Positions 1 through 64,000 are shown, counted from the stretch's first letter. The stretch: 64,000 nt of DNA from Gloeobacterales cyanobacterium (GCA_038245785.1 JBBRSB010000007.1:87338-151337); one strand, 5' to 3'. A program made the numbers and translations. The notes: generated by a model not told the origin, from the sequence alone.

Positions 1-1089
1 TTTCTCCCCCCTTGCTTTTTACATCCTTATATCCGTCAAGCGACCTTAGCTTTAGTAACCACGACCGTATTTGATCGGTCCCGCTGGCGTTACCAAGACC
101 GAGCCTATCGCCGGGTCTACCTGGATACGGGTCACCTTTTAGGCAACATTGAACTTGCCAGTGCCTTGCTGGGGTTCCACGCTGGTCTGCTGGGCGGTTT
201 CTATGACGATGGTTTGGCGGACCTTTTGTACCTGAATATTAAGGAGGAAGCTCCCAGTGCAGTGGTAGCTCTTCTAGAAAATCCTGGAGGAGAACGTACG
301 GATTGGGAAGGAAGTTTAGTCCTTCCTTCTGAAAAATGTATCGATTACCCAGAGGTCGAATCGGGAGCGCTGTTGAACTTCATCCATAGCCACTCCAAAA
401 TTGGCCAATCTCCCAGGGGTCCACAGCCCGCAGAAGCTGAGCGGGATAAATACAATTTCCCCTTCTGCCTCAAAGTTTCCACAGAAGCAGAACCAATTAT
501 TTGGCAAGACAAACTGGAAGAAACGATTATTCAACGTCGCTCTACCCGCCAATTTACAGGGGAAGACCTGACAATCCGTGAACTGCAGCAGATTCTCAGT
601 TTTACCTATCTACCCAGCAAATACGATAGCCAAGGATTCGATCCGAACCCGGAATACTTCGACCTCTCGCTACTAGAAACTTTTGTGGCCGTCACCGGAG
701 TTTTGGGCATTGATGAAGGTTGCTACTACTACGCCCCGCAAGCACGAGAACTGCGCCAAATTCGCTTTAAAAACTTCCGGCGAGAGATCAACTACCTCTG
801 CCTGGGTCAGGATTTGGGACGAGATGCAGGAGCTGTCATCTTCCATACCGCTGACCTGAAAAAAGCCGTAGACCGCTACGGAGAGCGCGCCTACCGCTAC
901 TTGCATATGGATGCAGGACACCTGGGCCAACGCATCAACTTGGCAGCCATCCGCCTCGACTTAGGCGTGAGTGGGATTGCTGGCTTCTTTGATGACCAGG
1001 TGAATGAAGTCTTGGGCATCCCCGAAGACGAAGCTGTTCTATATATCACGGCGCTGGGCCGCCCATCTCGTCGGGGGAATGGCAGCTAA
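1..1089 (+). CDS. SagB/ThcOx-family nitroreductase-like dehydrogenase (5' partial, two nitroreductase domains)
   Basis: Frame open from base 1 (RSRWRYQDRAYRRVYLDTGH); second domain has RRSTRQF and YGERAYRYLHMDAGHLGQ motifs. Confidence 0.85.
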   Translation, partial: FLPPCFLHPYIRQATLALVTTTVFDRSRWRYQDRAYRRVYLDTGHLLGNIELASALLGFHAGLLGGFYDDGLADLLYLNIKEEAPSAVVALLENPGGERTDWEGSLVLPSEKCIDYPEVESGALLNFIHSHSKIGQSPRGPQPAEAERDKYNFPFCLKVSTEAEPIIWQDKLEETIIQRRSTRQFTGEDLTIRELQQILSFTYLPSKYDSQGFDPNPEYFDLSLLETFVAVTGVLGIDEGCYYYAPQARELRQIRFKNFRREINYLCLGQDLGRDAGAVIFHTADLKKAVDRYGERAYRYLHMDAGHLGQRINLAAIRLDLGVSGIAGFFDDQVNEVLGIPEDEAVLYITALGRPSRRGNGS

Positions 1090-2009
1090 TGCTCGCTCAC
1101 CGCAGCAACTAGCACACGGTGACGAGGAGTATTACAGGTTAGCGTCGGTTTAGTGAAGCCATTATCGGCAATCGCTTGCTCCAGGTCAAAGGAGAAGTAA
1201 TCATCCATGTAGGGTTCCGTACTCTTGAGCAGCGTCAGGATATAGGGAGGCATTTTTCCGTAAATTTCGGACTTAGGATTCATATCCATTAGGGCGAAGT
1301 GTCCACCAGGACGAAGTACTCTCCTTGCCTCTTGAATAATCTGGATGGCAGCGGTTCGAGGAAGCTCATGGAATAGGAGACACGCGGATACGAGGTCTAC
1401 AGAGGCTGAGGGTAAACCGGTGGACTCAGCAGGAGCATGGAGCCAGGTGGGAGCCGTTCGATCTGTGTCCCGTTTCTGAGAACGATACTGGGCTACGGCC
1501 AGGAAATAGGGCGACAGATCCACGCCTGTGATTTTTGCCTGTGGATAGAGGGCTTGCATTGCAAAGGTGCTCATACCCACGCTACAGCCCAAATCCAAAA
1601 TATCTTGGGGCGCATTCGCTAGCTGGGCTTTGAGAATATCGTGATAGCTCTGCCGGAAGCGGGCATCCCCTTTGGCTCCTTCCTCGGGCCAGATGCGCCC
1701 ATGGACAGCATAGGCCGCCACTTCCACTTCCGTTGCTGGTTCCCAGCCCAGGTTGCCCTCTTCATAGGCATGGAAAGAGCGCACATAGTAGTCAGGATAG
1801 GAAAGATTGGGATTGTTAACTTGGTTAAACTCGGCAGTCCAATCTCTAGCGCGTAAGGCCGCTGCTTCTTGAGTCCACTGCACACCAATCGACTCGGCCC
1901 GTTTGATCATCATTTGACGGGCTTGGTGCTTTGCCAGATTAGCCAGGGGTTTGATGGAGAGGATGCCGTTGACAAGGCGGGAGGAAAGTCTGGGAGTGGA
2001 AGCAACCAT
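1086..2009 (-). CDS. Class I SAM-dependent methyltransferase
   Basis: ILDLGCSVG motif I, GVDLSPYFL, LFHELP, RVLRPGG. Confidence 0.85.
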   Translation of the reverse strand: MVASTPRLSSRLVNGILSIKPLANLAKHQARQMMIKRAESIGVQWTQEAAALRARDWTAEFNQVNNPNLSYPDYYVRSFHAYEEGNLGWEPATEVEVAAYAVHGRIWPEEGAKGDARFRQSYHDILKAQLANAPQDILDLGCSVGMSTFAMQALYPQAKITGVDLSPYFLAVAQYRSQKRDTDRTAPTWLHAPAESTGLPSASVDLVSACLLFHELPRTAAIQIIQEARRVLRPGGHFALMDMNPKSEIYGKMPPYILTLLKSTEPYMDDYFSFDLEQAIADNGFTKPTLTCNTPRHRVLVAAVSEH

Positions 2010-2113
2010 AGTAGTCCTAAGAACTGCTTTATTTTAATCGAGGGCAAGGAAGTAAGCGGGAAGGAATTGACAACCAAAATTAATTTGGGTAAGCGTAGGG
2101 TTAGATTTAATTA

Positions 2114-4957
2114 ATGGATGGTCTCACTCAAGCGCTACAACAGCATTTTGGCTTTACGGATTTTCGGGCTGGGCAGCGGCAGGTTATCGAACAGGTGCTG
2201 GCTGGGCAGCACACCCTAGCCGTTCTCCCCACGGGCCGAGGCAAATCCCTTTGCTATCAGCTCCCCGCCCTGATGGCTCCAGGAACCACGCTAGTCATCT
2301 CGCCCTTGATTGCCTTGATGCAAGACCAAGTGCAGGGTTTAGCCCGTCGCGGTATCCACCAAGCTACTTATTTAAACAGTTCGCTGAGTGCCAGTGAAGT
2401 CTATGAACGGCTACGGGGTATCCGCCAGGGTCAATACAAGTTGCTCTATGTCGCTCCGGAGCGTTTTGGCGACCCCCGCTTTCAGGAACTGCTAAACGAA
2501 CTAACAATCAGCCTCTTTGTGATTGACGAAGCCCACTGTGTCAGCCAATGGGGCCACGATTTTCGGCCAGACTACCGCAACCTCGCAGGCCATCTAGATT
2601 CCCTAGGAGAAACGACGGTCTTGGCCTTGACCGCCACGGCCACTCCCCGCGTCCGCAAAGACATCATCGCGAACCTCAGACGTCCCCTTCAAGAAGTGAG
2701 TGCGGATTTCGACCGTCCCAACCTCACATTCATCTGCCGCCAACCCTCCGACCAAAAAGCAAAAGACCGCGAAGTCCTGCGTTTGCTGAAAGAAAATTCG
2801 GGTTCCGCCATTATTTATGTCAGTAGTCGAGCAGAAGCAGACCGCCTAGGCGTTTGGTTAGAGCAGGAAGGTATGCGCACAGGAGTCTATCACGCAGGTT
2901 TAAACAATGAGACCCGTGCCCGAGTACAGGAGCAATTTCAACAGGACCAGCTCAGAATTTTGGTAGCGACCGTCGCTTTTGGCATGGGTGTGGATAAACC
3001 CGATGTCCGTCAGGTTATTCACTACAACCTTCCTACTTCTTTAGAAAATTACTATCAAGAAGCTGGACGTTCTGGACGGGATGGAGAAGCCAGCCAATGT
3101 ACTTTGTTTTATGTTCCTAAAGATTACCAAATCCAGAAGTTTTTGATTGACCGAGACTATCCAGAAGAGGGAGATATCCGCACGGTTTATCGCCGCATTC
3201 ATCGCAGCCCAGAACCGATTTCTAGAGAAGATATCCGGGCTGATTTTGAAACTAAAGATGAAACCAAGGCCAATGCAGCCTTAAAGCTTTTATTAGACCA
3301 GGACTGGATCACAGAGGTCACCTCCGGTCATTACAAGACAACTCGCGCCGTCAATAGTCCCAAGATAGACCGTCGTGCCTTAGACGCCCGCCGAGAACAA
3401 ACCTATATCCGGCTCAATCAGATTGTGGACTACGCCACAGGGCCGCGCTGCCGCCGTCAAGTTCTTTTGTCCTACTTTGGCCAGGATTATCACCCTCCTT
3501 GTGCCAGCTGTGATATCTGCATGGAAGGGAGAGACACTACGCCCGCCGTCGGCTCCCAGGAATCAGACCAGATGGCCCGTGGCCTTTTAGAAGCCGTATC
3601 CCAATTTGATGGAAAATTTGGTCGCTCCACCATCAGCAAGCTTTTAACGGGCAGTCAAGCCAAACAGATTCAGCAGTGGAATTTGAACCGTTCCCCTTGG
3701 TATGGAAAATTCAAAAATCACAGCCTAAAAGTCATAGATGACTGGCTCAAATATCTTTGTGCCCAAAAGCTGTTAGGCGTCACGATTGGCGAATATCCCA
3801 AACTTTATGTCATGAAAGAAGGACGCCAAGCCCTTACAGAAGAAGTGTGGATTGCGCTACCGGGATTGGGAGGAACTTCCCCAAAAAGCGTTAAATCATC
3901 CCTGGTCGATACCTACAGTACGCTTGCTGAGCCTGCCTTAGTCGAAGCATGCCTGGAGAGACTGCGAGAATGGCGTGGTCAGAAAGCGCGGGCTGCTGAT
4001 GTTCCGCCCTTCCTGATTCTGCCGGATACTACGCTACGCCTCTTGGCCGAAAAGCAACCGCAAACCATAGAACAGCTGCCCCAGATCAAAGGTTTAGGGC
4101 CAAAGAAAATTGAACAGTTTGGGCAGGAACTTCTAGAAATCCTGAACAGCGAAGACTTTCCTCAAGAGGAAGAAGAGCTGCACCCAAGAGAAGAGCGAGT
4201 AAGCGTAGAAGTCAGTCAAGAATTGTCCCCACTCCCGCTAGTCCCCGTTAGACAGTCTCTACCCGTGCAAGCTTCTACAACCCCAACTAAACCTGTTCCT
4301 CGCGCTGTAGGGCTCGCTATGCTGCGTGCAGTGGCTCAAAAGAGCCAATCGCGGACTCTTTTATGTACAAGCCTACGCAAAGCTAAACCCTGCTCAGCAC
4401 TTCCGGAAGATGAAGTATACAACTGCATTCATCTAATGATGGCCAAGGGCTATCTAGACCTAGAAGAAGACACTGTAGTCCTTACAGAACAGGGATACCA
4501 GGCCATTGGCCTTCAGCCGGAAGCAGCACTGACCCAGCAAGAACTGTCACAGGAAGATCCTCTAATCGAGTTGGAACGGATGGCGCAAGGAGGAGCAGTC
4601 CCTCCGCAAAAGGTGCTAGAGACTTTGCTGGCATCCCGTAGCGAACTAACCAACGAGGACTATCTCCTACTTATCGAAGGATTAGCTTATTACCAAGTCT
4701 TAGCCCCGCTCTATCACTGGCTGGCAGAAGAATCTCAGGACCCGCTTATTCTCCAATCGTTAATCACGGTCCTAGGGCATTTTGGAGAAGAAAAACGACT
4801 TTTGCCTCTGTTACAGCATGTAAATCCAGGGATACGCTTACACACAGTCCGCACTTTGAGTAAATTAAGCAAGATGGAATTCTTAACAAAGGCTGCAGAA
4901 CATGAAACAGATCCCCAAGTGCGGAGAGCTTACCGAGTAGCCTTGAAAAAGTGCTGA
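2114..4957 (+). CDS. recQ: RecQ-family DNA helicase with RQC, HRDC and a long C-terminal extension
   Basis: [50 protein letters not shown], Zn-binding CRR...CASCDIC, HRDC (LREWR...VPPFLI). Confidence 0.93.
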
Positions 4958-5059
4958 AAACTCGTGCACAAATCTTATTAACTGAGGGCTACTAGCACAT
5001 TGAAAACGCTCATATAGTGGTTTAGCTTGTAGATAACAAACCCGCTCCTAATCACGACT

Positions 5060-5296
5060 ATGACCATGGTTATCATGCTTTATGGTGCAGCTACCCTATT
5101 TCTAGCGGTAGGTATAGGATTTTTATTGACCCGTACAGTTCGTATCTTTTCTGGGTCCCCCAATCGTAGCGACTATCCGGAGCCCCCTACCCCTGTAAGT
5201 ATGGTTAAGCCTCTTCAAAGTAGAGAAGAAGTGATTGCCATGCTCGAACGCCAGTTCCGAAATAGTCCGTCTACGGATCCTAGGGACCGTAGATAA
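5060..5296 (+). CDS. Small single-pass membrane hypothetical protein
   Basis: ATG start, N-terminal hydrophobic helix, TAATG coupling to next ORF. Confidence 0.6.
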   Translation: MTMVIMLYGAATLFLAVGIGFLLTRTVRIFSGSPNRSDYPEPPTPVSMVKPLQSREEVIAMLERQFRNSPSTDPRDRR

Positions 5297-5601
5297 TGCG
5301 CCCAGCCCTTGACCCCCTTACATTCCCCGATGCAGCCTTCCAAGGTGACACGCTGGTAGTTACGGTCGAAGGCCGTAATTTAGCTAACATTCATACCGCT
5401 CATGTTCGACCGGCTAAGGGGATGACGATTTCCTTAGGAGACCCCTTGGGCAAGGGCAAGCAGCCTATAAAGGCAAGTGCTGATCAATTAACCCTAACGC
5501 TTGAAATAGACCGCTCAACCCCGCCTGGAGAAAAATGGTTGTGGGTAGAGTCTGAGTATGGCAATAGCCCTCAGCTAATGTTGATCGTCATGTTGCTGTA
5601 G
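5296..5601 (+). CDS. Hypothetical protein (possible small beta-sandwich fold)
   Basis: 101-aa ORF coupled to upstream ORF by 1-bp overlap. Confidence 0.55.
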   Translation: MRPALDPLTFPDAAFQGDTLVVTVEGRNLANIHTAHVRPAKGMTISLGDPLGKGKQPIKASADQLTLTLEIDRSTPPGEKWLWVESEYGNSPQLMLIVMLL

Positions 5602-5620
5602 CATCCTTTCCCCAACCCCG

Positions 5621-6238
5621 TTAAGCTTTTCTTTTGAAAGAATCAAAAAACGTTTTGACTTCATCACTTTCTAGATCTTTAGCTTCTTTGACGGTGTAGA
5701 TAATCTGATAAAGCTTGTTTTTGTCCATAATGTAATCGACACGACCATAGAACTTTTCTTGGTCCCGAACTCCTTCTACCCGTAAACTCCGATGTTTTTG
5801 GCTATCTGGAGAAGTTATATCTTTTTGAGAAGTTATCTGCCCACCATTTTTCTTGACCCGTTCTGCCAACACGTTAAACAAGTCAGTAGAGGACTTATTT
5901 TTGAGTATTTTTGTGTTAGAAAGGTCTGACACAATAACCGTGACTAGGCTGACTCCTTTGGCGAGTCGAGTCGCATTAAACGTGCTAGAAACCGCTGACT
6001 CTTCGCCAAAATCAATGAGAGAATCAGTCTTAGGGACTAGACGAAATCCCCCAGGGTAAACCAAGCTAAAATCAGAGCCTTCTGGAGAAACCGTCTTTGA
6101 TTCCACAGGGACAAGACTAGATAGGGCACCACAGCTGACACAAAGCAGTAACGTCATTCCACTCAGAGCCGTCCCTAATTTGTTGAAAAGTGGACTCTTC
6201 TGGCTCCTAATCCCCCGAATATTCCCTCTAACGCTCAT
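5621..6238 (-). CDS. Putative lipoprotein (possibly PsbP/DcrB-like fold); start uncertain (6238 or 6157)
   Basis: Hydrophobic stretch ending LLLCVSC (lipobox-like); C-terminal KLYQIIY...FFDSFK pattern. Confidence 0.55.
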   Translation of the reverse strand: MSVRGNIRGIRSQKSPLFNKLGTALSGMTLLLCVSCGALSSLVPVESKTVSPEGSDFSLVYPGGFRLVPKTDSLIDFGEESAVSSTFNATRLAKGVSLVTVIVSDLSNTKILKNKSSTDLFNVLAERVKKNGGQITSQKDITSPDSQKHRSLRVEGVRDQEKFYGRVDYIMDKNKLYQIIYTVKEAKDLESDEVKTFFDSFKRKA

Positions 6239-6260
6239 TTCCCTACGGCCCCAGAACCTC

Positions 6261-7232
6261 ATGACAGAAGACTATCACGCATCCCCCACTGAATTTACGC
6301 CTATCCCCCAAGCCCCGAAAGGATTCAAATCGGGCTTTGTCGGCATTGTCGGCAGACCCAATGTCGGAAAATCCACTTTGATGAACCGCTTAATCGGCGA
6401 GAAAGTAGCGATCACTTCTCCGGTGGCTCAGACCACCCGCAATCGATTGCAGGGGGTGCTCACAACGCCCAATGCCCAAATCATCTTTGTGGACACGCCA
6501 GGAATTCACAAGCCCCATCATCTTTTGGGAGAAGTGCTCGTCTTCAATGCCCAGCAAGTGATCAATAGCGTGGATCTGCTGCTATTCATTGTCGATAGCA
6601 CCGAACCCCCAGGCCCTGGAGATCACTTTATTGCAGAGCAACTGCAACACACCTCGGTTCCGGTCCTGATTATTGCCAATAAAGTAGACCAGCGTTCTCC
6701 CAAACGCGCCCTAGACCTGCAGCAGGGCTATCGAGAATTATTAGAGCCCTATCGAGAACCGATTCCTGTCTCCGCGAGAACGGGTAAGGGCATGGAGAAA
6801 TTACTCACCGCCATTGGCAATCGCTTACCCAAAGGCCCCTATTACTATCCACCGGACTATCTCACTGACCAGCCAGAACGCTTCATCTGTGCAGAACTGA
6901 TCCGGGAACAGGTGCTCTTGCTGACAGAACAGGAAATCCCTCACTCCGTAGCCGTAGTCATCGAATCGATGAAAGTCCGGCCTGCCCACACCCGCAAAAA
7001 TTCTCCAATGATTACGCATATCCAGGCGGCTATTCATGTCGAGCGAGATTCCCAGAAAGGCATCTTGATTGGCAAAGAAGGCCGCATGCTCAAAGAAATT
7101 GGCACTCAGTCCCGCAAACGCATGGAAAAGCTGGTGGACGGCTCCATATTTCTAGAACTCTTTGTGAAAGTAAATCCCCGCTGGCGTTCTTCGAATCAAG
7201 CCTTGAAAGAATTTGGCTACAAGAAAGAGTAA
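6261..7232 (+). CDS. era: GTPase Era
   Basis: FKSGFVGIVGRPNVGKST, QTTR, DTPG, NKVD, KH domain (ILIGKEG); start moved to ATG 6261. Confidence 0.96.
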   Translation: MTEDYHASPTEFTPIPQAPKGFKSGFVGIVGRPNVGKSTLMNRLIGEKVAITSPVAQTTRNRLQGVLTTPNAQIIFVDTPGIHKPHHLLGEVLVFNAQQVINSVDLLLFIVDSTEPPGPGDHFIAEQLQHTSVPVLIIANKVDQRSPKRALDLQQGYRELLEPYREPIPVSARTGKGMEKLLTAIGNRLPKGPYYYPPDYLTDQPERFICAELIREQVLLLTEQEIPHSVAVVIESMKVRPAHTRKNSPMITHIQAAIHVERDSQKGILIGKEGRMLKEIGTQSRKRMEKLVDGSIFLELFVKVNPRWRSSNQALKEFGYKKE

Positions 7233-7335
7233 CCCCTCAGTCCCTCAACCCCTCAGTTCTAATCTGGCACCCGCAACTTTCTCTTCCCAGAAAGGGCTCC
7301 CCTTGAGGGGAGCTGTCCCGCAGGGACTGAGGGGT
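7232..7335. repeat. REP/MITE-like palindromic element bounded by 14-bp inverted repeats
   Basis: ACCCCTCAGTCCCT (7232-7245) and AGGGACTGAGGGGT (7322-7335) are exact reverse complements; internal hairpin GCTCCCC-TTGA-GGGGAGC (7296-7313). Confidence 0.7.
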
Positions 7336-7410
7336 CAGAATTCACAAAATATTGGTTGGACGGAACCCGCTCCAGAAAGGCTAGATTAGGCTTATTGGTG
7401 TGACAGGGAT

Positions 7411-9534
7411 ATGGCGTCTGAATTTTCTCCTCCGCGTAACAAATTTTTGAAGTCCTTCTTCAACCCCAAATTTCTCTTCTTCGCCTTGCTCATCTTTGGG
7501 GTCGCCTCATGGATCGGGATTACCTGGGATCTGCCCAGTGCAGACCAGATCCGCAACTATGTCCCAAAATCCAGCGTCAAAATTCAGGCTGCGGATGGCT
7601 CAACTATTTATAACGGCGGGGCAGGACCAACCCGTAGAGTTTCCTATCAGGAAATCCCCAAAGATCTGCGTGAGGCGATCGTCGCCACCGAAGACCGTCG
7701 CTTTTTTGAGCACAATGGAGTTGACTTCTTGGGAATTGGACGGGCACTGCTCCGAGATCTGCAATCGGGAGGGCTAAAAGAAGGAGGGTCTACAATCACC
7801 CAGCAGCTAGCCCGGAATTTATTTTTGACTCAGGAGCGGACGCTCTGGCGCAAACTCAAAGAAGCAGCCATCGCTGCGCGCATTGAACAGGATTTTTCTA
7901 AAGAAGAAATTCTGACGCTCTATCTAAACCAGGTCTATCTGGGTTCAGGAGCCTATGGCGTTTCCGATGCTTCTCTCCTCTATTTCAATAAACCTGTTCA
8001 GCAATTGAAGCTCACGGAGTCTGCACTTCTAGCCGGTTTACCGCAAGCCCCCAGCCGTTACTCTCCGCTCATCAACAAGGAATTGGCCCGTAAACGGCGG
8101 GATATCGTGCTGAAAAACATGGTGGAAGCAGGATTTCTTAAACAAAGTGACTACCTCAAGGCCAAAGCCAGGCCCTTAACCATCAATCCCCGGCCGCAAC
8201 TGCTTAAGAATCAGGCGGCCTATTTTACGTCCTATATCCAGTCCTTGTTGCCAGAAGTTTTGGGCACTACCGTTCAAGGAGGGCTAACCGTAGAAACCAC
8301 CTTAGACCCTTTCATTCAAGCCCAAGCCCAGAGTGCCTTGACCCGAGCCTTAGCTCGCAATCAAGGGCGCAAAATAGAACAGGGAGCGATTGTTTCGATA
8401 GACCCCAACACCGGTGAAATCAGGGCTTTGGTCGGGGGGGAAGATTTTCAGAAAAGTCAATTTAACCGGGCGGTACAAGCCCTCCGCCAGCCAGGATCTG
8501 CGTTTAAGGTTTTTGTCTATACCCATGCCCTGGAGACAGGCATTGATCCTGGCACCGTCTATGTGGATGAACCCGTCCGCTTTGGCAATTATGAAGTCAA
8601 AAACTATGACCGGGATTATCAAGGCCCGATGACCTTAGTGAAGGCTTTGCAGGAATCTCGCAATACCATTGCCGTCAAACTAATCGAACAAGTGGGAGAG
8701 CGGGAAACCATAGAAACGGCTCAACGGATGGGCATCAACAGTCCTTTACAAGCAAATCCAACCCTCGCCCTGGGATCTTCCGAGACCACGCTCCTAGAGT
8801 TAACCAGTGCCTACGGAACGCTGGCAAGTGGCGGTATCCGCACAGAACCAAGTGCTATTCGGCGCATCTTGGACCAATCGGGCCAAGTCCTCTACGAATC
8901 CAAACGCCAGCAGAACCAGGCTGTTACTCCAGAAGTAGCCTGGAGTATGACCAAGATGCTGGAACAGGTAGTCAAGGGAGGAACAGGCAGAAGAGCTAAC
9001 ATTGGTAGACCTGTGGCTGGGAAAACAGGCACCAGCGAGAACAATCGGGACTTACTCTTCGTCGGCTATATTCCCCAGTTAGTCACCGGCGTCTGGCTAG
9101 GCAACGATGATAGTTCTCCCACCCGTGGGGCCAGCAGTATAGCAGCGGGCGTATGGGGAGAAATGATGAATAAGGTAGCGAATAAACTGCCCGTCATCGC
9201 TTTTACAGAACCGAGTAACCTTTCTACTGACCTGCGTGACCGGGTATTGGCCGCAGCAGAAGGCCGACCCATCCCCTCCTACCTCCCGACCGACACAACA
9301 GGGGGCATTCCTCAGGACCAAGCGACAGAGCCGGCCCCTGCGCCTGTAGATCCCAACGTCGCCCCACCCCCTCAGGATTCAGTCCCTACAGACAATTCCC
9401 CTCATAACAGTGCGCCCTTAGATCCTTCTAATCCCCAATGTTTTGACCCTAATACTGCCTACAAAGGAGAGTCCGCCTGTGCGACGGGAGATGGCTTTGA
9501 TGGCTATCGGGAGCAACGAAACCGAAAACGGTAG
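7411..9534 (+). CDS. Class A penicillin-binding protein (PBP1A family)
   Basis: N-terminal TM, EDRRFFEHNG, GGSTITQQLARN, RKLKE; transpeptidase SAFK, SRN, KTG; Pro-rich tail. Confidence 0.93.
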   Translation: MASEFSPPRNKFLKSFFNPKFLFFALLIFGVASWIGITWDLPSADQIRNYVPKSSVKIQAADGSTIYNGGAGPTRRVSYQEIPKDLREAIVATEDRRFFEHNGVDFLGIGRALLRDLQSGGLKEGGSTITQQLARNLFLTQERTLWRKLKEAAIAARIEQDFSKEEILTLYLNQVYLGSGAYGVSDASLLYFNKPVQQLKLTESALLAGLPQAPSRYSPLINKELARKRRDIVLKNMVEAGFLKQSDYLKAKARPLTINPRPQLLKNQAAYFTSYIQSLLPEVLGTTVQGGLTVETTLDPFIQAQAQSALTRALARNQGRKIEQGAIVSIDPNTGEIRALVGGEDFQKSQFNRAVQALRQPGSAFKVFVYTHALETGIDPGTVYVDEPVRFGNYEVKNYDRDYQGPMTLVKALQESRNTIAVKLIEQVGERETIETAQRMGINSPLQANPTLALGSSETTLLELTSAYGTLASGGIRTEPSAIRRILDQSGQVLYESKRQQNQAVTPEVAWSMTKMLEQVVKGGTGRRANIGRPVAGKTGTSENNRDLLFVGYIPQLVTGVWLGNDDSSPTRGASSIAAGVWGEMMNKVANKLPVIAFTEPSNLSTDLRDRVLAAAEGRPIPSYLPTDTTGGIPQDQATEPAPAPVDPNVAPPPQDSVPTDNSPHNSAPLDPSNPQCFDPNTAYKGESACATGDGFDGYREQRNRKR

Positions 9535-9670
9535 TAAAAGCTTTCAAGTCCGAGGCTAATAACCGAACAAACTGATCTAATTAAAGGGAATAGTAATGTT
9601 GGCACGCTCACAGACACTGACCATAAAGAATTTCCAGGAGTACATCAGATGAGTAAGCACTATTAACTCT

Positions 9671-10519
9671 ATGGAAATGATCTTTGGGAGTGTAATCACC
9701 TCTGTCTTCTTTATATGCCTAGAAAAGCTTTTTCCTGCACAACAGCAAAGAACATTACGTGAGGGGTGGCATATTGATGTGGCCCACTTTGTTGTTAATT
9801 ATTTTGCAGTCCAGCTTGGTGTGATTCTTGCTATCCTACCCGTATATTTATTATCATATTTCTTTAGCTGGGCTATCCCTCCTGGGGTACAAGCAGTCGT
9901 TACCAGTCAGCCCGGATGGCTGCAGTTTTTGGAAGCTTTCCTAATCGCTGAAATCAGCTCTTACATTATCCATCGCTTAGTACATACTATCCCCTGGCTG
10001 TGGAAATTTCACTCAATTCATCACTGCAGCCCAGAGTTAGATTGGTTATCTGCCTTGCGATTCCATCCGATTGACTTGGTCCTAGAGAGGCTCTTTATTG
10101 TCGTTCCCCTATTTCTATTGGGTTTTAGCAAAGAGGTCCTTGAAGTATATGCACTGACTCGCACCTTTCAGTCTTTGTTTATTCATACCAATATAAATTT
10201 TGATTTTCCTATACTACGCTGGCTGATTGCAACTCCTGAATCTCATCGCTGGCATCATGATGAAGCACCTGAGACACAGAATAAGAACTTTGGGCAACCC
10301 TTTATTGATTTCTTATTTGGCACACTCTACCTTCCTAAGGATAAGAAGCCTGCAATTTACGGTGTGAATGAACTTGTCCTAGATAGCTACAAAGAGCAGT
10401 TACTTTATCCGTTCCAGGTAAAGAAACAGAGACAGAATCAGATTAGCCTGATAGAAAGCGCATCTCAGCAGAGTGAGCTTTTAGACTCTTCCATGTCCGA
10501 ATCTCCTATTCAGAGATAA
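9671..10519 (+). CDS. Sterol desaturase / fatty acid hydroxylase family protein
   Basis: His boxes HRLVH, HSIHH, HRWHH; hydrophobic segments. Confidence 0.88.
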   Translation: MEMIFGSVITSVFFICLEKLFPAQQQRTLREGWHIDVAHFVVNYFAVQLGVILAILPVYLLSYFFSWAIPPGVQAVVTSQPGWLQFLEAFLIAEISSYIIHRLVHTIPWLWKFHSIHHCSPELDWLSALRFHPIDLVLERLFIVVPLFLLGFSKEVLEVYALTRTFQSLFIHTNINFDFPILRWLIATPESHRWHHDEAPETQNKNFGQPFIDFLFGTLYLPKDKKPAIYGVNELVLDSYKEQLLYPFQVKKQRQNQISLIESASQQSELLDSSMSESPIQR

Positions 10520-10569
10520 GTCAATTTAAAGAAGCTTTCCAGTAAGCGATTTGCCCTGGAGCTATAGCC

Positions 10570-10989
10570 CTATCCTGGAAACGAGGAGAGAAAAGAGTAA
10601 ACCGGGTGACTATACTCTTTAGCTTTCATCAAAATAAGAATCCGCCGAGTTTTTGTAGGATCAGTCAAGTTGACATTGTAAGACTGAAAATCAAGATCGT
10701 AATAATTGATTTTCCAACAATAATCAACATCATCCTGCACAACTTTGCCAAAGTCATGCGCACCAACAGGATCATTCTCAGCAGTAAAGTCATCAAACTC
10801 CTGTACCTTGCTGATTAATTCACTGAGTTGCTCCTGAGGTAAATAACTTACTTCAGGAGTAATCCGCCATGGATGACCACTTTCTGAAATCAGAGTAGTA
10901 AGCGTCTGTAACGTAATTTTCCAATGAGGATTTTTACGCAACTGGTCATTCAGTTGGGCAATAGCCTGTGTACTGGAAGTAACGTCCAT
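10570..10989 (-). CDS. DUF3768-like protein
   Basis: IAQLNDQLR, FDDFTAENDPVGAHDFG, WKINYYD, DPTKTRRIL motifs. Confidence 0.75.
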   Translation of the reverse strand: MDVTSSTQAIAQLNDQLRKNPHWKITLQTLTTLISESGHPWRITPEVSYLPQEQLSELISKVQEFDDFTAENDPVGAHDFGKVVQDDVDYCWKINYYDLDFQSYNVNLTDPTKTRRILILMKAKEYSHPVYSFLSSFPG

Positions 10990-11252
10990 AAATTGCTCCT
11001 TTTAACGCAGATTTGTGGAATCAGGCGAAAAGTGGCTTATACAAATCACACAGTATCGACAGAAAACAGAAAAAAGCGGCAGGGTTGAAAGGGTAACCAA
11101 AAGGGAATTCTCTATCTTCAAGATACTGCTCAAAAACCATGGAACACTACTGATTTTCAGAACTTAACAGTGCGTGTTTAGGTAGATCGCAAAAGGCTCT
11201 GAGACCCTTCATCTCTTTATAAATAACGTTCAACCTTCAAAAATTGTCCATT

Positions 11253-11960
11253 TCAAAGTTTCGAAACAAGCTCAGCACGTCGTTCTTTCACAATTGTAGG
11301 AATATACCTATTTTTACTATCTTGATCTTCGAAACCAAGTCGCTGGTAAACATTACCACCTATACCGGGAAGAACTTCACCCTTAGCAGTGCGCTTTTCA
11401 TCCTTAGCAAAGTAGAAAAATTGAAACTTATTATATACGGCTTTTTCGAATTCATTCTTTAGCTTTTGTTCTGCTTGAGCATGAATTACAGGCGCTACTA
11501 TAAAGATTTTTTCAGGCTCAATACTTTGGATAAGATCGGAAAGATTTGTCTTGACGACACAAGCACCAGAAATAATAGACTTAACAATGATTAGATAATT
11601 CACATCTTCATTTGCTGGCTCTTGATATTTCCTAAGAATTGGTGCAACTTTTAAATCTTCCATCTCAAAAGGAGAAAAGTGTTGATTCCAGAAACACGCA
11701 AAAGAAATTTTTCTAACCTTACCTTTTAAGGATTGAAGTATGCCTTTAGCTAAAAAATCAGCATCTTCAACTGTGCATGCAAGATACACACTAGCCTGGT
11801 CACTACTAATCTGATCTAAAAGTGCATTACCTAAATTCAGTCCAATTTCAAACATAGCTTTCTTATACACTTCTGGCATCGCTTCTTTATTAACCAATGT
11901 GTCGAGTAAGTCGTGCACATTTTCGTACTGATAGAAGAGCTTTGAAAATTTCCTTTTCAT
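11253..11960 (-). CDS. Divergent uracil phosphoribosyltransferase (type I PRTase)-fold protein
   Basis: C-terminal DEKRTAKGEVLPGIGGNVYQRLG resembles UPRT (DE.L...GYIVPGLGDAGDRLFG); N-terminal LLDTL...PEVYKKAMFEIG helix; PRPP-loop position reads LIIVKSIISGA. Confidence 0.6.
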   Translation of the reverse strand: MKRKFSKLFYQYENVHDLLDTLVNKEAMPEVYKKAMFEIGLNLGNALLDQISSDQASVYLACTVEDADFLAKGILQSLKGKVRKISFACFWNQHFSPFEMEDLKVAPILRKYQEPANEDVNYLIIVKSIISGACVVKTNLSDLIQSIEPEKIFIVAPVIHAQAEQKLKNEFEKAVYNKFQFFYFAKDEKRTAKGEVLPGIGGNVYQRLGFEDQDSKNRYIPTIVKERRAELVSKL

Positions 11961-12856
11961 ATTAAAAAACTCTCTAGTTCCTCAAAGGATTTGGGTCTGT
12001 CTCTTCTAACAAGTTTTTGGAAGTTTGCAAATTTCGCGGTATCACAGCTATACGGTAGTGTGCCCCTGCCGAGCCCGTTTTTAAATTCCCAATGCAGAAA
12101 GCCTTTCGAGAAGTTATAGGTGAAATCCTGAATACTGTCAAGGATCTCTTTGGTCTCAGCTCCTAAGTCAAAGGCTACATTAAGGGGAGGCCGTATGAAT
12201 GAGGGGTTACAATCATGGGCTTTTGTCAACACTTCTAGAACAGAAGCATTAGACCTATCGCTTGAGCACCAAGCTCCAAGGAGTACTGTAGCAGCACACT
12301 CAATTTTATCTCTTTCAGGATTATCAGAACAACAGAGATACTCCACGGCTTTTTTGAATTCAGGTTCTTGATCAAGAACTTTCATTAGGCTGGAGTCATG
12401 ACAAAAGTGAATTACCTGACTATATAGTTTAATATCTTCAGGCATCTCATCGGTTAATTTGTCTTTAAGATTTGGGGAAGATACTACTAAGCTAACTTCT
12501 GATTCTCTTTCCTTTGATTGATTTAGCTCATACTGTTTTTTAAAATCATCAGATATTGACTTTTCGCCCACATCCCAGCTCACACTTGATTTGTTTTTGA
12601 GTTGATAATGTTGGAGAGGGCTTTTTGTTTCTCGATTTATGATTAAGTCATCAACAAAAGCAAGAATTTGACTAGAGCAAATGATACTTTCCTGGCCCTC
12701 AATTACTTCCTTTGATAAACGAGCCAACTGATAAACAGTAAAGAAGTTTTCATAGGTATTACCCTTAGCATTGCTAGCTCCACCTCTATTCTTATTTTTC
12801 AAATATTGGAGAGTTTCATCACCAAAAAGCTTTTCGATATCTTTATCTTCGTACAT
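11957..12856 (-). CDS. Cap4/DUF4297-like PD-(D/E)xK endonuclease-domain protein
   Basis: RGGASNAKGNTYE...FVDDL...HYQLK matches the GG..A..G..YQ / DD / QxK signature; start set at ATG 12856 (299 aa); ATGA overlap with next gene. Confidence 0.65.
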   Translation of the reverse strand: MYEDKDIEKLFGDETLQYLKNKNRGGASNAKGNTYENFFTVYQLARLSKEVIEGQESIICSSQILAFVDDLIINRETKSPLQHYQLKNKSSVSWDVGEKSISDDFKKQYELNQSKERESEVSLVVSSPNLKDKLTDEMPEDIKLYSQVIHFCHDSSLMKVLDQEPEFKKAVEYLCCSDNPERDKIECAATVLLGAWCSSDRSNASVLEVLTKAHDCNPSFIRPPLNVAFDLGAETKEILDSIQDFTYNFSKGFLHWEFKNGLGRGTLPYSCDTAKFANFQKLVRRDRPKSFEELESFLI

Positions 12857-12887
12857 ACAGACTGTGTTCGCGAGATTCCAAATTTGG

Positions 12888-14096
12888 TCACGGTTTGCGA
12901 TGGACCTGGGACCAAACTCTGGTGGGCAAGCCCCAGACATAGATAAAGCCTTCTGCTGCCTTGTGGTCGAAGATATCGCTGGAAGTGTAGGTCGAAAGCT
13001 CTTCGCTGTAGAGTGAGAGGTCTGCTTTGCGTCCCACAACCGTGCAGGTTCCGCGATGGAGTCGGACTCTCGCTGTCCCAGTTACAACCTGTTGGGTTTC
13101 TCGTACAAACCCATCCAAGGCCATCTTAAGCGGGCTGTACCAAAGGCCGTTGTAGACCAACTGGGCATAGGTCGCTTCTATCTGCTGTTGCTTGTAGAAA
13201 GTGACTTCTTTGGGCAAGGTCAGCGCTTCCAGTTCTTGATGGGCACGAATCAAAACCAGCATCGCCGGGGATTCATAGATTTCGCGGGATTTGATACCGA
13301 CCAAACGGTTCTCCAGCATGTCGATACGACCAACCCCGTTGTCTCCAGCCATCTGATTGAGACGGTCTACCAGTTCAACAGGGCTTATTTTTTCTCCATC
13401 CAGCGTTACTGGAATTCCTTGAGCAAACTGGATTTCAACATAGGTAGGTTCCGCCGGACAGTCATTCACTGACTTGGTCATGGCATAGACTTCTTCAGGA
13501 GGCTCGGCCCAAGGGTCTTCGAGAATGCCGCATTCAACCGAACGACCCAGAATATTCTGGTCGATGGAGTAGGCAGACTTTTTCTTTACGGGTGAGGGAA
13601 TGCCGTACTTTTCACCGTATTCAATCGTCTCTTGCCGCGAAAAACCCCATTCCCGTGCGGGAGCAAGCACTTTTAAGGTTGGGTCCAGTGCCGCAATCGA
13701 CACATCAAAACGCACTTGGTCATTGCCTTTGCCCGTACAACCATGTGCCACCGCATCACAGCCTGTCCTGTGGGCAATATCCACTAAGATTTTGGCAATC
13801 AAAGGACGAGCCAGTGCCGTTGCCAAAGGATAACGGCCTTCGTAGAGCGCATTACTCTGCAGTGCCGGGAAAGCATACTGTTCGATAAATTCTTGGCGCA
13901 CATCTTCGACGTAGGCTTCAGCAGCTCCTGATTTCAAGGCTTTCTGTCGGACAGCTTCCAGGTCCTCGCCTTGTCCCAAATCCGCTGAGAGCGCAACCAC
14001 GGCTTCACAGCCCCATTCGTTCATTAAGTATGGAATGCAAACAGAAGTGTCCACTCCACCGGAGTATGCAAGAACGACTTTTTTAGCCCGCCCCAT
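12888..14096 (-). CDS. argG: Argininosuccinate synthase
   Basis: [41 protein letters not shown]. Confidence 0.98.
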
Positions 14097-14153
14097 AAAG
14101 TCACCGAAAAAGTATCGTGATCATAGCCCATAGGGGTTGCATAGGACTAACCA

Positions 14154-14405
14154 GTGGCTTCACGATCCCTAAAGCTAGGAGAACTCCATTCAATAAAGGC
14201 TTTAGAAGATCTGTGCAACCTTCCGCAAGTACGATGCCATGAACCAGTAGGTGACCGCTCAGGTCAGCTTTCAGTAGATTTGGATCATCCTTATCGTCTT
14301 ATCTTCGAGCCTACTGAACCAATTCCAAGAAAGACAGATGGTGGGCTCGACTGGGAAAAAATAAACTCCATTATGATTCTTGGAATAGAGGATACCCATG
14401 AGTAA
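14154..14405 (+). pseudogene. HigB/RelE-like (killer protein) toxin, apparently 5'-truncated
   Basis: C-terminal RCHE..GDRSGQLSVDLDHPYRLIFEP...DGGLDW...ILGIEDTH is family-typical; usual N-terminal part absent; overlaps antitoxin start. Confidence 0.65.
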
Positions 14406-15486
14406 TACTATTCAAAACCAGTACACACCGAATTACGTTGCACATCCAGGAGAAACACTTTTAGAAACTCTTGAAGCTCTTGGGATGTCTCAGGCAGATT
14501 TAGCAGATCGAACAGGTAGGCCCAAGAAAACCATTAATGAAATCATTCACGGAAAGTCAGCAATCACTCCAGAGACCGCACTGCAGTTAGAGCGGGCTTT
14601 ACGTGTGCCAGCCAGTTTTTGGAACAATCTCGAACGAAATTATCGAGAATTTCTAGCCAAACAGGAGGAGCAAAAGAAACTACAGGATCAAGTTGAATGG
14701 CTCAAGAAAATCCCTGTTAACGATATGAGTAAGCGAGGATGGATTCAGCTTTACAAAGACAAAATCCAACAACTTCGGGAAGTCCTCACCTTTTTCGGAG
14801 TTGTCTCTCCTGAACGATGGAAAGAAGTATGGGGAAACATGCCCGTAGCCTTTCGGAGATCTTCTGCTTTTGAGAGCAGCCCTGGTGCGATTACAGCCTG
14901 GCTCCGCAGAGGAGAAATTGAAGCTCAAAATATTTACTGTGCATCCTATGACGCTGGGAAGTTTAGGAAAGTACTACAACAAATCCGTTCTTTAACTACT
15001 GAATCTCTAGAATTTTTTCAACCGGAAGTAGTGCGTTTATGTTCTAAAGTAGGCGTGGCTGTAGTATTTGTACCAGAGCTTCCCAAGACACATGTTTGTG
15101 GCGCAACACGTTGGTTAAAGTCTGATAAAGCGCTCATTCAACTTAGTCTCCGCCACAAGACTGATGACCACTTGTGGTTCGCCTTTTTTCACGAAGCAGG
15201 TCATGTTCTTTTGCATGGAAAGCATGATGTTTTCCTTGAGACCGACAATAACGATGATCCCAAAGAGCAAGAGGCAAATGACTTTGCTGCGAACTTTCTA
15301 ATCCCTGAGGCGGAATTACGAAAGTTCACTAGGTCAAATCATCAATACACCAAAGTGGCTATCCAGAAATTTGCGGCCGATATTGGAATTGCACCTGGAA
15401 TTATTGTAGGGAGGCTTCAGCATGCCAAGCTTCTACCACAAACCCATTGCAACGACCTGAAACGTCGATTTACTTGGGCAGTATAG
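14398..15486 (+). CDS. higA: HigA-family antitoxin: XRE HTH fused to ImmA/IrrE Zn-metallopeptidase
   Basis: HPGETLLE, MSQADLADRTG, ITPETALQLE, FWNNLE; HEAGH and EQEANDFA. Confidence 0.9.
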   Translation: MSNTIQNQYTPNYVAHPGETLLETLEALGMSQADLADRTGRPKKTINEIIHGKSAITPETALQLERALRVPASFWNNLERNYREFLAKQEEQKKLQDQVEWLKKIPVNDMSKRGWIQLYKDKIQQLREVLTFFGVVSPERWKEVWGNMPVAFRRSSAFESSPGAITAWLRRGEIEAQNIYCASYDAGKFRKVLQQIRSLTTESLEFFQPEVVRLCSKVGVAVVFVPELPKTHVCGATRWLKSDKALIQLSLRHKTDDHLWFAFFHEAGHVLLHGKHDVFLETDNNDDPKEQEANDFAANFLIPEAELRKFTRSNHQYTKVAIQKFAADIGIAPGIIVGRLQHAKLLPQTHCNDLKRRFTWAV

Positions 15487-15628
15487 TATTCACGATGCTC
15501 TGTAACTTTGTATATACTTCGAGGCAAGGGCCTGAAACCCAACCCGCAAGCTCGGTAAGGCCATTAACCATGAGCCCTAGTGCTTTTGTGCTTTAAGATC
15601 TAATTAATTAAGGTTTCTTCCTACCGCC

Positions 15629-16564
15629 ATGTCATCCATCTTCGATTGGTTTGCAGACCGCCGTAAATCCCAGAATGCTCCGATCAGCCCGGAGCATCAG
15701 CAGCGGGAAATCGCTGATGGCCTGTGGACCAAGTGTGAAGAATGCAGTGCTCTGCACTACACCAAGGACGTACTTGAAAATAATTTGGTCTGTCCTTCCT
15801 GCCAGCATCACAACAAAGTCGATGGCCCTCAACGCATTGCCCAGCTCATAGACCACGGTAGTTGGAGCCCAATCAACGAACATTTACGGTCCATGGACCC
15901 TTTGCAATTTGAAGACATCAAACCCTATGCCGAGCGTCTCCAGCAAACCGTCCAAAAAACGGGATTGACCGATGGAGCCTTAACGGGCTTTGGAGCGATT
16001 AAGGGCTACCCGGTGGGCCTCGGGGTAATGGATTTTCGATTCATGGGCGGCAGTATGGGCTCGGTGGTAGGCGAAAAGTTTACCCGATTGATCGAGCAGA
16101 GCACAGACCGAGGGGTGCCCGTGGTGATTGTCTGTGCTTCAGGAGGAGCGCGGATGCAAGAAGGAATGTTTAGTCTGATGCAGATGGCTAAAATTGCTGG
16201 AGCGCTCCAGCAACATCAAGAAGCCCGGTTGTTGTACATTCCCATACTCACCAATCCCACCACCGGGGGCGTTACCGCTAGTTTTGCCATGTTGGGAGAT
16301 ATTATTCTCGCCGAACCGAAAGCGATGATTGGTTTTGCCGGTCGCCGCGTGATTGAACAAACCTTGCGCCAGAAATTACCCGACGATTTCCAAACTGCTG
16401 AATCCTTGATTCAGCATGGTTTTGTCGACCAAATTGTGCCCCGTCCAAAACTCAAAACCACCTTGGCGAAGCTACTGCGCTTACACCAGCGCCCTGATTA
16501 CACCCATAAAATTAAAAGTTCTCAAGAAGTGCCTCCCTTAGTTCCACCCATTGCTCCCAGGTAG
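15629..16564 (+). CDS. accD: Acetyl-CoA carboxylase carboxyltransferase beta subunit
   Basis: GLWTKCEEC...CPSC Zn finger, [33 protein letters not shown]. Confidence 0.98.
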
Positions 16565-16664
16565 GTTTGGCGTCAGGCGTGACAAACTGCATATTTAGTT
16601 CATACTGAACAGATTGGGTCTAGGTTTTCACGGTAATTTTTCGTACACCTAGAACCAGGTATAT

Positions 16665-17702
16665 ATGCTGAGTCGCATTGCTGAATATCACTTCTGGATG
16701 GGCCGTTACATCGAACGGGCAGAAAATACTGCCCGCATGGTTTTGGATAACTACCAAACGCAGCTAGACGCCAAGGAAGATGAAACGCGCTGGGGATTGA
16801 TTCTTGATATTTTTGGCGAAGGGGAAGAGTACCAAAAACGCTATTCAGAAGAAATTGTCGCGGGCAAGGTAGAGCAGTTTTTAACCCTAGACATGACCAA
16901 CCGTAGTTCTATTCTTTCCTGCATCACCCAGGCACGGGAGAATGCCAGAGGCATCCGCGACCAGATTTCATCAGAGGTCTGGCTGACCTTAAACCGACTT
17001 TATCTGGACCTCCGACAGCTTCAATGGGAAGGATTAGGAGACGCGAAGGCGGTTGATTTTTACGAGAAGGTAAAAGAAAGCGCTCAGTTGATTCATGGTC
17101 TATTGCATAATACTTTGCTGCATGGAGCAGGCTGGAACTTCATTCGGACAGGGCGTTTTATAGAGCGTGCTGCTCTGGTAGTCCGCTTATTGCAGATACG
17201 CTATCAAGCCTACAACCCAGAGGGAATTGATAGACCAAACAACATTCAGCAGTGGTACTCCGTTTTGCGCTCCGTGAGTGCCTTTGAGGTCTACTGTAAG
17301 CTTCATCACGCTACTGTTACGCCCAGAAATGTCGTAGGCCTCTTAGTTTTTCATCCCCAATTTCCCCATTCACTTCATTACGCAGCAGCCCATCTCTATC
17401 GGTCCTTGGGAGCCATTCATAAAGACCGCATGTTCACGGGTATGGCAGGCACACCCAACGATGAAGCTCTACGCTTAGCAGGAAAACTTTTATCAAACCT
17501 GGAATATGGATCTTTAGATGAAGTTTACGAGATGGGGGTTGTAGCCTATCTCAAAGATTTTGAACAAAAGCTCTATCCGATTAGCAACCTGATTAACCAG
17601 CAATATTTCTGGTCCCAACAGCCCCTAAACACAACGCCAGCTCCTACCATCCAGGTACAAAAGACCTTGCAGTCTTCACCAGCCAAGGCGCTCCAAGTCT
17701 AG
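16665..17702 (+). CDS. Alpha-E domain protein (DUF403)
   Basis: MLSRIAE..FWMGRYIERAENTAR, ARENAR..RDQIS.E.W, GRFIERA, FPHSL. Confidence 0.9.
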   Translation: MLSRIAEYHFWMGRYIERAENTARMVLDNYQTQLDAKEDETRWGLILDIFGEGEEYQKRYSEEIVAGKVEQFLTLDMTNRSSILSCITQARENARGIRDQISSEVWLTLNRLYLDLRQLQWEGLGDAKAVDFYEKVKESAQLIHGLLHNTLLHGAGWNFIRTGRFIERAALVVRLLQIRYQAYNPEGIDRPNNIQQWYSVLRSVSAFEVYCKLHHATVTPRNVVGLLVFHPQFPHSLHYAAAHLYRSLGAIHKDRMFTGMAGTPNDEALRLAGKLLSNLEYGSLDEVYEMGVVAYLKDFEQKLYPISNLINQQYFWSQQPLNTTPAPTIQVQKTLQSSPAKALQV

Positions 17703-18335
17703 GTCACTTGCGGCTTTGCTCAGCGTCTCCGGGCTAAAATCTTGGAGATAAGGAATGGTACCTAGGACAGGAGTCAGGCATAAATTCTCGATCACCTTTT
17801 TGGGTGCCCAGTCAGGAGAGACATTAGGTTCAGGGCAACAGAGGATAATTCCCTTGAGGTCCAGCGCAAGGCTCCGGCAGTAGTGACTGTAGATAGCCAG
17901 ATGTCCCAAGACCCCCAGGCGCACAGGAGCGACCAAGACAAAGGGTAAATGCCACTCTTGAACCAATTCGCCCAAGGGCGTTTCTAAAGTCATCGGACAC
18001 CCCAAACCGCCCGGTCCTTCCATCAACGTTAGGCTATGGGTGGTCTGCACCTCTTGAAATTTTTGCCAGATTTTTCCCAGCTCCACCCGTTGGCCTTCTT
18101 GGGCTGCAGCCAAAGGTGGTGCTAAAGGAGCCTCAAAAGATTGACCGCAGACCTTAGTAACTTCTGGTAAAACTTGTCCATAGGTTTCCATATCCCCAGG
18201 ACCACACTGCACTAGTTTGAAAAGGGCCAGCGATTGTTCAGGATAGTAGCACTGCCAGTAGGCTGCCAGGCAAAGCGTCGTAATCGTTTTTCCGACACTA
18301 GTATCCGTAGCCGTTATCAGTAGTTGCCGATGCAC
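17676..18335 (-). CDS. bioD: Dethiobiotin synthase
   Basis: ITATDTSVGKT P-loop, PLAPPLAA, MEGPGGLGCP. Confidence 0.9.
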   Translation of the reverse strand: MHRQLLITATDTSVGKTITTLCLAAYWQCYYPEQSLALFKLVQCGPGDMETYGQVLPEVTKVCGQSFEAPLAPPLAAAQEGQRVELGKIWQKFQEVQTTHSLTLMEGPGGLGCPMTLETPLGELVQEWHLPFVLVAPVRLGVLGHLAIYSHYCRSLALDLKGIILCCPEPNVSPDWAPKKVIENLCLTPVLGTIPYLQDFSPETLSKAASDLDLERLGW

Positions 18336-18400
18336 AGTGTTTCCCTATTGTTGGCATTCCACCAGCTTACCTAGGGTGTGGTCTTTGGGCTCTCCAGCTT

Positions 18401-18943
18401 TTAGAAACCGAGATTAATGCCTGTGCCCGGTGTGCGTATCCTTACTGCCCCATTTTGAATCTGGACCTGGGAGTTGGGCGTTGCGACATTTACAGAAGAG
18501 TTTCTGTCGTCGTTATCGTAATCATTGTAAGGATCGTAGGAATTGTTGGTTTGATACGTGCGTTGCTGACTAACGCCACCGTTATTCGTACCAGAGCTAT
18601 AGGTAGACTGAGAGCTGCGGGAATAGCCCGTACCGTTAGGGCTTGTGGTGGTGGAGCTTCGGTTGTAGGTGTAGCCATTCCCATTGTTAGAGCTATAGTT
18701 TCCAGGACTGTAGAATCTATTGCCGCCCTGGCGTAAGCAAGAGGAGCGATAAAAGTCCAGCTTGCGGTCGTTTATGCCAAAAGACTTACCCTGACGCGCT
18801 TTCTTTTCCAGCTTGTGAGAGAGTTTTGCACAGAAGTTGTCATCATCGTCATCATCATGAGCTTTAGCACTCGGACTAAAGGCACTGCTGACCAAGCCCC
18901 CAAGTATTAACGTCAAAGCAAGTACATGAATAGTTTTAGACAT
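18401..18943 (-). CDS. Secreted low-complexity hypothetical protein
   Basis: Signal peptide ending AKA, poly-Asp, two Cys, S/N/G/T/Y-rich region. Confidence 0.7.
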   Translation of the reverse strand: MSKTIHVLALTLILGGLVSSAFSPSAKAHDDDDDDNFCAKLSHKLEKKARQGKSFGINDRKLDFYRSSCLRQGGNRFYSPGNYSSNNGNGYTYNRSSTTTSPNGTGYSRSSQSTYSSGTNNGGVSQQRTYQTNNSYDPYNDYDNDDRNSSVNVATPNSQVQIQNGAVRIRTPGTGINLGF

Positions 18944-19189
18944 GACGGCATTCCTTATATTAAGTAGCCCGTGTACGGAGTATGTTGATGGCCAATATAC
19001 GCCTCAATCCTAGAATTCATCATGGTTGCAAGCGTATCCACAGTTGCGCATTCGCGTAAGGATCTTGCGGGGTTGCTCTATAGCGCTAGAGCGTTAGCCA
19101 AAGACTCTTACCCTGTGGTGAAGATTATGAATCGCAGGCTTGGCCATAGAGTTTGATAATATAATTCAGCTCCGAATAAGACCCTCAAA

Positions 19190-20770
19190 ATGCCCAAAGC
19201 GCTTGTTAGCGACCCCATAGACCAGGCAGGAATCGATATCCTGTCTCAGGTAGCCCAGGTGGACGTGCGGACGGACCTCACCCCTGAGCAGCTCCTTGAA
19301 TGTATTGGTGACTATGATGCTCTGATGATCCGTTCTGGAACCAAAGTGACCAAAGAGGTTATTGAACGAGGTCAACGCCTAAAAATTATTGGAAGAGCAG
19401 GTGTGGGCGTAGATAACGTCGATGTGCCTGCCGCTACGCGCAAAGGAATTGTGGTAGTTAACTCTCCAGAAGGGAATACCATCGCAGCTGCAGAACATGC
19501 CCTGGCGCTCATGTTGAGCCTTTCTCGCTATATCCCTCAAGCCAGCGTCCTCCTAAAGGACGGGAAATGGCAGCGTAATTCGTTCATCGGCACAGAAGTT
19601 TATAAGAAAACCTTGGCCGTCTTAGGTTTGGGGAAAATTGGTTCCCATGTTGCGCGGGTCGCACGGGCGCTGGAAATGGATGTCATTGCCTACGACCCCT
19701 ATATCTCCGAAGACCGGGCCAATCAGCTTGGCGTGCGTTTGGTAGATCTGCCTACCGCTTTCCGAGAAGCAGACTACATCACCCTGCATCTGCCCAAGAC
19801 CAAAGAGACGGAAAACCTGATTAACAAAGATACGTTTGAGATCATGAAGCCAACGGCTCGAATCATCAACTGTGCCCGTGGCGGCATTATCAACGAGCAA
19901 GACCTCTACGAAGCCCTTAAGGCTGGAAAAATTGCCGGGGCTGCCCTCGATGTATTTGCCGAAGAGCCCCTCAAGAATTCTCCTCTTTTCGAGCTGGACC
20001 GAGAGATTGTGCTTACCCCGCACTTGGGCGCGTCTACAGAAGAAGCGCAGAGCAACGTTGCCATTGATGTAGCTGAACAAATCCGGGATGTCTTATTGGG
20101 CTTACCCGCTAAATCAGCCGTGAATATTCCCGGTTTCCGGCCCGAAATTCTACAGGAATACAGAGCGGACCTGCGCTTGGCAGAACTTTTAGGAACGCTG
20201 GCAGGTCAACTCGTGGGGGGTCGGGTCGATACCTTGGAGGTGCGCCTTCAGGGGGATTTGGCGGAAATGAATCCTCAGCCCATAGTCGTAGCCTCCCTCA
20301 AAGGACTCTTGACACCAGCCCTGAGAGAGCGCGTTAACTATGTAAATGCTTCTATCGAAGCGAAAGAACGGGGCATCAAAGTCATTGAAACGCGGGATGA
20401 CTCTACACGGGACTATGCTCGGTCTTTGCACATTAGTGCCACAGCCGGTTCAGTCACAAAATCGGTCACAGGAGCGATTTTGGGAGATGAAGAGGCTCGC
20501 ATCATCAATATCGATGGCTTCCCAATTAACGTAGCGCCGACCCAGTACATGTTGATTACCTTGCACCGCGATATGCCAGGGATTATCGGGAAGGTTGGTT
20601 CTCTGTTGGGCAGTCACAATGTCAACATTGCAGGAATGCAAGTTGGCCGCAAAATCATTCGCGGAGATGCGGTTATGGTCGTTTCCCTAGATGACCCCCT
20701 AGCCGATGGCCTGATTTCTGAAATTGTTCAGGTAGCCGGTATCCGAGAAGCTTCGATGGTGGAGCTGTAG
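19190..20770 (+). CDS. serA: D-3-phosphoglycerate dehydrogenase
   Basis: GRAGVGVDNVD, GLGKIG, NCARGGII, TPHLGAST, C-terminal ACT domain (DMPGIIG). Confidence 0.97.
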   Translation: MPKALVSDPIDQAGIDILSQVAQVDVRTDLTPEQLLECIGDYDALMIRSGTKVTKEVIERGQRLKIIGRAGVGVDNVDVPAATRKGIVVVNSPEGNTIAAAEHALALMLSLSRYIPQASVLLKDGKWQRNSFIGTEVYKKTLAVLGLGKIGSHVARVARALEMDVIAYDPYISEDRANQLGVRLVDLPTAFREADYITLHLPKTKETENLINKDTFEIMKPTARIINCARGGIINEQDLYEALKAGKIAGAALDVFAEEPLKNSPLFELDREIVLTPHLGASTEEAQSNVAIDVAEQIRDVLLGLPAKSAVNIPGFRPEILQEYRADLRLAELLGTLAGQLVGGRVDTLEVRLQGDLAEMNPQPIVVASLKGLLTPALRERVNYVNASIEAKERGIKVIETRDDSTRDYARSLHISATAGSVTKSVTGAILGDEEARIINIDGFPINVAPTQYMLITLHRDMPGIIGKVGSLLGSHNVNIAGMQVGRKIIRGDAVMVVSLDDPLADGLISEIVQVAGIREASMVEL

Positions 20771-20883
20771 GGTGGAATGCTCAAGCGTAGAGATGTAACA
20801 CTCTCTATAGCAGAGCCAAACGCTTCTGAATGGTTTGATAATGTAGGGATAGAGCTAGATCTCCCTTTTTGAGGACAATAATC

Positions 20884-21210
20884 ATGAGCGATGGAAGTCC
20901 TAAGCGAAATTTCCCTGAAGAAATTAACCTAATGGGCGGCCAATTGGTCGACAAGGTTAAAGACTTAATCCAGGAAGGCAATGTCCGTCGGGTGATCATC
21001 AAAGACCAGTCAGGGAAGATCCGCCTGGAAATTCCTCTAACGGTTGGGGTGGTGAGTGCTGCAGGACTTACACTTTTTGCTCTCCCTCTAGCTGCCGTAG
21101 GGGCCTTAGCCGCTCTGGTCACCCAGGTCAAGGTTGAAGTAGAACGGTACGATGAGGACGACAAAGAGCCCGACAAAGGCCCGACCACCATTGATATTGA
21201 TGGGGATTAG
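20884..21210 (+). CDS. DUF4342 domain protein
   Basis: LVDKVKDLIQEGNVRRVIIK...LEIPLTVG. Confidence 0.85.
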   Translation: MSDGSPKRNFPEEINLMGGQLVDKVKDLIQEGNVRRVIIKDQSGKIRLEIPLTVGVVSAAGLTLFALPLAAVGALAALVTQVKVEVERYDEDDKEPDKGPTTIDIDGD

Positions 21211-21299
21211 CTAAAAAAGGATGAGTTAAACCTTCTGGTTAGGGGCGCATCGTTAAGACGCGCCTATTTTTGACCCAGCACATAGAAAGGAGAGCCAAA

Positions 21300-23579
21300 A
21301 TGGCGGCAGAGCTGTCACTCATCCTTGATTTTGTAACCGTCTTGGGGACTGCTTCGGTTGGAGGCTATCTAGCCAACCGTCTTGGTCAGCCTGTGCTGTT
21401 GGGATATCTGCTCGGTGGAGTGGTGATTGGTCCTGCGGGTTTTGGTCTGCTCCACGATGGCAAGGAAATCCAGGTCCTTGCAGAAGTTGGAGTGGCGCTC
21501 CTGCTGTTTACCCTTGGGGTCGAATTTTCCATTAAGGAGCTGCTGAAAGTCCGCAAAATTGCCTTAGGGGGCGGCACCCTCCAGATTCTACTCACCATAC
21601 TTCTGGGCGGGGGACTGGCCTATGCGACAGGCTGGGCAGACACACTACCCAAGGCAATTTTCTTGGGGGCTGTCCTTTCTCTTTCTTCAACGGCGGTCGT
21701 TCTCAAAAGCTTGATTGAACGCAACGAAGTACAAACGGCTCATGGTCAGGCAATGCTGGCCATCCTCATCGCCCAAGATCTGGGATTGGGGCTCATGTTA
21801 GCGGTGCTTCCTGCTCTTACTCAGCCTCCAGAGGCCCTCGGTAGCGCTTTGCTATGGGCTGTGCTGAAAGCCACGCTCTTTATCGCTGGAGCCGTAGTCG
21901 TGGGCATATGGATGATTCCACCGCTGATGAAACGGATTGCCCAGACGGGTTCACAGGAATTATTTGTTCTTAGTGTCTTCGCACTCTGCCTGGGTGTGGC
22001 TGTGTTGACAGCATCGATCGGGTTAGGCATTGCGATGGGAGCCTTCGTTGCAGGATTGATGATCTCTGAGGTGGAATACGCGGATCAAGCCCTAGACCGC
22101 GTATTGCCGATGCGGGATATCTTTGCGGCGCTGTTCTTTGCTTCCATTGGCACTTTGATCGATCCAGCGTTTCTCTGGGCCAATATTCCTATCTTGCTCG
22201 GTCTGGTAACCATAGTCATGCTCGGCAAAGCTTTGATTGTGATTCCTCTCGTAGCCCTGTTTGGCTATCCGCTTAAGACAGCAATCATCGTCGGCCTGGG
22301 CATCAATCAAATGGGAGAATTCTCTTTTGTCTTGGCAAGCGTCGCCCAGAATTTAGGACTTTTTAGCGATAAGCTCTACGGCCTAACCGTGGGAACCACA
22401 GCCGTTACTTTAGTCATTACGCCCTTTTTACTCAAAACCTCTCCCTATATCTTTGATCGGCTCGAAGCCTTGCCCTTTATTGGCCCCTTCCTTAGCGCTA
22501 GTCAGACCCCTCAAACGGTTGGCATGGAGGAAGGGCTGTCTGGCCATGTGATCATCGCTGGCTATGGACGGGTCGGCCAGACACTTTTGCGGATGCTCCG
22601 CTCTCAAGGACATCACGTTCTAGTGATCGACAATAATGAGGCAACCGTGCAGGCTTTGCGGGGAGAACTGGGCATTCCCTATGTCTATGGCGATGCCTCT
22701 AGCGAATTAGTCTTGAAGAAAGCACAGGTGACCCGAGCGAAAGCCCTTGCCATCACCTTGCCTGATCCGATGGCAACCCGTTTGACCTTAAAACGCGCCC
22801 TTAGCCTTGCGCCAGAGCTAGATGTCACCGTACGCGCCCACAATGATTCTGAAATTGAGGCTTTGTATCAATTAGGGGCTTGGGAAGTCGTCCAACCTGA
22901 ATTTGAAGCATCCCTGGCCATGGGGACCCATATGCTCGTCAGCTTGGGGGGACAGACCCCTGAAGTGAGACAAGAGGTGGAGACGTGTCGTGCTGGGCAT
23001 TACCGCACTATTCTGCCAGCACGGCCAGACTTTGTAGTGGCCAATGACCTGGCGATTGCCGTAGAGGGTTTAGAAGGAGATTGGTTTACGCTGAAGCCAG
23101 ATAGCGCCTTGGTCGGACTTAGCTTGGCCCAAGCCGATATTCGCCGCTTGACTGGAGCAACGGTGATGCAGATCCAGCGAGAGCGTGAGATTAACCGTTT
23201 TCCTGATGCACAGACGATCCTGGCCCCTGGAGACCGATTGCTGGTCGTCGGTACCGATGTAGAAGATCGCGCCTTTCAAGCATTACTTACAGGTTCAGCG
23301 CAACCCAGCGCTGGACGGCCTGAACGCTGGGTTGAAATTCCAAAGGGTTCATCGGTGGAAGGGAAAAGTTTAGCTGACATAGACCTGCGCCAACGCCACG
23401 GAGTTATAGTCCAAGCCATTGAGAGGGAAGAACATATGTTCCGCTTCCCAGAGGCAGTGATGAAATTACGGGCTGGAGACCGTCTGAAAGTCTGTGGTCA
23501 AGCAGAAGCGCTTGAACAATGGGAGACAGAGTTGCAACAATTGTCTCCTAATGCACAAGGTTCTCCAGCCGATTCCTGA
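21300..23579 (+). CDS. CPA2 cation:proton antiporter with TrkA-N and two TrkA-C domains
   Basis: Many TM helices, LSSTAVV, QD motif, AGYGRVG Rossmann, two RCK-C repeats; AAAGGAG RBS. Confidence 0.93.
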   Translation: MAAELSLILDFVTVLGTASVGGYLANRLGQPVLLGYLLGGVVIGPAGFGLLHDGKEIQVLAEVGVALLLFTLGVEFSIKELLKVRKIALGGGTLQILLTILLGGGLAYATGWADTLPKAIFLGAVLSLSSTAVVLKSLIERNEVQTAHGQAMLAILIAQDLGLGLMLAVLPALTQPPEALGSALLWAVLKATLFIAGAVVVGIWMIPPLMKRIAQTGSQELFVLSVFALCLGVAVLTASIGLGIAMGAFVAGLMISEVEYADQALDRVLPMRDIFAALFFASIGTLIDPAFLWANIPILLGLVTIVMLGKALIVIPLVALFGYPLKTAIIVGLGINQMGEFSFVLASVAQNLGLFSDKLYGLTVGTTAVTLVITPFLLKTSPYIFDRLEALPFIGPFLSASQTPQTVGMEEGLSGHVIIAGYGRVGQTLLRMLRSQGHHVLVIDNNEATVQALRGELGIPYVYGDASSELVLKKAQVTRAKALAITLPDPMATRLTLKRALSLAPELDVTVRAHNDSEIEALYQLGAWEVVQPEFEASLAMGTHMLVSLGGQTPEVRQEVETCRAGHYRTILPARPDFVVANDLAIAVEGLEGDWFTLKPDSALVGLSLAQADIRRLTGATVMQIQREREINRFPDAQTILAPGDRLLVVGTDVEDRAFQALLTGSAQPSAGRPERWVEIPKGSSVEGKSLADIDLRQRHGVIVQAIEREEHMFRFPEAVMKLRAGDRLKVCGQAEALEQWETELQQLSPNAQGSPADS

Positions 23580-23660
23580 AGTTGGCAGGAAACACTTTGG
23601 TCCCAACTAGTATCTTGAGTAGGGTATAACTTATACGAATCTGCCAAAGACGGGATTGTC

Positions 23661-24143
23661 ATGGACCAAGTTCGCACTCCTAAACAGCAAGACCTGGGCT
23701 TTTCCCAAGCAGAGTTAATCCAGATGATTCATAGTCGGGACTGGAAACTTGAGGCTGTAGCATTTTCCCAAATTGTCCATCAAAAGCTTTGGCATCGGGC
23801 AGATTGGCAAGATAAGAAGGGAGAGCCTTTTGTCAGTTTTCCTCGCTTCTGTGCTGAATATCGATGGGCCACGAACACAGCCTATGACCGAGCCCATCTT
23901 GCACGCAATCCTCGTTTTGAAGTTATTCGAGAATTTGACATTACGATGTCCACCGCTCAGCGACTATATGCGGTCAGTGACCGTTTATTCGGAATCTTAG
24001 TACAGGCTTTGAAGCTGGAGCTACCGACTAGTGTAGTCCAGCAAATCCTCAGCCTTCCTAGTCCTACAGAAGCTAAGGCCAAAGTGATGGTTGAAGCACA
24101 AATTATAAAACTGCAGAAACTTTTACAACTTTTAGATACATAG
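23661..24143 (+). CDS. Hypothetical protein (possible HTH-like DNA-binding)
   Basis: 160-aa ATG ORF; TATAAC upstream; SFPRFCAEYRWATNTAY segment. Confidence 0.55.
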   Translation: MDQVRTPKQQDLGFSQAELIQMIHSRDWKLEAVAFSQIVHQKLWHRADWQDKKGEPFVSFPRFCAEYRWATNTAYDRAHLARNPRFEVIREFDITMSTAQRLYAVSDRLFGILVQALKLELPTSVVQQILSLPSPTEAKAKVMVEAQIIKLQKLLQLLDT

Positions 24144-24596
24144 AGCCTCTAGACCATTAGCTCTTGTGAACGTGTGGACTGGCTCCACGCTTCCATCCTG
24201 TAAAATACCCGTATCTAAACTGACAAATGAACCATCGTGCCACGCCATTTGTGCAAGCACAGCCCTATCTCCATCCCAGGCTTCTAAAACGGACCAAGAC
24301 TCTATAAAAGAATGCTGTTCAAACGAACAGGAACCAAATTCCATGCGTATATGTTGAATACTGAAAGCACTTGGCAAAACTATCTCATAGAGAGGTTGAA
24401 ACCATTGCTCTCGAGAGAGATTGGTAGCAGCTCCTTCACTAGAGAAAAGAAAGCTTTCTATAGATCCTTTACCCCATAAACCAAGGACTAACTGCTTTTC
24501 CAAAAAGCCTATATGTACTTGCTCCAAATAGAGCGGCATAGCTATAACTTCTGTCTCAGAATACATGCTTTTATCCATAAATTTTCGGCAAAACAA
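24132..24596 (-). CDS. Hypothetical protein (start uncertain)
   Basis: 154-aa ORF convergent with and overlapping the previous ORF by 12 bp. Confidence 0.4.
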   Translation of the reverse strand: MFCRKFMDKSMYSETEVIAMPLYLEQVHIGFLEKQLVLGLWGKGSIESFLFSSEGAATNLSREQWFQPLYEIVLPSAFSIQHIRMEFGSCSFEQHSFIESWSVLEAWDGDRAVLAQMAWHDGSFVSLDTGILQDGSVEPVHTFTRANGLEALCI

Positions 24597-24682
24597 GAAG
24601 TAAAACGTTGCTATCCAGTTACAAAACTGATTCTTAATGTGCCGACTAAAGTTCAGCTAAAGCTCCGTATATATTCGGTAAT

Positions 24683-24848
24683 TGTACTGGTGCTCTCCCC
24701 GAAGGCACACCAGTATACTTACAGAGAAGCTACCCGAATCTGATTTTCGGATTAGGGTGTTTGTTCCTTAACCAGGGATTAACGAACGGCTTCTGGGCTA
24801 TGACAATCGAGCATGGGAGATATGGGCCATTCCAGGCAATATCTCCCA
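24683..24848 (+). promoter_or_regulatory. Four consecutive stem-loops upstream of the multicopper oxidase
   Basis: Stems at about 24683-24717, 24731-24759, 24763-24787, 24814-24848. Confidence 0.45.
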
Positions 24849-24900
24849 GTAAAACTACTTAACTACTCCACGGTTCCTTCACTAAAAAGGGATTATTTTT

Positions 24901-26610
24901 ATGAAACTAATGCCTTTGCATTGGCTAATAGGTGTTGCTCTTATTACTGGATTCTTTGGACTATCTCTCCGAAAGGAGGCACTCGCTAAAGATCACCAGC
25001 ACATTTCTCGAAAGGAAAAGCTAGCGCAAGCGCAACCTGCAGGGCAAGCTTGCGCTCAAACAGCACCCGGCAGTATTGTCGAAGACCCAGTGGAGATCAA
25101 CATTGATAAAGGCACAGACATTACCGTCAACGCTGACCCCAATAATCCTGATCGAAACTGTTTCCTCTACAACGATAAAAAAGATGGTTTGCAGGAAGCA
25201 CCGACGCTCAGAGTCAAGCCAGGTCAAAGTATCAATCTAAACTTAAAAAACGCATTGCCTACACTAGCTGGACAAGTTCAGCCAAACAATAATCCCTGCC
25301 CCTGGGATGGAGGAATGCCTCCGCAAAATGCAACCAGCCTCCACTATCATGGACTGAACGTCTCGCCACAATGTGGACAGGATAATTCTGTTCAGACGGT
25401 GATCGTGCCAGGAAAGACGTTTAGCTACAACATCCCCATCCCCAAAGACGACCCTCCTGGGCTTTACTGGTATCATCCCCACGTTCACATGCAGGCTGAA
25501 AGTCAGGTTCTTAGTGGGCTAACAGGCAATATCATTGTTGAAGGCATTGGCAAGTTTAACAAGCAGGCGGATAAACTCCCGGAACGAGTTTTTGTGCTGC
25601 GCGATTTAAGGCCCCTACAGGATTTTTCTAACGAACCTGCACCCTTTGAACCACCTGCAAAAGACGTTTCGATCAACTCCGTCCCAATCCGCTATCTAGG
25701 CCAGGGGAAATATGATCCGCCTGCCGTTATTCAAATGAGACCTAATGAAGAACAGTTTTGGCGTGTAGCAAACACCTCGGCCGATAATATTCTGGATTTA
25801 CAGGTCACCTACGATGGCGCTGTTCAACAGATTAGCCTAGTTGGGATGGATGGCGTTCCTGTCAATGCAGATGTAGCTAAACCCGAAGGCCAAACATTGC
25901 CTGCCAACCACGTTTTACTTAGTCCTGGCGGTCGCGCTGAATTCATCATTAAGGGACCTGGATCGCAGGTCAAAGACGCCAAGTTTCTAACGCTGAAATA
26001 CGACACCAAGGCTGATGTTGATCCGCAGCGCACCATCGCCAAGATTGAGATGGTAGGTAAACCTGCGAAGAGTAAGGTTAAGCAAGCAGTTGACCTAGCT
26101 CAAGTCACAGGCGACCGTTTCTACGGATTGAATCAAGTCAGTCCAAACAACGCACGCACGCTCTTCTTCTCTCAGGAAGATTTTCCAGACCCGACGCCAA
26201 CCGATCCCGGTGCCACCAGAACAGAGTTTTACATGACGGAAGAGGGAAAAACGCCTCAGGTTTATATGATGGGCAAACCACCTGCCATCACTGTCAAGGA
26301 AGGAACCACAGAGGATTGGACCGTGGAGAATCGTGCTACAGAAGCCCATGTCTTCCATATTCATCAGATTCACTTTCTGGTTCTAGACAGCAGTCAACAA
26401 GCTTCCGATGTGGGGATGGTGCGCGATACGATCACGATTCCTGCTTGGAGCGGCAGTGGCCCCTACCCCAAGGCCAAACTGCGCATGGACTTTCGGGGAG
26501 AGGGCACAGGCAAGAAAACGACAAGTATTGCCGGGCTCTTCTTCTATCACTGTCACATCTTGGAGCATGAAGACGGAGGCATGATGCAAGAGATTGAAGT
26601 TAAGCGCTAA
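24901..26610 (+). CDS. Secreted three-domain multicopper oxidase
   Basis: Cu motifs HYHG, WYHPH, HVFHIH, HCHILEHEDGGMM; N-terminal signal peptide. Confidence 0.93.
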   Translation: MKLMPLHWLIGVALITGFFGLSLRKEALAKDHQHISRKEKLAQAQPAGQACAQTAPGSIVEDPVEINIDKGTDITVNADPNNPDRNCFLYNDKKDGLQEAPTLRVKPGQSINLNLKNALPTLAGQVQPNNNPCPWDGGMPPQNATSLHYHGLNVSPQCGQDNSVQTVIVPGKTFSYNIPIPKDDPPGLYWYHPHVHMQAESQVLSGLTGNIIVEGIGKFNKQADKLPERVFVLRDLRPLQDFSNEPAPFEPPAKDVSINSVPIRYLGQGKYDPPAVIQMRPNEEQFWRVANTSADNILDLQVTYDGAVQQISLVGMDGVPVNADVAKPEGQTLPANHVLLSPGGRAEFIIKGPGSQVKDAKFLTLKYDTKADVDPQRTIAKIEMVGKPAKSKVKQAVDLAQVTGDRFYGLNQVSPNNARTLFFSQEDFPDPTPTDPGATRTEFYMTEEGKTPQVYMMGKPPAITVKEGTTEDWTVENRATEAHVFHIHQIHFLVLDSSQQASDVGMVRDTITIPAWSGSGPYPKAKLRMDFRGEGTGKKTTSIAGLFFYHCHILEHEDGGMMQEIEVKR

Positions 26611-26801
26611 TTATCTCTAACGATTCATCCGCTGTGTACAGATTGCACCTTCTCTATGGGGGCTTTCCGTGTGCAGCGGCTATTTGATATTTGAGCCTAT
26701 AAACACTCTTGTGCCCTTAAATCCTAATTTCCATGAGCAACAGAGAGAGTAGGAAAAAGTGAGCTGAACTAAACTGATATAACCTGCACTGCGTACTCCC
26801 T

Positions 26802-27764
26802 ATGAGATCAGCTCCATTCCGCAGAAGACTAAAAGCATTCCGACGTCCTCCCTCTCCTGTACGCATTGTGAGCCAAAATGGACGCTTCGAGTTTAAGGGC
26901 ATAGGAACCTGGTATTCCTATTGGCGCGACCCTTATCATCTGCTGCTGACAGCTCCCTGGTTTATATTTCTAGTTCTGATAGCGCTGGCCTACATAGGGA
27001 TCAATACTCTATTTGCTTTGGCCTACTTAGCAGGTGGAGACAGCATCAACAACGCTCGTCCTGGCTCTTTTGCTGATGCTTTTTTCTTCAGTGTGCAAAC
27101 CTTTGCCTCGATTGGCTATGGGGCCATGACGCCCAAAACCTTCTATGCCAATATTTTGGTTTCTTTTGAGGCCTGGGTAGAGCTTTTGGGCCTTGCCGTG
27201 ATTACAGGACTCGCCTTTGCTCGCTTTTCTCGGCCCACTGCTCGCGTGCTCTTCAGCGAGGTGGCTGTGATTACTCCCTACGAAGGAATACCCACTTTGA
27301 TGTTCCGAGCCGCTAATCAGAGGCGCAATCAAGTTCTAGAAGCACAGATGCAGGTGTACTTTATGAGAGAAGTGATCAGTGCTGAAGGTCAAAGTCTCTA
27401 TCGTATTTTTGATTTGAATTTAGTACGCAGGCAAATACCGAATTTTAGGCTTACCTGGACCGTCATGCACCCCATTGATGAACAGAGTCCACTCTATGGG
27501 TCCACTTTAGAATCCCTAGCAGAAGCCAAGGCACAACTCGTCATCTCTTTGAGCGGCGTTGATGATGAGCTTTCCCAAACCATCTACGCTCGCCATACCT
27601 ATGGGGTGCAAAACATCTTAGAGAATCACCGCTTTGTAGACATTATTCATTACACCGAAGAGGGCGAACGCTACTTTGATTTCACCAAGTTTCATGATGT
27701 AGAACCAATCCCGGACAAGAAAAACCATGAGGAGTCGCAGACATCTTCTCCTATTACAAAGTGA
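26802..27764 (+). CDS. Inward-rectifier K+ channel (KirBac family)
   Basis: DPYHLLL, FFFSVQTFASIGYG filter, FARFSRP, WTVMHPIDEQSPL. Confidence 0.92.
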   Translation: MRSAPFRRRLKAFRRPPSPVRIVSQNGRFEFKGIGTWYSYWRDPYHLLLTAPWFIFLVLIALAYIGINTLFALAYLAGGDSINNARPGSFADAFFFSVQTFASIGYGAMTPKTFYANILVSFEAWVELLGLAVITGLAFARFSRPTARVLFSEVAVITPYEGIPTLMFRAANQRRNQVLEAQMQVYFMREVISAEGQSLYRIFDLNLVRRQIPNFRLTWTVMHPIDEQSPLYGSTLESLAEAKAQLVISLSGVDDELSQTIYARHTYGVQNILENHRFVDIIHYTEEGERYFDFTKFHDVEPIPDKKNHEESQTSSPITK

Positions 27765-27819
27765 GCCTAACCTAATACAGCCGTTTAGAATTGGTCGGTT
27801 GCAATAAACTTTACCATAG

Positions 27820-29046
27820 TCAGACAATGACCTTCTCGAGATGCTTTCGCACTTCACCATTACCAACGTAGTGTGTCAGCAAGCGGTAATCATGAAGTTC
27901 CTTTCGTACACGACCAGCAATAATCGCTGGATGAATTCCTAGTTCATGCGCAAGCTCAACTACCTCTGATGGCGTCGGTTTAGAGCAAATTGAGCTTTGG
28001 TTCCATATTTCAGAGGAAATTAAAACCTCTTGTGCCCATTGATCAGCCTCACATTCCTTATCGTCTAACTCAACGGTCTTTACATCTCTAAGACTAAGGT
28101 CATCAATAAAAATAGCTTCTGTATCCCCTTTCATGTGCAGCACAACATGCGCTAGTTCATGACATACACAGAACCAAAAATTGTCTAGTCTGTCATAACG
28201 AAGCGTTAGACCTATCACAGGAGTGCCATTCGGGAGCTTTAGGGCAGCACCGTCTAGATGGGTGCGTGGAAGGTGCTGCAGGTAAATAAGATATATACCC
28301 TTATTGGCGAGGTACTCCTTCGCAAGCTTTGGACCTTCCTTAGACCAACTCAGCTTCACTAAATTACGGGCAACATCCTTTGTGATAGAGCCTTCCTGAT
28401 AGACCACTGGTAAGGATGTCTCACGCGCTGTTGCAAAAAGCTGCCAACACCAAGCCTTTAGAGCATAGGGATCCATATTTGCGTTCTGTCGGGTTCCATC
28501 ATTTTTTCGATAAAGAATTGAAGGCAGGGCGTTGGAGCCTCCGGCCCTCTCAATCAGGTTACGTATAATTTCTTCTGCTCTATCTTTAAAGTCACGCCCT
28601 TTTTCAATCCATCCCAACTTGGCCATTGCGGCTAGAGGGAACTTCGACCAGTCTTCTTCGGATGTCTCAGGAAACGACGCTCCTTGCTGGCGCAAAAGCA
28701 CCTCTGCTGGTATTCCCAAATGTTCATTTAGAGCACGGATCATGTGCAGCGTTAAAGGACGTTTGCCTGACAGCACTTCTGAAACCTTGGCTCGGCTCCC
28801 CATAAAAGGAACTAAATCCCGTGGTGACAAGCCTGCTTGGTCCATACGGAAGCGGATCGCTTCAATCGGATCAGGCAAATCCATCGGGAAGTGCTGTTCC
28901 TCATACAGCTCCACCAGGGTTGCAAGAACTTCTAAGCTATCTGCTTCAGGGCTTCCTTTTTCTGCATCCATCAAAGACTCAATCCGCGCTAGCGCGGCGT
29001 TGTAGTCCTCTTCTGATCTGATTGGTTTTATAGCAGCGTTCATCAT
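27820..29046 (-). CDS. higA: HigA-like antitoxin: HTH fused to ImmA/IrrE metallopeptidase
   Basis: IRSEEDYNAALARIESLM, PDPIEAIRFRMDQ, SEVLSGKRPLT; DNFWFCVCHELAH, ECEADQWA. Confidence 0.9.
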   Translation of the reverse strand: MMNAAIKPIRSEEDYNAALARIESLMDAEKGSPEADSLEVLATLVELYEEQHFPMDLPDPIEAIRFRMDQAGLSPRDLVPFMGSRAKVSEVLSGKRPLTLHMIRALNEHLGIPAEVLLRQQGASFPETSEEDWSKFPLAAMAKLGWIEKGRDFKDRAEEIIRNLIERAGGSNALPSILYRKNDGTRQNANMDPYALKAWCWQLFATARETSLPVVYQEGSITKDVARNLVKLSWSKEGPKLAKEYLANKGIYLIYLQHLPRTHLDGAALKLPNGTPVIGLTLRYDRLDNFWFCVCHELAHVVLHMKGDTEAIFIDDLSLRDVKTVELDDKECEADQWAQEVLISSEIWNQSSICSKPTPSEVVELAHELGIHPAIIAGRVRKELHDYRLLTHYVGNGEVRKHLEKVIV

Positions 29047-29345
29047 ATTGTCTCCGGATCAATCTTGTCATACTGTTTGTGGGTGCCAATAAACCGGACG
29101 TAAATCACTTTGCCAGCAAAATTGATATGAACTACAAGCCGATACTTGTTACCTGAAATGTTGAATACTACCCGGCCGCCTTTCAAAATACTGGCACTGC
29201 GGTATTGCTCTTTTACCTCGGCAGGGCTAGACCACTGCGCTTTCTTTGCTTCTTGATACCAAGCCTCCAATGGGCCTTGGGCATCATGGTATTCTGGCTT
29301 GCTTTCCCAGAATTCGCGAAGCGTACTTCGCTTGATAATCCTCAC
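29043..29345 (-). CDS. higB: HigB toxin (mRNA interferase)
   Basis: MRIIKRSTLREFW, RVVFNISGNKYRLVV, RFIGTHKQYDKI; ATGA overlap with antitoxin. Confidence 0.92.
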   Translation of the reverse strand: MRIIKRSTLREFWESKPEYHDAQGPLEAWYQEAKKAQWSSPAEVKEQYRSASILKGGRVVFNISGNKYRLVVHINFAGKVIYVRFIGTHKQYDKIDPETI

Positions 29346-29407
29346 TTAGCACTCTGATAGGTGCTCATTGCAACAAGCCTTCACAACGCTCCCCAGACAA
29401 TAGCATA

Positions 29408-29438
29408 GCACTATGCTCCCAGAAAAGGAACATAGTGC
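29408..29438. promoter_or_regulatory. Inverted repeat upstream of higB (candidate HigA operator or glgC terminator)
   Basis: GCACTATGCTCC-N7-GGAACATAGTGC, 11/12 complementary arms. Confidence 0.5.
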
Positions 29439-29502
29439 TTCGTAAGCATATAGAGATCAGAGAAGCCCCTTACAACCGGACTCAGCACAGTAGCTACACC
29501 AA

Positions 29503-30801
29503 CTAAATCACCGTACCGTCAGCAATTACTCCATTTTTAGGAACGACAACGATGCCACTACGGATATAGAACGTGCCTTCAGCATCGCCCCCTTCTTCCA
29601 CTTGGTCTTTGTTGAGAATTTGGACCTGAGCGCCAATCCGAGCGTTTTTATCGATGATGGCTCCCTTGATATGCGAGTTCTCACCAATCCCTACAGCAGG
29701 CAGACCCGATGCTCGGCTCGTCTCTCGATCAGCGGCCCGCTCATAGAAATCAGCGCCCATCAGCAGGGCATCTTCAATCACAACCCCTTGACCAATTCGG
29801 GTCCGCACGCCTACTACAGAATGATGAATTCTTGCCTCTTTGATCAGGCATCCTTCAGAAATAATGGACTGAGATATCTGACTATTGAGAATTTTAGAAG
29901 GTGGTAGGAACCGGGGTCTAGTATAAATAGGCGCATCCTCCTCATAGAAGCTAAAGGGCGGATTTGGCTGGTCTGTTAAAGCCAGATTCGCTTCATAGAA
30001 AGAACGTACTGTTCCAATATCTTCCCAATAACCATCGAACAAATAAGCCTGAACATTGCAGCCGTTACTAATCGCTTTCGGCAGAATATCCTTGCCAAAG
30101 TCAGTCTGGCTTTCATCGCTTTCTAGCAATTGAATCATCGCCTCTTTACTGAAGACATAGATACCCATAGAAGCGATATAGGGCTTGCGGAGCGCAACTT
30201 CAGGATCCAATCCCAAAGTTGTTGTATCCACGCGAGCATCAATCAGCGCTTGCCCTTCTGGTTTTTCTACAAAAGATAAGACCTCACCCGCTGGACTTGT
30301 TTTGATCAAGCCAAAAGAAGAAGCATCCCGTTCCTCCATCGGCAGGACAGCGAGGGTAATGTCTGCTTTCTTTTCTCGGTGGTGCTCTACAAATTTGCTG
30401 TAGTCCATCCGGTAGAGATGGTCCCCCGAAAGAATCAAATACTCTGAGACATCAAACGAACGAAGCAGCCAGAGATACTGGCGTACAGCATCGGCGGTAC
30501 CTTGAAACCAGTTTGGATTTTCATCGGTTTGCTCTGCCGCAAGCACTTCAACAAATCCATCGGAAAACAAATCGAATGTATAGGTCTGAGAAATATGTCG
30601 ATTCAGAGAAACTGAATTGAACTGTGTCAAAACGTGAATTTTTTGAATACCAGAATTGATGCAATTGCTCACGGGGATATCAATCAAGCGATATTTCCCC
30701 CCTAAAGGCACCGCAGGCTTTGCTCTCCTCTTTGTTAAGGGATATAGCCGCGATCCCTTGCCACCGCCCAAAATGATAGCCAAAACCCGCTTCATCATCA
30801 T
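29503..30801 (-). CDS. glgC: Glucose-1-phosphate adenylyltransferase
   Basis: [48 protein letters not shown] before ATG 30801. Confidence 0.97.
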
Positions 30802-31031
30802 GCGTCCTCTTTTTATTTCCTCTCCTATACAGCGTATGATGCCGCAATCCCAGACAGGGGGACCCCCGCAATCAAAATTAAGATATACCAATTTCGCTTC
30901 ACGGAGGATCAGAACCCTATCGGTAGCGGGGAAACAAATTTGCACAAAAGCCTGAATTCAGCTCTACACACTTGACAAAGCTGAATTATCTATAGATCAT
31001 ACATGTGTGAGGAATCTACATGTAGAGATTT

Positions 31032-31286
31032 ATGGCCCGTCCCCGTCAGTGCCCCTGTTGCCATCGTTCCCTTCAATCCATCGCTCAGTTGGATGATGGA
31101 CTAGTCCGCTGCGAATGGCACGGCCTTTTTCATTGGGAGCCTCGTTATCGTCGTCTGAGGCATTTAACCAGCCGCCAGGCATGGAACGTAGACATTACCG
31201 GACAAATCATCGCTCCTGGAGGATTCTCAAGGGGACTAGGGTCCAGAACAAAGTCTAAGCCAGTACAACTTCCAGACCTTCCCTAA
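31032..31286 (+). CDS. Small hypothetical protein with Zn-ribbon-like motif
   Basis: CPCC...CEWH. Confidence 0.5.
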   Translation: MARPRQCPCCHRSLQSIAQLDDGLVRCEWHGLFHWEPRYRRLRHLTSRQAWNVDITGQIIAPGGFSRGLGSRTKSKPVQLPDLP

Positions 31287-31295
31287 TTCACTTAA

Positions 31296-31826
31296 CTATT
31301 TAGAGGCTTTAGCAGCTCCTTGAACCTGCTTTAAGGTATCCAGAACTTCCTCGCTGTGACGGAAAGGATTGACTAGAACAAAGGTCTTGCGCAGCTTACC
31401 TTGAGGGTCAATCAGGAACGTGCTGCGCTGTCCACCCTCCGACTGATACTGCTTTGCTAGCGTTTCCTTTTGGTCAGAGACGAGCGGAAATTTTAAACCG
31501 ACCGTATTGCAAAACTTTTTGTGGGACTCGATAGAATCTGCACTAACGCCTAAAACCTGGGCATTCAGAGCTTGATACTTAGGCATGTCATTTTGGAATT
31601 TGCGCGCTTCGATAGTACATCCAGGCGTAAAGTTTGCTGGATAAAAATAGAGCACCAACCACTTTCCCCGAAAGTCCTCGATCCTGAGATTTTTTCCTTG
31701 ACTGCTGGGCAGGTCAAAACCAGGAGCCAGATGTCCTACCTCCAAATTAGCGGCAACTGCCGAAGGCACCGAAATACAAGCAGCTGTTAAAGACAAAGCT
31801 AGAGGCAAGAGCGCGCGACAAAGCAT
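31296..31826 (-). CDS. Peroxiredoxin BCP/PrxQ family with signal peptide
   Basis: LYFYPANFTPGCTIEA, GVSADSIESHKKFC, RSTFLIDPQG. Confidence 0.9.
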   Translation of the reverse strand: MLCRALLPLALSLTAACISVPSAVAANLEVGHLAPGFDLPSSQGKNLRIEDFRGKWLVLYFYPANFTPGCTIEARKFQNDMPKYQALNAQVLGVSADSIESHKKFCNTVGLKFPLVSDQKETLAKQYQSEGGQRSTFLIDPQGKLRKTFVLVNPFRHSEEVLDTLKQVQGAAKASK

Positions 31827-32197
31827 AGAAGTATTCTTAGAAACTTTTCATTAGCATAACGCTTGATATTAAGAACCGTATATTTTCTTGCCTTGATATA
31901 AAGTTCTTTGAGGAATTACAACAATGCTGCACATTCTTCAAGAATATTTCTCATAAGACTTCTTCTTTTTAATAAGGAATTCTGTACATTTTTAGAAATT
32001 CTCTGGACCTCTCTTCCATAGACAAACGCTCTCTGGGTAGAGCTTTGAAGCGATAGAGCATGTTGTCGCTCCCTTCCTGTTTAGCTTAGTAAAGTTTTAC
32101 CTGAGAAATGAATTTAGGTTAACAGCCCGTAATGCTTGCGCGTTAGAGGCTCCAAGAGTCGCGGTACACTGCATTTTAGGACGCAAGAAGTATCGCC

Positions 32198-32617
32198 ATG
32201 TCTGAGAAACGAGTAGAAGAGTTCCAAGCGCTTTTGGCCGGGAGCAATCGTGTTGGTCAAATCCGAGCAGCCCTTGATCTGGTTAGCTTAGGCAATCAAC
32301 AAGCAGAAGATATTTTGATTTCCGCTTTAGGCAACAGCAATGAACATTCCCGTGCCTGCGCCGCTATGGCTTTAGGCAAAATGAGGAGCGTCAGAGCCTT
32401 GCCAAGATTGGAGAAACTTTTGCAGGGCAATGCTTTCGCCCATTTTTTCCGAGAGCGTTCCCCAGAAGTACGGCAGACTATTGCCTTTGTATTAAGTCAG
32501 ATTAGTCAACCCAGTTCGATTCCAGCGCTGAAATATGCAGCGCAAAATGATGAATCAGCAGAAGTACGGACTGAGGCAGAAGCAGCTCTAGAGCGACTTA
32601 CCATTAAATCTACGTAG
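32198..32617 (+). CDS. HEAT-repeat (PBS lyase-like) protein
   Basis: RACAAMALG, VRQTIAFVL, VRTEAEAAL repeats. Confidence 0.75.
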   Translation: MSEKRVEEFQALLAGSNRVGQIRAALDLVSLGNQQAEDILISALGNSNEHSRACAAMALGKMRSVRALPRLEKLLQGNAFAHFFRERSPEVRQTIAFVLSQISQPSSIPALKYAAQNDESAEVRTEAEAALERLTIKST

Positions 32618-32788
32618 ATATACTTAGCTTTAATGGTATGCTGCAGGACAGTCAGCAGAAAGGGGCTCCTAGTATGCTTGTCTAAAATGCGTGGTTGTAC
32701 GCTCCCAAACACTGAGTTTATGCTGCAGTATAGAACCTAAAATCACCGCAAGTAGTCTACTTTCAAAATCGTGAGGGGTTTCCTTAAA

Positions 32789-34168
32789 ATGCGTGTAACG
32801 GTCGTAGGGACGGGATATGTTGGGTTGGTTACGGGAGCATGTTTAGCGGAGATTGGTCATCAGGTTGTCTGCATAGACAACAATGAATCAAAAATTGAGG
32901 CCTTAAATAAAGGGCACATCCCAATCTATGAACCTGGGTTAGAAGATATCGTCCGTCGTTGTTCAGGCAAAACGCTTTCCTTTACAACTGATCTTGGACC
33001 AAATGTCCGTTCTGCAGAAGTAATTTTCATTGCAGTAGGCACTCCCTCGACTCCGACCGGAGAAGCAGACCTTCGCTATGTAGAAGCCGTAGCCAAAGCA
33101 ATTGGTCAGCACTTAGATGGTCAATACCGGGTCATCGTCAATAAATCCACTGTCCCTATTGGGTCTGGAGACTGGGTCCAGATGCTCATTTTGGATGGGG
33201 CTGCTCAGGCAGTAGCGCAGCAAGCTGTCGGAGTGGGAGCAACTGCCTCCAAACCTGAGGAGCTAAATTTTGATGTAGTCAGTAATCCTGAGTTTCTACG
33301 GGAAGGCACTGCGGTCTGGGATACCTTTAATCCAGACAGAATTGTAGTCGGGTCCGGTAGTGCACAGGCAGTAGAGCTAATGCAACGCCTTTATAGACCG
33401 ATTCTTGACCGGGAGTTTGCAGCAGATAAAACCCTAGGTCCTGTGCCTTTTGTAGTCACAGATCTTTCCTCTGCGGAAATGATCAAGTACGCAGCCAACG
33501 CCTTTTTGGCGACCAAGATTAGCTTCATCAATGAAGTGGCTAATATTTGCGAGCGGGTGGGCGCTGATGTCACTCAGGTCGCCCGAGGGATGGGATTGGA
33601 TTCTCGGATTGGAACCAAGTTTCTCAATGCAGGACTCGGTTGGGGTGGAAGCTGCTTCCCGAAAGATGTTTCAGCCTTGGTCCACACCGCAGCAGATTAC
33701 GGCCACGAGACCAAAATCCTGAAAGCAGTGATTGAGGTTAACGAAAGCCAGCGGTACCACGTAATCGAACGACTCCAGCAAGAGCTGAAAGTTCTGAAGG
33801 GTAAAACGATTGGCCTTTTGGGACTGACCTTCAAACCCGATACAGACGATATGCGGGATGCTCCTGCTTTGACCCTGATTCATCAGTTGAGCAAGCTGGG
33901 CGCGAAGGTAAAAGCCTATGACCCCATTGTTTCTGCCTCCGGCATCCGAGAAGGTCTTTCTGATGTTTTGGTGGAAACTGACGTGCTCCGACTGGCCCAG
34001 GGCTGTGATGCCTTGGTTCTAGTCACAGAATGGAAAGAATTCCAATCTATGGACCTGGAGGCGATGGCTAATCTTATGCACCGGCCTGTCCTCGTGGATG
34101 CTCGGAACTTCTTAGACCGTGACGCTGTTTCCAAGGCAGGTTTCTTCTATATCGGGGTGGGGAGATGA
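32789..34168 (+). CDS. ugd: UDP-glucose 6-dehydrogenase
   Basis: [31 protein letters not shown]. Confidence 0.96.
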
Positions 34169-35118
34169 GAATTTTAGTTACCGGGGGAGCAGGCTTTATC
34201 GGCTCCCATCTCATTGACCGTCTCTTGGAGCAAGGTCATGAAATAATCTGTGTCGATAATCTTTTCACAGGAAGAAAAGAAAATATCGTGCAGCATTTGG
34301 ACAATCCGAAGTTCGAATTTATCCGTCACGATATCATCGAGCCCATCCTTCTCGAGGTAGACCAGATCTATAACCTGGCCTGCCCTGCTTCCCCAGTTCA
34401 TTACCAGCACAATCCTGTCAAGACCATCAAGACCAATGTCCTGGGAACCTTGAACATGCTGGGTTTGGCAAAAAGGGTAAAAGCCCGCATTCTTCAGGCC
34501 TCCACCTCTGAGGTCTATGGCGATCCTCATATCCATCCTCAGGAAGAAGCATACTGGGGAAATGTAAACCCGATTGGCATTAGAAGCTGCTATGACGAAG
34601 GCAAAAGGGTAGCGGAAACGCTTATGTTTGATTACCATCGTCAGAACAATGTGGACATCCGGGTAATTCGCATTTTCAATACCTATGGACCTCGGATGTT
34701 AGAAAATGATGGGCGGGTTGTCAGTAACTTTATTGTCCAATCGCTCAGAGGCGAACCGTTAACAGTTTACGGAGAGGGACAACAGACTCGTAGTTTCTGC
34801 TATGTAAGCGACCTTGTGGAAGGCATGATGCGCTTGATGAATAGCGAACACATCGGGCCTATCAATATTGGTAATCCTGGAGAATTTACGATTCTAGAAC
34901 TAGCTCAAAAAGTAAAGGCTATGACTGGAAGCAAATCCGAGATTATTTATAATCCTCTACCTCAAGATGACCCGAAACAGCGGCAGCCTGATATTACTAA
35001 GGCCCAAAATCTACTGGGATGGAATCCAGGAATCCCTCTAGAAGTTGGCTTAGAAAGAACCATCGGTGATTTCGCTCAACGGATGGGTGTTCAGACAAAG
35101 ATCAAGTCAGCGCTGTAA
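34165..35118 (+). CDS. UDP-glucuronate decarboxylase (UDP-xylose synthase)
   Basis: [44 protein letters not shown] overlap with ugd. Confidence 0.93.
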
Positions 35119-35168
35119 TTCCCCCTTCCTCCCTTAAATAAGGCTACGGTGTATACAGATCTTGGAAT

Positions 35169-35240
35169 CGCCCCCCTGCCCCCCAAAGTTGGGGGGTTCT
35201 GTACTCAAAGTCCCCCAACTTTGGGGGATTTAGGGGGCGG
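35169..35240. repeat. Inverted doublet of G/C-run hairpins (cyanobacterial small dispersed repeat type)
   Basis: CCCCCAAAGTTGGGGG and its reverse complement CCCCCAACTTTGGGGG, between convergent genes. Confidence 0.7.
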
Positions 35241-35261
35241 TTCAAATGAAGGGGGTTCTTT

Positions 35262-36857
35262 TTATAAGGGAGCAACTTTGAGGAATTTCACTTTGGGGTT
35301 GCGTTCTATCATATTGTCGCAGCCCCATTCATTCTTGAAGAGAATCACAAATCGACCATGCTGGTCTTTTACGCCAACAGTATCAAAGTACCAATCCAGG
35401 TTTGCAATATCCTCTGGCGTCCCTTCGATCCAGCGGGCTAGACGATAGGGCAAGGGTTCCAAGATAGTTTCGACATTATATTCACTTTCTAAACGAAAAC
35501 GGACCACATCGAATTGCAGTTGACCAACAGCTGCAAGAATCGGGTCTCGTTTAGCATCATCTTGGTAATACATCACCTGGACAGCCCCTTCTTCTTGCAG
35601 CTCACTCAGGCCCTTTTGAAATTGTTTGTACTTAGAAGGGACAGGGTTACGCAGCAGTGCAAAGTATTCAGGGGCAAACTGAGGAATGCCTTCAAACTGA
35701 AGTGAGGTCCCGGCACAAACGGTATCTCCAATTGCAAAGACACCAGGGTTCATCAAACCGACAATGTCTCCGGCATAGGCTTCCTCAACTATTTCACGGT
35801 CTTGAGCAAAGAGTTTTTGAGGGCGGGTAAGACGAATTTTCTTACCAGAGCGCATATGCTGGACGGTCATATCTTTTTCAAAACGTCCTGAACAAACCCG
35901 AATAAAAGCAACCCGGTCACGGTGCTTGGGGTCCATATTGGCCTGGATTTTGAAGACAAATCCACTAAACGCTTCTTCATCCGGACTAATCACTCCCTGA
36001 CGGGTCAATTGGGGACCAGGGGCAGCAGCGTACTGAATAAACGTATCGAAAAACAGCTGCACTCCAAAATTGGTCATCGCTGAGCCAAAAAAGACAGGAG
36101 ACAGCAGTCCTCGGTGTACTCGTTCTAAATCAAATTCTTCTCCAGCACCTTCTAGGACTTCCATATCGTCCAGGAGTTGCTTATAGAGTTCTGCACCAAT
36201 AAGCTCTTTTAGCGCTCCATCATAGAGGTCACGCACCTGGACAGGCGCCTGTTTCTTGCCTCTAGAGACTCGCTCGAAGAGGTGCACGCTGTGGGTAAGG
36301 CGGTCATAAACCCCACGGAAGGTATCTCCAGAACCAATCGGCCAATTGGCAGGATAGACCCCGATGCCCAGCGTGCGCTCAATTTCATCTAAAAGCTCCA
36401 GGGGCTCTCGGCCTGGGCGGTCCATCTTATTGACAAAGGTGAAAATGGGCAGCCCCCGCATCCGGCAGACATCGAAGAGCTTTCGCGTCTGAGGCTCAAT
36501 CCCTTTAGCCGCATCAATCAGCATGACCGCATTGTCTGCTGCCGCTAAGGTGCGATAGGTATCTTCACTAAAATCTTGGTGGCCTGGAGTATCGAGGAGG
36601 TTTATATACCAGTCGTGATAAGGAAACTGCAAAACCGTACTGGTAATTGAAATTCCCCGTTGTTTTTCCAGTTCCATCCAGTCAGAAGTGGCTCTGCGCT
36701 GGTCTCCCCGCGCTTTAACAGCACCTGCCAAGTTAATCGCTTCTCCGTAGAGGAGGAGCTTCTCAGTCAGCGTAGTTTTTCCCGCGTCGGGGTGGGAAAT
36801 AATCGCAAAGTTACGACGACGGGATACCTGTTCGGCAAGAGCGGTCAGAGCAGTCAT
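35262..36857 (-). CDS. prfC: Peptide chain release factor 3
   Basis: [58 protein letters not shown]. Confidence 0.98.
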
Positions 36858-36988
36858 GATTCTTCTGGGGTCCAAGCCTATACAGCCTAACAAGAATCAG
36901 GGAACACCGCTTGTTCCTCAATCGAACTAAATCGAATTTGTTATGAGGCAGGCATCGGACCTGTCTGATCCTTCGACATTAGGCTGAA

Positions 36989-37873
36989 CTAACTTGAAAT
37001 TCTTCTTAACTTACCCTGCATCATTTCTATAGTAGGAATGAGGCGCGATATTTTTTTGGAAATTGCTCCCGTGCCCAACAGATTCGTGGGTCTTTTACCC
37101 CTATACGCAGTTCGATCAAGGATGTCGAAAAATCGCTCCTTGAACTTATAGTCATAATCAGCATGCCAGGGCTTCACTCTGCCAAGAAAGTGAATAATCC
37201 CATCGTTAAAATTCTCAGGAGCCTCATATTTAGATGTATTCCATTTCGCCTCTAAATTTAGCCATTTATCTTCCACGACAATGTTGAGTGCATCCTGATC
37301 CATTCCATCAAGAAGATCGTACTTTTCAACCCCGATTTTGATTGCTCGCGAACCAACTTCATCCTTCCTCCAAGCATCAAGATCAATTAGCATGACTCCA
37401 GAGTTGAAATACAATGACGGATTTTTTAGCCCCAGCTTATCTTTGAAGCGCACAAGTTGAACCTCATTAAACGAAGAAATATCACGAACACAGCCTGTAA
37501 TATTCCCTATCAAATCAGTATTGTAGAGTTCTGTAATGTCTGAAAAAACAATCAAATCAGTATCTAGATACAGGCAACGAGAAAGATTGGGAAGATACTC
37601 ATCCATGTATAGACGAGCATAAGCTGTTTTACTTTTTACGAAAAGTGTTGTGCGAAAAGGGGCAACCTTACGCTCATCCAAAGGGAAAAATTCTATCGTC
37701 CCAGCATTTGGCATTTTCCAAGAATTAAGCAAGTCTAGTTGTTCGCTTTCCTTTAAGTTCACTGACAGGATATAGACATTGCAAGTCGTGCTGCAATGTT
37801 CGAGAACAGAGCGAATCGTAACGGCTAATCCCCACAAATTGTTGGAATCTGTTGCTAAAACAAGATTAATCAT
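36989..37873 (-). CDS. Glycosyltransferase family 8
   Basis: YARL, LYLDTDL, YFNSGVMLIDL, DQDALN, IIHF.G..KPW; AAGGA RBS. Confidence 0.9.
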   Translation of the reverse strand: MINLVLATDSNNLWGLAVTIRSVLEHCSTTCNVYILSVNLKESEQLDLLNSWKMPNAGTIEFFPLDERKVAPFRTTLFVKSKTAYARLYMDEYLPNLSRCLYLDTDLIVFSDITELYNTDLIGNITGCVRDISSFNEVQLVRFKDKLGLKNPSLYFNSGVMLIDLDAWRKDEVGSRAIKIGVEKYDLLDGMDQDALNIVVEDKWLNLEAKWNTSKYEAPENFNDGIIHFLGRVKPWHADYDYKFKERFFDILDRTAYRGKRPTNLLGTGAISKKISRLIPTIEMMQGKLRRISS

Positions 37874-38024
37874 GAAATTTTCCTTAATTGAGTGGCTGGA
37901 ATAATCATTTAGTAGAACTAGTTGGTTAGATGTTTGAGCGTGCGTCAAAATTTATCCTAGAGGAGCAATAGAGAGAGCCTTTTTTCTAGGATTCGAGTTG
38001 TGATTCTTATGCCGATTCCGATTT

Positions 38025-38864
38025 CTAAAGGCCTAAACCATACTTCATCTTGAGGGCAAGAAGAGATTTGAGGACAATCACAGGAAAAGCACTGTATCTC
38101 CTTGTCACCAACAAGAAATGATGACGGGCTAACCAGATAATTAGTCGATGCCGATCAATCACCAGAGAAGTCGCTGTCTTGGTTACGGACAGGTCATGGA
38201 TGCGATAGAGATAGGAAGGTTCGGAGAAACCCTTTACGGAGTATCCATACATGACATTCCAGATGAGGGCGATCGCATCTGCGAGATCGGTGTCGATCGC
38301 GGGCACTTGCTGGACTATTTTCGTGCGAAACACAAAACCGGGGAAGTTGCCGAAGTGCGAGTGTTTATTCGATAGAAAGATCCGGAGCCACCCACTATAG
38401 TCCTCTTCGGCGGGTGGTTTTGACCAACTGAGCAAGCCTCCAGTCTCTTTCCCCTCCGAATTGATAATCAGGGCATCACTGGCAGCGATACCGTGTTTTT
38501 CACTCTGGCTCAGCCAGTCGATCGACCGCTGGAGATGATGCGGCAACCAGATATCGTCGTCGTTGTGCACTGCAACGAAATGCGTCTCCATTTCCTGCAA
38601 GCCTAAGCGGAAATGCTCCATGATAGAAAGCTTGCCACTGCGCCGTACATAGCGCACCAGGTGATCGGGGTTGCGCTGGCGAAACTCCTCCAGCAGAGCT
38701 TCATTGGCCTGCGCCGATGCGTCATTCGTAGAGTTGTCCGAAAGTACCAAGCGCCACTGCCGATAGACCTGCGCTTCAATCGACTTGAGGGTCGAGGAAA
38801 GGTAATGGGGACGGTTACGGGCGAGCAGAAAAATAGTAACGGGGATCTCGGTAATAGTATTCAT
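38025..38864 (-). CDS. Glycosyltransferase family 2
   Basis: NRPHYL...SIEAQ, SDNS, HNDDDIW, YRIH. Confidence 0.85.
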   Translation of the reverse strand: MNTITEIPVTIFLLARNRPHYLSSTLKSIEAQVYRQWRLVLSDNSTNDASAQANEALLEEFRQRNPDHLVRYVRRSGKLSIMEHFRLGLQEMETHFVAVHNDDDIWLPHHLQRSIDWLSQSEKHGIAASDALIINSEGKETGGLLSWSKPPAEEDYSGWLRIFLSNKHSHFGNFPGFVFRTKIVQQVPAIDTDLADAIALIWNVMYGYSVKGFSEPSYLYRIHDLSVTKTATSLVIDRHRLIIWLARHHFLLVTRRYSAFPVIVLKSLLALKMKYGLGL

Positions 38865-39015
38865 CTGGACAGGGCCTCTGATCAAAATTAAGAGCTGTGA
38901 CGTCTTGGACGAGTACACCCAAAACCCTACCCGTCACAGCAGGACAGGCAAAAAGCATTGTCAGTGGATAACCAGTAGATAAATAGAGAAGAAGTAGACC
39001 TGGTAGTAAGGTTAG

Positions 39016-39840
39016 CTATTTAGTCTCTGGTATTTGTGCAGCAAAAGTATGAACTGCTTGCACCAAATCTTCTGGAGTACCAATGTCCAGGTAAGGGTCA
39101 CCATCAAAAATCTCTGCTTCTACGCGCAAACCGTTGTCTATTGCCGCCTGAATCAGATTGCCCATCGGGATTTCAGTTTGTTGGACTATATTTTTCTGCA
39201 CTGAATCAGCAGCAATCACTGCCAGATATTGATGCATGAATTCTGTAAAAACGGGGTTCCATACAGCGGTACACCAACTGTAGTGAGCAGTACTCTGGGC
39301 AGGTTTTTCTATGATCTGACGGACTCTCCCCTCAGTATCAAAGTCGACCATTCCTCCTTTCTCGGAATTTTCGAGGGGCCATACACCGACAACAACATCA
39401 GCCTTGCTCTTGAAAAGGCGTGTTAGCAAACGCTTAAATGCATCCTCAGGCTGAAAGAGAATATCAGGAAAGCCCAAGGCTATAACGGCATGGTTGACGA
39501 AAGGATAGGCCTGATCCAAGGTGTAGGGAACGCCAAAGGGCAAGCGCATCATCAGGTAGCCTAGATTCATATCCAAAAGCAGGCCATCCCCAAAATAGGC
39601 GGGAATATCCCATTTACCGCTGCGCAGTACAAAATAAGCTTTGCGGATGCCCGCCCGCCGCATTTTCTCCAGTAAATAATGACAAACGACTTTCGGTCTT
39701 GCGCTGCCATCTTCTAAATAGCGAAAGCCAATCGGGTACAGCTCTTTGCTACCTGGAAGAGGAGAGATCCGAGTCGCTTGTCCTCCTGCAGGTAGCAGCC
39801 CAATCACTTCCTGTTGCTCGTTGTCGTTGCCTACCATCAT
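39016..39840 (-). CDS. Sugar-phosphate nucleotidyltransferase (RmlA-like)
   Basis: GLLPAGGQATRISPLPGSKELYPIG, EKP, YLDIGTPEDL. Confidence 0.85.
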   Translation of the reverse strand: MMVGNDNEQQEVIGLLPAGGQATRISPLPGSKELYPIGFRYLEDGSARPKVVCHYLLEKMRRAGIRKAYFVLRSGKWDIPAYFGDGLLLDMNLGYLMMRLPFGVPYTLDQAYPFVNHAVIALGFPDILFQPEDAFKRLLTRLFKSKADVVVGVWPLENSEKGGMVDFDTEGRVRQIIEKPAQSTAHYSWCTAVWNPVFTEFMHQYLAVIAADSVQKNIVQQTEIPMGNLIQAAIDNGLRVEAEIFDGDPYLDIGTPEDLVQAVHTFAAQIPETK

Positions 39841-39864
39841 CTGTCAGTAAAAGGACACAACTTC

Positions 39865-41178
39865 TTACTTAACAGCCGCAGGTGCTTTTGAGGGCGCAAA
39901 ATACGCATTCTGTTCAGCCCTCAACTTATCGCAGAGTCTACCTACAGGCAGTTCCACATCCTCATAGGTGAGCACTTGGTCTTTAGCAACATCTCGTTTC
40001 AAACGACAGTCTTCAGCTAAGCCCATCGGTAAGAGGTTTTGCGCCCGCGTTATCTCAGCATTTTCACATTGACCATAGGTCATGTAGTAGCCAATCCCAT
40101 CCAGGGTTTCTCCTGCTTTCAGGTCTATTTTGGCTGTAGTGACAACCTCTACCAAGGGTCCTGCCAGAGGTGCCATAACGGCATCCTGGAACAGGACCGC
40201 ACGAGCCACAGACAGCGGTACCTCAAAGTGACAAAGATGATAGGGCGTGTAGAAACTGTAGAGCGGACCTTCTCCTAACTTGTATAAATTCAGATAGTGC
40301 TGCTGCTTTGGGTCATCGTGGGTTGCGAATACGAATACACCGGGACCAGGCTTGGTCCCAACCACATAATCAACAATGCCACCCAGTTGTTTGAGCTGCT
40401 CAACGTCATACATAGAGGTCATGTCATCAACATGTCCCTTAAAGTCGTATCCCAACATGCCGCGCTTAGCGATGGTCATTCCGGTGGCATTAGCCACTAT
40501 GGCTTGTTCAAAGGAGATTTTTGTCCCGTCGGCAAAGCTCGTCACCATGTGAGGTTTTTGCCCCCACTGCTTGGCAAAAGCTTCCTGCGTGGTTGGATTA
40601 CGGTACGGGTCCTGGAGACCTTTAATGTTTCCGCACAGTAGGGGTGTCAGTCCAATACTCTGGACGAACCGATAGAGGTTCATCTGCACGCCTGGTTGGT
40701 CTCCATCACAGGCCGTGAGGATAATACCCGCACGGTCGGCATAGACTTTGAGGATGGGACCAATCGTGCCATCCAGTTCAGCATTCATCAGAATGATATG
40801 CTTGCGCTGCGCAATCGCTTCCATCACAACATGAGCGCCAAATTCCACAGCACCCGTTACTTCGATCAACGCATCGATGCCCTCGGCACGACACAGCAAC
40901 AGAGCATCTTCACAGACGGCATACTGACCACGGACGACGGCATCCTCCAAATCGGTGATCGTTGAAACGACTTGAACGTCTTCGATTCCCGCTTCTGAAT
41001 AAGCTCGCTTCGCGGCATCCAGGTTTCGATTGGAAATTGCCACCAATTCCATCCCAGGGACTGAATTAGCAATTTGATTGGCAATGCCCCGCCCCATGAA
41101 CCCCGCCCCAATCATGGCAACTTTGATAGGGTTGCCTGCTTCAGCGCGGGCTTTCAATGCCTTATCGACAATAATCAT
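39865..41178 (-). CDS. NAD(P)-dependent oxidoreductase with C-terminal SAF domain
   Basis: IGAGFMG, GDQPG, SFADGTK, AKIDLKAGETLDGIG...LLPMGLA. Confidence 0.88.
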   Translation of the reverse strand: MIIVDKALKARAEAGNPIKVAMIGAGFMGRGIANQIANSVPGMELVAISNRNLDAAKRAYSEAGIEDVQVVSTITDLEDAVVRGQYAVCEDALLLCRAEGIDALIEVTGAVEFGAHVVMEAIAQRKHIILMNAELDGTIGPILKVYADRAGIILTACDGDQPGVQMNLYRFVQSIGLTPLLCGNIKGLQDPYRNPTTQEAFAKQWGQKPHMVTSFADGTKISFEQAIVANATGMTIAKRGMLGYDFKGHVDDMTSMYDVEQLKQLGGIVDYVVGTKPGPGVFVFATHDDPKQQHYLNLYKLGEGPLYSFYTPYHLCHFEVPLSVARAVLFQDAVMAPLAGPLVEVVTTAKIDLKAGETLDGIGYYMTYGQCENAEITRAQNLLPMGLAEDCRLKRDVAKDQVLTYEDVELPVGRLCDKLRAEQNAYFAPSKAPAAVK

Positions 41179-41726
41179 GCTTCAGCTCCTACAAGATCAG
41201 ATTTAAACAAAGGCCATGCCGCATCTTTTTCAGAAATTTCAGTCGCCGCTAGAGGCCAGGCAATGGCAAAGAAGGGGTCATTATAGCGCAGGCCCCGCTC
41301 ATAGCCTGGAGTATAGAACTCACCCACCTGATATACCACCTCAGCTCCATCCGTGAGGGCTTGGTACCCGTGAGCAAACATTTCAGGCACATACAAAGCA
41401 CGACGATTTTCTGCCGTCAGTTCTACGCCAAAGTGGGATAGGTAGGTCGGTGATTCAGGACGCATATCGATGATTACGTCATAAATAGCACCTTGTGTAC
41501 AGCGCACTAATTTAGTTTCAGCCGCTGGAAGTGCTTGATAGTGCATACCGCGCAGCGTCCCTTTTATGTGATTGAAAGACAAATTGCATTGAGCGACCGT
41601 GGGTTTTAAACCATGCTCTTCAAACTCTTTTGCACAAAAAGTCCGAGCAAAGAAACCACGATGGTCTGGCTTTTGTTCCAAATCAATCACATAGGAACCT
41701 TTCAGTGTCGTCTCGGTAAAAATCAT
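41175..41726 (-). CDS. rfbC: dTDP-4-dehydrorhamnose 3,5-epimerase family
   Basis: DHRGFFARTF, GTLRGMHYQ, KLVRC, FAHGYQ; start moved to ATG 41726. Confidence 0.92.
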   Translation of the reverse strand: MIFTETTLKGSYVIDLEQKPDHRGFFARTFCAKEFEEHGLKPTVAQCNLSFNHIKGTLRGMHYQALPAAETKLVRCTQGAIYDVIIDMRPESPTYLSHFGVELTAENRRALYVPEMFAHGYQALTDGAEVVYQVGEFYTPGYERGLRYNDPFFAIAWPLAATEISEKDAAWPLFKSDLVGAEA

Positions 41727-41769
41727 AGAGAACCTCAGAATAAACTCAGCAATTTCTGGAAAATCGGAA

Positions 41770-42627
41770 CTATAGGGGGCGTTGAGTAGACTCAGCTTCC
41801 TGACGTACGGGTCTGGGAAAAGTATCATCCCAATATTGGGTACAAAGTTCTGGACGCTTGGGAGGGTTGGCCGTGTAGACAAAAAATTGCGTTGAACGCT
41901 CTTGGGTTCTCAAGGTGCCGTGATGAAAAACGGCGGCCGTATCTACGAAGATAACGGTCCCAGCCGTTCCCGGACAAGACTTCCAGGCTGATTTAGGGAT
42001 GATTTGCTCGAGAATTTCATTATTGATGCCTAGATTATGGGACCTCCGCGCCCTCCAAAGCTTGTATTGCAGACGATAGTAGCTAAGTTGATATACAGAA
42101 GTTAAAGACAGCGGTACGTACTCAAAAGGTCCATGATCTTCTTCCACATCACTCAAGTAAATGATTATTTTGAAAATCCTGCGATCTTCTGAATCCCTAT
42201 GCCATAACAAAGTGCCAAATTGTTCTTTATTGGGGAAATCTTTGCGTAGGTGTACGCCATGATAGGCAATGGGAAGGCCAATATAATTTTCGATAATGTT
42301 CAGCAGCCTTTGTTCCTTCCCCCAACTATAAAAAGCAGGTAAATCTGTAACGGTGTAAATTGCTGGCCACTTCTTATTGGGTTCGCTATCACTAGCCATT
42401 CCCATCTTAGAGAGTAGATTACTACTAGCGTTGAGAAGTTCTGAGGTGGCAGTTAAACCTAAAGCCTGAAGTGTTGTGACGCAAACACCTTCTTGCTTAA
42501 GCGTGTCAAGAATAGGGCGATCACGCTCTCCAAGAGAGGGCAAATTGCGCGCATGCTTCAGAAGTGCAGCTTTGTAAACGGCATTAGATTTCAGATCCAA
42601 TATTTCATTTTTAATTCTACTAAACAT
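41770..42627 (-). CDS. 2OG-Fe(II) / PhyH-like dioxygenase
   Basis: WHRD, IYLSDV...GPFEY, GTVIFVDT...HHG...R. Confidence 0.8.
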   Translation of the reverse strand: MFSRIKNEILDLKSNAVYKAALLKHARNLPSLGERDRPILDTLKQEGVCVTTLQALGLTATSELLNASSNLLSKMGMASDSEPNKKWPAIYTVTDLPAFYSWGKEQRLLNIIENYIGLPIAYHGVHLRKDFPNKEQFGTLLWHRDSEDRRIFKIIIYLSDVEEDHGPFEYVPLSLTSVYQLSYYRLQYKLWRARRSHNLGINNEILEQIIPKSAWKSCPGTAGTVIFVDTAAVFHHGTLRTQERSTQFFVYTANPPKRPELCTQYWDDTFPRPVRQEAESTQRPL

Positions 42628-43597
42628 TGAGCTGGCCTCTCATAATCAGAATAGTAGAAAGTATCATTTCCCAGGCAGATACACCTTCTACAAACAAGAA
42701 ATAAAAGACTACTCGCACAGTCAACAGGGGATTTTTCATGAAAGACTTTAACAAAAATCTCAAGCTTGTTTCCTTAAAATTTTGGAAAATCATCCCATTA
42801 CAAAGTTGCGGAGAATATCCAATCTCTTTCAATTTCATCATAACTTCAGGTGTATGTTTATATTTCCAATATAGATGAGCGGCTGGCTCTTGTTGCCAAT
42901 AGCTGACACCTATAACACATTCGATATACGTGTCTTTAGTAACAATTACACTGCCCTTGGAAGCACAATAACCAGCAACATAGGCTAAGAATATCCAGTT
43001 ATCTGTAGCATCTTTCCAGCTTTGCAGAGCTTGTTGTGCCAGATCAGTTCGATATACTGAAGCAGTAATAAAAATTACGGCACCGACACTTCTACTCAAA
43101 CAATGTTCAAATATAGCTTTGCTATTACCTTCGCCATCTTCACTATCAGCGTCAAACCAACGGTCGCCTACTATTGTTGTGGGATTGAATGGTTGACCAG
43201 TAATTTGGTCACGACCGTGGAAATTGAGAAATAGAAGTGATAAATCCTCATTTTGCCTGAGTTTTGTGATCACATAGTTAATAGCGCTGTGCTGGATAGG
43301 ATCATCATCACCAACGGTCCAAACGTATTTAGTCTTAGCTGAATTGATGCAATGAGCAATATTTTTCCTTAAGCCAATATTTTCACTATTTTTGTTGTTA
43401 GTAAAGGGGATATCAAGGAACATCGCTTGCCACTTATTAATCACTTCCTGCGTATGGTCGGTGGAGCAATTATCAGAAACAAATATTTCACAGTCAGTCT
43501 CAAACCCTTGGATAGCTTGAGCAAGCCATGCTAACTGTTTATTAAGTAATTCAGCGCGATTATAGGTAGGAATAGCAATCGTTAGTAATTTATCCAT
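42620..43597 (-). CDS. Glycosyltransferase family 2
   Basis: LTIAIPTYNR, SDNCSTD, VGDDD. Confidence 0.9.
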   Translation of the reverse strand: MDKLLTIAIPTYNRAELLNKQLAWLAQAIQGFETDCEIFVSDNCSTDHTQEVINKWQAMFLDIPFTNNKNSENIGLRKNIAHCINSAKTKYVWTVGDDDPIQHSAINYVITKLRQNEDLSLLFLNFHGRDQITGQPFNPTTIVGDRWFDADSEDGEGNSKAIFEHCLSRSVGAVIFITASVYRTDLAQQALQSWKDATDNWIFLAYVAGYCASKGSVIVTKDTYIECVIGVSYWQQEPAAHLYWKYKHTPEVMMKLKEIGYSPQLCNGMIFQNFKETSLRFLLKSFMKNPLLTVRVVFYFLFVEGVSAWEMILSTILIMRGQLNV

Positions 43598-43684
43598 TTC
43601 TTGCTCCTTCTAAACTCTCAAAAATAAATGCGGTAGGCAAATAAGGACAGGCTTGCATACAAAAATATTAAAAGCGCCCAAAAA

Positions 43685-43716
43685 ATTGTCTGAGAAATAA
43701 TTGTTTCTCAGACAAT
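43685..43716 (-). terminator. Intra-cluster hairpin, intrinsic terminator/attenuator-like
   Basis: Perfect 13-bp arms ATTGTCTGAGAAA / TTTCTCAGACAAT followed by a T-run on the minus strand. Confidence 0.55.
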
Positions 43717-43797
43717 CTCTTAAGCATTTCAAGACAAGAAATAAGCTTTGTCAAATATTAAAACGAGTGAACCAAGGTTTACGCTAAAGCAGCATTT

Positions 43798-44826
43798 TTA
43801 TGACTTAGCCCAGAAGAAATCCTTATCAATTTGCTGGGTGCGAATTAGATATTCCAACTGTTTTAAACGCGTAAACCCTCGGGAATTGAATATTTCTTCC
43901 GTCATGTCAATTTGGTTAAATACCTCATGCAGCTGCTTAGCCCCTCGTTCGGCATTCCAATCACATTTAAAACCTGGGAGCTTTGTATTTATTTTCTCAA
44001 AGGACACCCGATAGCTGCGGTTGTCTGAACCATTTTCCCCAAAAGACAGGGCACAGCCCGTAAATATATCCGCTATCGTTTCGGCAATTTCTTTGACCCG
44101 ATAATTGTTCGCGGTATCGCCCACATTGAAGACCTGATTATGGACAATATCACGCGGGGCTTCCAGGGCGCAGACTATTGCTTTGCCGATATCTAAAGCA
44201 TGGACCAACGGACGCCAGGGTGTTCCATCACTGGTCATTTTGATTTCTTGGGTAGTCCAGGCCAGTCCTGCCAAATTATTCAAGACAATATCGAAGCGCA
44301 TCCGAGGCGAGGCACCAAAGGCTGTGGCATTGCGCATGAAAGTGGGCGAAAAGTGATCATCGGCTAAGGGCCTAAGATCTCGCTCAACTAAGGTTTTGCA
44401 TTCTGCATAGGCTGTTTGCGGATTTACAGCGGATTCTTCAGTGACATCGCCCTCGGTAGCAACGCCGTACACACTGCAGGAAGACATGTACACAAAGCGG
44501 CGTACACCCGCTTCTTTGGCGAGTTTGGCAAGACGGACTGAGCCCTTATGATTGATGTCGTAGGTGATAGTCGGAGATAATTGTCCCGTCGGGTCATTCG
44601 ATAGTTCTGCCATATGCACAATGGCATCGATCCCTTGCAAATCTTCAGCGCTAATATTGCGGATATCTTTAGTGAGGGTTTTGGCCGTCATCTCGGTCCC
44701 GTTATATAGCCACCCAACTTTGTAAAACCCCGTGTCTACGCCGAGCACGTCATGCCCCCGTTCGATTAAGAGGGGAGGCAATAAAGAGCCTAGATATCCT
44801 TCAGTGCCTGTTACCAATACTTTCAT
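43798..44826 (-). CDS. NAD-dependent epimerase/dehydratase
   Basis: TGTEGYLG, SSCSVYG, YAECK catalytic motif. Confidence 0.9.
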   Translation of the reverse strand: MKVLVTGTEGYLGSLLPPLLIERGHDVLGVDTGFYKVGWLYNGTEMTAKTLTKDIRNISAEDLQGIDAIVHMAELSNDPTGQLSPTITYDINHKGSVRLAKLAKEAGVRRFVYMSSCSVYGVATEGDVTEESAVNPQTAYAECKTLVERDLRPLADDHFSPTFMRNATAFGASPRMRFDIVLNNLAGLAWTTQEIKMTSDGTPWRPLVHALDIGKAIVCALEAPRDIVHNQVFNVGDTANNYRVKEIAETIADIFTGCALSFGENGSDNRSYRVSFEKINTKLPGFKCDWNAERGAKQLHEVFNQIDMTEEIFNSRGFTRLKQLEYLIRTQQIDKDFFWAKS

Positions 44827-44838
44827 GATTATTTGATC

Positions 44839-46053
44839 CTATGCGTTGATTTTTGGCGATAGCTGCGACGGTTCCGGAATTCTTGCAGCAATCGCTTTTC
44901 CTATTTCAAGGGAAGAAGTGGCTGCTGGAGAAGGAGCATTACAAACATGAATGGAATTTTGACCTTCAACAATCAAAAAATCATCCACCAGTTTGCCATC
45001 CTTCATTAAGGCTTGAGCGCGGACTCCCGCATGGCAGGGGACTAGATCCTCCGCTTGGACTTCGGGAATCAGTTTCTGCAGACTTCTGACAAAGGCCGCT
45101 TTACTAAAGGAGCGAATCATCTCTTGAATTCCTTCGTCGGCATGCTTAGCAGCCAACTTCCAGAAACCAGGATAGGTCATCACTTCAGCAAAATCTCCCA
45201 GATCGAAATCTGTCTTCTTGTAGCCTTCTCGCTTGAAACTGAGGACGGCATTCGGTCCTGCATGAACGCTACCGTCAATCATTCGAGTAAAGTGCACGCC
45301 CAAAAAGGGAAACTCGGGATTGGGCACGGGGTAAATTAAGGTCTTGACCAGGTAACGCTTTTCTGGAGTAAGTTCGTAATATTCGCCACGGAAAGGGACA
45401 ATCTTCGCTTGGGGATCGACCTGGCCTAGCTTGGCGACCCGGTCGCTATGCAATCCAGCGCAGTTGATCACAAAACGCGCTTCAAACTTCCCCTTATTGG
45501 TTTCCAGCACCTGATTTTTGCCACTGGTAATAATGTGCTCTACTTTCGTGTTGAGATGTAGCGCTCCTCCCTGCATCTGGATAATCTCCGCATATTTCTG
45601 GCAAACCTGCTTGTAGTTTGCTATCCCCGTCGTTGAAACCTGAAGTCCCGCGATACAACGCACATGCGGTTCTATTTCTTTGACTTGCTCTACGCTAATC
45701 TTCTTGACCTGTAAGCCATTTTCCAATCCCCTGTTGTACAGGTTCTCCAGAAGCGGCAGCTGGTTGGTCTCCGTAGCAACAATCACCTTGCCACAGACTT
45801 CATGGGCAATACCATGCTCCTCACAAAATTCCACCATGGAGCGACTACCGGCACGGCAAAACTTTGCTTTGAAGCTCCCTGGCTTGTAGTAAATACCAGA
45901 GTGAATTACACCACTGTTGTTGCCCGTTTGGTGAAAAGCCCATTTGCTCTCTTTTTCTAGCACCAAAATACGAGCAGAAGGATAGCGTTTACCCAGAGCC
46001 ATAGCGCTGGAAAGGCCGACAATGCCACCCCCTATAATTGCAAAGTCATACAT
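44839..46053 (-). CDS. lhgO: L-2-hydroxyglutarate oxidase-like FAD oxidoreductase
   Basis: IGGGIVG, HQTGNNSGVIHSGIYY, PFRGEYY, FLGVHFT, NAPSPAATSS. Confidence 0.88.
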   Translation of the reverse strand: MYDFAIIGGGIVGLSSAMALGKRYPSARILVLEKESKWAFHQTGNNSGVIHSGIYYKPGSFKAKFCRAGSRSMVEFCEEHGIAHEVCGKVIVATETNQLPLLENLYNRGLENGLQVKKISVEQVKEIEPHVRCIAGLQVSTTGIANYKQVCQKYAEIIQMQGGALHLNTKVEHIITSGKNQVLETNKGKFEARFVINCAGLHSDRVAKLGQVDPQAKIVPFRGEYYELTPEKRYLVKTLIYPVPNPEFPFLGVHFTRMIDGSVHAGPNAVLSFKREGYKKTDFDLGDFAEVMTYPGFWKLAAKHADEGIQEMIRSFSKAAFVRSLQKLIPEVQAEDLVPCHAGVRAQALMKDGKLVDDFLIVEGQNSIHVCNAPSPAATSSLEIGKAIAARIPEPSQLSPKINA

Positions 46054-46107
46054 TTATGTTTATTCCTCTAAGACTGAAGAAGACAGTAACGACCCTGTTT
46101 AGGGTGC

Positions 46108-46881
46108 TCACCATACTTTCCAAGGAGCTTTTCCTTTTTCCCAAAGTTTCTCTAAGTGGTTTTTATCCCGTAATGTATCCATGGGTTGCCAAAAACCATC
46201 ATGTTTATAAGCAGATAGCTGTTGCATATGGGCTAGCTTTTCTAGCGGCTCCTGCTCCCAAACAGTAGAATCGTCATCAATGAAATCGATAACTTCTGGT
46301 TCCAAGACAAAATAACCACTATTCACCCAACTACCATCACCATTGGGCTTTTCTTGAAAAGTTGTAACCTTCGTCTGTTCTGAGCCTAGATGGAGTGCAC
46401 CAAAGCGTCCTGGAGGTTGGCCTGCGGTTAGCGTTGCTAGCGTTTTTTGCTCTTTGTGAAAGTTAACTAACTCTGTTACATTCACATTGCTCACCCCATC
46501 TCCATAGGTGAAGCAAAATGTTTCATTGCCAACGTGTTCTTTGACGCGCTTTAGCCGCCCCCCTGTCATGGTTGCATCTCCCGTATCGACCAGGGTGACA
46601 CGCCAAGGTTCAGCATAGCCACAGTGAACACTCATTTGGTTGAATCGCATATCGAACGTGACATCGGACATGTGCAAAAAGTAGTTGGCAAAGTACTCCT
46701 TAATCACATATCCTTTGTACCCGCAGCAGATGATGAAGTCATCAATACCGTGGGCAGAATAAGTTTTCATAATATGCCATAGAATAGGCTTGCCACCAAT
46801 CTCGACCATAGGTTTGGGCTTAACACTTGTTTCTTCACTTAAACGAGTACCAAGGCCCCCAGCAAGTATTACCGCTTTCAT
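46108..46881 (-). CDS. rfbF: Glucose-1-phosphate cytidylyltransferase
   Basis: [52 protein letters not shown]. Confidence 0.95.
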
Positions 46882-47477
46882 ATAGTTACCTCAAAAGTTT
46901 TAGGACATTGTTGTTTGGAGATAGGATTAGCAACCCAAAAATTCTTCTCATCAATAGACTTGGGGTCTGAAACCCAAACTTAAAAAATTTCTCTAATCAG
47001 TTAGACAGAGACAAAGAACGCGACAAAATTGTTCCCTCACATGATGCAATGTGGGGGGACCTTAAATACAGGAGAGAGGATAGCTACATGCTTATGGGAG
47101 AAGACCCCAGGATCAGTCTGAGCAATTCCTGAGACACAATGGATGGAGCGACCGTTGTTAGACATTTTTAAAAAGAATAAGATTCAAACAGATGCATATG
47201 GTAATCTAGAACACAGAAACATTTGGACATATCTCTCACGCGCTGTGGCCTCCAAGTAAGAGGCTGCATAAGAGAAGCTGAGATTCAATAAACCGTCAAA
47301 GCTTCTCTAAATAAATCATGTGCGTAACGCATTAATTTAAATTTGGCGTTCTGACTGCCTTAGTCTCGTTATTTTTACATATTCTACTACAGAAGCAAAA
47401 ATAGTAAACTTCAATAATTAAGAATTTTATCCATTCTCTAAGTCAACCAAGTTGATAATACAGTTACCACGAAATAG

Positions 47478-47493
47478 TGTAGCCCTAGCTACA
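47478..47493. promoter_or_regulatory. NtcA-consensus palindrome
   Basis: TGTA-GCCCTAGC-TACA, i.e. TGTA-N8-TACA, in the rfbF/NUDIX divergent intergenic region. Confidence 0.5.
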
Positions 47494-47695
47494 GAGAGAC
47501 CTTAGACAAAGAATATTCATGCCAAGCATAATAAGTATTTTCACGGGGATGCCAATCCAAAGACATCAGTAAAAACACATAGAAATAGCATATCTTTGAG
47601 TAAGTAATGGCAAAACATGCTAATTCAAAATTATCTAATCTGCCTTACCGCTTAATTTCATAAGCTCTTTACTACTCTTTTTCCTTAGGTCGGAT

Positions 47696-48151
47696 TTGAG
47701 TATCACCCCTCAGCACGTTGTATCGATTGCCATTCTTTACCGAGAGGCTCAGTTTTTATGGCAGCTGCGGGATAACATTCCTGGCATTCTTTATCCTGGG
47801 TATTGGGGATTTTTTGGGGGACATGTAGAAGCAGGGGAAACGCCAGAAGAGGCAATGCACCGAGAACTCTTGGAAGAAATTGGCTATGCGCCTCCAGTCC
47901 TTTTTAAATTTGACAGTCGCCAAGAAGGAGCGGTGTTGCGACATATCTATCACGCTCCGCTGACGATAGATATTCGAGACCTGACGCTCTATGAAGGTTG
48001 GGATTTGGGAATGCTGACCCCTGCAGATATCCAGCGCGGAGAACACTACTCAGCGCGGGCAGGTGAAATCCGCCCGCTCGGAAAACCGCACCAACAAATT
48101 CTGTTGGACTTTCTGTCTAGCGGAGTGCTCCGGAGACAGGAGGCTACATAA
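47696..48151 (+). CDS. NUDIX hydrolase
   Basis: GGHVEAGETPEEAMHRELLEEIG Nudix box. Confidence 0.88.
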   Translation: MSITPQHVVSIAILYREAQFLWQLRDNIPGILYPGYWGFFGGHVEAGETPEEAMHRELLEEIGYAPPVLFKFDSRQEGAVLRHIYHAPLTIDIRDLTLYEGWDLGMLTPADIQRGEHYSARAGEIRPLGKPHQQILLDFLSSGVLRRQEAT

Positions 48152-48253
48152 AACTCAAAGTCTGCGTTGCATGAAGGACAGCCTTTAAAATTTGTTGATA
48201 CTTTTGTAGTTTATTTTGGGTAAACTGCGATCGCAGTCTACTCTGCTAAATAC

Positions 48254-49255
48254 ATGCAAAAACCTCGCCAAAGCAAAATCCATACATTAATCCAGCAACT
48301 TGACGTAGTTCAGCGTGTTACTGATTCAGAATTTTGGTTGGCCACTGAAGAACTATGCAATTTACTAGAACTGGATGCTACTGCCTTAGACGAACTAAAA
48401 ACTAAAGAGTTGTCATTTCAATTTGCTTGGCGAAATTTTATTTGCACCCTTGTTAGCTATCAAGGCAATCGCAAACTGTGGAAGATTACTAGCCAGTCCA
48501 CGGTCAAAGCTTCAACTCTAGAAATTGTGAATCAAGCTGAAAAAGCATACTCATCTTCATCCTTACTTAGTCATAATTTTTACAATAATATCATTGCTAA
48601 TTCATCTACGACTCAGAGGCACCAGCCAAAAAGTGCTGCTATAGTTGCATCTCAATCTCTACCAGAAGTTTTACCTTCTCATTTTATTCAATTGCAAGAT
48701 TTTTTAAGTGTGCTGGAGTTAGAGCAATTATTTAATTTCGTGATGGAACAGGAAAATAATTTTCTGCCCACTGCAAACTCAGCTAACGATCCAGATTATC
48801 GTCGCTCCATGTTTTTGCCAATCTTTGAACAATTCTCAAACTTACTTATAAACCGAGTCAAAGCAATTGTGCCTCAACTCGTTAATCAATTCAAGATAGC
48901 GCCGTTCCAAATAGATTATATAGAAGCACAGCTTACTTCCCATAATGATGGTAATTATTACAAAGTGCATAACGACAGTGGTAGCCCTGACTCAGCGACC
49001 CGTGAATTAAGCTATGTGTATTACTTTAACCGAGAGCCCAAGGCATTTTTCGGTGGTGAATTGATGATCTATGATAGTAAAATAGAAAACAACTTTTATG
49101 TTGCTGCCGATTCATTTAAAACCGTACAGCCGCTCAATAACAGCATTGTATTTTTTCTCAGTCGCTATATGCACGAAGTTCTGCCCGTAAGCTGTCCTTC
49201 CCACGCTTTTGCTGACAGTCGATTTACTATTAACGGCTGGGTAAGAAAGAGTTAA
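48254..49255 (+). CDS. 2OG-Fe(II) prolyl-hydroxylase-like oxygenase with N-terminal extension
   Basis: YKVHND, YVYYF, GGEL, HEV, RFTINGW; AT-rich. Confidence 0.85.
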   Translation: MQKPRQSKIHTLIQQLDVVQRVTDSEFWLATEELCNLLELDATALDELKTKELSFQFAWRNFICTLVSYQGNRKLWKITSQSTVKASTLEIVNQAEKAYSSSSLLSHNFYNNIIANSSTTQRHQPKSAAIVASQSLPEVLPSHFIQLQDFLSVLELEQLFNFVMEQENNFLPTANSANDPDYRRSMFLPIFEQFSNLLINRVKAIVPQLVNQFKIAPFQIDYIEAQLTSHNDGNYYKVHNDSGSPDSATRELSYVYYFNREPKAFFGGELMIYDSKIENNFYVAADSFKTVQPLNNSIVFFLSRYMHEVLPVSCPSHAFADSRFTINGWVRKS

Positions 49256-49329
49256 ATGAGGTGAGTTCGGGATTAGGAAAGACAGAGCAGATAAGCTAAA
49301 TAGGAGCTTATGGTAATAGGAACAATAAG

Positions 49330-50244
49330 CTACGCCGTATCAGTGATCCGATCTAAGTCTTGGTCATTCCATGATGAGGGATCTTCCAATGGCTCCAAAT
49401 GAGTTGTGAGATGGGTATCTGGAAGCTCTTTGATAATGGCTAACTCAATGGCCTCACACAAATCATGCCCCTGCTGAACGGTCCACATACCAGGGACCAG
49501 AACGTGGAAAGATACAAATCGTCGTGCTCCAGCGACCCGTGTTCGCAAGGCGTGAAACTGGATTCCTCCCTGCTCATGGGTTGCGAATAGGTCCGTGATG
49601 ATTCGCTGCTCCGTTGCCGGGAGGGACGCATCCAATAGTCCAGAGCCAGTTTCTCGCAGCAGCTTAATACCCGTCCAGACAATGTTGGCGGCAACAATCA
49701 GCGCAATAATTGGATCAAGGACCAACCATCCCGTCAAGGGTACAAAGATTAGAGCCAGTAATACGCCAATTGAAGTCCATACATCTGTGAACAGATGATG
49801 AGCATCCGCGCGCAATGTAATTGACCGCAATCGTTTTCCTGCTCTTAGCAAAATTAAGGCAAGCCCGCCATTGATGACTGTGGCCACGAGTGAGAGCATG
49901 AGCCCCAGCCCAAGTTGCTCTATGGGCTGAGGATGAAACAGGCGTTCCCATGCGGCGACCGCAATACCGGCTGCTGCAACCAGAATCAAGGCACCTTCCA
50001 CACCGCTGGAAAAATATTCGGCTTTGGAATGCCCAAAAGCATGCTCTTTGTCCGGTGGTTTAGCAGCAAGGGTTAGCGCCCACACCGCCACCACAGCAGC
50101 AACTAAATTAACGCCTGATTCAAGAGCATCGGATAATAGCCCGACCGAACCCGTTAAGAAATAAGCACCGGACTTCAAGGCGATGGTCAGTAGTGCAGCG
50201 ATGATAGAGAGGGTTGCATAAGAGCGGGCTGATTGAGTATTCAC
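49330..50244 (-). CDS. Cation diffusion facilitator (FieF-like) transporter
   Basis: GSVGLLSDALES, PPDKEHAFGHSKAE, ADAHHLFTD, HLEP. Confidence 0.92.
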   Translation of the reverse strand: MNTQSARSYATLSIIAALLTIALKSGAYFLTGSVGLLSDALESGVNLVAAVVAVWALTLAAKPPDKEHAFGHSKAEYFSSGVEGALILVAAAGIAVAAWERLFHPQPIEQLGLGLMLSLVATVINGGLALILLRAGKRLRSITLRADAHHLFTDVWTSIGVLLALIFVPLTGWLVLDPIIALIVAANIVWTGIKLLRETGSGLLDASLPATEQRIITDLFATHEQGGIQFHALRTRVAGARRFVSFHVLVPGMWTVQQGHDLCEAIELAIIKELPDTHLTTHLEPLEDPSSWNDQDLDRITDTA

Positions 50245-50318
50245 GGCAATCTCCTCATATGCTCTTCGATCAAGTCGCAGAGACTTCTTGTGGGCTTAGC
50301 GTATTCTTCCATTCTGGC

Positions 50319-51065
50319 TCAAGGGCTATTTCCTATCCCCGCATTTCGTCCAGGCAAATTGCTGGACACAGACGGGCGTCCCGTCTTCCAAATTCGATAA
50401 GCAAGTAACCCTAAGATACTGAGTCCACTAAACCCGTATAGACTTCGAGCCCAGAGGAAGGAGCTATCCGTCCCACTGCTAAACCCGTGGATCAAAGCCA
50501 GCAAAAAGAGCCCAAAACTCAAGAAGTGAATTAGCCGCCACATGCGTTTCCCTATCCACTGACGCACATAGACACTCAGGCCCACAAGCATCATCAAGTA
50601 GAGTCCGATCTGTCCCAAGCCCACCCACAGAGGACGATAGTTTGTGCTGGTAAAGGGCACGAGTACCTTAACTAAGGTGTATCCAATATAGTGATCCCCA
50701 ATCAGAATCAGAGCATGGAAAAGGGCAAAAGAGAGACCCAGTAAGGCGGTGTATTGATGTAGTTCAAAAGCAGTGGGTCCACCTGGCCAGATGGGAGACA
50801 GTTTACTCGTGATTAAAAGGCCAAGAATCATCGATAACCAGAGCAAGCCAAAGGCAACAAAGGCCGTTGACCGGGAGAGATGCCAAAAGACTTTGGGCGA
50901 TTCCCCCGCTATAGAAGTGGTCAAAGTAGGAAGCCAGGAAGGCAACACCGCAATCGCAGCAAAAGCACCAACCATCACGGCTACCAGCATCAGCAGTACA
51001 TTCTGCCAGGCCATTACAGGTGGCTCTTCATCCCAAGCTTTGTTCTTCGTCGTTTCCGAGGTCAT
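50319..51065 (-). CDS. Ferric reductase-like / MsrQ-like di-heme transmembrane protein
   Basis: WHLSRST, four TM His (FELHQ, LFHAL, RLIHF, LIHG). Confidence 0.82.
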   Translation of the reverse strand: MTSETTKNKAWDEEPPVMAWQNVLLMLVAVMVGAFAAIAVLPSWLPTLTTSIAGESPKVFWHLSRSTAFVAFGLLWLSMILGLLITSKLSPIWPGGPTAFELHQYTALLGLSFALFHALILIGDHYIGYTLVKVLVPFTSTNYRPLWVGLGQIGLYLMMLVGLSVYVRQWIGKRMWRLIHFLSFGLFLLALIHGFSSGTDSSFLWARSLYGFSGLSILGLLAYRIWKTGRPSVSSNLPGRNAGIGNSP

Positions 51066-51068
51066 GAT

Positions 51069-52001
51069 TTAGCTCCATACATAGGATTTGAATCGACGAC
51101 TGCGCAAAATCTGGCCCTCTTCAAGAATCAAAAGTCCCGCAAAGGATGGATGGGCTTCAAGCCACTGCAATCCCTCTTCGCTACCGAGGATAAGCACTAC
51201 CTTAGCGGCCATTTCCGCCTCACAGGTTGTAGGCGCGACAATCGTTATGGTGAGAATATCGGTTTGTGCTGGTTGCGCGGTGCGCGGGTCTAAAATATGG
51301 TGCTGCCAGTGGCCTCCTTGCTTCCATCGCCGATAATCGCGACCAGAGGTTGCTACCCCACCCCCTGAAAGCATTAGCATTTCCACTTCATGCCCGTCTG
51401 GGGCAGTCACGCCTATCGGCCAGGCTGTTCCATCAGCCCGTGGACCACTAATGGCGATATCTCCCCCGGCATCCACCAGAGCAGGGCCATGCTGGCTCAA
51501 TTTTTGAACGGCCTGTTGTGCAGCCCATCCTTTAGCGATACCGCCCAAGTCCAATTGCATGCCGAAGGGCAAGCGAATAGAACGGGTTTGGGCATTACAT
51601 TCGATAGCTCGCCAATCTTTAACCGCCATCGGAGTCTTGGTCTTTAGATAAATTGAAGCCCCAGATGGTTGACCAGACAGTTGCAGGGATGAAAAGCTGC
51701 GGTCATAACCAGCCGATTCCATTGCAGTTAACAAGGTGGGAGTTACCAAGCCCCCACTGGCGGCGGAGGCCCTAAGTGCGGCTTGCACCACATCCCAAAG
51801 CACACTGCTTACAGGGAATGCTCGGCCCCTACTGCGGTTGAGCTGACTCAGTTCACTATCGATTCGAAAACGGCTCAAGTGCTGTTCCCAATTGGCGAAC
51901 CATGAAGGCACTTCCGCGAGCCATTCGTCCGCTCGGGCATGAGCAGTGTCCACTGCAGCCAGCATCTGGCAGTTCATGGCACGAAATTCTAAACTTTTCA
52001 T
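51069..52001 (-). CDS. apbE: FAD:protein FMN transferase (no signal peptide)
   Basis: FRAMN, SRFRIDSELSQLN, LDLGGIAKG, DAGGD, ATSG, HHILDPRT. Confidence 0.92.
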   Translation of the reverse strand: MKSLEFRAMNCQMLAAVDTAHARADEWLAEVPSWFANWEQHLSRFRIDSELSQLNRSRGRAFPVSSVLWDVVQAALRASAASGGLVTPTLLTAMESAGYDRSFSSLQLSGQPSGASIYLKTKTPMAVKDWRAIECNAQTRSIRLPFGMQLDLGGIAKGWAAQQAVQKLSQHGPALVDAGGDIAISGPRADGTAWPIGVTAPDGHEVEMLMLSGGGVATSGRDYRRWKQGGHWQHHILDPRTAQPAQTDILTITIVAPTTCEAEMAAKVVLILGSEEGLQWLEAHPSFAGLLILEEGQILRSRRFKSYVWS

Positions 52002-52005
52002 AGCT

Positions 52006-52329
52006 TTAACGGGATGAACGGGTTGTCGTCACAGGAGCGGGTCTATATCGTGGAGTCGAACGCACTGCAGGAACTCTTACCTTAGGCCGTTTGTTTAAGG
52101 TCGGGCGCTGAGACTCTTTCAAGGTTGACGGTTGCTGGACAGGTTGAATAACGGCAGGCCGTACAACCTCCTGGGCTGCTGGTTGTGATAGTTGCGTGTT
52201 GACAGGTGCCGCTTCTTGAGCCGCAAAGGCCTGCCAACCCACCAGTGTAGAAACTGCCGCTGCCGCTGATATAAGCCATTTCAATCCCGCCGCAGGAGAA
52301 GGGCGTTTTTTTGTGGGTGATTTAGACAT
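52006..52329 (-). CDS. Small exported Pro/Gln-rich protein ending TTTRSSR (candidate ApbE substrate)
   Basis: Basic N-terminus plus hydrophobic helix plus AFA; GGAGG RBS; ends 4 bp before apbE. Confidence 0.7.
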   Translation of the reverse strand: MSKSPTKKRPSPAAGLKWLISAAAAVSTLVGWQAFAAQEAAPVNTQLSQPAAQEVVRPAVIQPVQQPSTLKESQRPTLNKRPKVRVPAVRSTPRYRPAPVTTTRSSR

Positions 52330-52357
52330 TTTGGATTACCTCCGAAAACTTTTTTAC

Positions 52358-52714
52358 TCAGTCGTCTTCATGCTCAGCATGGTGCTCATCAAAGGCGATG
52401 AATTCACCTTCATTTTCTTGTTCAATATAGGCAGACTTTTTGACGTGAGACCCAGAGATTTTTTTCTGAGTTTGGTTCCTTTCAAAAGACTGATTGGAAT
52501 CTTGTGTAGGGCTCAAAGCAGCCAGTTCCGGTTCGCGGTTACTCTGCGTAGGAACTGTCTTCTGGGCCTGTGCCAGGACTGCCACAGGCGAGTTCGGCTG
52601 TTCGGCAATAATGGTTTGTTTGGATTGAATAAGGCTGCTAGAAATACCACCGATTACAACCAATACAAATGCAGCTAAGGTGGTGCTTGTAAACAGGATA
52701 ATTTTTTGTTTCAT
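52358..52714 (-). CDS. Membrane-anchored/secreted hypothetical protein with His/acidic tail
   Basis: MKQKIILF...LVVIGG anchor; C-terminal DEHHAEHEDD. Confidence 0.65.
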   Translation of the reverse strand: MKQKIILFTSTTLAAFVLVVIGGISSSLIQSKQTIIAEQPNSPVAVLAQAQKTVPTQSNREPELAALSPTQDSNQSFERNQTQKKISGSHVKKSAYIEQENEGEFIAFDEHHAEHEDD

Positions 52715-52767
52715 CGGATTCTTTCTCATTTTGAAACTCACTACTCTATTACTGTAAAGAAAAATTA

Positions 52768-52821
52768 TGAAATGAGGATGAGATAGGGCAGGCAATCAGC
52801 AAATAGGAAGTTTTATCAATA
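52768..52821 (-). promoter_or_regulatory. Duplicated promoter block, copy A
   Basis: 43/54 ungapped identity with 53323-53376. Confidence 0.7.
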
Positions 52822-52920
52822 GCGCTAACCCTGTTCGCTTAGATGGTCAAGTAGACTGCTACGGGGACAATATTAACCATTAACCGTATCGCTGCTGGAA
52901 TGCCCAATATAGGCCAGGAG

Positions 52921-53265
52921 CTACTGACAATAGGGGGTCACATCCTCACCACATACATCCGCAAGATAGGTCAGAGACTTGAAGCGAAGACTGACAAATT
53001 GCATATAGAACGGGTTAAGTTTGCATAGGGGTGGAATGTGCAAGACCGTATGACCAAAAAACGTGATGTCACGCTCAAAAGGACATTGGGCAGGAATGAT
53101 TTTGCACAACAGCCGTGCCACCTTTGGGTTATGGATCTCGATAGATTCTATCCACTGGCGCAATGGCTGTAGCCAATCGCCCTTGACTTCTTTGCGGACG
53201 ATTACAGGGGGCGATTCAGGTCTAAATAGCGTTGGAGATGCATATACAGGTTTCATGAAAAACAT
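52921..53265 (-). CDS. Mo-dependent nitrogenase C-terminal domain-like small protein
   Basis: LQPLRQW, ARLLCKIIPAQCPFERDI, IPPLCKLNP, YLADVCGEDVTPYC. Confidence 0.88.
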   Translation of the reverse strand: MFFMKPVYASPTLFRPESPPVIVRKEVKGDWLQPLRQWIESIEIHNPKVARLLCKIIPAQCPFERDITFFGHTVLHIPPLCKLNPFYMQFVSLRFKSLTYLADVCGEDVTPYCQ

Positions 53266-53322
53266 CCTCGAGATTTCTTTCTCGTTGTGAAACTATCTAT
53301 ATCCATTACTAAACAAGGATTT

Positions 53323-53376
53323 TGAAATGAAGATGAAATGGGATAGATAATCAACAGATAGGAAGTATTTTCAATA
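53323..53376 (-). promoter_or_regulatory. Duplicated promoter block, copy B
   Basis: 43/54 ungapped identity with 52768-52821. Confidence 0.7.
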
Positions 53377-53575
53377 ACCAGGACAAATTGTCTGAAGTTT
53401 TTAATGCAAACCTACGCATCAAATATTCCTGCTGAAGAGCAAAGATAGAGATGTTTGTGAACTTCTTAGCCAGGCTACAGTTTTTGCCCACAGCTTTTAT
53501 TGCTGAACAGATGGCAGAGCAGTGGTCGACAAGACCCTCTTCGCGGCATACTACAGAGAGATACAGACTAAGGCA

Positions 53576-54529
53576 ATGTCATCTCTTAAACGAAGCTATA
53601 CCATCATTGGAACGGGAGCAGTGGGCGGATTCTATGGAGCTTGTCTCCAACGAGCGGGTTTTGAGGTTCACTTTCTGCTGCATCGCGACTATGAGCACGT
53701 ACGTAAACATGGTTTGGTGATCGAATCCAAAGAGGGGGATTTCACCTTACCCAAGGTTCATGCCTATCAGGATGTGCGGGAGATTCCGACGACCGATGTA
53801 ATTGTCATAGCCTTAAAAGCCACTCAGAATCATCTACTGGCCGACCTTCTTCCTGCTCTAGTCAAAGAAAATAGTGTTGTTCTAGTTTTGCAAAATGGCT
53901 TAGGTATAGAAGAAGAAATAGCCCAAATTATTGGCAATATCCCCATCATCGGGGGGCTTTGTTTCCTCTGCTCTAACAAGATTAGGCCTGGTCATATTCA
54001 GCATATAGATTACAAAGCCATCACTTTGGCTGAATATGCTGAGGGATATGAGTCCTGTGGCATCACAGAACGAATGCTTCAGCTCACCGATGATTTAGAA
54101 AAAGCAGACATTCCGATTATTTTGATTGAAGATCTATGGCTCGCCCGCTGGAAAAAACTAGTTTGGAATATTCCCTACAATGGGCTCTCTGTAGTCCTCA
54201 ATGCAACCACTCAAGAGCTGATGGCTGATATCAATGCTCGGAGTTTAGCAGAGCAGTTAATGAGGGAAGTGCTCATCGGTGCTCAAACTTCTAAGCAGAG
54301 TATTCCTGAAGCCTTTATGCAGCAAATGTTAGAGCATACAGAAAAGATGATCCCCTATCGGACCAGCATGAAAATTGACTACGACGAGCATCGGCCTATG
54401 GAAGTAGAAGCTATTTTAGGCAATCCTCTACGGTCGGCGCAGGCTAGAGGTATCGAACTCCCAAAAATTTCTATGCTGTATCAGCAGCTGAAGTTTTTGA
54501 ATGCCCAGAACATTCTAGATAAAGGTTAG
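53576..54529 (+). CDS. panE: Putative 2-dehydropantoate 2-reductase
   Basis: IGTGAVGGFYG, LQNGLG, WKKLVWNIPYN, TSMKID, E.EAI.G. Confidence 0.85.
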   Translation: MSSLKRSYTIIGTGAVGGFYGACLQRAGFEVHFLLHRDYEHVRKHGLVIESKEGDFTLPKVHAYQDVREIPTTDVIVIALKATQNHLLADLLPALVKENSVVLVLQNGLGIEEEIAQIIGNIPIIGGLCFLCSNKIRPGHIQHIDYKAITLAEYAEGYESCGITERMLQLTDDLEKADIPIILIEDLWLARWKKLVWNIPYNGLSVVLNATTQELMADINARSLAEQLMREVLIGAQTSKQSIPEAFMQQMLEHTEKMIPYRTSMKIDYDEHRPMEVEAILGNPLRSAQARGIELPKISMLYQQLKFLNAQNILDKG

Positions 54530-54538
54530 TAAGTCATT

Positions 54539-55312
54539 ATGCTTTCTGTCAAAAATTTAGTCGTCTTAGTCACAGGTTCCAGCAGTGGAATTGGATTAGC
54601 CTGTGCCCGCATCTTTGCTCAGGCAGGAGCGAAGGTCATTTTATCGGCCCGCAGAGCTGAACGTTTGGAGACTTTAGCACAAGAGCTACATCAAGAATTC
54701 AGAACAGACGTGTATAGTCTACCGATGGATGTCACTGATCGTTTACAGGTTGAAGCCCAGCTAAAAAGCCTGCCGGAAGATTGGTCCAAGATAGATATTC
54801 TGATTAACAATGCGGGTCTTAGTAGAGGTCTAGACAAACTCTATGAGGGCAGCATTCAAGATTGGGAAGAGATGATTGATACCAATATCAAAGGCCTGCT
54901 TTATGTCACACGCTCAGTAGTGCCGGGCATGGTTGAACGAGGAAGAGGACATGTAATTAACCTCGGCTCCTTAGCGGGTCATCAAACCTACCCCAGAGGC
55001 AATGTCTATTGTGGAACGAAGGTTGCGGTACGCGCTATTTCTGAAGGGTTAAAACAAGACCTTTTGGGCACGCCGATACGGGTCACTTCCGTAGACCCCG
55101 GCCTGGTGGAAACCGAATTCAGCAAAGTGCGCTTCCGGGGAGATGAGGAAAAAGCCGATAGCGTTTATCAAGGGCTTACCCCTCTTACCCCAGAAGATGT
55201 GGCGGACACTGTCTTCTACTGCGCCACCAGACCAGACCACGTAAATATCAACGAGGTCCTAATGATGCCGACGGACCAATCAGGCTCGACTTTGGTGTAT
55301 CGGCAACCCTAA
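54539..55312 (+). CDS. SDR oxidoreductase (YdfG-like)
   Basis: [25 protein letters not shown]. Confidence 0.9.
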
Positions 55313-56349
55313 GCAAGAGCCACTTGTTCTGAAGTAGGCAATTCATTCAACGGCGCACCATCAGGGGCTTCCAAGACGAATCCAGCATCTTGGATCATGT
55401 CCCAATCCGCATGGGCAGACTGTCCAGGCGTGGTTAGATAATCACCCACAAAAATAGAATTGGCAGCATAGAGGCCAAGAGGTTGTAGAGAGCGCAAATG
55501 CACCTCACGTCCTCCGGCAATACGAATCTCTTGAGAAGGTAGCAGGAATCGGTATAAACAGAGAACACGCAAGCATTTACGAGGATTCAGCTCTTGAATT
55601 CCTTCAAACGGTGTGCCTGCAATCGGAATCAAAAAGTTAACTGGCACGCTAGTAACTTCCAATTTCCGTAGCGATAGCGCAAGGTCAATGATGTCATCAT
55701 CACTTTCTCCCATACCGATAATGCCGCCGGAGCAGGTAGTAATTCCCGCTGCTTTTACGTTTTGAACAGTCTGCTGACGGTCATCGAAGGTATGGGTTGT
55801 ACAAATATCACGATGGTACTCTTCAGAAGTATTGAGATTATGATTTACCCGGTCTACGCCTGCTTCCGCGAGACGGTGGGTTTGCTCTTCGTTTAATAAT
55901 CCCAGACAGGCGCATATTTTCAGGTCATGGTTCGATTTGATCGCCCGTACGGTATCCAGGACCTCATTGAAGACCCGTTCTCCTGGCGAACGACCGGAAA
56001 TCACTAGACAAAAGGTTCCCGCTTTTAATTCAGCAGCACGGGCAGCGGCCTCAAGAATTTTTTGCTGAGCCATCAAGGGATACTTATCTATTTCAGCGGT
56101 GGAAATTTTGGATTGAGAGCAGTAGTGGCAATCTTCTGGACACAGCCCACTCTGAGCATTCAAAAGGTAATGCAGCCGTACCCGATTCCCCCAATAGTTT
56201 CGGCGCACCCGATAAGCCGCCGCCAGTTGCTCCAAAAGCACTTCATCAGGAGCCTGCAGAACCGCTCGTGCTTCCTCACGACTGATGATTTCACCGGCTA
56301 GAGCGCAGTCAGCAAGCTGATTCCAAGAGGGAAGAGTGGACATGATCAT
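55309..56349 (-). CDS. bioB: Biotin synthase
   Basis: [11 protein letters not shown] radical-SAM motif, [37 protein letters not shown]. Confidence 0.96.
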
Positions 56350-56429
56350 TCCAAGAATACCTTTTGAGCATGTTAATACAGAACGCCTACCGTAGACGGA
56401 GATACTGTTTTTCCAGGATATTAGGCAGG

Positions 56430-57128
56430 CTAACGTTTTACTGAGGCATGGGGGGTACTGACTAGTCGCGACAAAGCGCTTCTAGTAAAGTAGCCAAGCC
56501 AGCCAACAATGCCGAGCAGTTTAAAGCCGTCCTCAAAGAGGATACGGGAGGGTCCAACAATCGCCTCAATGCGGTACTGAAACGCATCGATGAACAAGGA
56601 CAATCCAAAAAATCCAAGCGCGATCAGGAGAACGAGATATTCCGTCTTCAGAATATCTTTCCAGAATACCGCCGTCCCCCAAAGTATCAGGCCAGCGTAA
56701 CCGATGAAGACAATCTTCTCCTGCACCCCCAAATAGCGAGGGAATATATAGTCATGAAGAAGAAAGAAATCGTCAAACAAGAGGAATGTCGTCATCAGGC
56801 CTGAACAAAGCAGGAATGTTGAAAACCTTGTCTCGCCTACGCTCTTTCGTAATATCGCCCAGCTAAATAGGCATATGGTCGCAGCAGCAGCCCACAATAT
56901 GGCTCCAAGGTTTGATATCACACCAGTCAAAGGATGGATGTTCAAAGTATCGGCTGGGTCACGGGTGAACCTCGCTATCTCGACACCCATGTGTGAGCTT
57001 GCTACAACCACGGCGATTAGGAACAACAAAGGCAGGAAATAGAGTGAGAGGAGGAACAGGGCGAGTTGTTTAGCTTGGAACCATAGCTGAGCAAACATAG
57101 GTAGTCTTTCCGGATGCGCCTGACTCAT
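56430..57128 (-). CDS. Multi-pass membrane hypothetical protein
   Basis: About 7 TM segments; [10 protein letters not shown] and EDGFKLLG motifs. Confidence 0.7.
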
Positions 57129-57391
57129 TATTGGACTGAATCGAATCTGCTTAGCACACCCATTGCTCGCAAACTTACTTTATGGCGGAGAGTGCGAACC
57201 CAATCAGTGCTGTCGTTCATCTCGGCTCGATCGCTCCACATACCAACGAATGGATCGGTTTGCCAATCTATCTGGGCAGAAGAAGAGGGTGGGGCTTCGG
57301 AGTGGGAGAGCTTGACCCCAAGTAAGTCTTGTTCTTCAGAAGACAGAGACTCAATTACCTGGACGAGAAATTCTACAAGTTTGACGTTCAT
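57128..57391 (-). CDS. Small antitoxin-like protein (orphan)
   Basis: SLSSEEQ...DPFVGMWSDRAEMNDSTDWVRTLR resembles cyanobacterial antitoxins that usually precede PIN toxins. Confidence 0.5.
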   Translation of the reverse strand: MNVKLVEFLVQVIESLSSEEQDLLGVKLSHSEAPPSSSAQIDWQTDPFVGMWSDRAEMNDSTDWVRTLRHKVSLRAMGVLSRFDSVQ

Positions 57392-57420
57392 GTCTGCAAT
57401 CCTAGCTATTGAGGTTATTT

Positions 57421-58035
57421 CTACCAAATCCGACTCAAATCCAAAACGAATCCAGCTAGCAAAGGACCACCGATTAACGTGGAGGGATTATCCAATTCTT
57501 CTACGGGAGTAGAGGGACAATAGACATAGACCTTTCGTTGTGCGCGGTCAATTAACCAACCAAGGGACGCGCCGTTATCAATATATTCCTGCATCTTTTC
57601 TTTCAACATCTTTAAGCTCTCTGTTTCTTAACGTAGTTCAATCACAAAGTCAGGGCAGATTGGAGCAAATTTCTTTCGTTGCTCTAGAGGTATGGCCTCC
57701 CAGCGAGAACGCTCAATCCAGGCGGCATCTGGAGATTTAACGGCCCCATTCGGCAACGTGAATCCACCACTAGAACCAAACCCAATCCCCGTATCGTCTT
57801 TCTGAACCCAGTTGCCTAACTGCACGATCAAGTTAAAATTGCGTTCATCCGTTTCTGCTCCTGTAGGCGGCATAATCACCAAATCTCCATGGGCCGTTCG
57901 CTCAATTCTCCAATCTCGATTGATCTGACAGAACTCAAAAAATTGGTCATCGGTCATTTCAACCACAGGACGCAACTGCACCAGCATCGGGATGATTTCA
58001 GTAGGATTGAGGATTTCTGTTGTCATTTTTGTCAC
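57421..58035 (-). pseudogene. Uma2-family endonuclease interrupted by an in-frame stop
   Basis: SPDAAW, PICPDFVIELR-TAA(57628-57630)-ETESLKMLKEKMQEY continues in frame. Confidence 0.85.
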
Positions 58036-58078
58036 GGACCCTATGGTTCCATCATTACCTGAAATCTCTGGCGAAGCA

Positions 58079-58785
58079 CTAGGGATGCTGTCCCAAGTCT
58101 CGCAGACGCTGAATTAATTGCTCTTTTTCTTTTCGTTCTTGCTCCAAAAGGGATTCTGCTTTGTCCGCGCGTTGGCGTTCTTGTTGCGCTTATTGCTCAG
58201 ACCGCTGTGCCCGCTGCGCAATTTTCACATAGGAAACAAAGCGCTCACTATCTGGCCGCTCAATCTGCAATTCTTCCCCAGAGATATCGAAGCGAATTCC
58301 CAGTCTGGGGCTAGTCCAATCAGCAACGGGATCGATTACTTCCAAGCCCTCTTCAGAGCGCACTAAGCCTGTTAATTCATTACGCTCAGGATCGTAGATG
58401 TAATACTCTTCAACGCCATAGCGGTCATAGAACTTCAGTTTCCCCACATTTCCTGCAGCCGATTTCCAGGGAAGAGGATTTCAAAGACAACCTGGGGAGC
58501 AATATTCGCTTCCTGCCATTGCTGATAGGAACCTCGGTCGCCCTTTGATCTGCCAAATATAATGAGTACGTCAGGAGCGATTCTGATTTTGGGTTCTCCC
58601 TCTACCGGATACCAAAGCAGATCACCAGCAACAAAAACCTCAGAATTTTCGGCAAACAACCATTCCAGATTTTCCTTAATCGTCACAATCCAGCGAAATT
58701 GTTTGGTGTTGTCTGCCATCATCTGCCCATCACTCTCTGAATAAAAAGGAGTTGATGAAACAGAAGATTTTAATTCCGTGACCAT
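58079..58785 (-). pseudogene. Uma2-family endonuclease with coiled-coil tail; frameshifted and nonsense-interrupted
   Basis: MADNTKQFRWI, APDV, PQVVFEIL then frameshift near 58445 to FYDRYGVEEYY; stop at 58190; remnant tail AQQERQRAD...LRDLGQHP. Confidence 0.85.
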
Positions 58786-58968
58786 ACGTGACCTCTACTA
58801 GGTCTGAATTCGACCAGTGTAGCGTTGCTGAATATATTTCTGGCTGCGTTGTTAAGCACACAGCGTTTACTAGCTTACTTTATGGACAATTGTACACTTA
58901 TTTATAGCCAGCTATCGATCAGGATATCTGTATCAACATCTGAACCATTGTGAATAACCTTGCAAATT

Positions 58969-59577
58969 TTAGGCCGCCAAAATCTGCTCAACTGTCAAAT
59001 TCAGCTCTGGAAAAGTTGGAGACACAATCTGGTCTGCTCCCTGAAAGCGCGTGTGCTGATATAGCCCCTCCACATTTAGGACATAGACCAACACCGATGG
59101 TTCTTTAGGATTACCCAAATATTCACGACTGCCGATTGCCAGATAATCCACAATCCAATACTCAGTTATGCCCAAGCGTTGATATTCATCTAGCTTATCG
59201 ATATAGTCATCTTCCCAATTTGTCGAAACCACTTCAACCGCTACCTGAGTGGGGTCAAGCAGCGCAGAATAAGCAGTTGGATGAGCATCCCAAACCGTTC
59301 GATCCACAACGCTTACATCAGGGTTGCGCCCTTGCTGGCGGCCACTTTCATTGAACGTAGCAACTGTGACTCTGCCAGACACCCAGTAGTTCAGATTGCA
59401 CCGTTTAGATTCATCCTTAAAAGCATCAGAAAGAAATTCTGCAACCGTATCGTGTTTTCGAGTGGCTAATACCCTCACAATCTCTCCGTTAACAAATTCA
59501 TACCGTCCCTCTGATGGACACTGTTCCAGAAATTGCTCAAACGTTAGTTTTTGCTCAGGTTGAGTTGCGATCGTCAT
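58969..59577 (-). CDS. Uma2-family endonuclease
   Basis: LTFEQFL, RNPDVSV, VEVVSTNWEDDYIDKLDEY..LGITEYWIVD. Confidence 0.9.
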   Translation of the reverse strand: MTIATQPEQKLTFEQFLEQCPSEGRYEFVNGEIVRVLATRKHDTVAEFLSDAFKDESKRCNLNYWVSGRVTVATFNESGRQQGRNPDVSVVDRTVWDAHPTAYSALLDPTQVAVEVVSTNWEDDYIDKLDEYQRLGITEYWIVDYLAIGSREYLGNPKEPSVLVYVLNVEGLYQHTRFQGADQIVSPTFPELNLTVEQILAA

Positions 59578-59754
59578 AGTTCACCTCGACCAACAAAATC
59601 GGATGGAGCATACGGGTGTATCCCTATCCTACCCTCTTCTACACGGGCTCTCCAGCACTTTTTAGATGACTCAAACACCAGGCGTCCCGATGGAGGACGC
59701 AGAATAATCCGCTCTGGTATGGCACGATTAGCCTAAGAGCTATTTTTATGTGTC

Positions 59755-62550
59755 ATGACTCAAGCCACCCTTCCCCCGCAATACAACCCTTTTGAGACCG
59801 AGTCCCTGTGGCAAAAACACTGGGAAGAGAAAGACTTTTACACCGTCGATGTGAATGGGCCAGGGGAACCATACTGCATCATGATTCCGCCGCCAAATGT
59901 AACGGGCAGCCTACACATCGGTCATGCCCTGACCAAGACGCTCCAGGATGTATTGATCCGCTATCACCGGATGCGAGGTTACAAAGCGCTTTGGCTACCA
60001 GGGACCGACCATGCTGGTATTGCGACCCAAACCGTTGTGGAACGGGAATTAGGCCGTGAAACACTGGGCTATACCAAAGAATATGGGGAACTCGCTGAAC
60101 AACAAAAGAAGAAAGCTTCTCTAGCGGGTGCCGAACGACGCAAAGCGATGAGCCGGGAAGAATTTTTTGCTCGGGTTTGGCAATGGAAAGAAAAGTATGG
60201 CGGTGAAATTGTTAATCAACTGAAGCGCTTAGGTTGCTCCTGCGACTGGTCCCGTGAGCGCTTCACGATGGATGAAGGCCTTTCCAAGGCCGTTTTGGAA
60301 GCCTTTGTGCGCATGTATGAAAAGGGCCTGATTTACCGTGGGGAATACATGGTCAACTGGTGCCCTGCTTCTATTTCAGCTGTATCTGACTTGGAAGTAG
60401 AGAGTAGGGACGTCGATGGAAGCCTCTGGTATTTCCGCTATCCCTTGCAAGGTGAGCCCGACCGTTACCTAGTCGTCGCCACCACTAGACCAGAAACGAT
60501 GCTCGGAGATACGGCTGTAGCCGTTAATCCTAAGGATGAACGATACAAAGATTTAATCGGTAAGACTATTCTGCTCCCGATTCAGAACCGAACGATCCCG
60601 ATCATTGGCGATGAGATTCTCGTTGATCCCGAAGTGGGAACTGGATGTGTGAAAGTTACGCCAGCTCATGATCCCAATGATTTTGCAACGGGCAAGCGAC
60701 ACAATTTGCCCTTTATCAATATTCTCAACATTGAGGGGACGATTAATGAAAATGGGGGCCCTTTTGCTGGACAGGATCGCTTTGAAGCCCGTAAGAATGT
60801 GGTGGCCTGGTTCGAAGAACATGGGCTACTAGAAAAAGTTGAGCCCTACAGACACTCGGTGCCTTTCTCCCAGCGTGGTGGAGTTCCGATTGAACCGCTG
60901 CTTTCGACGCAATGGTTTGCCAAAATGCAACCTCTGGCACAAAGTGCCTTAGCCGCTTTAGAGAATCAAGATCAACCCCACTTTGTACCAGAACGCTGGA
61001 CAAAAGTGTATCGGGACTGGTTAGAGAATATCCAAGATTGGTGTATTTCCCGTCAGTTATGGTGGGGCCATCAAATACCCGCCTGGTATCTGGTAAAAGA
61101 CGGGATCACGCAACGGGGAAAAGATGATCCCCTGATTGTCGCGCGTACGGAAGAGGAAGCTTATGAAAAGGCTCGTGAACAGTTTGGTCAGGACGTTCAA
61201 CTCGCACGCGATGAAGATGTTTTAGACACTTGGTTCTCTTCAGGCTTGTGGCCTTTCTCTACGTTGGGTTGGCCGGAAGAAACGCCTGATTTCAAAACTT
61301 TCTATCCCACTTCAGTACTGGTTACTGGATTCGATATCATCTTCTTCTGGGTAGCCCGAATGACGATGATGGCCCATGAATTCACGGGGGAAATCCCCTT
61401 TAGAGATGTATATATCAATGGCCTGGTTTTAGATGAAAAGGGCCAAAAGATGTCTAAAAGCAAAGGCAATGGCATCGATCCCCTGGAACTGATGAGTCGC
61501 TACGGAACGGATGCACTGCGTTTTACGCTGGTTTCTCAAGTGGCTGGCGCAGGTCAAGATATCCGCATGGACTATAAGCGTTCTACTGGGGAATCTCCCT
61601 CCGTAGAAGCATCCCGCAACTTTGCCAACAAAGTCTGGAATGCCTCTCGCTTCGTACTGACAAATTTAGAAGGTCAAACTCCTGCTGAATTGGGACTCCC
61701 TGATCCCCAGAACTTAGAGTTAGCCGATCGCTGGATCTTAAACCGCTATGCTGAGCTGGTTCAAGAGATCAATCAGGTGTTTCCGAAGTATGAATTGGGC
61801 TCCGCTGCAAAACTTATCTATGCCTTTCTCTGGGATGACTACTGCGACTGGTATATCGAGTTAGTTAAGCCTCGTCTTAGAGGAGATGATCCTATAGCCA
61901 AGAAGACGGCTCAACAAGTCTTGGCCTATGTCTTAGAAGGCACTTTGAAGCTTCTCCATCCCTGGATGCCCCATTTAACAGAGGGAATCTGGCAAGTACT
62001 GACGAATAACAATCAAGAATCATCTATCTCTGTGCAGCCTTATCCTACAGAGGTGCGCTTCTTGGATAGTGAAATCGAAAAACAGTTTGGTCTGATCCAA
62101 GGAGTGATTCGCTGTATTCGTGGACTGAGAAATGATGCTTCGATTGAGCCTGTAACGAAAGTGGATGTGATTCTCCTCAGTGAAAATCCTCAGAAACAGC
62201 TCCTCGAAGGAGTGCAGGATTACATTCGCAATCTGGCTAGAGTAGAGACTCTTACCATTACAGAAGCCTTAGAACAGCCTGTGACACAGGCATTCCCTGG
62301 CATGGTCGAGACAGTTCAAGTGCTACTCCCGCTCACAGGAGTAGTAGACATCAATGCGCTCAAGGAAAGCATCCAGAAGCAATTGGAGAAGCTGAGGAAA
62401 GAAGAGCAAGGACTCAAGGGTCGTTTAGACAACAAGAGCTATGTAGAACGGGCTCCAAAAGAAATCGTTCAAAAAAGCCAAGAAGAACTAGCAGAACTCA
62501 AGGTCCAGATAGAGACTTTGGAGAGTCGTTTAGAGAACTTGTCTGCGTAG
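59755..62550 (+). CDS. valS: Valine--tRNA ligase
   Basis: [41 protein letters not shown]-terminal coiled coil. Confidence 0.98.
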
Positions 62551-62574
62551 TAATTTCGTTTGAGGCTGCATATA

Positions 62575-62606
62575 GAAAAGAGGGACCAACAGGCCCCTCT
62601 TTTTTC
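62575..62606. terminator. Hairpin terminator between convergent valS and psbA
   Basis: GAAAAGAGGGACC-AACA-GGCCCCTCTTTTTT; homologous hairpin at about 63789-63820. Confidence 0.65.
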
Positions 62607-62627
62607 AAGCTCTTAATCAATCAGTGA

Positions 62628-63689
62628 TTAACCAGCAATCTCGGTAGCTTGACCAGAAGCCAAGTCCAGAGGGAAGTTATGCGCATTGCGCTCGTGCATC
62701 ACTTCCATTCCCAAGTTTGCCCGGTTCACAACGTCCGCCCAGGTGTAAATTACCCTACCTGCTGGGTCCACAATGCTGCCATTGAAGTTGAAACCATTCA
62801 GGTTGAACGCCATGATGCTAATGCCCAAAGAGGTACACCAGATTCCAACCACGGGCCACGCTGCCAACACAAAGTGCAAGGAACGGCTGTTGTTGAACGA
62901 CGCATATTGGAAGATTAAACGACCGAAGTAGCCGTGGGCTGCCACGATGTTGTAGGTCTCTTCTTCTTGGCCAAACTTGTAGCCGTTAGTTTGAGACTCT
63001 TCATAGGTCGTCTCTCTGATCAAAGAAGAGGTGACTAGGGAGCCGTGCATCGCACTAAATAACGCTCCGCCAAACACACCCGCAACGCCCAACATGTGGA
63101 AAGGATGATTGAGGATGTTGTGCTCTGCCTGGAAGACCAACATGAAGTTGAAGGTTCCAGAAATACCCAAGGGCATGCCGTCAGAGAAAGAACCTTGACC
63201 AATGGGATAGATAAAGAAGACTGCCGTTGCTGCAGCTACAGGAGCAGAGTAAGCAATGCAGATCCAAGGACGCAGGCCCAGACGGTAAGAAAGTTCCCAC
63301 TCACGGCCGAGGTAGCAGAATACGCCGAGGAGGAAGTGGAAAACGATCAGCTGGTAAGGGCCACCGTTATAGAGCCACTCATCCATGCTGGAAGCTTCCC
63401 AAAGGGGATAGAAGTGCAAACCAATCGCGTTGGAAGAGGGAATGACATTCCCAGAAATGAGGTTGTTGCCGTAAAGCAAACTTCCAGAAATCGGCTCACG
63501 AATCCCATCCATATCAACAGGGGGAGCAGCAATGAAAGCAATGATGAAGCAAGTGGTCGCGGTGAGCAGGGTAGGGAACATCAGAACGCCGAACCAACCG
63601 ACATAGAGACGGTTTTCGGTGGAGGTGATCCAGTCAGCGAACTGGCCCCAAAGCCCTTGCCTCGGGCGACGATCTAACACAGTCGTCAT
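62628..63689 (-). CDS. psbA: Photosystem II D1 protein (353 aa)
   Basis: Y161, D170, E189, H190, H198, H215, H272, H332, E333, D342, A344 all present; GAGG RBS. Confidence 0.99.
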
Positions 63690-63788
63690 GCGAGTACCTC
63701 AGACTAAAGGTTAAAGGTAGACACCCTAGTGATAGCCAAAAATTTTTGTCTTGGGTATAAAATTTTGCTATTTGTAATTGTTCTAAAC

Positions 63789-63820
63789 AAAAGAGAGGGA
63801 CCCGAAGGCCCCTCTCTTTT
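63789..63820 (-). terminator. Terminator of the upstream psbA copy
   Basis: AAAAGAGAGGGACC-CGAA-GGCCCCTCTCTTTT. Confidence 0.7.
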
Positions 63821-63842
63821 CAATCTCTTAGTCAATCAGTGA

Positions 63843-64000
63843 TTATCCAGCAATCTCGCTAGCTTGGCCAGAAGCCAAGTCCAGAGGGAAGTTGTGAGCG
63901 TTGCGCTCGTGCATTACTTCCATTCCCAAGTTCGCCCGGTTCACTATGTCCGCCCAGGTGTAAATTACACGACCCTGAGGATCCACAATGCTGCCATTGA
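63843..64000 (-). CDS. psbA: Second tandem psbA copy (3' end only; runs off window, not in ORF track)
   Basis: Minus strand translates [51 protein letters not shown]. Confidence 0.97.

Follow-up and report, generated by a model that had tools for sequence, protein, structure and literature searches.

An unnamed mobile gene pair joins a predicted Cap4-type nuclease to a UPRTase-fold partner and probably serves in anti-phage defence

The inputs known to gate Cap4-type nucleases are receptors for cyclic nucleotides, SMC ATPases, helicases and STAND ATPases. In CBASS, Cap4 (PDB 6vm6) is a nucleotide-gated nuclease. In Lamassu, LmuA (PDB 9ux8, 9nxx, 9hr5) is reported to be held by way of its C-terminal domain as an inactive monomer and to become active as a tetramer (10.1101/2025.06.23.660979). 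Hachiman (PDB 8zue) has two genes, and HamB is reported to constrain the nuclease HamA within a heterodimer (PMC10925250). Type I phosphoribosyltransferase (PRTase) folds also occur in phage defence, where the known examples (the retron III-A effector, ShosT, PsyrT, Ophion OpnC and DS-32A) are presented as effectors or toxins of one clade (10.1101/2025.09.30.679545; PMC12746101; PMC11961720). The gene pair described here brings a Cap4-type nuclease together with a protein of uracil phosphoribosyltransferase (UPRT) fold. It is a mobile cassette, real, widespread but rare, and unnamed.

The pair lies in a window of 64,000 nucleotides, the whole stretch of DNA analysed, from a host judged by its relatives to be a cyanobacterium. 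Gene 1 (11957-12856, minus strand) encodes a 299-residue PD-(D/E)xK nuclease of the Cap4/LmuA/HamA type, and gene 2 (11253-11960, minus strand) a 235-residue UPRTase-fold partner with a remodelled active site. An initial annotation had seen two AT-rich minus-strand genes joined by an ATGA stop/start overlap (11957-11960, minus strand), and both the ORFs and the composition agree: GC content is 36.8% for the pair and 47.9% for the genome, which places the pair in the lowest 0.6% of 2,982 genome bins of 1.6 kb. The motifs it quoted for each protein are present in the translations. The same 4-nt overlap occurs in 33 of 54 scored homologous pairs and suggests translational coupling. The mechanical ORF of gene 1 extends to a TTG at 13039, within the co-oriented argG; its start was set at the ATG at 12856, 31 nt past the argG stop, because homologues begin there. 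Neither a notable promoter or terminator on the minus strand nor a notable flanking repeat was detected, and since the pair shows no promoter of its own, it is likely transcribed by read-through from argG.

We give roughly even odds (a probability of about 0.5) to the reading that the pair acts in abortive infection as a mobile module, with the partner holding back the Cap4-type nuclease until its pocket senses an infection cue. Gene 1 would be a Cap4-type DNA endonuclease, and gene 2 a UPRT-derived pseudo-enzyme that binds the nuclease via its flexible loop and keeps it inactive. The rebuilt pocket, with an acidic pyrophosphate loop, a lysine PRPP loop and an intact glycine base loop, would sense the cue, for which the best candidate is a pyrimidine nucleotide gained or lost as the phage replicates. 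Pocket occupancy would shift the flexible loop, and the nuclease, freed or re-paired, would oligomerise and degrade DNA. This restraint-and-release reading is the most economical and follows the pattern reported for LmuA and HamA; the sequestration-and-release logic proposed for the pair is that of Lamassu, and Cap4 provides the parallel of a nuclease gated by a nucleotide. A role in defence is highly probable, and inhibition as the direction of the partner's control is probable. Release by loop movement is what we propose.

The predicted structure of gene 1 (pLDDT 93) has structural matches among defence nucleases only. The top five in VIA alignments (Z 9.3-11.3) are two Cap4 structures, HamA, Avs3 and LmuA, led by Cap4 6vm6 (Z 11.3, rmsd 3.9, 169 residues aligned, residues 27-219) and followed by HamA (Z 10.8), Avs3 (Z 10.2) and LmuA (Z 9.5); Foldseek also puts these four first. 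The nuclease core and helical subdomain occupy residues ~22-220 (12197-12793, minus strand), and the C-terminal domain residues ~222-299 (11960-12193, minus strand), with a helix, three strands and two helices by secondary structure. The C terminus had been put down as about 170 unassigned residues; residues 27-220 align with the Cap4, HamA and LmuA structures, and what is left is really ~78 aa. Residues 222-299 of the window protein are covered by no Pfam or PADLOC match and gave no usable match in the ESM Atlas, and G252, W256, G265, F276, P288 and E295 within them are kept in 51-54 of 54 loci.

Among the nuclease loci scored, E36 is present in 52/54 and D69, D70, Q85 and K87 in 53/54, one of the 54 (L024) being cut short and without the catalytic part. 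On these residues the E...D...QxK set is intact and nuclease activity is predicted. By profile the kinship is faint. Neither gene matches a family above cut-off in Pfam or NCBIfam, and PADLOC matches are only weak, that of the LmuA profile to gene 1 having an E value of 0.0035 over residues 22-105. Pfam Cap4_nuclease does not match the window protein and matches 3 of 38 homologues weakly (best E 0.0055), and a PDB sequence search with gene 1 returned nothing meaningful. Two nuclease homologues (P0218, P0227) carry N-terminal extensions of ~190-215 aromatic-rich residues; these are not fusions to a UPRT fold, a form found nowhere among the homologues already collected.

The pair is not a member of CBASS, Lamassu, Hachiman, retron III-A or the true UPRTs. 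Cap4 carries a SAVED domain, whereas gene 1 has only ~78 residues past the nuclease, too few for one, and the putative sensor of the pair is a separate UPRT-fold protein; the genome, 98% complete, has no SMODS match. LmuA shares the nuclease fold and contacts its partner partly via its C-terminal domain, as is predicted for gene 1, but it is held by the SMC sensor LmuB, and no SMC ATPase (LmuB) or LmuC is found nearby or conserved across 70 loci. HamA has the same nuclease fold too, but its partner is a helicase rather than a UPRT fold. The initial annotation had noted no adjacent cyclase, SMC or helicase, and the ORF and Pfam neighbour scan found no cyclase or SMC gene beside the pair.

The predicted structure of gene 2 (pLDDT 91) aligns with UPRTases at Z 18.0-22.7, and no other PRTase, not even PyrR, exceeds 12.3. 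Its best UPRT match (Z 22.7, rmsd 2.2) aligns 187 residues. Structural searches therefore returned both folds named at the outset, PD-(D/E)xK and PRTase. By sequence, a PDB search gave a weak UPRT match (E 0.0026) and the ESM Atlas gave unnamed clusters, one of them auto-named UPRT; in a viral fold library nothing matched at E 0.001. We also rejected the possibility that gene 2 is the housekeeping upp; the genome carries a normal upp elsewhere.

Gene 2 shares with UPRT (Upp; PDB 1xtt, 1i5e) the whole fold and the glycine-rich uracil loop, but the pyrophosphate-loop Arg, the PRPP-loop acid and the catalytic Asp are replaced. In alignment to the genome's own UPRT, an acidic TVEDAD loop (residues 63-68; 11757-11774, minus strand) replaces the pyrophosphate loop, and E65 aligns with its PRPP-binding Arg. 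In the PRPP-loop equivalent (residues 126-135; 11556-11585, minus strand), Lys127 replaces the acidic residue in a HMMER alignment to Sulfolobus UPRT, and in the uracil-loop equivalent (residues 197-209; 11334-11372, minus strand) Gly202 replaces the catalytic Asp of the genome's own UPRT. These positions were counted in 88 full-length homologues, 50%-identity cluster representatives from the best 150 of 376 profile hits, which are 21-53% identical to the query and were not found via motif patterns. E65 and D66 are each present in 86/88 and D68 in 88/88, with Arg at 65 in none; W91 is present in all 88; position 127 is Lys in 79 and acidic in 4; G199, G201 and G202 are kept in 83, 81 and 82, with Asp at 202 in one. 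The GTDB set of gene 2 proteins was found by motif patterns, so residue invariance there is in part a product of selection.

The gene 2 family has lost the arm, about 20 residues long, that serves UPRT as a dimer contact, and the helix-to-core spacing is 22-29 residues (88 homologues) versus 45 in the genome's own UPRT; the C terminus of gene 2 is extended by about 25 residues relative to UPRT. One study names Arg77, Arg102 and Asp198 of UPRT for PRPP binding and catalysis (PMC3570474), and another calls two glycines essential for uracil recognition (PMC4536494); both glycines appear to be kept in gene 2. The flexible-loop Arg of UPRT (Arg102) maps, by register only, to N92. An Arg is common in the family two residues later, where this protein has His; such an Arg at 94 may replace the flexible-loop Arg, and loss of UPRT chemistry is thus not completely proven. 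Judged by its residues, gene 2 is remodelled, not decayed, its UPRT catalytic residues having been swapped for near-invariant new ones. The initial annotation called it a degenerate UPRTase fold: the fold is borne out, and "degenerate" understates the case, as the altered positions are among the most conserved of the family.

The invariant acidic triad and lysine resemble a catalytic constellation, and gene 2 could make or destroy a signal by new chemistry, for example as a metal-dependent hydrolase acting on PRPP or a pyrimidine nucleotide via E65/D66/D68 and K127, or could be a second effector like the ShosT and retron III-A PRTases. The retron III-A PRTase profile does match 18 of 34 gene 2 members weakly (best E 4e-5), and one report places retron III-A PRTases near uracil PRTases in its tree and has the Retron-Eco11 PRTase depleting PRPP (PMC12746101). 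Retron III-A has an RT and an ncRNA beside its PRTase and a Gx14PNNxP motif, however, whereas PNNxP occurs in 0 of 271 gene 2 homologues and no RT, DprA, radical SAM or NADAR gene is conserved beside the pair in the neighbours scanned. The defence PRTases, which share the type I fold of gene 2, have an acidic PRPP motif where it is described, unlike gene 2, where an acid stands at that position in only 4/88; in the texts consulted, none is reported to pair with a Cap4-type nuclease. Many genomes and phages carry the partner by itself, which makes toxicity alone unlikely. We rank an enzymatic gene 2 third among the alternatives and regard it as quite improbable.

Under the restraint-and-release reading, a nucleotide as the ligand of gene 2 falls slightly short of an even bet. 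A pyrimidine nucleotide is our guess because the base loop is kept, and PRPP is argued against because the pyrophosphate loop is acidic. The acidic pocket could instead bind a metal or a basic phage peptide. In L122 (genome G195) and P0249, a partner homologue with altered PRPP-loop residues is fused to a C-terminal region that has an HExxH motif and resembles an IrrE/ImmA peptidase. Five divergent partner-like proteins (P0351, P0364, P0377, P0382, P0390) have lost parts of the conserved pocket.

The two proteins are predicted to form a heterodimer, with a score of 0.90 in three runs and 0.00 for the best of three controls. Among solved complexes, 116 of 157 score this high, and among mismatched pairs 2 of 215 do, counts that apply only roughly to the alignments used here. 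Contacts agree between runs at no less than 98%, and the partner has a pLDDT of 91. Fold searches returned no solved complex of a nuclease with a UPRT-fold partner. On the nuclease side the predicted interface consists of helix 181-198 in the helical subdomain and strand 259-268 in the C-terminal domain, and on the partner side of residues 91-115, residues 138-145 and the C-terminal helix. Residues 91-115 (11616-11690, minus strand) are the main docking site in the interface list. From strand order and general knowledge of type I PRTases they would be the flexible loop, and the model thus has the nuclease docking on that loop. In PRTases the flexible loop closes on the ligand.

Mean conservation of gene 2 columns is 0.80 in the pocket (columns picked by hand from the UPRT alignment, and partly Gly/Pro), 0.40 in the interface and 0.45 in other non-interface positions. 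The pocket is therefore constrained beyond nuclease binding. This bears on the possibility of a plain type II toxin-antitoxin pair, in which a nuclease toxin and a labile antitoxin of borrowed fold would travel as selfish cargo with no sensing, since a simple binder needs no such pocket. Such systems are two-gene operons whose products form a complex, and the pair fits that description with a complex that is predicted only. The overlapping bicistron, the patchy spread (3/40 relatives), the plasmid copies, the one-sided loss described below and the many loci among housekeeping genes all suit this explanation as well. However, the toxin gene comes first, no DNA-binding domain was found in gene 1 or gene 2, and capture by phages suggests a role in infection. 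We place the toxin-antitoxin explanation second among the alternatives, and consider it improbable.

Homologues of the two genes stay together. In 63 of 70 GTDB gene 2 loci, nuclease sequence lies directly upstream on the same strand, 53 copies being full-length and 10 partial (contig ends, truncation or frameshift). The other seven have no nuclease by profile; two of them retain 41-52 C-terminal codons, and no swapped effector was found upstream of any of the seven. Pairwise identities of gene 1 and gene 2 correlate at r 0.95, with kin counted and so not independent. Searches from the nuclease side, in sets that overlap in part, found the partner directly downstream of the full-length nuclease in 7/7 cases in 401 cyanobacterial genomes, 2/2 in 397 Burkholderiaceae-family genomes, 2/2 on plasmids and 5/5 in metagenome contigs with room for it, a sixth ending too soon. 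A full-length nuclease without the partner was found in none of these four sets. For one N-terminal remnant of the nuclease (L094), the partner is absent from the surrounding 1.5 kb. Of the same 401 cyanobacterial genomes, 11 have the partner, and 4 of these have no intact nuclease. Although the numbers are small, such one-sided loss is the pattern expected of a toxic nuclease with a harmless restraining partner.

Control could also run in the opposite direction, with the partner as a ligand-gated receptor: it would oligomerise the bound nuclease and so turn it on, and free nuclease would be harmless. This would amount to a split SAVED-Cap4 with a UPRT fold as the receptor. By itself, it leaves unexplained why the full-length nuclease is never alone while the partner often is, and gene 2 is without the arm that forms the dimer contact in UPRT. 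The conserved pocket and the predicted complex are in line with an activator all the same, phage-borne partners could serve as a ligand sponge, and nucleotide-dependent oligomerisation is reported for T. gondii UPRT (PMC3570474). We consider activation unlikely, though first among the alternatives.

Copies of the partner are also carried by phages. Ten viral loci encode it: three with nuclease sequence upstream, two that start at the gene and five without nuclease. In four of these five, which are one phage lineage, the partner follows tRNA-Tyr, and all that is left of the nuclease is 22-27 bp from its 3′ end, an arrangement also seen in two more contigs that end inside the partner gene. No nuclease was found in five records of this kind, one of which is 78 kb and an estimated 86% complete. 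The phage partner gene sits upstream of a tail gene. At L096:5869-6708, L161:765-1604, L162:1-975 and L172:3739-3769, Microcystis-type phage contigs have it between two copies of a 42-bp promoter-like repeat, with a short scar left at that place in Ma-LMM01. Contig flanks are ~90-92% like the Microcystis phages Ma-LMM01 and MaMV, DNA similarity that is the only basis for placing the host; at the same place these isolates have ~30 bp like the nuclease 3′ end and no partner gene. The two phage versions, from one lineage, differ by only 3 nt, too little to show selection in the phage; both keep 32/32 family-typical residues. The fifth partner-only copy comes from a provirus; it retains 28 of these residues, and the usual start codon is absent. 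L098, in which the identical gene stands behind a full nuclease, may be a chimeric contig that joins phage sequence to a host element. Among the cellular proteins compared, the nearest full-length one is 68% identical to the phage-borne partner, and gene 2 had no match in 50,697 named phage records.

The phage-borne partner may neutralise the module as a putative anti-defence protein, or it may be passive cargo. There is a described analogue in the phage orphan antitoxin AdfN, which is reported to act as counter-defence against DarTG1, a neutralising subunit without its toxin (PMC11257639). AdfN is an enzyme that reverses a modification, whereas the phage-borne partner would act by binding. 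The initial annotation had offered three roles for gene 2. Making a nucleotide signal by UPRT chemistry is disfavoured, as the catalytic residues are replaced; sensing gains from the conserved pocket, and inhibition until infection gains from the one-sided loss and the partner-only phage copies.

In its most specific form, the restraint-and-release reading has a UPRT turned nucleotide-sensing receptor that would detect a phage-specific pyrimidine (dUMP or a modified dNMP, for instance) or the fall of a pyrimidine pool and release the docked nuclease, bloom cyanophages having taken the receptor gene alone to neutralise the module. We think it somewhat unlikely that all of this holds. A UPRT-fold gate, if true, would be a new input to Cap4-type nucleases and suggest that infection is signalled by pyrimidine metabolites, and if phage-borne copies do neutralise the module, they would provide a concrete defence/counter-defence pair in Microcystis-type blooms. 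At 1.6 kb the module is compact, and with defined residues for mutagenesis, a predicted interface and a candidate phage counter-measure, each step is directly testable.

A named system that matches the pair was not found in PADLOC 2023, Pfam, NCBIfam, the PDB or the literature searched, though supplementary lists or DefenseFinder models may hold one. The pair's terms are not mentioned in PMC13069673, PMC13434031 or PMC13586616, and the accessible portions of PMC12191111, PMC12904381 and the DefensePredictor preprint and paper contain nothing that bears on it; the UPRT entry of DefensePredictor is DS-32A with a NADAR partner.

The pair is found in cyanobacteria and proteobacteria, and a DNA search of E. 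coli genomes with a Marinobacter homologue, a weak test, found no match. No third gene is conserved with it: of the 70 loci, 9 is the most in which any other gene cluster occurs. Restriction-type genes adjoin the pair more often than they adjoin control sites, in line with the enrichment in defence islands that the initial annotation had proposed to check: 15 of 54 pair loci have one among the nearest three genes, compared with 0 of 37 arbitrary cyanobacterial control sites. These 54 are the loci left of 70 after setting aside nine redundant or fragmentary, five others and two without neighbours. In cyanobacteria only, the count is 10/25 versus 0/37 (Fisher p 3e-5), a p value that overstates the case because the categories (DNA methylase, restriction-type helicase, type I S subunit, Mrr, Sir2) were set by eye and nine of the ten positives share one inherited SNF2/methylase/DruE-like context. 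Looser defence- or toxin-like matches, in categories that were not fixed, occur at 4/37 control sites. At 39 of the 54 loci, and in the window itself, no restriction-type gene is among the nearest three. Hand-picked neighbours identified by PADLOC include type I, IIG and III RM, Hma, Dsr2 and HEC-02 with BrxH, and Gabija adjoins a partner-only copy.

In L002, L004, L006, L016, L029, L030 and L079, a DpdE/DrmD-like SNF2 helicase, an N6 methylase and a DruE-like helicase form a cluster, in which the slot between methylase and DruE-like helicase is variable and often filled by the pair. Nine cyanobacterial loci and one plasmid place the pair in this cluster, and it might be an accessory subunit of it rather than an independent system. 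We consider this very improbable and rank it last, given that such clusters cover at most 9/70 loci each, that the pair also occurs by type I, III and IIG RM, Hma and Dsr2 genes, and that it is found on a 10-kb plasmid without the cluster and, here, after argG.

Of 40 relatives, 3 have the partner; the two same-genus genomes searched, 94% and 97% complete, do not. In the window, the pair forms part of an accessory insertion beyond the argG stop (9533-12891, no strand assigned) that also holds a DUF3768 gene and a fatty-acid-hydroxylase gene. Sister genome G001 has the empty site, with argG joined by ~32 bp to the PBP gene that lies beyond 9533. The DUF3768 and fatty-acid-hydroxylase genes (9671-10989) are not conserved beside the pair elsewhere. 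In contigs from four runs of one study, the argG 3′ end is a variable slot: one contig skips 11057-12888, several diverge at 12895-12910, and another substitutes other sequence for 11975-12886, with 30 letters on the short side. Joints that vary and ends that stay loose fall at 12886-12910. In run X1, a 945-base contig shares both ends and has other sequence at 11975-12886, at a depth of 20.9 versus 11.7 for the matching allele; it is possibly a divergent nuclease allele or another gene before the same partner. On the other side of argG, at 14154-15486 (plus strand), lie a HigB-like small gene and an HTH-IrrE/ImmA gene, the latter PD-Lambda-2 B-like (E 4e-37). Sister genome G002 does not have these genes, so argG has an accessory insertion on either side.
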